Source of the DNA: Mytilus trossulus
Lineage: Eukaryota
Length of the DNA stretch: 64,000 nucleotides
Direction of reading: 5' to 3'
Assembly: GCF_036588685.1 (NCBI RefSeq)
Contig: NC_086379.1
Location: forward strand, 62,992,001 to 63,056,000
Under the pieces are notes generated by a model. That model was given only the letters and a program-made list of their open reading frames with translations. It ran no database searches and had not been told where the DNA came from. Both the position numbers and the translations under genes were made by a program. This document shows, in pieces, positions 1 to 64,000 of the stretch. Numbering within the stretch: the stretch's first letter is position 1; each line of letters starts with the position of its first letter.

Positions 1-582
1 TTGCAAATATATCATATAATCGTCAAATTTTTCTCTCTGTTTGTTATGATTTAACAAATATGGCTGCTCATTAAATGCCGTGTTTTGAATCCGAGTTTTA
101 CCGGTTATCACCTTATAGTAAACAAATCACAAAAAGCATGGGTATCGAGCACGTGTTTAACATGTATAATCAGATATTTGTTTATTGCAATGACAGATCC
201 ATGCGTATTGTGGTCACCGGATTTTTACGAGGAGGGTAACGCTCGGGTCACTATGCATACGGAAAATATGTCGACGAATTGCTTCCTGAAAGCAAGCAAT
301 TTGAAATAAGTAAACTTCTTCTTAATGTGTACAAATTAAAGAATTTTCTCAGAAAAAAGTATATGTACATAAGTTGTATAATGAAAACTATCAATTAAGT
401 TAAAAAAAAACATATGCATATTTTTTTTTAATTTGAGGTTTCTTATGACTTTAAAAAATTGACTAAAAATTTACTTAATTGGTAACAAAATTTTAAAAAT
501 GTATTTACACAAAAACTACTTATTGTATATGCTATAGCAGAGACGTATATACACATATGTGTATATATGTCTCTGGTTATAG

Positions 583-840
583 TCAATGTGGTTATTTTTT
601 ATACATTTCCTGTGTACAAAATTTTGAATTTTTCGAAAAACAAAGGATTTTCTTATCCCAGGCATAGATTACCTTAGCCGCATTTGGCACAATTTTTTGG
701 GAATTTTGGTTCTTCAATGCTCTTCAACTTTTTACTTGTTTGGCTTTATAAATATTTTGATATGAGCGTCACTGGTGAGTCTTATGTAGACGAAACACGC
801 GTCTGGCGTACTAAATTATAATCCTAGTACCTTTGATAAC
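583..840 (+). mobile_element. Retrozyme-like repeat copy, hammerhead core mutated (CUGGUGA)
   Basis: Near-identical to 15955-16210; core reads GCGTCA CTGGTGA GTCT TATGT AGAC GAAA CACGCG TC TGGCGT. Confidence 0.8.
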
Positions 841-2869
841 AATTTCACAAAGTTAAGTCTGATTATAACATTAAAAAAATTCATTGATATTTTCCACTTG
901 ATTCATATGTTTTTGGTAGTATTCAAGAACGAGATTTAAACGAAACTTAATCCTGTACCTTTGATAACTTTTAACGTCAGAAGAATACATCTTTAGTTGA
1001 ATCATAACAAATTAAAGATCTTGTATTTTGACTTTAACATTTGCGCCATATGTTTGACATAAAGGACCTTAATTTTCTCTCTCCAAAGCTATACTCACTC
1101 AGTAGTAATATCGTTTGCATGTTACTACTTTTGAAAAAAAGTTTTTTTTACATTGTTTACTCGTTAATTTTTAAACGTACATATTGTTACATATTGTCTC
1201 ACATGTGAGATAAAATGTGTGCATCTGAAGGACGCCTCCGGGTGCGGGAATTTCTCGCTACATTGAAGACCTGTTGGTGACCTTCTGCTGTTGTTTTTTT
1301 TTCTACGGTTTCCACAGAAATATCTACTGATAAGATATTTGTTTGACAATTACATGACGCAATCTCATTAATGGTATACAAATATGTGACAAAACCTTTT
1401 TATATCAGGAATTTGAATAGAGAAAGGTACAAGTCCAATTCGAAATACAATTAGAATTTAATTATAGAATGAACAACTTGTTAATGGAATACATTTACTT
1501 TAATGCATCTCGAAATACTTAGTGTAAACGCAATAAAGAAACAGTTCTACTAATAGATGAAGCAAAAAACGATTGGTTAAAAGGGTAATATTTCCTATCA
1601 TGAACATAGGAATTCTAATTATTTACAGTTTTCTTTGTAGTAACTAAACATCAAAAGGGCAAAATCTAACCGTAAGGAATCATGCCATAAGAATAGTTCC
1701 CTAGTCAAAGAAATATCGAAATAAGGGGGGAAAACAATGTAAACAAACTTTTTAGTGCTTGCGTCCAACAAAAAATGGCAAACACGAAAACCAATTTAAC
1801 TGCTCAAGGTGTGCATTTCGATAATTAAAGTCTCTTTTGGTTTCTTTAAGTCTATAATATTTGAAAAAATCAAGCTATTACAAACATTGAGTAGCTATTA
1901 AAACCCAATTAGAACAAAATTTATCCAAACAAGACATAGAAGCAGAGCTTTGTACCACGGAGCTATATCATTAAACATAAAAAGTTTCAAATATTTTGAA
2001 GCCAACTTCAATTAGAAATTTCAGTTATACGTTATCTGTATTTTCATGTCCGTATCGAACCACTGGTGACTGGGCTACAGGTTATAGTTGCTGTGTTTTC
2101 ATCAGTTGTAACCCCGATTTTTTTTTTTCTTCATCGATTTAGGACTATTGTTCTTTTTATATGTCAATTAAAAAACGATGGCAAAGTGTAAAAGGTCAGA
2201 AATAAAATTAAGAATGGAAATAGAAAACACGAAAAATGGGACACCAACTTGTAATCCTAAATGGCCAACGGTTCGACACATAATATCATGCCATGAATAC
2301 AATACGATGGCATCTTATCTGTGTGATCATCCATACATTTTGTTATTAAATACAAAAAAAAACGTACTATAAAACAAAGCATATAAGTAGCTATACCATT
2401 CCTTTGATGTTTTTGAGCTTTTGATTTTGACATTTGATAAAGAACTTTCCATTTTGAATTATCCTTGGAGTTGGGTATTTTTGTTAATTAACTGTATTCT
2501 AGTGAAAGAAATAATCTTGTCTTCTTCTAAAAAAAAACGTCGATTCATGTTAATTCTTCATGTTGGGTATTTGCATTTCATATTATATGCACAGTCACGA
2601 ATGTAAAACTAAGCCTCTTTTGTCGTATGGAATATTTTACTAAGAAATCACTGAGAACAAAAAAAATATTACGGAAACAAATCAGACAAGAATTAACAAT
2701 AACGATTCAAAAATAGAACAAGTTTAGCCAGGAATATAAGTCCAACAAAGCAGCAAAGCAGAAAAAATGCTGAATGAAAACGAGAAAAAAAAGGTAGGAG
2801 AAAACAAATGAAATTATTTTAAAACCTGTTGGTATATTTTGATACTGCCATGATTTAACAAACTTTACT

Positions 2870-3115
2870 AAATTCGTCCGTGAATAAATTTTGAAATTAT
2901 TGTGAAAAAAGGTTTTAATTCCCTCAGGCAAAGTTGGCTTTCGAAGAATTTAGCTATTTATTTTTAGGTATTTTTGACATATAGCTTTTCAACGAATTTC
3001 GGTTCTTATCCATCTTCTGATTTCAAATGTTTGTCTTTAACCGTTCCTGATGAAGGTGCATACAGAAAAGCGCCTCGGACGCAAGCAATTAATAAACGTA
3101 TTATTTTCAATTTAT
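2870..3115 (+). mobile_element. Divergent hammerhead-type repeat (second family), degenerate
   Basis: CGTTC CTGATGA ... GAAA AGCGCC TC GGACG at 3042-3081; upstream part loosely resembles the main family. Confidence 0.45.
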
Positions 3116-4999
3116 TTGTGAATGGTTTTTCAATAGATTTATTTCAGTAATCAAGTTCATTCGTTACGGACAATCCTGTTATTTCACAGCTGTCTGGGTT
3201 AGTTGATGGTGTCCTATATAAAATTTTACCTCGTCTAGTTGCTGTGTGAGTGATGTTCTATGCCTCTGTGAATTACAAAATCATCAAGCTGTTCATAATT
3301 ATTTTTCTTAAATGACCATTTATTCGAAGGGAAAACTCAACAGATAATAGTCTTAATTCACGGTTTGTCAATTGTTAGTGTGTATATCATAGGTGTTTTA
3401 CACCAATTAAAATATGTTTTATATATTGTATAAAGTTCTATTTGAATCTGAAATGTTTCGAAACTAACCAGTTGCTGGAACATTTCAACTGGTATTATAG
3501 ATTAGCTGCTTAATGTATGTAATATATGACTTATCATCTGGTGCGGCTTTACATTTTTTTCTATTTGTCTTCCTGAAACAAGTGTTTGATGCTTCAAGTG
3601 AAGCAGGAACAGTTTTCTATTCAAAGCACCTAAGTTCTTATTCATTTTTCTTTGTCGGGGTTGTCATTGTTCGATCTGTCATTTTCTTGTTTGATTTGTT
3701 TCTATTATAGTCTATTTGTTTAGTTGTTTTTGATCCATGGTGTTGTCTGGCCTTCTCCGATCTTTGATTTAAAATTACCCCATCTCACTATGCATGGTTT
3801 CTTGCAGTTTGGTATTATCTTAAAGGTGAACTGTCATGACATTTGTCCCATATCACTTTGAATACATACACAAAATGAAAAGAAGAAAAAAAACATTATG
3901 TATTATTATTATTATTACTTTTCTATGATAAAAAAAAACACATTTACCTGCAAACAGTTATTATATAAAGACAAATTAATAGAAAACAGTAACTACAAAA
4001 TTAAACTATTTTTTTTACAATCTGAAAATCCTCAAGGGATCGAAAACCGTGTGACAAACTTAATATGAAAAATACATCTATTTGGCTTTTCAACACATTG
4101 TTTGTCTATAAATTAATCCATGATTTTTTACTAGCAGAATTAATAGTGATTATAAACATGCTGCCTTCCACATGTTCAATCTCTTATAAAGTATTCGTGT
4201 AATTGGTATGTATTATGTAACTAGTCCTTGATGAAATGAAATTCAGCACAATCATGAAATATTTCTAATCATTTAGATAAAACAAAGCTCATTTCAATAA
4301 TTTACGATGATATTGCACTTTTACGAAATGCATACGATTCTAAAATGTCGTGGTAATGTGCTATAACGGATGTTTTATAGCTTCCAAAGGGCTCTGAAAT
4401 CAAATTGAATTCCAATTCCTTTGCTTTATAGCTAGACATTTAAAATGAGAATTAAACATATTAACAATGTACGAATGCAAATCAAAACAGATACCAAATT
4501 TTCACATAGAAGAATCACTGGAATTCATGGATACAAGTGATAATATGTGTGGATCGAGTGTTACTATTTGCTTTTTCTTAAACTTTGATCCTACGATCCC
4601 ATTAGGGGCTTGTAGTAAATATCAACAAATATAATGTAATCATAAGAACATAAAATGTCGCGAAGCTTTTACTATCAAGAGGAAACGTATATCAGATACA
4701 TTTAGTATAAAACTGCCTTTTATTTTTTATATATACTTCAATTTTCCAAGTGAAACTGGTTGAAAAAAAAACGAAAAATTGGATATTTATTCTTTACTTT
4801 AAATTTTCTTTTTGACAGTTAAGTTACTTTTGTTACATCCTATTGTGCTTATACTTTCCAATTCCGTTCGCAATGCCCGTGTTTGTAGATTTCAACGAAT
4901 GTCATCTATCTTTGAAATGGGGGTTTTCTTTACCACTTGACTATACCTGATGATAGCTCATGACAAACGGGATATTTCGTCGGCGGTGTTTTGTCAATA

Positions 5000-6420
5000 A
5001 AGAAAAGTAACTGCAATGTACAGCTTCATTGCAATAGATGTATTATTCCATTTAGCAGCTCTAAAATAAACAGTTGTAACATTTTCAAAGATTAATTGAT
5101 TAAGCATGAGAAATTGAGATACGCCTATTGCTGATCACAAACCGCTGTCACTAAATCAACAGCCATAAGTTACAGTTTTAAACGAACATATGCATAATTC
5201 GTTAAACAACAAAATTTCTAACACTAAATGTTTGGAGGACAAGTTTTGTATATGTTGCTTCTAGCATTTAAAGCACCCAGTGTTAAATACAAACTGTTTA
5301 TTGAAATCCTGCAAAAATGAATCGTATTTCCTCAATAAACTCTGAAATTAAGTAGAAAGATGAGTAGTTTATGATTTCTGTACTCCTCGTTGTCTTTTTT
5401 AAAAGTATGATTTTTTTTCTCCCAGAATTTAATTAGTACCAAGGAATGGAAAGACGTCCTATAAATTTTGTCATGAAGATTACCGTGAGATATTCAGTAA
5501 CGCTTGGTTATTAAATTAATTCAAAATGATACATTTGATTTGTAGATTTAGATAGATTGATTGATGATTGATTAAAATAAAATGGCAAAAAATATAGCAT
5601 GCATGTTAAGGACTAGGTGTAGATTTTCATGAATCTAGAAATATAGAAAATGTAGTCTCAATAAGAACTTGGACTGTTTAAAAGAATTATCTTCCATGTT
5701 CTTTTGTGTTCGAACACGATGATGTCTAGCAATAACTGTTTGAAAGTACAGTTAATAAATTTGCGAGTTAGTTGCCGTCAGAACACACATCTTCAAGATA
5801 CCAAGGTTATAATTTGTATGCCAGACGCATAGTTTGACTCAATATGAAGATAACGAACGTCCAATTGCAAATGTTCATGCATATTAATGACACTAACATG
5901 TTAATACGATATGAATATGATCCAGAACCTAGCTTTGTACTAGACCAAAACGCTGAAACGGATTTCTTAAATGCAATTCCTATTGAAACATTGTCTTTGA
6001 CTCGACCAACATTAAACCCACATAGTCATCAGCATATTCGATAAATATAAATCACAGGTCAAACAATACAGTAGTAGCAAAAGGGTTGTTTGTTAAGAGG
6101 ATTTTACCATTTGGAATCCTATTAACACCAACTAAACAATTTCTACAATGCCACTTCATTTGTAGACTGGTCTCGTTAATATCAGTCTAACAACGTGATT
6201 ACCGTAGTTCTCAAACCTATTATAGAAATAAATTTTGATCTTCCCTGAAAAGGTCTCTGATGTCGTACAATAGTTTTTGATTAATGAGTTTTTAATTTAC
6301 AAACACACTGCGGAAATGTGATTGAGTTCTGCTTGTCAGATTGATAGCTTATGTTAAATGCACATGAGGTATGAGCTATAATTCATTATTGTACAAAAAT
6401 ATCGGTAATTCTAAATTTTC
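5000..6420 (-). pseudogene. Decayed Toll-like receptor-like remnant (copy I)
   Basis: Minus-strand fragments: ENLELPIFLYNNEL*LIP (LRR-like, ~6365-6420), KILLTNNPF (LRR-CT-like, 6079-6105), and KYDSFL..KQFVF..MLE..RNFV (TIR box-1-like, ~5200-5335). Many stops and frameshifts. Confidence 0.4.
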
Positions 6421-6702
6421 TTGTCGTTGAACGTACGATTAAAAATTTCTCAACTCAATTATTAAGGGGAAAGCCCATTTAAATTAAAGGAGAGAGGGGT
6501 TACGTTTTTTCCTAAAAACGATATTCTGATCCCAATTTGATGAAAAAATATTGTTGTCAAGCAGGTGACAACAACAAATTGTGTTCTGAATTCAGATTTT
6601 CCCCTTACCTAATAGTGTTAAATGAAAACAAATGTATATTGATAGTGTTGGGAATCTAAAGAAAAAAGCAGGTTACAACAAATTCTATGTTTGAATGATA
6701 CC

Positions 6703-6878
6703 AATACACCTTATCGCTATTTGTCCGCCATTACTGGATATCACACAGGTTCCTGTAAAATGTTGACGTCATAAAACAAAATATCTGACGCCACAATGAA
6801 AAATTGATTGTTGTATGCGTCAAAAGGTCAAGCTGCCGGGTCGGCCGGCCGAGTAGGCTAATAGCGATAAGGTGTATT
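6703..6878. mobile_element. Short MITE with perfect 19 bp TIRs
   Basis: AATACACCTTATCGCTATT at 6703 and its reverse complement at 6860-6878. Confidence 0.8.
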
Positions 6879-7004
6879 TTCACATGCTAAAAGAAAGATA
6901 CCGACTTTCAAACCACGTTTTACGACCAAGAAATATTTGGTCCAGCATTTTGATAAATCATTACACTTCTATGTTCATAATTAATGTCAGCTTTCTTGTC
7001 TTTC

Positions 7005-8545
7005 GATAAGAGTTTTGTGTTTGTCCTTTTTAAAACCTTTAATGATTCTTGTCTGTAATAATGCGTATAAAGTAATACTTGATTGTGGAGTGTTGTGATA
7101 TGAAGTTGAAAAGTAGTTCTGTAGTTGTTTTGTTGTTTATACTTCCAATAAAATAACTATATTAGAATATGGGAATTTTGTGGCAACTGCATTTTCAAGG
7201 ACACACGGAATAGTGTTTAATATTATTAATAATAACGTTTCTTTTGATACAAGCTATAAATATTGCATTAAACTTTCCTCTATTTTATACATTTGATTTA
7301 GTCGTATTGTCATTAATATCAATTGTATGTGTTTATACATCGAATTTCAAATGACGGATGCTTTTAGGCATGCCAGATAGAATAACATATTTTTCACTGA
7401 ATTATTGAATACCATGCCCTGTACTTGTGTTCACGTTTGACACTGAATGGTATTTCCTATGTGTCCATTCATTATCGTTAGGGAATAGCAAAATTATAAA
7501 ATCCACAGAATTACACGCTGTGTCAATACTTTCATGATCATCAATAATTCTGATCAGTTATATAATCAAAATGCATATTTCAGAAGTGAAAGGCAGGTAG
7601 ATTTTCCCGTCATTAATTTTTATTACATAAAAACGTGCTTCTAATTTTTCCTAAAATCTACATTTTAAAATAGATTTTATCTTGATAAGCGTAAAAAGAT
7701 ATAAAACATTTAGTGTATGATTCTAAAATATAGCTCGGTACCAATCATTGTGGTGGTTCAAAGAGTAGTACAAATATATCAAACACAACGAAAATGGTTT
7801 TCAAAGATATAAGTTTAAAAGAACTATGAAACTAACATCAAGGGCAAAGCGGACAATAGTTTCTCGGTTTCTTTTTTACTTTAGACTGTTTCATCTGGAA
7901 CTAATAAATAAAGGTATCATATACCTTGTTTCATCGCTAAGTAAAGATGATTATGTCGTCGCTCTATTACATATGTTGCTTAAGTATACTAAAGCTTGTA
8001 AACAGGACAAAAAGACGAAAATTTGGTTTACCTGCAGTGATGGTTAATATCTTTTAGGCCAAACATGTTGATTGAAATTTTGTATTTGGTACAGGGTAAA
8101 ACATTACTTATTCCGAGTATTTATTTTTTTGAAACAAAGATTACTTCTGTACATTTTTTTTATGTTGAAAAAGTTCCAATTCAACAGAGACCAGGGACGT
8201 ATATAAGTCCTTGCAGAGATCAGGGACGTATATAAGTCCTTGCAGAGATCAGGGACGTATATAAGTCCTTGCAGAGACTAAAACGGACAAATCACTGGTG
8301 ATTTTACTTATTTAGCGAATAGTGTGTTTAATATTTGAGCATTTAAACAATTCAAAGCAATAACTTTAATTTAATTCCATCGATTCAAAGATTAATGGCT
8401 AAAGAAAAATATACTATCTTTGGTCCTTGAACTCGGCCATTGTAAAAGCTTGGATTTTACTCTTTTATTTTATAGAAACATATATTTTCTGTAGACTGAA
8501 TCATATTCTAGGTGTTAATATCTCGGTATTGCATGCAGTGGAAAG
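7005..8545 (-). pseudogene. Decayed LRR/TLR-like remnant (copy II), tandem duplicate of 9105-10735
   Basis: Collinear nucleotide similarity to 9105-10735, e.g. GCAAAATTATAAAATCCACAGAATTACACGCTGTGTCAATA in both; the same block recurs near 18290-18330. Confidence 0.5.
8185..8278. repeat. Tandem repeat, 3 x 29 bp
   Basis: CAGAGA(C/T)CAGGGACGTATATAAGTCCTTG repeated three times. Confidence 0.9.
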
Positions 8546-9104
8546 TAAAATAACAAAAATACCGAACTCCGAGGAAAATTGAAAACGGAAAGTCCGTAAT
8601 CCAATGGCAAAATCAAAAGCTCAAACACATCAAACGAATGGATAGCAGTTTTCATATTCCTGTCTTGGTACAGGCATTCTTTTGTGTAAAAAATAATGTA
8701 TTCAACCTGATTTTAAAGCTAGCTGAACCTCTCACTTGAATGACAGTTGCATTGGATGTTTATTATATTGACAATGATGTGTGAACCAAAAAAACAGATA
8801 TTATTGTTAAAAATGTAAAAAATTGGGGGACAGCAGTCATCATTGTGTTTTAATCTTAATCACTATTAAAAAACATGTAACAAAAAACCATAAAAGGCAT
8901 ATAGGCAAAGCATATTAGCAAAATTAAAGACAAGAAAACAAAAAAAGATGAGAGAAAGATACTATAGGGACAATCAAACTCATAAATCGAAAATAAACTG
9001 ACAACCCCATGGCTTAAAATTAAAAGACAAACAGCCAAATGAAAGTATACAAGACAACACATTGAAAACTAAAGACTAAGCAACACGAGTGACACAAGAA
9101 ACTC

Positions 9105-10735
9105 TTCAATAAGAGATTTGTGTTTGTCCCTTTTGCATCCTTTAATTAATCTTGTTTGCGTAAATGCGTATAAAGTAATAATTGATTGAGGAGTGTTGTG
9201 ATATGAAGCTGAAAAGTTGTTCTGTAGTTTTTTGTTGTTTATACTTCCAATAAAATGACCTTTTTAGGTTATGGCAATTTTTTGACAACTGAATTGCCAA
9301 TGACACACGAAATAGGGTTTCAATACAATCAATAATAAAGGGTTTTCTGATACCATCAATACATATTGCATTAGACTTTCCTATTTTATACATTTGATTT
9401 AGTCGTTTTGTCATTAATATCAATTGTTTGTGTTGATGCATTGAATCTAAAATGACGGATGCTTTATGCGTGCTAGATAGAACAACATATTTTTCACTGA
9501 AGTAGTGAATACCATGACCTTTACGTGTGTTCACGTTTGACACTGAATGGTATTTTCTTTTTATTCATTTATAATTGTTAGGGTACGAAATAGCAAAATT
9601 ATAAAATCCACAGAATTACACGCTGTGTCAATATTTTCAATACCATCAATAATTCTGATCAGTTACATAATCAAAATGCATATGTCTAAAATGTATGGCA
9701 GCTATATTTTCCCTTCATTAATTTTTATTACAGAAAAACGTGCTTTGAATTTGTCCTAAAATACATTTAAACTAGAGATTTAACTTGATCAGCATACAAA
9801 ACATACATATTTTAGTTTATGAGCAAGATTCTTTCGTTCAGCTCGGTACCAATACTCGGTGGTGGTTCAAGGTGTACGGTTTAAATATACAAAACACCAC
9901 GGAATGGTAGTCAGCGATATAGGTTTAAAAGGACTTGGATACTAAAAATCACCAGGGCACTACGGACAATAGTTTCTTTTTTTAATTTCTCTTTTTAATA
10001 ACTAAGTACTTTACACAGTTTCATCTGGTGCTAATTGATAAAGGTAGCATATACCTTGTTGCATTGCTATGATAGTATACAATATAAGGTCAATGTCAGC
10101 AAAATATAAACTTATTGTAAGAGGCTGAGAAACTTTTGAAGGGCGATGTTTTACCGAGCACTTCCCCAGTTTTATGCTGATTACAAAACAACAGCTTATA
10201 TTTCTATTAAATTGACCTAACATTGTGAAACTTCAACTTCAATAATAATTGATAGCTATTTAATTTGTAACAATTGAAAAAGAGTTCCATTGCACAAAAT
10301 AAAGCTGTGTTACTATATTTAGGAAATAAACACAACTAGTTGCAGTATAAAGGAAATTATTTTGTCACTTCATTTAGTATATTGCTATACTATCAATATA
10401 CCAAAGCTGGTAAACAGGGGGAGGAAGAACATTTAATTGGCTAAATTGCAGTGATGGTCATTATATTATATGCAGTGAAATGTTTTGTGAAAATGTGTCT
10501 TTAGTACTGGACGGGATAAACATTACTTATGCCAAGTATTTGGTTTTTTATAATCAGATATAAGTTCTGCACATTTTTGAAAAAAGTGCCAATTTAACAT
10601 TTTAGCATGTAACTTTTATTTCAATTTCACGGATTCGACCTCGGTAATTTATGAATTATTCCTCTATTTCATAGCAATTTAATCATTCCTGTAGACCGAA
10701 GTGGAATAATCTCGGTATTACATGTAGTGAAATAT
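9105..10735 (-). pseudogene. Decayed LRR/TLR-like remnant (copy III)
   Basis: Residual ORF 9142-9543; frameshifted ID/VSENP..DC (LRR-CT-like) at ~9320-9365; duplicate of copy II. Confidence 0.5.
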
Positions 10736-12240
10736 TGCTTTTAAATTACGACCTTAAGAGTGTTTAATTTTGACATTGCTATGCATTCGACGGTTATTGA
10801 ACAGATTTTGGTTAAAGTTATCACTGCAGTAAAATTAATACTCACCAACATCAGTGCACATTACAATAGATTCACTGAAGCAAATCGAAGCTGGTAAAGC
10901 ACGCTACGCATATATAACGTATGTGCTATTTCAAGTTTATAAGAGAAATTAATTAAAGTTGTATATGAATATATAGGAAATATATACGTAAGATTGTACA
11001 AATATGCGACTCAAATGTTATAGTAATTTGAACGACCTTGCTGGATGTGTAAATACGCGGTCACGATCAGTCAGAACGGTGAAGTAAATTCTGATGCCGA
11101 GCTAGGGAAGGGGGTTGATTAGCTACCTGTCCGTGTAATTAACTTGTTAAGTGGTCCGTAGATGACTTATGATTACTTATAGCAACGCAAAATTTCTGTC
11201 GATACTTAACATATTTATTTTCCAGTGGTTACCATATTTCCCGCCCTTTATTCAGGTCCACCCTTATTACACCTAACAAATAAGGTGGATTTAATTTGAT
11301 ATGTCTAGTTCTGGCTTTGTATAGAATATTTGCCAAGCAAAAACAAATATTTAGTTTGGTTTCATACCGTGATTTTTTCGAGTAAATAAGGTCCTAATCG
11401 TTTACATTTTATACGTCGACAAAGATGACCATTCATAGTCAGAAGGTAAAACGCCATACGTTATATTTTACTATATCATGAAAAACAGTCGGTTTACATG
11501 CAAACATTTATAGCAACACATAAATGCAGTATTATGAAAGTTACGCGATCTTTGCAAGTTCAAAATGTGCTTGTACCGAAGAAGAGTACTAAGACGGCCT
11601 TGTGCAAGGCAAAATGTCTGCCCCAACACAACAATCCCTCGTTTTTTAACGGGCAAAAACCAATCTTCATCTAGTTCAACCAACCTTGATGAGCCTTCCT
11701 AATAAATTTACTCTAACTAAAGGTCATTATCCATATTAATAAATGTTTGGCCACTAGACGATACGCAATTTAATGATAATAACAAAAAACAAAAAATGAG
11801 TCATTAAACACCAACGGGATATTAAAACGCATGAGAAGAAATCAAACTGACAATGCTATAGCAAAACAAAATACTACCAAAAAGGCAAACAACAGGTCAA
11901 ACAAAACACAACATACAAAGACAAAGTAATGCAAACCCAACAAAAACACGGGGTTAACTCTGGTGCACTAACAGGGTAAGCAAATCCTGCTCCACATAAA
12001 ATAATACGCCTCGGGACACTCCATGTTCTTCTGGCAATAAAAACTGTAGCAATGTGTTAAAAAAAAACATCTAGTAACAAATTCATATCCTGCAGTCGAG
12101 TAAACAAAACATGGACAGAAATGCAATTTTAAATGACATATAAGTAGTGAAATGAATACTAGTATGTCAAACAATGAACTTAATAGATTTTAATTATCAA
12201 GAAAGTATGAAAGGTAAAAACTAAAATCAGAAGATGGTAC

Positions 12241-12402
12241 AAAATTGAGAATGGAAATGGGGAATGTGTCAAAGAGACAACAACCCGACTAAATAAAAAA
12301 ACAACAGCAGAAGGTCACCAACAGGTCTTCAATGTAGCGAGAAATTCCCGCACCCGGAGGCGTCCTTCAGCTGGCCCCTAAACAAATATATACTAGTTCA
12401 GT
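12241..12402 (+). repeat. Interspersed repeat (AAAATTGAGAATGGAAATGGGGAATGTGTCAAAGAGAC family)
   Basis: Inverted near-identical copy at ~1223-1300; other fragments at ~33190-33467 plus 36082-36130 and ~43575-43620. Confidence 0.75.
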
Positions 12403-13776
12403 ATGTTTATATATAAAACGAATACAAAACTATATACGGTAAGGGTGCCTTAGGAGGAAGATTTTTTAGCAGGACTAGATAACAGACAAGAGACATGTTT
12501 AGAAGAAAGATATGTTTCAAGAAATTATCAATGTAGCAAAGTATCAACCATCTTAATCTCGAGCACCAAGTTTCAAGAATATAAACTTTGTCTAGAACGT
12601 TTAATTTTGTCATTATTTTTTTTTAATTCGTCGGCAAATTAATGTTTATATTTCCATGCTGGTCTTACTTGGAGCGAAATAGATTTGTCAGCTAGTACTT
12701 AGAAATCAATTATATAATGTTGCACCAACTACGATATACGATAACTCTAAGAACTTTCGCCGTCAGTTATTCATTTCTAGAAATGTACAGCAAGTTTGTT
12801 TCGCTCAAGGTAATGTATAGATTCGTAATTAAAAACTTATGTATATGATTGCTGCTCTGCAGGTGTGGCATTTCCTTAAACGTCGACAAGTAATGCTATA
12901 TTCTTGATTGACGTTTTAAAGTCAACATTACACTTTTTTAAACAGTTACAGCAGCAGTATTATGCGTGACACAGAGTCCCTTTACGATAATTCTAAAAAG
13001 CGTCCGTTTGGATTTGACGGTTGACTAAATACGTAGCAACGTCCGAAGAGATTATGGACATTATATACGTACCGTTCGTTCCACATATACCCTACCTATT
13101 GTATTTGTGATTTTGTTTTCTTGCTGCATATGAATGGCGTTTATTTTGGGAGTTTGAATTTAGGCAAGATTATGGGGAATGGGCGGGGCATTCAATCAAT
13201 CAAGATGACAAGATTATTGTAGTTCACAAAGTCATTATTCTCACTCACAAATACCATGTGCTAAGCGGAGTCGCAGCAACAATTTAAAGGTGCATGTCTT
13301 TGGTTTAATCTGGCCGGGTATCGAACCAACGACTTCCCGACCTCGAAGGAAGCCAGTAAACCCCGATGTGCCATTGTTTTCCATTCAGCGAAAATGACAC
13401 TTTCAACATGAAGCTCCTTCTGACCACCAACATAACTCTTCTTGTACCCATAACAACTGCAACACGTGACACTTAAACGGAATCTATAAGTATAAATAAA
13501 GGCAACAGTAGTATACCGCTGTTCAAAACTCATAAATCCATGGACAAAAAACAAAATCGGGGTAACATACTAAAACCGAGGGAAACGCATTAAATATAAG
13601 AGGAGAACACACACAGAAACGGACCAAGCATCAGACAAAACACCACGAGAATAACAAATATAACATGAAAACCAAATACATGACTTTGGGATAGACAAGT
13701 ACCGTGCCACGTCTTATAAGTTAGTTGGTCTCTTGTGGGGATTTCGAGTTGGAAATCAAACCACGTCTTCTTTTTT

Positions 13777-14632
13777 GTTGAGCCTTCGACTTTAGTCGAA
13801 AAAGCGAGACTAAGCGATCCTACTTGTCGGCGGCGTCGGCGGCGTCAACAAATATTCACTCTGTGGTTAAAGTTTTTGAAATTTTAATAACTTTCTTCAA
13901 CTATACTGGATTTCTACTAAACTTGGACAGAAGCTTGTTTATGATCATAAGATAGTATCCAGAAGTAAACTTTGTATAAATAAAATTCCATTTTTTCCAT
14001 ATTTTACTTATAAATGGACTTAGTTTTTTCTGCAGGAAAACATAACATTCACTCTGTGGTTAAAGTTTTTGGAATTTAATAACTTTCTTAAACTATCCTT
14101 GGTCTGTTCCAAACTTGGACAGAAGCTTGTTTATGATCATAAGATAGTATCCAGAAATAAATTTTGTAAAAAGATAACTTCGTTGTTCCGTATTTTACTT
14201 TTAAATGGACTTAGTTTACTGGGGGGAAACATTACATTCACTCTATAGTTAAAGTTTTTTAAATTTTAATAACTTTCTTAAACTATCCTGGGTTTGTACT
14301 AAACTTGGACAGAAGCTTATTTATGATCATAAGATAGTATCCAGAAATAAATTTTGTAAAAAGATAACTTCATTTTTTCTGTAGTTTACTTTTAAATGGA
14401 CTTAGATTTTCTTCCAGTTGACATTACATACAGTCTGCTGTTTAAGTTTTCAAAACATTTATTAGATTCATTAACTATCCTAGATTTTTACCAAACTTGG
14501 GCAGAAGTTTCTTACAATCAAAAGAAAGTATCAAGAGGAATATTTTTATTGATTTTTTTCCTCATTTTTGTTGAGCCTGCGATTTACAGCAAAAGTAGGC
14601 GAGACACTGGGTTCCGCGGAACCCTTACAAAT
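13777..14632 (-). mobile_element. Helentron/HINE-like non-autonomous element with ~190 bp internal tandem repeats
   Basis: Terminal hairpins (TTCGACTTTAGTCGAA; GGGTTCCGCGGAACCC), (CGGCGT)n microsatellite, 3-4 internal units containing AAACTTGGACAGAAGCTTGTTTATGATCATAAG. Confidence 0.65.
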
Positions 14633-15434
14633 TTTTTTCATATTATACATAAGGTTTTTCCCTTAAATGATATACATTTCAACGCTTAATTTTTCGTTCA
14701 TTTTTTTACATAGATAAGGCTATTAGTTTTCCCGTTTGAATTGTTTTACATTGTCTTACAGGGGACTTTTATAGCTGACTATGCGCTATGGGCTTTGCTC
14801 ATTGTTGAAGGCCGTATGGTGACTTTTAGTTGTTAATGTCTGTGTCATTTTGGGTTTTTTTGTGGATAGTTGTCTCATAGGCAATCATATCACATCTTCT
14901 TTTTTATAGACTGATATTGAAGTAATATAGTTGGATGAATTATTCTCTTGAGTCTTTGATATGCCAAACATGTACACTCATCAGTTTTGAATTTGAGTAT
15001 GCAAATATACATTTTTCCAATCTTTTTGTATTGGAAACCAATTGTTCTAATAATGTATAATATCAGTGCTAGTTAAGATACATACAACATATTAATATCG
15101 TGCTGTATTGCATAATTGATCACTTGAAATCAAATGAAGTCACAATATTTAGCTATCACGGAAACCAGATTTCAACTGCATATGTCATTTTGTTTTCCAT
15201 CGATATTATCAGCCTTAATTAGGTTAATAGAACTTCTATATAAAACAGCATGCACAATGTATGTTTGAGTAAATCGTATCAGTATGGATAAGAAAGTATG
15301 TTGAATATGATGTCTAGACACACAAAAAAACTCCAAATTCCCAGTCCAGTAGTCTGCAATTCTGTGTTCACATGAATTAGCATGGATGGTCATAACTTTA
15401 ACTGTTTGTTGAAAAAAAATCTTTCGAAACACTT

Positions 15435-15626
15435 AGAATTTTCTAAGCCAGGAATCTATTACTTTAGCTGTATTTTGGTAAAAACCTTCATGAATTTTAG
15501 GTCCTAGATGCCTTTCAACATAGTTCTTTATTCGGCTTAATTTTTTTTTATTCGAGCGTCATTGTTGTCTTTTGTAGACGAAACGCTCGCCTGGTGTACA
15601 AAATTTTTCTCCTGGTATCTATGATA
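15435..15626 (+). mobile_element. Degenerate retrozyme-like repeat copy
   Basis: GAGCGTCATTGTTGTCTTTTGTAGACGAAACGCTCGCCTGGTGT is a decayed hammerhead; flanks match the family. Confidence 0.65.
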
Positions 15627-15904
15627 AACGCAAAACAACGAAACATCTCTTTTATGATGCACGAAATCACAGAAACGCCTGCAATGCATTAAGTCTACGA
15701 TACGCTCCAAACCTCTGACTGCAAGTTCAAAACAACTTCTCGCACAGTTTAGAGTAGAATGGAGTTTGCTTACGAATTGGAAACTCACGAGTTTTGCTAT
15801 TGGAAGTAAATTCATACAAAGCCCCGAAAGCAGCAATGCATTAAGAATACGCTATAATAGATAAGATCTTAAATTGTATGTAATCTAAAAAAAAATAGAT
15901 TTGA

Positions 15905-16211
15905 AGTGACCACCAGCCCAGTAGTCAACACTTCGGTGTTGACATGAATATCAATAATGTGGTCCTTTTTATAAATTTCCTGTTTACAAAACTTTGAATT
16001 TTTCGAAAACCTAAGGATTTTCTTATCCAAGGCATAGATTACCTTAGCCGTATATGGCAAAACTTTTTGGAATTTTGGGTACTCAATGCTCTTCAACTTT
16101 GTACTTGTTTGGCTTTATAAATATTTTGATATGAGCGTCACTGATGAGTCTTATGTAGACGAAACGCGCGTCTGGCGTACTAAATTATAATCCTGGTACC
16201 TTTGATAACTA
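15905..16211 (+). mobile_element. Hammerhead-containing retrozyme-like repeat monomer
   Basis: ~300 bp non-coding unit with a cUUCGg hairpin (15924-15943) and the intact hammerhead. Homologous copies at ~583-840, ~15435-15625, ~17070-17300 and 22316-22920. Confidence 0.8.
16135..16178 (+). ncRNA. Type I hammerhead ribozyme, core intact
   Basis: Stem I GCGUCA/UGGCGU, CUGAUGA (16141-16147), stem II GUCU-uaugu-AGAC, GAAA (16161-16164), palindromic stem III CGCGCG, GUC cleavage triplet ending at 16172. Confidence 0.88.
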
Positions 16212-17069
16212 TTGTCCTTATTAAAGTTCGAAACTCAAAATAACATATAAAAAAAACAGAGGATAAATATGAAAACTGTTTTGCATTTTGCATTTTTCTT
16301 TATTATGCGCCTCAGCAGGAACTTCCTATTCTAACTTGATTTAATTTAAAGGTAGGTTAAAATTTAGTTGGTATAGACTGTCTCTAGTCTCAGGTTTTGT
16401 TAAAATGCAATATATCAATCTTGATTAATAATTTGATCTTGTATTTTATGTATATGTATGCAGTCTGAATTACAGAAGTATATTACATTATAGTACTGAA
16501 TGTAATTCACTGATAAACTATTATTATCAATGTACACTGTCTATATCTTCCAGCGTTTCTTTTGATTACTGGCACATTCTCTTGTTCTGCATGAATCGAA
16601 ACCAAATATGGATCGCAAAATTCTATATTGGCATCAAGAGTGAAACAGCGTTAAAGTCTTCTAGTTTAATAGGATAACATAACGCCTTCCAGTTTATGTT
16701 GGAATAGAAGTTTGAATAATTAGATTTCATAATACTGAGTGCAAATAGTAACTGTTTCTATTCAAAGTTCTAAATGAATTATAAGATTACGTTTCTGTTA
16801 TAGTTACAATTTAATTGTCAGTTTTCAATGAAAAAGAATTTAATGTACTGAATTTACAAGATTGTTTTCCCAACCCTATTGATTAGATTCAGTATATTTG
16901 AACCATTAGAAACAGCTGTTCTTTAGCACCATGAATTGTTTAACTGAATTGCCATAAAGATGATCAGATCTGAGAAACTAGAACTCTGACATATCTGTTT
17001 AACTAGACTATTATGACTTAGCTTTAAAAACGTTGTTTTGTATTCTTCCCCTCTGAAATTGAATCTTTT

Positions 17070-17300
17070 GTAATATTGTGGTCATTTTAAAAAATTTCCT
17101 GTTTACAAAACTATGAATTTTTCGAAAAACTAAGGATTTTCTTATCCCAGGCATTGATTACTTTTTGGAATTTTGAATCCTCAATGCTCATCAACTTTGT
17201 ACCTGTTTGGCTTTATAACTATTTTAATATGAACGTCATTGATGATTCTTCTGTAGACGCGTCTGACGTACTAAATTATAATCCTGGTACCTTTGATAAC
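17070..17300 (+). mobile_element. Degenerate retrozyme-like repeat copy with internal deletions
   Basis: Matches 15955-16210; GAAAC of the core is deleted. Confidence 0.75.
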
Positions 17301-17319
17301 AATTGTTCTTGTTTTATTG

Positions 17320-20300
17320 TTAATCTCATGTGCCTTTTTATGGACAAATTAATTTGAAATAATGTTTTCATACTTCTATTTGTCCACTTGACTTTTAAGT
17401 TGACATTAAGACACATATCTGTCAAAATGTAAAACAAGCACTATAACCTCTTCATAGACACTGAAATGTTGAAATGTTGTTGAAGACAGTACTGTTTAAG
17501 ACCAATGCAAAAAAAAGACTTATGATTGTGGAAAGGCTACTTTGGTGAATATTTTTTTGCTTTTTTGCTTGTTTGATGATACCAGAAAACACAATGCATC
17601 AAACGTTTTCTTATGGTATACCAAGAATGCATTTTTGTTGGACAAAAGATTAACATGCAACCAAGGAAGTGCGGATACAGGATATTTTCAAAAAATATAC
17701 ACCACTTTTTTCTCAAACACAATATGTTGGCCTATATAACCAGGCTTATGGGCTCTGGTTATAATGCCCCCCAAAAAATCTACATAAACTTATTTGCACA
17801 GGTAAGTTAATTTTATTAATCATTTAATCTGTAAAGGGCAATAACTTTTTTTCCAAGAACAAAACTGAATAATCATGCTATTGATACCAAAATAACTGAG
17901 TACAATATTTTCTATCTGATAAAATACATAAGTTTAATTTGAATATCATTAAATGTTGAGTATATAATTTTGTGAAAATGAATGATTATACATGTCATAT
18001 AAGTTATCAAATAAATTGTGGAGTTAAAATTGACTCCTTTGATGGTAAAAAAATATCTGTAGTAACATATTTTGATAAATGAAATTATGTATTCGACAAA
18101 TGTAGCATTGTATGTACTGTAGTGAATTATGTTCAGGGGTTTCATATTTCTTTAAAACTTTACAGAATAAAGTGGCGTTGGATGCCAATTGATCAAATGA
18201 ACTTTCAAGGTAAGTTAAAAATGGAACAGGTATATTTGACACGGAATGGTATTTCTATTTATCCATTCATTGTGGTTTTGGTACGGAAAAGCAAAATTTA
18301 AAATTCCACAGAATTACACGCTGTGTCACTATTTTATTCAATACGGTATTCATCCACCCTCGACAGTTCAATTTTAGACATTTAAAACGCTCGGCAAGCC
18401 TCGAGTTTGAAATTTGAAAATTATTCTGTCTAGAGTTGATAAAACATGTATCACTCTCGATGCAGTGGTAGAATGTATAAATAAATTTATATGACGAAAC
18501 ATTCTTTTTGTAGAATTTAATTTCCAAGAAAAACCACAAATCAGAAAATTTATAATTAAAATTAAAACAAATACAGTAAGTCTGATTTATATATAGTGAA
18601 AGGTGCTATAGGAGGGAAAATTTAAGCAGGACTAGAAAAAAGAGACATGTTTTGAAAAGATTCATTGTTTCAAGAAATTATTAAGAGGCTGTCCAAGTAT
18701 ATATCAGGCAAATCCCATTCACTGCCTGGTTTTTCCATGGACACCCTCTTAATGATAAATGAATGTGTTGTAGCACAATATCAACAATCTAAGTTTCAAC
18801 GGCACCAAGTTTTAAGAACCTTACCTTTGTCCAGAACGGTTAATTTTGTCGGCTTTTTTCTCAATTCGTCTTCAAACTAATGATAAAATTCCCATTTATG
18901 TCTTCCTTGAAGCGAAATCGTTTGGTCAATCGTTTGGTACTAAGAAATCAATTATATAATATTGTACCAATTACATCAAACGGTAACGCAAATAATTTTT
19001 GCCGCCAGAAATCAATTTCAAGAAAGTTACGAGTTTGTTTTGCCCCAGGTAATGTATAGATCTATAATTGAAAACTGATTACTAGTCTCTAATGGGGACC
19101 TCGAGTTGTCTATTTGGAAATCATACCACGTCTTCTTTTTTTTCATATTATACATATGTTTTTTTTCCATTTATGATACACATTTCAAGGTTAAATTGTT
19201 TAAACTGTTATTGGATCATCGCGAGATGGTTTACCGTTATGGAATTACCGTTTTACCGATGATATCGGATATGTTCCTTATGTCGAAACTATAATACCCT
19301 TCCCATTTTACGAATGTGAACTACCGAATTAAGACTATTTACCGGATGTGTAGTAACATGTGGAGCAGGATCTGCTTACCCTTTTGGAGCACCTGAGATC
19401 ACCCCAAGTTTTCGGTGAGGTTCGTCTTACTCAGTCTTTAGTTTTCTATGTTGTGACTTCTGTACTATTATTTGTCTGTTTGTCTTTTTATATTTAGCCA
19501 TGGCGTTGTTAGTTTATTTTTAATCTATGAGTTTGACTCTCCCTTTGGTATCTTTCGTCCCTCTTTTATTGAAATAATCAAGTTTTCTGCGTTTTTATCT
19601 TGCTTCTTTGCTATGCTTAGCATATAAAATCATCTGTATTGAATTTGTGTAAATTCATATTTTTGTAATATTTTTGATTGGAAAACTATTAATGGTTCTA
19701 ATAATGTAACTTATATGTACTAGTTAAAATACATTCAATAATTAATACCATGTGTTATCGCATAACTGATATCACTTGTAATTAACGAAAATCACAATAT
19801 ATCGCTTTCACGGAAACCAGATTTCAACTCCATATGCTAGTTTTTTTTACAACCGATGTTATCAGCTTCAATTAGGTTAATACAACGTTCATATAACATG
19901 CAACATATATTTTCCAGTAGATAATAATAGAATTGATACAAAAGCTACATGGAATATAAATTTAATACACGAAACCCCTCCAAATTCCTTTACCCAAAGC
20001 AACCTATAATAACGCTGTTATGTATCTCGAAATCACAGCTAAACTATCAATACATACTCAGCAAAAGTTCAAACCTATGACTGGAAGTTTAAGACAATCT
20101 CTCGAACGGTTATACGCAGAAAAGGATTGCTCACAAAATGGGTACCAGTACTCATGAATTTTGCTAAAGGGCGAGATTCCAGAAAATCTATCATTCCGTG
20201 TCTTTTTATGCAGTCTGGTTAACAGAAGTATATTACATTGTGGTACTTAATTTAGTTCACTGATAAACTATTATTATCAATGTACACTGTCTCTTTCTTG

Positions 20301-20720
20301 CAGCAATTATTTTGATTACTCATTACACTAACAGGGTTTCAATTGTTCAACATGAATGGAAACCAAATATGAATCGAACAATTCTATATTGGCATTAAAG
20401 ACTTCTAGTTTAAAGATAACATAACGCCTTTCAGTTTTTGTTAAGATTAGAAGTTTGAATAATACGAGGTCAGTATACTAAGTGCAAATAGTAAATGCTC
20501 CTATTCAATTAAATCAGTAAATGAATTATAAGATTTCGTTTGGTGTTTTTAATAGTTACAATTTATCAGCTCTAAATGAAACAGATGGACTTTTCAAAAA
20601 GATAAACAGATCTGACAAACCACGGCTCTTTTTTACTCTATTCAAATAGACATGACTTAACTTTAAAACTTATTTTAGCAGTCTGTCCTTCTGCAATTGA
20701 ATCTTTTGTAGTTGCTTTAT
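17320..20720 (-). pseudogene. Near full-length decayed TLR-like gene (copy V)
   Basis: ~2.9 kb once one insertion is removed. LRR-like LGQNKL (~19030-19050), LRLLILCYN (18767-18799) and HNSLQYI (~18110-18130), then a hydrophobic stretch (~17750-17810) and a weak TIR-like tail. Confidence 0.55.
19210..19567 (+). mobile_element. 3' fragment of the same Penelope-like family
   Basis: Reverse complement of ~23540-23900 (CCGTTATGG...GATATCGGATATGTTCCTTA...GGTATCTTTCGTCCCTCTTT). Confidence 0.8.
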
Positions 20721-20739
20721 TGTTTATCTCGAAGCTGTT

Positions 20740-21350
20740 ACTTCTTTGCCTTTAAGAAATGCGGTAACCGCCCTTGAACGATGCTGCATTTACCCTCCTC
20801 GACTTCAGTCCTGCTGATTTCAACCGGTTCCTCAATGTTCTGGTTGATAGCTGTATATGTGGTAATCATTATCTTTTAAGAACATGACTTATTGCGAATG
20901 GCATTCGTCTAACCAGTCGTTGCAGTGCCTTAGTCTTCACACCGAGATGTCACCAGTGGTCAACCGGATCTTGGCAAGGGTTTCATGTTATTGGTAAGGA
21001 TGTGTTTCTAAACAAGTCTGCTGACTACAATATAATGGCAGCCCATCTTATGTCCAATAGATTTAAAAAAATAACCCTGATGACCGCGTGTCAATAATCT
21101 GCAATCTTTGAGTCTCCGATATTCGTCTTCATATCATGTTTACTTACGGAGTATGAATAAAAATTTTAAATCACCGGACCTAAATACTCAAATTTGAAGC
21201 GGTGGTAAACTACATATGATAATTTGCATGGGAGGCATGGTTTATGTGCATGATACGTCGATATCTTCATGAACGGTCAAACTTGTATGGTCACATCTCT
21301 TTAAAGGAACATTAGTCTGGTTAAAATCAATATTTAAATTCAAACTAATT
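20740..21350 (-). mobile_element. Tc1-family transposase remnant (N-terminal HTH region)
   Basis: Frameshifted translation VVSRLV*KH..LPRSG*PLVTS..ED..LQRLVRRMPF..LSTRTLRNRLKSAGLKSRR. Confidence 0.8.
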
Positions 21351-21384
21351 TTTACCAACTATAATGTATTAAATCAGGGGGTGC

Positions 21385-22260
21385 TGAAATGTTTTCTATG
21401 TATATATTTGTCAATTTGACTATCAAGTTAACATTAGACACTTGTCTGTGGAAATGAAAAACCAGACAATGACTATAATTACTTAATTAAGACACTCATA
21501 TGGCCAAGTGGTATATAAGACAATATCGTTTAATATGAATGCAAAAAACACAAGGAGACTGTTGTAAGACTTTATGGGTATATAACATTTGATTTTTGTT
21601 TGTTTGGTGGTTCAAGAAAATACATGTGTATTAAACCTTTCCTTGTGTTCAAGAAGTGATATGGTATACCAGGAATGCATGTTTGGTTTTACAAAAGATT
21701 TACATGAAACCAAGGATATGTGGATATAAGATATTTTCAAAAATAAACCAACTTTTTCAAAACACAACATGTTAGACTATACAACCAAATTTATGGGCGC
21801 TGGTTATAATGGCCTAAAAAATACATATAAAGCTTTGCACAAGAAAGCTAATACAATAAATCAGATGTATGTAAAGGGCAATAACTCAGATTTCCAAGGA
21901 CAAAACCGAATAATTATGCTGTTGATACAGGAAAATATTTACTATCTGATAAAATAAATAAGCTTAATTTGCATATCATTATATGTTGAGTACATAATTC
22001 AGTGAAAAATAAATGCTTATACAAAATGCAAGTACTTCTCAAATAAATTGTGGACAGAAAATTGACTCTTCATATGAAAGTACAAAAAAAAGTAATCAAA
22101 TATTTGCATTTGACAAATGAAACAATGTATTGTTAATCTTGAAAGTGCAAATATCTTTATGTACTGTTCACAGGTTTCATCTTTTTTAACTTGACACAGA
22201 CAACAGACATTTGATTCCAATAGATTAAATGCACCTTTTGGCCAAGGTTAGCTAAACGAG
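21385..22260 (-). pseudogene. Decayed TLR-like 3' part (copy VI), paralogous to 17350-18210
   Basis: Collinear nucleotide similarity to 17350-18210 (e.g. ATGGTATACCA(A/G)GAATGCAT, GTAAAGGGCAATAACT, CTATCTGATAAAATA). Confidence 0.5.
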
Positions 22261-22315
22261 AATATGTCTCATGGAGAATCCCAACATATCTTTTATAAGG
22301 AAACAAGAATGTGTC

Positions 22316-22920
22316 AGGCATAGATTATCTTAGCTGTATTTTGCAAAACTTTTAGGAATTTTGGTCCTCAATGCTCTTCAACTTCGTACTTTATTTGGCC
22401 TTTTTAACTTTTTTTGGATTAGAACGTCACTGATGAGTCTTTTGTAGACTAAACGCGCGTCTGGCGTATATCTAAATTGTATCCTGGTATCTATGATGAG
22501 TTTATTTACAACCACTGGGTCGATATTTATTTTCCCGAGGGTATCACAAGCCCAGTAGTCAGCACTTTTGTTCTGACATGAATTGTCATTGATATGGTTA
22601 TATTTATAAATTTACTTATTTTAAGGCTTTTCTACCTCGGGCATAGGTTACCTTACCTGTATTTGGCAAAACTTTTAGGAATTATTGTCCTCAAAGCTCT
22701 CCAACTTCGTTCTTTATTTGGCCTTGTTAACTTTTATTGGATTCGAGCGTCACTGATGATATAAAAAAGATGTGGTATGATTGCCAATGAGACAACTATC
22801 CACAAAAGACCAAAATGACACAGCCATTAACAACTATAGGTCACCCTGAGTCTTTTGTAGACGAAACACCTCTGGTGTATACTTTAAATTTGGTCCTGGT
22901 ATCTATGATGAGTTTATATA
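22316..22920 (+). mobile_element. Tandem dimer of retrozyme-like repeat with two disabled hammerheads
   Basis: CTGATGA at 22430 and 22753 (323 nt apart). The first has GAAA changed to TAAA; the second is split by an ~87 bp insertion. Confidence 0.8.
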
Positions 22921-23249
22921 GTACATGGATGCCCCACTTCCACTATCTTATTTTATGTTCAGTGAACCGTGAAATGGGGAGTCAAAAACTCAAAATTTGC
23001 ATTAAAATTGGAAAGATCATATCACAGGGAACATGTGTATTACGTTTCAAGTTTATTAGACTTCAACTTTATCAAAAACTACCTTGACCAACACCTTTTA
23101 CCTGAAGCAGACAGACGAACACACAAACAGACCAAAAAGCATAATGCCCTTAAGTGGGGAATAAAAAAGGAAATGGACATATGCTAAAGAATCCCCAATA
23201 ACAAATCGGTTAATAGATATGGTGTGTCCAGCTATTAATTTAAAGCTTT

Positions 23250-25480
23250 TCGTCCAATGCATTATCATCATGTTCATATAAAACTGTGAGCTATTGCTAT
23301 TTATTGAGGTTTACAATATATAAAATTTATGTATTCACAATACACATCATACTTTTACATACCATAATTGAGGACAATCACTATCTAGTACTTAAAAACT
23401 GATATGCACAAATAATCATGAAACATCATACCAAACACCAATGGCATTTCATAAATTTATACACACTCTAAGAAATTATACTTTTGACACTGTAAACAAT
23501 TTCAATGATATTGAGTTTTGGGGATTTTGTGCTGCATTCAAAAGAGGGACGAAAGATACCAAAGGGACAGTCAAACTCATAAATCTAAAACAAACTGACA
23601 ACGCCATGGCTAAAAATGAAAAACAATAGTACACATGACACAACATAGAAAACTAAAGAATAAACAACATGAACCCCACCAAAAACTAGGGGTGATCTCA
23701 GTTGCTTCAGAAGGGTAAGCAGATCCTGCTCCACATGCGGCACCCGTCGTGTTGCTTACGTGAAAACAAATCCTGTAAATAGTCTAATTCGGTAGGTCAC
23801 ATTCATGAAAGGGAAGGGGATTGTAGTTACGACGTAAGGAACATATCCGATATCATTTGTGAAACGGTTATCCCATAACGGTCAACAAACTCGTGATGGC
23901 GTCCGTAAAATTTACGAAGGGATGATTTCAACTTCACCATTTGGAACTCTTGGTTTAATAGCTTCCTTGTGAGCAGTAACCCTCTATCAAGAAAATCATG
24001 ATAGGAAATGCAAGCACGGGAATATCGATCAATTGGGAAATATATACCCCGTATGCAGGTGCTGCTGGAATGTTGCTACTTAGAAATGGAAAGTTCACAA
24101 TTGGAAAGCTGAAATCATCTCTTTTGTCGTAAAGTTTTGTCTTCAACCGACCCTCATTGTCAATTTTTAGATGTAAGTCAAGATATGAAGCCGACTTAAC
24201 TGTATCTGTAGTATTCTTTATCTCCAATTCGATGGGATAGATGAGTTCCACATAGTCACCAAATTTTGAATTGTTTAGTGAAAGAACGTCATCAATATAG
24301 CGGAAAGTAGAGTTAAAGGATATTGCTAACTTCTTATATTTCTTCCTAAGAAGTTCATGCATGAAGTCAGCCTCAAATGAGATCACTGCATGAAAATTGT
24401 TGTATTATGTTAATGAGAAAACTAAGCAAAGGTGTTGAATATGGTGAAATATCCAGAAAAATAACATCCATGACATATCAGATGTCACACAAACACATTT
24501 TGCAGACAGAAATCAGCAGATGGACAAATATTAGTGATGAAACATCCATATCTGCCATAAAACATTGAAAATGGTGGCTCAGTAAGTTGTTCAATCTATA
24601 AAAATGTCATAAGTTGCTTATAGTGTTTTCAAAGGTATATTAAGATAACTTTTTTTTTTAATCAAAGGATCATTTACTGAATGCAGGCTTTTATATGTGT
24701 TTTATTCTAAATATTTGACCTGGCCAGACAGGGGTGTGGATTATATGGTATAATAAGCAAGAAATAAGAGAAAAAAAAAATAGATGTTGCAAGGTTTGAT
24801 TCCATTCTGGCATGTTTGTAAACTTTGTAATTGAAATTGTAGAGGGATCCCTTATCTTTTTCAAAAATAAAATTTACCTAATCAATATATATTAATATGC
24901 AATTTTTATTCAAGTGTTAAATTTCAAGAACTACAAAAGCAATCACTTACTCATTCTTTTTTTGCGTTTCATACTAGCACATGTGCTTTGCTTTAACTTA
25001 AAATCCTTCAAATATTAATGTGAAAGATATTTTAAACATTATTTTATATAAGGATGAAACTATTTTACCTTCGAAGTCATTTAGAGTGATCTATATTAAG
25101 AACTGTCAGTATACTCTCACATTATTTACTTTTATTTACTATTCAAACTTCCCGTAAAAACAAACACAAGTTTCTTAATTGTTTTATTTTGACTTATATA
25201 TAAGATCATTCCAGGAGTGTTTTAGAATCATTCACAACCATTTTCAACTTCTATTTGATGATGGCAAACAGTTTCTTCCATGAAGATTCCCCAATTGAAC
25301 ACATGATTTGAAATTAATCAAGCTTCACAAGACATGTTCAAACAATTACCAAAAGGTCTTTTTCTTGAATTCTTGTGGCAATGTTCTAGTGTGAACTATA
25401 TAAATGAGATTGAGCAATTCCCAAAATCATCATCAAAAGGCTGATCGATCAACTTTCTTTATAAATCATTAAATTGGCCT
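23250..25480 (-). pseudogene. Decayed TLR-like remnant (copy VII) with TIR split by a Penelope-like insertion
   Basis: LxISQNK and RIQEKTF LRR-like pieces (~25180-25385); RYGCFIT...DF (~24500-24560); NIIEIVYSVKSIIS*SVYKFMKCHWC (23435-23512) fits the TIR pattern NIxxxIxxSxKxIxVxSxxFxxSxWC. Confidence 0.5.
23540..24376 (-). mobile_element. 5'-truncated Penelope-like retroelement (RT C-terminal part plus 3' tail)
   Basis: ORF 23955-24386: FRYIDDVL, SYLDL, LYDKRDDFSFPIVNFPFLSSNIP..PAYGVYISQLI. One frameshift, then RYSRAC...KFYGRHH...SDMFLTS* (stop at 23829-23827). Confidence 0.9.
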
Positions 25481-25533
25481 GCTTAGTTCTGCTTTGTAGA
25501 TCATAATCTATTCTATTGGTTTGTATATAAAGA

Positions 25534-25539
25534 TTTATT
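25534..25539 (-). promoter_or_regulatory. Candidate POLD2 polyadenylation signal AATAAA
   Basis: AATAAA on the minus strand ~90 nt after the stop codon; chance occurrence is possible in AT-rich DNA. Confidence 0.45.
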
Positions 25540-25625
25540 TTTCATATTTAGCACTTTTAATAGAGACAAATGTACAAAATTTAATTACATAATATATTTA
25601 ATTCAAAAAAAATGAATGGTCAGAA

Positions 25626-25786
25626 TTATTTATCAACTTCAGGACTTTCAGTTTCCATTGGTTGTGTGAATTGTGAGTTGAACTCCATGGGATGACAATC
25701 TAATGTTTTTAAGTTTACTAATACACATGTAGCTGTTTGACAGAATTTAGGTACACTGACTAATAATATCTCTTGGCTGTTAGGTC
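25626..25786 (-). CDS. POLD2: POLD2 last coding exon ([35 protein letters not shown]...VDK*)
   Basis: AG acceptor at 25787-25788; TAA at 25628-25626. Confidence 0.95.
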
Positions 25787-28700
25787 CTGAAATGATATAA
25801 GATTATTAATGTTAATAAGTTATCAATAAATAGTTAAGGGGAGATGAGTCATGTTATTTTTGTAGAATTCAATCAAAAACAAATGAAAAACACAAATTTA
25901 AAATATCAAGGATGATAAGTAATATATGGTATTTATTTAAGAATCCTTTTGTTTAAAATGGAATTGAATTTCTATGTGAATATTATGATACCAATAATAA
26001 ACTATTGCATATCACTTTTTCTTCGACCTTGGATTTGTATAAACTTTGTTTCATAATAGAAAAATATTAAATGTGTATAAAAACAGCCTACTTATGTAAT
26101 AAATTTTACTTCATACTGATGTTTAACAGCATTTATTTTTTAAATAGAAATAACAAAATGAGGCATGATTACTTAATTTCACTACAAGATACATTGAATT
26201 AAAACTAATGGTATTTGTTTTTTTCATTGTTGAAGGTCATACCCTTGCCTAAAATTGCTTACATATTTATTTGAACTTGGTGGATAGTGATCTCATTTTT
26301 ATAATATTATGTAATTTCAAACAATATCAAGATGTTTATCATACATCATATATATTATCCTACAAAAATAGTCAAATGTTCCTTTGAATCTATAATAGAA
26401 TCAAGTTTACAATAACCTTTGATAAAATGCTTAACAGAGTGCAGCCTGATACGACTGCAGAGGTCGAACCATGAACAGTTGGTGCAAGTTTGGACACAAT
26501 TTTCCAGCTTCCTACTGCCTGAATTTTTGACACAAAATAAATGTGGTGAAAAAAAGTTTGGGTTGAAATATTTGTATTATTTTTCAATTGAAGATTTCTT
26601 GCTATTGCATAATACCGTTATTGTTGTTAGCTTTACGCTGCATTATCACAGAAATGCTATATAAAGACGAGAGCTAGTTCGAATATTATAACAATTTAAG
26701 GTATATTCTAAAAATCAGACAAAAGGTCTTTCAATAAACTAATCATCATAAATTTCTAGACTAAAGCAAAGTGATCCAGATTTGTGTGATTACTTCTTCA
26801 TTTCTAATTACAGCTTACCTTTATGTATTTTACTGCCAAATGATGACTGGTTTCCACAAAAGAATATGTGTGGACATTCTGTTATAATGAAGGGATCATC
26901 TTTAAAAAATGGATAGCAACCTGTAAAAGAAAATGAATATTTTACACTTCCTTAACAATTTTAGCAGTTAAATCTTATTTCAAAACCTTAGAAACTCTGG
27001 CTAAATGTTTAATGTATGCACATGACTTTGTATTTTATTTCCCTAAATTGTATATTTACATGTTTGTTTCAGACTCTGTAGTTGCAGTGTATACACATGT
27101 GACTTTTGGCAGTAGCTTTAATGATTTTTTTAGTGGAAATTGATATTTGGATACTCAATAAGCCTGTGGCTATGCTCACAAAATAATAACCAAAGCCCCT
27201 CCACTAACACAAATTTATATACTCATCTTTACTTGTAATTGTAAAATGGTCTTCCTGTGCTATCTTTACTTTATCAATGTTGGTGATTTATGCTTATCAA
27301 GTAAAGTCAAAGTATAAAGATATTAAACTGTTTTTGTTTTTAAATACAAAAAGAACAAGAATGTGTCCATAGTACACGGATGCCCCACTCGCACTATCAT
27401 TTTCTATGTTCAGTGGACCGTGAAATTGGGGTCAAAACTATAATTTGGCATTAAAATTAGAAAGATCATATCATGGGGAACATTTGTATTTTTTGTCAAG
27501 TTTCAAGTTGATTGGACTTCAACTTCTTCAAAAACAACCTTGACCAAAAACTTTAACTTGAAGAGAACAGACTCACAGACGGATGAACGAACGGACGGAC
27601 GAACAGAGGCACAGACCAGAAAACATAATGCCCCTCTTCTATCGTAGGTGGGGCATAAAAAAGGCATTAACTCAGTGAACTCCTTTTCTGTTTATTATTG
27701 ATGTTAACATGTTGCAAATAAATAGTATATACCCAATGAGTCTGGAGCTGTGGGAGCAATATGTCCCCAGGTAATACATTTATCTAATATGTCAACTGGG
27801 TCATCTAATTCACTGTATTTCATGATGTTAGTAACTGGCTGTCCTGAGGTACCAAGGACTCTAAAAAAATGTTTTTAAAATGATAAATAATTGTGGAAGA
27901 AAAACATATGCATCAGTATTTATCATTGTAGATCCAACACTTAGTTTTAAAAATATTTAACATAAATGATTTATTATTCTGACTTAATAGTGTTGTTTGT
28001 TAGAAACAAATTGCTTCTATCTTTTTAAATGTGAAATATCTGTCAGGAAAGACATTTCCTTATCTGCTCTACAGCAAACTAAAAATAGCAATATAATAAT
28101 ACACACTCATTATACAAATTTAAATATATTTCCCTATCAACACAAGGACAATCAGATTAAGCATGAATTACACAATTCAAAATTGCTCCTTCAGTTATAT
28201 ACACAAAATAAATAGATTGACATTAAACAAGAGGTACTTGATATTTTAATAAAGAGATTGACAAGGACAAACAAATAGAAGTTTTTAACCACCTTGACTG
28301 GCTTTACAGCAATTGCATGGTCGGTTCTTGACAAGGACAAAAAGTCATGCAGATTAAAGTGGCCATAAAAAAACTGATTAGGAAAGTTTTTAAAAACATT
28401 AAGGTTAACCAATGATTTACATATTTTCCAAAAAAATGACAGAAAAAGGGCAGGTTCAATAAGTTGTCCTGCTTAAACTCAAAATGCCATGATGATAATT
28501 TATACCTTTACCAAAAATATGAAACATAAACAAATAATATGCCATGAAAAACAAATAGTGATAACTTTTTAAAACTACTCACCTGACTCCTTCTAGATGA
28601 CAACTGTATGGATTTGTGACTGTTTTAACAATTTACCTGACTCCGTCTAAATGACAATTGTATGGATTTGTGACTGTTTGAACAATTTACCTGACTCATT

Positions 28701-31700
28701 CTAAATGACAACTGTATGGATTTGTGTCTGTTTTAACAATTTACCTGACTCCTACATGACAATCGTATGGATTTGTGACTGTTTTAACAATTTCCCTGAC
28801 TCCTTCTAAATGACATTTGTATGGATTTGTGACTGTTTTAACAATTTACCTGACTCCTACATGACAATCATACGGATTTGTGACTGTTTTAACAATTTAC
28901 CTGACTCCTACATGACAATCATATGGATTTGTGACTGTTTTAACAATTTCCCTGACTCCTACATGACAATCATATGGATTTGTGACTGTTTTAACAATTT
29001 ACCTAACTCCATCTACATGACAATCATATGGATTTGTGACTGTTTTAACAATTTACCTGACTCCTACATGACAATTGTATGGATTTGTGACTGTTTTCAC
29101 AATTTACCTGACTCCATTTACATGACAATCATATGGATTTGTGACTGTTTTAACAATTTACAATGACTCCTTCTACATGACAATCATATGGATTTGTGAC
29201 TGTTTTAACAACTTACCTGACTCCTTCTACATGACAATCATATGGATTTGTGATTGTTTTAACAACTTACCTGACTCCTTCTACATGACAATCATATGGA
29301 TTGGTGACTGTTTTAAATGTTGGAAATCTAGATGCCTGAGCAAACATACATTTGTGTAAAGGTTGTTGAGGTATAGTAAAGTTTGTAGGATCATATTCTC
29401 CTGCCATAACATCAACATCAACACTCCCCTGAAATACAATTTTCATCTTTTATAATTAGTGACTTGACAACACATATGTTGCCCTCTTACATTCTTAGAT
29501 GTCTTTTATCTATTTGAGAATTGTCGAATTGCTATCTCATTTTCTTTATTCATGATTAAAGATTAAATTCAGTCAGAAAAACATAGTGTTAAAAAATAGT
29601 GATACAGTGACCCTCTATGGTTTTAGCCAAGAATGGGATGTATAAGAACACACAGCACAATTCTTGGCTTTAACATTAATTACAGTTTCATTCAATTTGA
29701 AAGGAAAAGTCTTCCTTATATATATAAATATACAGTGACATTCACTTAGGAGTATGCTTGATTTAAGAATATTTACTCACAGATAGTTGAAAGAAAACAT
29801 CATCCAATGTTTTTACTGCCTCTACACTTGCTGCTTCAGATTTCTTTGTTAAATATTTGGCCTGAAAAATCATTTATGTTCACTAATTCAGGTTTTCTGT
29901 TTTTATGGTTAAATTTTGTAAATAAAATTCAACTCTGGAAAATTTGAGTTGGTTTATAAAACTCTACTGATCTAGTCAGTTAGTCAGATATTTAATTTTT
30001 CTTGAATATTGAATTTGATGAACAAAACCTTTTTTTTTAAGGGTTTCTAATTTTAAACTTAACACCACATATTTGGACAAACAATATTAAATAAGCAAAC
30101 AAAAGGGAGTCCTAGTGTGTTGATTTAGTGTTATATCTTGTGAATCTATCCCCTTAATAAAAGAGCTGTCAACTTAAACACAATACATGTAGCAAGAAGA
30201 AAAGAAAATGGGTTAAAAAAATGCATTCTGCATATTAATTTTGAAGCTCTTTTTTTTCAATCTGCACTCATTAAGAATTTATCAAAAACTAACTGCTTAT
30301 ACTGAAGAGGTGAACAGAGTAAAACCTTATATACAAATTTGTATTCCAAAACCAGATTAGAAATTGCTTCGAGTCGTGAATGCTATAACAAGTATACAAA
30401 TTTCAGTTCAGTATTGCCTACTTTTGATTCATTTATTTTCATAGGTACCAATTTTCGTGGAGTACGTTATCTTAAATGTTCGTAGATATTTAATTTTGTG
30501 GTTTTGCTGTATTCTACATACATGCCTATAGAAAATTTGTTATTTGTTGAACATTTAATTTTGTGGTTCACTTTTTAGTCAGGGGTACTACTTGAACAAG
30601 TTATTTTTAATAACTCGAAGAAGTAATATTAATATACTTATAGAAGTAAATTTGTAGGATACTTGTACAAGTGAATTTTATTTACTTGTATAGGTAAAAA
30701 AAATATTATTGGCTGAGTTATGTCCCTTAGACATTCAGATTTATTTACTTGTAGAAGTAAAAAAAGTCATCCTATCTTCTTTTATTGAATTCTCATGATT
30801 TCTTTGATCTAATAGAATTTTAAATTATCTGCCTTTTTCAGATGTATTTACTGATCGTTTAAGTGTAATTTCAAGGACAATGAAAATCCAATAATTGTTT
30901 GTTATCTCCAGACCACTGCTCATTTACAAGCCCCCAAGGAGCAATTTTTGAAGACCTTGCACAAATACTTAAGATCTTTGGGCAAACAGTTTCTTTGTTG
31001 AATTAATGAGATGAAACATTGAACTCTAAAAAAAAAATTGAGCAAACCTGGGAAAAATCATTAAAGGCAAGATTTTACATCTCAAAACTTGAGGACTTTT
31101 GTGGGATTGTATGAAAAACTTACTTATTCTAGTAAACTTTTGAGAAAATTAAGGGCAGATTTTTCAAACATTATTTATTTACTTAAATGTGTATATTTTT
31201 TTTTACTTCTTCAAATAAATAACTAGAGGCTCTAAAGAGCTTGTGTCGCTCACCTTGGCATATGTGAATTAAACAAAGGAAGCAGACAGTTCATGACAAA
31301 ATTGTGTTTATGTGAATGTGATGTGTTTGTACATCTTCCTTTACTGAACATTTTTGCTGCTAACAATTATCTCTATCTATAATGAACTTGTCCGTGTAGT
31401 TTCAGTGGAAAATGTTAGTAAAAATTTACAAATTTCATGAAAATTGTTAAAAATTGATTATAAAGGACAATAACTTCTCAGGGGGTTAATTGACCATTTT
31501 GGTCATTTGTACTTATTTTTGAGTCTTAAATTGCTGTACATTAATGCTGTTTACAGTTTATCTCTATCTATAATAATATTCATGATAATAACCCAAAACA
31601 GCAAAATTTCCTTAAAATTACCAATTTAGGGGCAGTAACCTAACAAAGAGTTGTCCGATTCATCTAAAAATTTCAGGGCAGATAGATCTTGACCAGATAA

Positions 31701-34700
31701 ACCATTTTACCCCTTGTCAGATTTGCTCTAAATGCTTTGGTTTTTGAGTAATAACCAAAAACTGCATTTAACCTCCATGTTCTATTTTTAGCCGTGGCGG
31801 CCATCTTGGTTGGTTGGCTGGGTAAAAAAACACAAATTTTAAACTAGATACATCAATGATGATTGTGGCCAAGTTTGGATTAATTTGGCCTAGCAGTTTC
31901 AGAGGAGAAGATTTTTGTAAAAGATCATGGAGATTTACGAAAAATGGTTAAAAATTTACTATAAAGGGCAATAACTCCTAAAGGGGTCAACTGAACATTT
32001 TGCTCATGTTGACTTATTTGTAAATCTTACTTTGCTGAACATTATTGCTGTTAACAGTTTATCTCCATTTATAATAATATTCAAGATAATAACCAAAAAC
32101 AGTAAAATTTCCTTAAAATTACCAATTTAGGGGCAGCAACCCAACAATGGGTTGTCTGATTCATCTGAAAATTTCAGGGCAGATAGATCTTGACCTGATA
32201 AACAATATAACCCCATGTCAGATTTGCTCTAAATGCTTTGGTTTTTGAGTTATAAGCCAAAAACTGCATTTTACCCCTATGTTCTATTTTTAGCCATGGC
32301 GGCCATTTGATTAGTTGGCCGGGTCAAAAAACACAAATTTTAAACTAGATACATCAATGATGATTGTGGCCAAGTTTGGTTAAATTTGGCCCAGTAGTTT
32401 CACAGGAGAAGAATTTTTTTAAAGTTAACGCTGGTCGACGGACGACAGACGACGGACGCCAAGTGATGAGAAAAGCTCACTTGGCCCTTCGGGCCCGGTG
32501 AGCTCAAAATAACTTGTAAAAGTAGTAACCCTGACTGCCTTTTTGCACAAAATTCACGAAAAATTTATATCCAACAAACAATAATTAATCCACAGTATAT
32601 TACTTTCTATCATATCAATATTATATACCTTCTGTAAACTCTCTTTGTCTTGTGTATCCTGACTGAGGGAATTTCCTGCTACTATTACACGTACAATACT
32701 AGAAGAGGACTCTTGTTGGTCCATATCTCCCACCTGACCTGTTACCATGTCAACCATAAGTTGTAATGGAAAAGACTTTTCATCTTTTCCTCCTATTTCT
32801 AAACCAGATATGATAGCTATAAACCTAGATAATAAAGTATATAAAAGTCTCATTAAAAGGATGGTCACTCCAGTTTTCTGTTAAAATGATTTTAAAATTG
32901 ACAATAGGGAGTAAATTATAACATGTGCATTTATTTTGACATTCAATACCAAGAAAATTTACCAAACTCAAACAAAATAAATTCTTGTAAGTCCAGATTT
33001 AATCTAATGTCTGAAATTTTTTCCAATGACTTGTTTCAGCTACAGTGGATTAATTTTCATTCCACAGATACCAATTATCAAGGATTTCATTGACGTAAAG
33101 GTGGACCACAAATTTAAATGTTCAACCAAGTACCAATTTTTTTATAGGTTTGTAAAATTATAAATTCAAATATCTACAACGTACTCTAAAAGTTGATTGT
33201 TACACCATTATTTTAGAATAAGGGTTGAGATCTCAAAAAACATATGCTGCAGTTTTGGGCCTGTCCTAAGTCAGGACCATATGACCTTTGTTAGTCTTAC
33301 ACTATTTTTATTTTGAGATCATTTACATACTTCAGAGTTTAGTATGATGTACATTTTCACTGAACTAGTACACATTTTTTCTAGGGGCCAGCTGAAGCAC
33401 CCCTCCAGGTGTGGGATTTTCTTGCTGAATTGATGGGTGGCCTTTGCCTGTTTTCTGCTCTTTGGTCTACAGTACGGGTAGGGACTTATTTTTATGGATG
33501 TCTTAATCCGTCTAGTCGGATATGACTAATCGGACATTTTTATGGTAGATAGTATGGTCATTAATCAACAGATCCAGGCGTGATTGGCAATATATTTGTC
33601 CTTTCATCTTAATCCGTGCTGCTAGAATTACGGTTCACTGATTTCAGAATCAGGTTACCTATAATTTAAACCTCTGTCACTTTAATGATTACATCGTATT
33701 TGACATAAAATATTTTTACAGGTGAAGTACTGGAGAAAACTTTGTTTTAATAAAAATAGCCTATTTTTTAATTATGGTTTTTATATTTCAACTGCTATTT
33801 ATTTTCTAATTTGTTCTGTGAAATTATTTTTATTCTATGTTCCTTGTTGTTTATTTTTTGTTTTTTTGTGGATCTTTTTCTTATTTGTTTGCATAAAATT
33901 TCAAACATAAATATTTTTACATGTATTCTATTTCTGGAAGCATACGGTTATTTTTGTTTTATTCGTAAATCCATGGATTAGCAGAATGCTGTCTCAAGTG
34001 TTAGTTTGACGCGGTCACATGCAAAATATTTCTATAATATGTATTTAATATTCAGTCTGTGTTGGGTCAGTTCCGAGATAAAAAAATATTTACAGTGAGC
34101 AATACTTGTATATTATTAGTAGCTTGATGATTCTTTTTAGTTTTTACTGTAAACAAATATTGTCCGAAACTTCAAAGTTGGAGATGTATAAGTAAAATAG
34201 AACGCAAACAATAACACTAGAAGAAGATATTGATTCTTCCCGGGCATAAGTTTATTTTAAGATTTCCATGTTTGTTCATTATGCTAAATTAATATAATTG
34301 ATCTGCATTTCCGTGTAGGGGGTAAATGGGGTCTGGATTTGAAATCCTGTGCTTAAAAACACGAAGTCCCAGGGTCCCGATTTTAAATCCCGTAAGTGTT
34401 AATCCCGAAATCCCGAAATTAATTGCATAATATTAATTTACGCACAATCCATGTAAAAAAAAGAAAACATGTATGTTATATATTTTTAAAAGCAATCTAT
34501 TAAGAAAAAATTGCAGTGAAAAGACAATTCCATGATACACATATTAGTGATCAACAGCGTGTGCACGTGGTTAAACTTTAACTTGACAGTGACTCCACTC
34601 ACAATAATATTGAATGCTAATAAAAGATATTAAAGATAGATTTTTATATGGCGGGAAATGTCGTAACAGTAAACTCAGGTGACCTTACTGAACGACCGTG

Positions 34701-37700
34701 GGAAAATCCATTCATGATTTAATTTGATGTGGAATGATTGACAGTATTGTGCGTTAGTTTTGAGGCTCTTGATCGATTGACCAGAATAGAAATTTAATCG
34801 ATTTACAAAACAAGAATTAGTCTGCTTTAACTATTTTTTTTTTTAATTTTATCAGTCGTTTCCCGGATTCCCAAATAAATAATCTATTTGGAGACCTCCT
34901 TTAAACTTCGGAAATAATACATCGATTTAAAAATTCACACTGACTGTGCTAGCTTTTAATAGAATGACTAGAAGTACGATGAAAAAGTAAAGACAGCTGA
35001 TCACGAGTCTTTAACCCCATTGGGGTATAAATGTGCGTTTATTCAATAAACTATATAAGGTTAAATTTTGATTTTCGTGTATCGATTGATACAATTCGTA
35101 AAATATATTTATAATAAAAACACCGGCGATTTTCATAAAATATTTGAGACATGAAAATAGAAAGGCAATATCTCAAGTGTCAACATTTTTTTGTAAAATA
35201 AAAATTAGGAATCGAAATATGATCACGGCGTTATAAATATTGTATTTAAAGAAACCAATTGTTTGACTTTCAAAGAGATTAACGGGAAATATGTCAAAAT
35301 AGAAAGCACGAGTGATCTGTCTGACCAAAATGTTTTACTTGTGAGAAATGATTGACAGGTGTGAATTGATGTAGAGGCTCAGACGGGGAAAGTTGTATCA
35401 AAAGGAAAATAACTTTAATCACAATGCCTATACATATTTTATAAATACGATATGTTGGCCTTATACTTAAAATTGTGTTTCTAATAATAACATATAAAGG
35501 AACAGGACGTTAAAAGGGGGAAATAATATAACCATCAACGAAAATTCGTATAATTTACTGGATTGATGTCTCAACAATTTGATTTAAACTTCGATTGAAA
35601 ACAGTCTTGGTTGTTATTAGACTTATTATTTTGCATTAGATGAAATATTTACGGTTTACAAATACAAATGCAAATACAAAATAGTTTATTGGCAAAAAAC
35701 TATTGTAATAATTGGCAACACAATATATTGTTAAAAAAATCGTCGTTATTTTATTGTCAAATTATATTAAAAAAAATCCCACATTCATGATATTTAATTT
35801 TAATTCTTATATTTAATTTTTAATTTAAATTCTTATATTTAATTTTAATTTCAATTCTTTCTCTTTGAATACAAAACAATATTTTACATTTATCTATTCT
35901 CCATAAATACTATATCTGTACAGGTAAAATTTAGTTCTAATCAAGCTGGTACAGATTGATTTACGACCTTCCACTTGGATATTGCACAGCAGGTGTTTAT
36001 TACACTGGGACAACTGTCCGACCAGTCTGACATCTAGACGGATTAAGGCATCCATAAAAATAAGTCCCTACCCGTACTGTAGTTGGTGTCTCTTTGACAC
36101 ATTCCCCATGTCCTTTCTCAGTTTTATTCTGTACCACTTTTTGTTTGGTTAGTATGTATACCTGTCATGTTCAAACATTGGTCTTGGTATTTGTTTTGGT
36201 AACTGTTGGTAACAGAAATCCTCCACTTGGAACTTGCCTCTGCTGTCCTCTGGTTCTACACCATACAATGCAACAATTACACCTATAAAAACAGTGTAAA
36301 TATTTCAACAAGTTGTGCAAGGTACATTTGAATGTAATTCATTTTTTTTTAACATATTTTGGTCAAATAATAGATCGCATTATGCACATTTCAGATTGTG
36401 CAATTAGATGAATTTTGATGTGATAACAGAAATAATTTACATTGATACCTCAAAAATGAAATTTCAGAATGTTGACTGATTTTAAAAATGAACTAAATTT
36501 CACAATTCAATTGACCTGCTATTTGGATCTTATTTTCCTTCAAGTATCTAAGAAAGTATTTACAAGCCTTTATATTTCTACATACCTGTCACTGAAGTCT
36601 GTATATCTAGTTTTCCAATTAATAAAATTCTTTGTAATTCATCTTCAAGGATCAATTTATCATTACTATCTGTGTACTTAGATTTAATAGGTTGAGGCAT
36701 CAAATTATGCTGAAAAAAAATATATTCAATATAAATTTGTGTATTTTAAAATCTGTATCATAATAAAGGATATCTTTAAATTCCATTAGACTACAAGTAT
36801 CAAAACGACCTACTACAATTTGACTGAGTGAAAACAAAGATATAAATCATGTTAGTAATGATGCATTCAATCTCAGCAAATGTGTATAAATATTTTTTTT
36901 AAATCTTCTTCTGCAAATTCAGAAATTATTGCATGCATTTATTATTGCGATTTTGTCAATTTAGAATAACAGGTGATTTTAATTTTTGAAATATTCAGAA
37001 AAATCCTGTTTAATTCATAATTTTTTTTTTTAACTTACAGTACATGTTTAGAGCATATCTGTCCATGTTTAGAGCATATATATACAGTACATGTTTAGAG
37101 CATATCTGTCAACTTCATATTGTTGAGTCTGATGCAGATGCTCAGTGATGAAATGTATGATATGATTACAGTCAGTCAGGGGTACTACTTGTACAAGTTA
37201 TTTTTAATTACTTGAAGAAGTAATATTAATATACTTATATAAGTAAATTTGTAGGATAAATTTGTAGGATACTTATACAAGTGAAAAAAATATTGGCGGA
37301 GTTATGTCCCTTAGACATTCAGATTTTTTTTACTTGTATAAGTAAAAAAGTCATCCGATCTTCTTTTATTAAATTCTTAGGATTTCTTTGCTCTAATAGA
37401 ATTTTAATTTATCTGCCCTATGCAGTGGTCTACTAATCATTTAAGTGTAATTTCATAGACAATAAAAATCCCATTTGTCTGTTATCTTCAGAACACTGAT
37501 CATTTACAAGCTTAAGATCTTTGCGCAATCAGTTTCTTTGTAGAACTAATGAGATGAAACATTGGACTCTAATAAAAATAATGAGCTTACCTGGGAAAAA
37601 ACATTAAAGCCATGATTTAACATCTCAATACTTGTCAGAGAAATTTTATGGGATGGTATGAAAAATTTACTTATACACATGTATAAGTAATTTTTGAGAA

Positions 37701-40700
37701 AATTGATGGGAGATTATTTAAACATTATAGTTAACTTATAAGTTTATAACTTTTTCTTCTTCTTTAAATAAATAAAAATAACTTGTACCAGTAGTACACC
37801 TGACTGACAGTGGCAAATTTTAGATTTTCACAAAAATGTCAGTTAGTAATATCTGAAACCTGATACTATGAGTTTGGTCCATTAATTAAAGTTTGTTTAA
37901 TGACGTACAAAAGAATGAGAGCCTAGAAACTTAATATATCAATTGATTAGTTATTCTTCGGTTATTCAAATTTTGCTGCATTCATGGGCATCAGTGAAAT
38001 ATTGTTTAACAACATGTCCCAGGTTGTGGGAGGTATGACTGCTCACAATCACATTTACCGGTAAACCTGCCACAATATTTAAGTGCATGTCTAAAATCAG
38101 GAGTCTGTATTTCAGTCACCGTCATTGGTTGCTTTCTGCTATATTTTTTTTTCTGTTTGGTTTAGCATTTAAACATGATAAACCAGGTAATTCATTTTCT
38201 TATTTGATGTTATGCTGGAGCCTTTTTAAGCTTACTACATAGAATATACGTAGGCTTTTTCTCATAGTTGAAGGATGTATGTGGACCTACACTAAAGAGG
38301 CAGTACTTTGTATAAAACCATACTTTTATCGAAAATTCCTTGCTAAAATCAGAAAAGTACCTGTCCACATAAACAATAATTAAAGCCTCTGAGTCTGTAC
38401 CTACATGTATACATAAAAATGTACAATACAGATAACAGTTTTTATCATCTTTCTGAAACACAAAACTTTTTATAGCTATGCCATTATCACCATTGATTCT
38501 CACATTTCAGTTTTGATAATGGATGGAGAGTTGTCTCATTGGCACTCACACCACATCTTCCTACATCTATTGAATACAATCATACCTCTTCACTTAATTC
38601 TTTTAGGATACTAGGTCGAAGTTCCATGTGTTTAAAAAGGGTACCAATTATAACACATTTTTCATCACTTTGCAACTCATGCAACTTCTTTATATTTACA
38701 TCTTTTCCTACAAAAAAGAATATAAATATATGTATAAATATACAATATCCTATCTACAGACATGACAGATGAAGTTAATGGTGAACAATTTTTTCAACTG
38801 CTTAAGGAATTTTTTGATGATGAAATAAATAATAACCAAGTCTTTAAAAATTATTAAAATAAAAACTTTTTACTGATTTCTAAATAGTGAATAATCACCA
38901 TGAGAGAATTTGCCTTAAATTATACTCCAGATGGGTCACAAATGGTTCAAAGATCGATTTGTGGCTATACATTAATATAACCCTGAAAAAAATTATGTCT
39001 AATAAAGATCTTTCTAATTTTTGTTTTATTCAGTTCTTCAAAGGTGTTAACTACTTCCCACAAATTTGTATATCAAAATGCCGAAAAGTATGATGGCGTG
39101 TTACAAAGATGAAGACCTTAATGTTCCAATTGTCATTATCAATCTTCAAAAGCCAAAGGTTATGATCAAATCCCCTCCTCTCCACTCTTCACAAATAAAG
39201 ATACAGTTTTATATCCACAATGCAATGATTTTCATTGGTTGCAGTTGTAACTGGCTGAATCCAATAAAAAGCACCTAAAAGATGATCACAGGCCTAGGTA
39301 ATTCAGAAAATATAGACAATGACCACATATATATATATATATACTGAGTGCCAATGAAAACGCAACACTTTTGTTTTTCAAAAAAATCTTATGATTTTTA
39401 TTTTATTTATATGAGAACTTTGTACAGTTGGTTTAAAATGACTTTTAAGACAATTGACGACAACTTTACGGTTGAGTGATTTTTGGAACAAATGCGAAGT
39501 ACGGATTATTTTGAACAGACATAAACCGAGTTCACCGCTTTTCAACATACGCATCATTTTCACGATTTTGTCATTTAAAGCTTTGCTAATGTCATGAATT
39601 TTCCCGCCCTTATTTTGAGGATACTGCAATAAACATCTGAGTAAATCCCAGGACTGTCTGACAACCAGCGACATGCAGTTTTGGGCATGATCACATGAAG
39701 CCTTTCACTGCATACAATTACGAGAAGACTGAAGTTGTAGCCTCTTCAATAACCTAAATCATCCACAAGTTCAACCAAAATGAACCATTTAATGATAAGC
39801 GACATCCCGGGTACAAAAAGCAAGAAACGCTCAGCCAGACCGATACATTTGGTCTTAAACATATTCGATATTGACTCTGATATGGGTGTACAAAGGTCAC
39901 GAGAGTTCAATGGTGGTCACAGTAGATCCTTTGGAGCAATTTAAGTAAAGCACCATTTGCGCAAAAATTGTTAAAGAGCACCAAAGTCTTTCCTTAGTGA
40001 CATCTAAACGGCCGTAAGATGTAAATATCGAATTCTGTAGACCAAAAATCATTCATTGTGTACCAAAAACCGTCAGTGGCGGTTACATAGACATTTGGCA
40101 CCCATCTTGGCCAAAATTCATGTGTTTTGTCCGATTTTGGTCCGACCGAGCAAATTTTGCATCAGGTTAGACATGGTTTAGACGATGAAAACCACCACCA
40201 ATATCATAAGTCAGATTGAGTTTGATATGCGGGACAAGTGGAACAACATTCCTCGAGATCACATTAAACGTCCGGGATGATTAATGCCACGGCGCTGTCG
40301 AGATTGCGCTGCACAACGGTGTTGTAACATGTTTTGTTAGGACTGTAAGTTGATGATTCGACATTGAATGTTTCGTTTACCTATAGCGTCTTAAAGATGA
40401 CAATGAAACATTTTTGTTTGATATCGATCTATTGTTAGGATTGTTAATTTTCAAAAACAATTTATTTTGAAAGATTATCATTTCTGATATAAATTTTATT
40501 TTTGAAAAACCAAATGTTGCGTTTTCATTGGCACTCAGTATATATATATATATACAATGTACTGATGGTGCAACAAGTTTTTTCCACCCAAAACTTTCAC
40601 CAATATTTGGTAACCATTTTGAAGTTCTTAGCTAATTGAAGTTCCTGTGTGTATTTTTCTCTGGCATTTGTTGGAATTTTAACAAATATTTTCAGTTCCT

Positions 40701-42154
40701 GCTAAACTTCTTGTAAACACTTGACACAACCATTTTTCCACCTTCAATACAGAAGAGAGTTCAAGTGCTGCCATTGGTCAAGATTGATGATGTTGGAAAA
40801 AGCATGACTTTTATTTGCCGGTACATGAACTGTAGATGGCACAGCATTGTCTGATTGTATCACAGATTTTGGCAAAATCTGCAAAGGGTAGAGATTTGTA
40901 CTAATATGAGCAACATGATACATTGTACATGTAGGTTCCACTTGTGGAGTAGGATCTAATTCGCTTCTTTAGCACAGGAGATCACCCAAGCTGTTGGTGA
41001 GGTTTGTGTTGATCAGTCTATATAGCTTCATTTTTAAGTTCTGTTGTTTTGTATATGGATTTATGTTGCTTGTTCATTGCTTGCCATGGCATTGTCAATT
41101 TGTTCTTATTAAACTTACATGAGTTTGGATATACCCAGAGTTCAATATAATTGCTATGCAAGTAAAATCTGGTGCGGGCAAGTTAAACCCATGACATAGA
41201 TGTTGGGCAGGCAAGTTGAAATATTGTGCGTGTGTATAACTAAGTCAGACATTGATTTCTGTCAGGTGTCACCGTGTGTGTTTGAGAATGTTCAGTCACA
41301 ACTGCATAGACATATCCACCCATTTTTAAATGGGGGTTCCCAACACATACAGAAAGGGAGGGTGGGTTCCAACTATATGTCCCCATTCGAAATGCATTGA
41401 TCGTCCAAAAAAAGGGGGGTACAACCCCTTGAACATCCCCCTTCTGCATCCGCTACTGTGAAAGGAAGTCAGATACCACAATCCAAACAGAAAGGGTTTT
41501 GCAAACAAGTTGTGGTTGAAATACAAATGAAAGGAGAGAATTTTTGACGACTGGGTGAATTTCTACATTCTCTAAATGTACATCTGAAATTTGATTTTCT
41601 TCTTTTCTTTTAAAGTTTTTGTTTTAAAAAAATTGGTTTATACATTTGTAAAAGCTTGGTCTAGAATTTAGGATTTGGATTTCAGTTTATCCAGAGCTTC
41701 TAGGGCCTTCATCTGCCTGCCAGCCGTAATTGCAACCAGCTTTGCTCATATGACATCAGCGCATATGTTGGAATACATGTATAAATAAACTACTGTTGTG
41801 CTATTGCAAGACCTGGAACAGATTCATGTTTTAAAATAGAATAATATTCAAACAAAACAAAAATACTCAGAAAAAGAAAGGACAAAGGTGGGTTCTTTGA
41901 CAATGATTAGTTTTTGAAATCTTTTTACCCCACTTTGATTTGGCAGCATCTACTACTTTGTCCCTCATACTCCACAACCGTTCAGCATACAGATGAGCAT
42001 ACTGTCTTGAAAAGTTTTTAGATTTCACTCGAAATCTTTCCGACAAATCTTCATATTTACAATCAGATCGAACATAATCTGCATCAGATGATTCTGTCGG
42101 TTCAGTCAGTAGTTTTCCAACATTTGTAGTGCCTTTTTCGGGATTAAACAACAT
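25626..42154 (-). CDS. POLD2: DNA polymerase delta subunit 2 (p50), complete 10-exon CDS, 472 aa; join(41929-42154, 38586-38707, 36586-36709, 36162-36282, 32629-32824, 29781-29861, 29271-29428, 27733-27860, 26819-26920, 25626-25786)
   Basis: Manual translation gives conserved POLD2 motifs ([74 protein letters not shown]). All introns are GT-AG with consistent phases, and exon lengths sum to 1419 nt. Confidence 0.97.
26819..26920 (-). CDS. POLD2: POLD2 coding exon 9 ([34 protein letters not shown])
   Basis: AG/GT bounded, 102 nt. Confidence 0.96.
27353..27660 (+). mobile_element. HINE-like element (ACAAGAATGTGTCC... family)
   Basis: 5' ACAAGAATGTGTCC..GGATGCCCCAC, (GACG/GAAC)n microsatellite, 3' ATGCCCC..GGGGCAT hairpin; relatives at ~22920-23165 and 57024-57655. 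Confidence 0.7.
27733..27860 (-). CDS. POLD2: POLD2 coding exon 8 (VLGTSGQPV...[13 protein letters not shown])
   Basis: AG/GT bounded, 128 nt. Confidence 0.96.
28583..29315. repeat. Minisatellite, 14 units of mostly 51/54 bp, derived from the POLD2 exon 7-intron 7 junction
   Basis: Unit on + strand CTGACTCC(TT)CTACATGACAATCATATGGATTTGTGACTGTTTTAACAATTTAC; produces the repetitive + strand ORFs 28810-29166 and 29141-29359. Confidence 0.97.
29271..29428 (-). CDS. POLD2: POLD2 coding exon 7 ([25 protein letters not shown]...[13 protein letters not shown])
   Basis: AG/GT bounded, 158 nt. Its 3' end is the first unit of the minisatellite at 28583-29315. Confidence 0.95.
29781..29861 (-). CDS. POLD2: POLD2 coding exon 6 ([27 protein letters not shown])
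   Basis: AG/GT bounded, 81 nt, close match to the conserved [15 protein letters not shown] segment. Confidence 0.96.
30577..32537. mobile_element. Second copy of the 37172-37807 MITE, interrupted by a HINE-like element
   Basis: 30577-31221 is collinear with 37172-37775; the right TIR resumes at 32506-32537. Confidence 0.78.
31222..32507 (+). mobile_element. HINE-like element with two ~540 bp internal repeats, nested in a MITE
   Basis: 5' ACTAGAGGCTCTAAAGAGC; (GACG)n; 3' hairpin GCTCACTTGGCCC-TTCG-GGCCCGGTGAGC; internal duplication of ~31440-31925 and ~31950-32420. Confidence 0.72.
32629..32824 (-). CDS. POLD2: POLD2 coding exon 5 ([12 protein letters not shown]...[10 protein letters not shown]...ESLQK)
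   Basis: Lies within ORF 32554-32868; AG/GT bounded, 196 nt. Confidence 0.96.
33470..36079. mobile_element. 2.6 kb non-autonomous TIR element (Tc1/mariner-like, TA target duplication) in POLD2 intron 4
   Basis: ~46 bp TIRs CAGTACGGGTAGGGACTTATTTTTATGGATG(T/C)CTTAATCCGTCTAG; TA at 33468-33469 and 36080-36081; splits an older repeat; no transposase ORF. Confidence 0.88.
36162..36282 (-). CDS. POLD2: POLD2 coding exon 4 (VIVALYG...[10 protein letters not shown]...EHDR)
   Basis: AG/GT bounded, 121 nt. Confidence 0.94.
36586..36709 (-). CDS. POLD2: POLD2 coding exon 3 (HNLMPQP...[12 protein letters not shown]...SVTG)
   Basis: AG/GT bounded, 124 nt, LEDELQRI motif. Confidence 0.95.
37172..37807. 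mobile_element. MITE with CAGTCAGG..GTACTACTTGTACAAGTTATTTTT TIRs
   Basis: Inverted termini; a second copy lies at 30577-32537, interrupted by 31222-32507. Confidence 0.8.
38586..38707 (-). CDS. POLD2: POLD2 coding exon 2 ([40 protein letters not shown])
   Basis: AG/GT bounded, 122 nt, frame continuous with exons 1 and 3. Confidence 0.95.
39342..40540 (+). mobile_element. Decayed Tc1-family DNA transposon in POLD2 intron 1
   Basis: TIRs TACTGAGTGCCAATGAAAACGCAACA at both ends, embedded in (TA)n. C-terminal remnant [22 protein letters not shown] at ~40230-40320. Confidence 0.88.
41929..42154 (-). CDS. POLD2: POLD2 coding exon 1 (MLFNPEK...KSKWG)
   Basis: ATG at 42154-42152; [13 protein letters not shown] motif; GT donor at 41928. 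Confidence 0.93.
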
Positions 42155-42197
42155 TTTCAACTGTGCATAAGAAAAACAACTAAAGAAACTGAAAACA

Positions 42198-42205
42198 TTC
42201 CCGCC
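42198..42205 (-). promoter_or_regulatory. E2F-type motif GGCGGGAA just upstream of the POLD2 start
   Basis: TTCCCGCC on the + strand, ~45 bp upstream of the ATG, in a small GC-rich patch. E2F control of replication genes is established. Confidence 0.5.
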
Positions 42206-42671
42206 AGCGGAACTCTTTAACGTGAAGGTAAATTCTTTGCATGATTTGACAAAATAGTCAAAAAAAAAGTGCGGCAAATCATGGAACGCAACGTCCCAAA
42301 ATTATTTTTTCTATTTTCAGGATTATTTTACACCTTCTAATAATTTATAATTGAAAACTAGCTGCAACTTTATATGCATAACTTTCTTTGGAGGTACATG
42401 TATATAGGTATATTTTTTTCAAAGTCAGGATACTTCATATACAAGATTTATTAAGCATGTTGCCTTTATATAGTAATAATTACATTAGATGTAAGTTTCA
42501 TTATAATACGTTATTCTGATTGGCTAACATGTTATTCCATAAACAATTGCATCAGACAATAACATTTATCATGCATGATGACACGAGGTCCCACAAAAAA
42601 GTGCACAGGTGAATTAAATTAAACTGGAAAAAAATCGTGTTTTCATGATTTTAGCTAAAAAAATGTAATTA

Positions 42672-42830
42672 TAAGTATTGAATACTTCTTTTTGAAACTT
42701 TATAGGGTTGTAAAAGCGTTATCCGTGCGTACATTTTTAGAATGAAGCGCTTCCGCGCTTCATACAAAATGTACTTCGGTCAACGCTTTTACCACCCAAT
42801 AAATTTACAAAAAGAAGCATTCAATTCTTA
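42672..42830. repeat. Long imperfect palindrome within a repeat upstream of POLD2
   Basis: Arms ...TTGAATACTTCTTTT...TAAAAGCGTT..GTACATTTT..ATGAAGCGC / GCGCTTCAT..AAAATGTAC..AACGCTTTTA..AAAAGAAGCATTCAA. Confidence 0.75.
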
Positions 42831-42989
42831 AATAAAGTTTACACTTTTATAGAACAAATTGATAGCTATAGCAATTTCTCTCAGTAAAAGTTAAACATAC
42901 TCTGTAAATGTTTCATTGTTTTTATTAAAACTACATTTGATATATATCCATTGAATGTTAATAATATGAGGCAGGCATTACCTGTAAAT

Positions 42990-43445
42990 GGGGACGAAGT
43001 CTGTATGAATTATTTTTTTGTAACTTAAATATTTGTTAAAAAAAAAAGAAACGGAAATACCGTAACGTTTCCGATTTTGGTTCTGTTGTTAGGGATTTTA
43101 GTTGTGACGTTATTTAAGTTATGACGTCATATGCAATGTAAACAAAGAAACGCTATCATCAGGTAACGTTTTTTTATATCAAGGAATTATTAATAATGAA
43201 ATTGGTATTGCGTTCCTTCCTATTTTATACTAGACTGATAAATATATATTTTACTCAAAGTTTCATACAAACGAGACCGGAAAAAGGAAGTTCATTGTAG
43301 ATTTCTGCGCAGATGCGGAAATCTCAAAACATGACATCAAAAAAAAATTCCCGATTTTGAGTTCATTAGTACAATGAAAATTTCGGGAAAATTTTCCTGA
43401 TTTTTTTTTATTGATTTTTCTACCGTTATTGGGGACTTCGTCCCT
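42990..43445. mobile_element. MITE with GGGACGAAGTC inverted termini
   Basis: GGGGACGAAGTC at 42990 and GACTTCGTCCCT at 43434-43445. Confidence 0.6.
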
Positions 43446-46400
43446 ATATTAAGATTCCATTTAGCTTCCTTTCATTTTTTATTTTTTATTTTGATGATTT
43501 TGTTTCATAGAAAACTGTCTAAAAGATACAATTAAAATGATATCTGAAATAAACAGAATACAGGATATCAGTCAGGTTGTTGTCTCTTTGACACACTCCC
43601 CTTTTCCATTCTCAATTTTAACTTTAACAGCATATGGTCTAGATAGTCAAATAGCAGCTTTTGTGCATATGTAAAAGTGGTTTATTCCCAACATTTTGTG
43701 TGTTATTAGTCAGTTATTAGGGTTTTTTTAGTTGTTGGTAATTTGTGTGGTCTTTTGTGCTGCCCAATATTTTAGGGGCTTCCTGATATTGAATATTTCT
43801 TTGCCTTATATAAATCAAAACAGAATACAAATTGTTTATGTTTTATTTTTGTGCCTTTATGCATGTCAAAATTTAAACAAATATATCAATACAAAGAAGA
43901 AAGAATAGTTCAATTCTGTGTTCAAAATCATAAATAAACTCATGATTGTTGTTAACATCAAATTCACATTCCTTTAAAAAAATTTACCCCTGTTCTTCAC
44001 ATATTATCAATTGAACTAGTATATGTTTATAGCCAAACTTAAGAGAAAAAAAACTTTATGAGGAAATATGAAAATTAAAAAAAAGCTGTCGCTTAAATCA
44101 ATTCTTCTGTTGTCAGGTTAAAGAAAGCAAAAACTTTGTGTCTTATGTATAAAGTAGAGATCCATCAAAACAAGATAATTCCAAACATTGAAAAGAAATT
44201 AGTTCATTTTGAATTTTGAAAAACTGCACCTTAGAATTACTATTCATAGACCTATAATTTTATTTGCAGGTTTTCAAAGGATGAAACATAAGGAGAAAAA
44301 GCAATATGTTTACCTTACATGTTTTGTAGTTTTGTTTAACATGTTCAATCAATTTACAAAACTGTTATTCTGATAACATAAAAAGACTTATTTTCTCAAT
44401 AATAGAATCAGGAGAAACGATATTTTTATATTTACAGTAAACAATACCTTTAAAGAAATGTACAACTATAAAGAATAAATAATTTCATTGCAAAGAAGTT
44501 GATTTTACAAAATTTAAAGAGAGAGAAAAACCCACATCTTTTATAATCTTAATACATTTGTCTTCCACACACATATACACACCAATTATTCTTAAAGGAA
44601 GACCATTCAAAGTTAATATTTCCAGAGTTAATTTAGAGACAATTTTTGTGTTACCAAGCTTCTAAAATGTGCATCTAAAATAAAGATTCAATATTTCTTA
44701 AAAAATATTTTGCCTTCAGCTGACATGTTTTCAACATACTTATCAATCAAAATATAACATCAAACAAATCCTATTCAATTTTTTTGAAAAATACATTTTA
44801 CTTGTTAATTCAACAACACATTATACACTAGAGTAAAGGGAGTTTCTTCAATGATCAAGTTCTTTTTAACAAAATATTCACTATTAATAAAACATTACTG
44901 ATGAACTTTTTTGACTTCATCTCTATGACACCATAACTTTATAATCTGATAAATAGCAAATATTAAATATTACATCTTAATGCAACTTTCGATTCTTTAT
45001 GCAGTTTATACAATAGTGAAAACAATAATGCTGGCAGTTATTTTGTCTTCTATTAATAAAATATGAAAATAAAAAGAAGCAAGCAGTTAAGTCATTTCAT
45101 TTAAATGTGACAAGCAAAAAACAAGAAAAAAAAACAAAGGCTAAAAAATAACAGATGAAGACAAACCAAGCCTAAATATCAACATATGTAATAAAACATT
45201 GAATGAATGTCCCTAACCGTGACGATGAATACATGATAATGATATAGGTATATACAAATAAATTATCAATGTACAATGTCTATTATAAATGTGATCTGAT
45301 AAAAATTTACTTATATATATGTTATAAGATTCCAGATGATAAATTAAAATCAATCATCATATTTTGTGAGGTTTTCCCTTTTCTTAAATCAACTTCTGTG
45401 TAAATATTGTTATAACGACAGATCTTTTAGCTTTGAAATTGGTTTCATGATCAGTTGAAACCATAAATAATTTTAAACCTTAAAAATATTCAAATTTTCT
45501 GAAATTCTATTTATTTATGGAACTGAAATCACAAATTATTAAGTCTTAAGATACTTTAATAACTAAAATTCACAAAATAACCGATATTCATGATATATAA
45601 ATATCGTTATCATATTTTGCAGTAATACATTTGACACCAGATTGTAGATAGAAAACTATTGTACTCCTTCCTTTCTAACACCCAATCACAATAAGAGAAG
45701 GGACCATGGCAAGGCATGATTATAAAACAAATGAAAGCTACAGAGATCACAACCAATTATCGCATTATTGTTAATTCACATTATCATTGATCTATATCTA
45801 TCATATATATATATATTGTTATTTCACATTATATCGGTAAATTTTTCATCTTTCATTACTTTCAATTTTTTTCTTAATCATTTCACTGAATTTAACAATG
45901 AAATAATCCTAAGAACTATATCTCATACTACATTGTACAGAAAAACTGTGAATTAAAAGGTTGTTTTTTTCCATCAGAAAATTCCTATGATTATCTCCCT
46001 TATGACTAAATTCTTTAAGCCTGTAGCGTTTATATTCTTTAACTCTCTAAATATAAAGTTCTTACTGATTTTCAACTACATTTGTACTACATTACCACCA
46101 ATTTCTTTACGGTGGTACATAACACTACAGAGAGATAACTCTGAAAAATCAGTTCGACGTTTTAATATCATTCTATAGTTAGGAAATGTTTAGCGTCTCA
46201 ATGATCATAATAAGTGTTAGTCAAACTGCTCTATATCAAATGAATTTTCCAATAAAGTGTGTGATTCAATTTTGTTTAATCTTTTTTTTTTGTCAAAGGG
46301 TCAAAGTGAATATTTAGTCAAAATTCTTTGAAAATTAAAGCAGCCTAATTAATTTTAGTCCAGGTGTTTGGTACCATCTTTAACATTATTGAGACTACAA

Positions 46401-48162
46401 ATCATAATCAGACATTGAAAACTGATATGAATCGACAGCTCTGTAATAGTTCTTTCTAGTAACATCACTATAATTCTACCATATAACAAACTAATGATAC
46501 AAATATAAACAAACATAACTGAGTATAACAATTAACATGAGGCAGAGTTTTCTTATAATATTGCAACTGTCTCCATTGTGTAACAAAAATAACAAAAAAA
46601 ACACAATTATGGTTTTATCCTATATACTAAACTAATTCTAACAGTCAGCAGTTATTAACAGAAAACTTATCACTACACCAAATTTCTGGGTTAAATTATT
46701 TTATATTGTTAACCTCACAGTCATTTTTGAACTTCAGAGTGCCAAAAACAATAAGATAATCCCCAGCTGTTTCTTGAAGGTCATTAAGAACTTTTTTCCA
46801 TGACATACAAGTAGTGATTTCTGGACGTTTAATACATGTGTTATCCCCAATTAACTACATTTTTTCCATTTTGTGGTGGAAATATGGGTAATTCTTCCAT
46901 TAAATAACAAACAATTAGAAATAAATGTACCTGAAATATGCAAGATAGATAAATAGCATACAAAAATCTTTTACTTTATTGGAAAAAAATTAACAGTTTT
47001 TACATCAACTCAAACCAAATAAAAAAGTGAACAGAACTTTCAATGTTATACCCCCATTTGAAAGATTTTACAAATTCCATGCTTTGCTATGGGGAAACTC
47101 CCAGAAATCATTCTGATAAAAATAAACTGTTGACACATAGATATACCTCTACTGTATGTTATTTTGATAATACAATGTATAATGCAAATGTTGAAATCAA
47201 AATGGCAGTACCTTAATATGTGCCCTATGCAAATTATTCAGGGTCAATGAACAATGATCAAAGATGCAACACCAAATAATCTCTGTGGAAATGAGAAAGG
47301 AATGCTCTTTACATCTGTATACAAAATATTATTGACTTCTCAAAAGTGGTTTCATTTAAATTGACCTAAACAAAATTTTAACAATGCAAATGTTAACTAT
47401 GCAAAAGTTTCAAAGCCAATGGACCATAAATTAGATGGCAAGGCCAATTAATCTCCATTGTTATGAGATGTGCAATCCTACTATCATTACAGTATTACCA
47501 AATATTTTTGACCTACCACTTCTTAAGCTGACCAAATCATAAACCCATGCATTGTTGACAATGCAGCCAACAGCACACCTTACTCTGGCCTCAGCAATTT
47601 GTTTGAGTGAGACAAAATGTTAGTGAACAATGCCATAAGGTTCTCACTGGCACATATATTTATTCATATCAGACTGATCAGACTGACATAATATATGGCC
47701 CCACAAGAAGAATAAAATAAAATTAGCACTATCCTGTATTAGCAATATACTGCACATTTCTCAATTTAGATCAAATTCTTTCACTGAGGCAATATTAAGT
47801 TAGGATATAACTTTTATACATTCAAGTATTTAATTATCACAAAATTGAAAATATGTCCAAGGTATTTAACTTTAAAGCTTAAAAAATCAAACTCTGGCAA
47901 GAAGACATTTATCTTAATATCATTCATTAACCGGGAAGCAGAGATCAGGAATGAAATTCATGGTTTTAGTAGCAACTTTAAAATTATGTACAGGTTTCCA
48001 GTTTGGTGTTGACTTTTTTAAAATGCAACATAAATATAATGAGTTTTAAAACACCAAACAGTTACTGTAACTGAAAATACATTCAACACAAGTCCAAATC
48101 ATACACAGAATAAAAATTAAACCTAAAATCTGATGTGTGAATGTCATTTTACATGAATGTCA

Positions 48163-63130
<14,968 letters not shown>

Positions 63131-64000
63131 CTGAAATGGATAACACAATAAAATTCAAATTTTGTTAAGTTGAAATAAATCTTTTATTTATATAATTTTT
63201 AGAGAAAGCAAAACATGTTTGTCTTCAGATTTTAATTTGTTTTATTATAATATTAATCCCAATATGTATTACAACTTAATTATTATTACATGTACAAACT
63301 GCCTAATCTAAACCTTAATTTTGTATAAAAATCAATGGATCTTTATCACTTGTGTTATATTATAATGTCAACCCCATCTAAGGATTCTTTTTAGTTCCTG
63401 TTCACAATATTACATGTTAAGCATTTAAGCTAGTAAAGGGTATATTTTCAAAAACAATCATTCACAACTTATAAAATACACAGCAACATTTAGTTAGAGG
63501 GAGACATTTAGTGAAAAAAGGACATTAAAATTTGATGTCTTATTTACTTAAAAGATAGAGTACTTATGTACATTATGGAACAATACATATCTGAGGGGCT
63601 TGCTTGTGCAAGTTGCTTTAGCGGAGCAACATTTCAGCTTTTTTCCATAATAGAATAGTACCTCTTTCCTCCATTGAAATTTTTGTTTTGCATACTTCAT
63701 TCGCATAGGATTTTTCAACAAAATATTGAAAATATGCTTTGAAGTATTAATGCATTGTGAAAAACAAATATTCCATCAAATGAATTTTAGTCAAATATTA
63801 TTATGAATATCCTTTTCATTTTCAATACAAATTTTATTAAGTCTGATGCAGACACTTTTAGTCAAAGCGTTTCAACTGAGGTACTACACAGGCGTCAAAA
63901 GGAGTCATTATGGAGTAAAGGGGGTGGCGTCAATAGGCCTCATTATGGAGGAAAGGGTTAACGTCAAAATTCACTTTCTTCATCAAGGTCAATGTACCTT

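What the first reader, a model, noticed from the sequence alone, without database searches (positions are those of the whole stretch)
28575..29315. Minisatellite built from the POLD2 exon-7 end plus its 5' splice site: an array of decoy donors behind an in-frame stop
Seen: the last ~44 nt of exon 7 ([15 protein letters not shown]) and the first ~10 nt of intron 7 are tandemly amplified into 14 units of mostly 51 or 54 bp. Most units keep CAG|GTAA. Two have lost the GT (near 28795 and 28951) and one near 29163 is degraded. The most distal unit ends in a different strong donor, CAG|GTGAGTA (28582), which may be the ancestral one. Reading past the first donor gives AGG-TAA, so using any distal donor puts a stop codon right after the exon-7 Arg. 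Inference: an essential replication gene must pick the first of about 11 competing donors. Mis-selection would give NMD substrates, so array copy number could tune POLD2 output or act as a splice-site sponge.
Basis: partly seen in the sequence, partly recalled or inferred. Interest (0 to 1): 0.72.

Follow-up and report, generated by a model that had tools for sequence, protein, structure and literature searches.

The report
Repeated splice donor in mussel POLD2
In a mussel's DNA-replication gene POLD2, the end of one exon and its splice signal are copied 13 extra times into the next intron; the transcript assemblies examined join at the first, genuine signal, so this is most likely a harmless new example of a repeat type already known from human and lancelet genes.

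Summary
The array is real: 13 extra 51-55 bp copies of the last 44 nt of POLD2 coding exon 7 plus 10 nt of intron (28581-29316, minus strand, Mytilus mussel). Eleven of 14 junctions keep AG|GT, but 8 of these lack the +5 G. It is not an assembly artefact: 3 of 3 DNA runs laid (three organism labels) hold multi-copy units, with differing unit make-up. 4 of 4 probable-RNA runs (four studies) carry an exon 7-exon 8 join; first-donor use is shown directly in one and inferred in three. Unit contigs reach about 1-3% of the main contig's depth. Six of six named Mytilus proteins are spliced this way. The in-frame stop comes with any phase-2 GTAA/GTAG/GTGA donor. The class is published: human F7, CBS, IFI6, LMNB2 and PDGF repeats, and lancelet 'mirages'. 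In F7, copy number did not change donor choice. This scan noted the same kind before, three times in this genome and in worms and sharks. Minor leak to NMD is not excluded: no raw reads, no NMD block. Ordinary; low interest.

The parts
29271..29428 (-). POLD2 coding exon 7 (158 nt, ends in phase 2 inside Arg343)
   Evidence: joined to exon 6 and exon 8 in contigs
29265..29270 (-). Working 5' splice site, CAG|GTAAGT (full 9-nt match to U1)
   Evidence: X8 contig leaves the stretch at 29271 into exon-8 letters
28581..29316 (-). Minisatellite: exon-7 end plus 13 copies of 10 nt intron start + 44 nt exon end (51-55 bp)
   Evidence: single locus in G000
29211..29216 (-). Second donor, identical to the working one (CAG|GTAAGT); the most plausible leak site
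28631..29107 (-). Eight intact internal pseudo-donors (AG|GTAAAT, +5 G lost) and two dead ones (GG at 28951, 28795)
29156..29163 (-). Degraded pseudo-donor (ATT|GTAAAT, one extra T)
28577..28582 (-). Last donor CAG|GTGAGT, followed by unique intron; likely the original intron start
   Evidence: same junction in X1 and X2 contigs
29311..29317 (-). TTTAAAA word in exon 7, also present at 28567-28573 in the intron; possible seed of the first duplication (inferred, 2 nt out of register)
27733..27860 (-). POLD2 exon 8 (acceptor AG ends at 27861)
25626..42154 (-). Whole POLD2 coding region, 10 exons, 472 aa

Best explanation
This is a splice-donor-spanning minisatellite in intron 7 of mussel POLD2 that is likely near-neutral, because the transcript contigs examined are spliced at the first donor and the 13 copies would be removed with the intron. 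It probably began as one tandem duplication of about 54-56 bp across the exon-intron border, perhaps slipping between two TTTAAAA words (inferred). It was then expanded and partly homogenised like any VNTR (inferred from unit sub-types and from differences between individuals). The first donor likely wins for three reasons: it is transcribed first, it keeps exon 7 at its normal 158 nt, and it matches U1 as well as or better than nearly all copies. Any rare use of a distal donor would end the protein at residue 343 of 472 and is predicted to be cleared by NMD; this would be noise, not regulation.
For: Shown: X8's main contig (depth 150.8) runs exon 6 - exon 7 and leaves at 29271 into exon-8 letters; its listed unit contigs have depths 2.55 and 2.64. 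X4's main contig (661.4) runs through exon 7 to 29271 plus 3 letters; its unit contig has 8.38, against 2.9 for a piece of ordinary intron. X13 and X19 each hold exon 8 in one unbroken 1659- and 1731-nt contig preceded by exon-7-type letters. 6 of 6 named Mytilus proteins read through the junction, and none of the 10 members of that cluster is a 343-aa form. U1-pairing score (my own simple count): 22 for donors 1 and 2, 17-19 for the internal ones, 23 for the last. No excess of changes at donor positions. Base rate: 17 array rows (16 distinct arrays) in 264 kb, so about 0.4-0.5% of positions lie in a first unit. Literature: F7 uses only the most upstream donor, and repeat number does not matter (PMC1557585); lancelet mirages do not disturb splicing (PMC3087553).
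Against: Donor 2 is a perfect copy of donor 1, and the last donor is CAG|GTGAGT. In F7 constructs that very sequence did outcompete a weaker upstream site (about 70-90% use). IFI6 and CBS use their next two pseudo-donors (introduction of PMC1557585). All RNA evidence here is steady-state contigs whose RNA status is guessed, which drop rare variants and would miss NMD targets. For X13 and X19 the 30 letters shown fit exon 7 and unit 1 equally, so first-donor use there rests on the contig being unbroken. One search left 58 loose-end rows and 198 piece rows unshown. The array occurs under three organism labels, which could reflect retention, but equally recent common ancestry or gene flow.
Confidence: 0.85

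Rival explanations
1. The array is a splicing-NMD dial: donor 2 or other GTRAGT units divert a sizeable, genotype-dependent share of POLD2 transcripts into decay.
For: Donor 2 is a perfect copy. A stop would lie at least 280 nt before the last junction. Unit make-up differs between the window and runs X1 and X4, which carry GTGAGT-type units. CBS and IFI6 do use nearby pseudo-donors.
Against: Unit contigs are about 1-3% of the main contig and not clearly above intron background. No distal-unit-to-exon-8 join among the rows shown. Copy number had no effect in F7. The stop needs no design.
Confidence: 0.08
2. The array was kept but disarmed by selection: copies lost the +5 G or the GT because strong decoys cost POLD2 output.
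For: 11 of 13 units begin G(T/G)AAAT with +5 A; two lost the GT and one the exonic AG.
Against: 4 of 19 distinct substitution alleles fall in the donor 9-mer, 3.2 expected, p 0.39. The +5 change is probably one event spread by array turnover. Other individuals carry GTAAGT- and GTGAGT-type units.
Confidence: 0.1
3. The array acts as a U1 snRNP sponge.
For: Ten extra U1-complementary sites per nascent transcript.
Against: Own knowledge: U1 is among the most abundant nuclear RNPs, and ten sites in a short-lived intron of one gene cannot titrate it. The unit contigs show no accumulation.
Confidence: 0.01
4. Assembly artefact.
For: Tandem arrays are error-prone in assemblies; no single contig spans it in the runs laid.
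Against: The units differ in structured ways. 3 of 3 DNA runs, three studies, hold unit contigs at many times flank depth, and X2 shows a unit-to-unit back-joint. X1 lacks the window's private unit-1 letter, so it is likely not the assembled animal.
Confidence: 0.01

Closest known systems
Human F7 intron 7 37-bp VNTR (Borensztajn et al. 2006, PMC1557585; read parts 1-4 of 6: abstract, introduction, results, most of the discussion)
   Same: The first monomer spans the exon-intron border, the donor is reiterated in the intron, and only the most upstream donor is seen in use.
   Different: F7 units hold 4 nt of exon and 33 of intron and share one mid-strength donor. Here units hold 44 nt of exon and 10 of intron, and donors vary: two perfect, eight weakened, three broken, one GTGAGT. 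Polymorphism in length is shown for F7, not here.
Lancelet 'mirage' minisatellites (Adh3, globins BflGb6 and BflGb9; PMC3087553, passages read)
   Same: Tandem copies of an exon-intron boundary in a marine invertebrate; many but not all keep splice signals; regular splicing is undisturbed; BflGb9 copies the 3' border of an exon.
   Different: Mollusc rather than cephalochordate; an essential replication gene; 13 copies. Somatic instability, shown at Adh3, was not tested here.
Human IFI6 (6-16) intron 2, CBS intron 13, LMNB2 and PDGF repeats (known to me only from the introduction of PMC1557585; primary papers not read)
   Same: Donor-spanning minisatellites with 10-25 pseudo-donors.
   Different: IFI6 and CBS use two further pseudo-donors; no such use was seen here. 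LMNB2 and PDGF behave as this locus appears to.

Membership tests
Donor-spanning minisatellite (F7 type / mirage) | Head-to-tail array of 10-200 bp units whose first unit spans an exon-intron border | tested here: met
Donor-spanning minisatellite (F7 type / mirage) | Splice-donor sequence reiterated in the intron | tested here: met
   10 extra intact AG|GT sites
Donor-spanning minisatellite (F7 type / mirage) | Normal mRNA made from the most upstream donor | tested here: met
   direct in X8, inferred in X4, X13, X19; 6 of 6 named proteins
Donor-spanning minisatellite (F7 type / mirage) | Variable copy number between alleles | tested here: inconclusive
   Unit make-up differs between the window and X1, X2, X4; contigs cannot give length
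Donor-spanning minisatellite (F7 type / mirage) | Pseudo-donors can work when the first is mutated | not testable with these tools
   needs a minigene
Regulated unproductive splicing (AS-NMD / poison donor) | Alternative site puts a stop more than 50-55 nt before a later junction | tested here: met
   at least 280 nt; automatic for a phase-2 GTAA/GTGA donor
Regulated unproductive splicing (AS-NMD / poison donor) | The alternative isoform is made in appreciable, regulated amounts | tested here: inconclusive
   not seen in steady-state contigs, ceiling about 1-3%; no NMD-blocked data
Regulated unproductive splicing (AS-NMD / poison donor) | Conservation of the poison element across distant species | not testable with these tools
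   units present under three organism labels whose exons differ by only a few percent where covered; no outgroup genome could be read

The most novel reading that the evidence does not exclude
Array alleles differ in how many full-strength GTRAGT donors sit next to exon 7, and that number sets the share of POLD2 transcripts lost to NMD: a naturally segregating splicing dial on a core replication subunit in wild mussels.
Probability: 0.07. Interest if true: 0.5.

Novelty: new member of a known kind. Interest (0 to 1): 0.15.

Why it matters
As it stands it matters little: one more donor-spanning minisatellite that splicing ignores. Its small value is as a natural test of first-come versus strength rules. 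A perfect donor has a perfect twin 54 nt downstream and a CAG|GTGAGT site about 690 nt further on, in an invertebrate, and the first still dominates in the contigs seen. It would matter more if array genotype changed POLD2 output, or if a genome-wide count showed such arrays forming preferentially at donors.

Tried and rejected
(1) No RNA holder was on record in the run search; all 24 runs listed are contigs, and 'RNA' is a guess. The four treated as RNA cover exons and join across introns. I laid 7 of the 24 runs (X4 twice). (2) No contig was laid across the body of the array, so per-donor junction counts and array length remain open. (3) Selection against decoys: no enrichment of changes in the donor 9-mer. 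(4) A designed in-frame stop: rejected, because GTAA, GTAG and GTGA all give a stop after a phase-2 cut. (5) Unit lengths being multiples of 3 (12 of 13): no coding role, since a stop opens 11 of the 13 units in the exon's frame; the 3-nt deletion lies in an AG-rich stretch. (6) Units as mini-exons using their internal AG: no pyrimidine tract and nothing seen in contigs; not excluded by a direct test. (7) A mobile or dispersed repeat: the exon-7 query hits only this locus in G000 (that search skips very common words). (8) Literature on this locus: a search for Mytilus + minisatellite + intron + splice gave 3 papers, 2 listed, neither relevant by listing. A search of this scan's notes for POLD2 with these words found none holding all of them. 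No search of papers for POLD2 itself was run. (9) PMC10078293 (passages) concerns repeats with motifs up to 20 bp and added nothing specific. (10) The two other window arrays read (8185-8277, 56677-56971) and one in L017 do not appear to copy an exon end. No supplements were opened.

Full report
Observation. The window is AT-rich animal DNA. Tandem Repeats Finder reports an array at 28581-29316 with period 54, 13.9 copies and 90% matches. On the minus strand it is the last 44 nt of an exon followed by 13 units (7 of 54 nt, 5 of 51, 1 of 55), each made of 10 nt of intron start and 44 nt of exon end. The 14 junctions are two CAG|GTAAGT (29270, 29216), eight AG|GTAAAT, two with GG in place of GT (28951, 28795), one degraded (29162/29161) and a final CAG|GTGAGT (28582) that runs into unique intron.

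The gene. Ten exons between 42154 and 25626 snap to AG/GT borders and give 472 codons with no internal stop. The exon-7 peptide matches human DNA polymerase delta subunit 2 at E 1e-16. The product matches a protein named Mytilus POLD2-like at 459 of 472 positions.

Is the array real? I laid three DNA-type runs from three studies and three organism labels. All three hold unit contigs well above flank depth. X1 shows about 390-530 over the unit against 25-41 in most flank bins, X2 about 36 against 2-11 where covered, and X24 693 against 25-42 beside exon 8. The tool warns that these sums are not copy numbers. X2 has a unit-to-unit back-joint of 108 nt. X1 and X2 both join a unit to the unique intron behind the last donor. 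X1 lacks the private letter of the window's first unit and has a GTGAGT-type unit contig at depth 87.4. X4 has a contig with a GTGAGT donor followed by a unit with the exon's own letter at 29249. So the array exists in other animals, and its make-up varies. Length variation could not be read from contigs.

Which donor is used? No run was on record as RNA; four guessed-RNA runs from four studies were laid. In X8 the main contig (depth 150.8) joins exon 6 to exon 7 and leaves the stretch exactly at 29271 with exon-8 letters, a direct sign of first-donor use; the listed unit contigs have depths 2.55 and 2.64. In X4 the main contig (661.4) runs through exon 7 and three letters beyond. Two allelic exon-8 contigs begin with 27 letters of exon-7 end, which together make the 30-letter overlap expected of adjacent contigs (my inference). 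Its unit contig has depth 8.38, and a piece of ordinary intron has 2.9. X13 and X19 carry exon 8 inside single contigs of 1659 and 1731 nt preceded by exon-7-type letters. Those 30 letters fit unit 1 too, so the argument there is that a transcript holding the shared 33-mer twice would break the contig (inference). No join from a variant unit to exon 8 appears among the rows shown; 58 loose-end rows and 198 piece rows were not shown. Six of six named Mytilus proteins read straight across the junction, and none of the 10 cluster members is a 343-aa form. Steady-state distal use therefore looks to be at most a few percent. These data cannot see transcripts destroyed by NMD.

The stop codon. Intron 7 is in phase 2, so any donor beginning GTAA, GTAG or GTGA reads as a stop; 12 of the 14 junctions do. 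A distal splice would end the protein at Arg343 of 472, with the stop at least 280 nt before the last junction. That fits the 50-55 nt rule (established for mammals; own knowledge). It is a by-product of the donor consensus, not a sign of design.

Origin (inferred). The word TTTAAAA occurs at 29311-29317 in the exon and at 28567-28573 just behind the last donor. Slippage between them would give a 56-nt unit, two longer than today's, so a change in the T run must be assumed, and such words are common in AT-rich DNA. The units fall into sub-types (51-nt, distal 54-nt, proximal 54-nt), as expected from ordinary turnover. Changes are not enriched in the donor 9-mer (4 of 19, 3.2 expected, p 0.39). 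In 264 kb here and nearby, 17 array rows (16 distinct arrays) passed my filter (period 20-200, at least 3 copies, at least 80% matches), so about 0.4-0.5% of positions lie in a first unit. With an assumed 150,000-250,000 donors, several hundred such overlaps per genome would be expected by chance alone, before selection.

Mechanism. The first donor is made first, keeps exon 7 at 158 nt (distal choices give about 210-850 nt), and scores 22 on a simple U1-pairing count, against 17-19 for the internal copies, 22 for donor 2 and 23 for the last. Shown: first-donor product. Inferred: why it wins, and decay of rare errors.

Comparison. PMC1557585 (parts 1-4 of 6 read) describes the human F7 intron-7 VNTR. 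Its pseudo-donors are functional but silent, the most upstream one is chosen, and 1 to 12 monomers gave the same choice. Only a perfect CAG/gtgagt competed with the weaker authentic site. Its introduction lists IFI6 and CBS (two further donors used) and LMNB2 and PDGF (only the first). PMC3087553 (passages) describes lancelet 'mirages' that do not disturb splicing. This locus meets the tested defining features of that class. Earlier notes of this scan report the same kind at three other places in this genome and in worms and sharks; I did not check those loci and do not count them as support.

Verdict. A correct observation of a new member of a known kind, most likely near-neutral (0.85). A genotype-dependent splicing-NMD dial is not excluded (0.07). 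Interest 0.15.

Noticed in passing
window 28270-28326: A short high-copy dispersed repeat inside POLD2 intron 7: summed contig depth 31,435 in DNA run X24, with many unrelated flanks.
   Followed up: no
window 28469-28531: One X13 contig (depth 6.44, 23 letters on the short side) skips 63 nt with GT..AG ends on the minus strand inside intron 7; possibly a chance fit or a cryptic splice.
   Followed up: no
window 25626-42154: Five of the nine POLD2 donors begin GTAT rather than GTRA.
   Followed up: no
window 56677-56971: 49-bp x 6 minisatellite about 125 nt from what looks like a minus-strand acceptor near 56551; it does not include the splice site.
   Followed up: partly
L009:7627-9976: A 51-bp x 46 minisatellite with 95% matches, about 30 kb beyond the window; no donor motif in its consensus.
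   Followed up: no
L017:5240-5717: A 36/37-bp array (reported at period 73) with a GTAAGT in many units but no apparent exon in front.
   Followed up: partly
window 29768 and 29881: DNA runs X1 and X2 show contigs that diverge from the window at 29768 (both) and 29881 (X1), i.e. other haplotypes of the introns beside exon 6.
   Followed up: no
window 23827-24404: Minus-strand frames that look like a fragment of a reverse-transcriptase retroelement (resemblance recalled, not tested).
   Followed up: no
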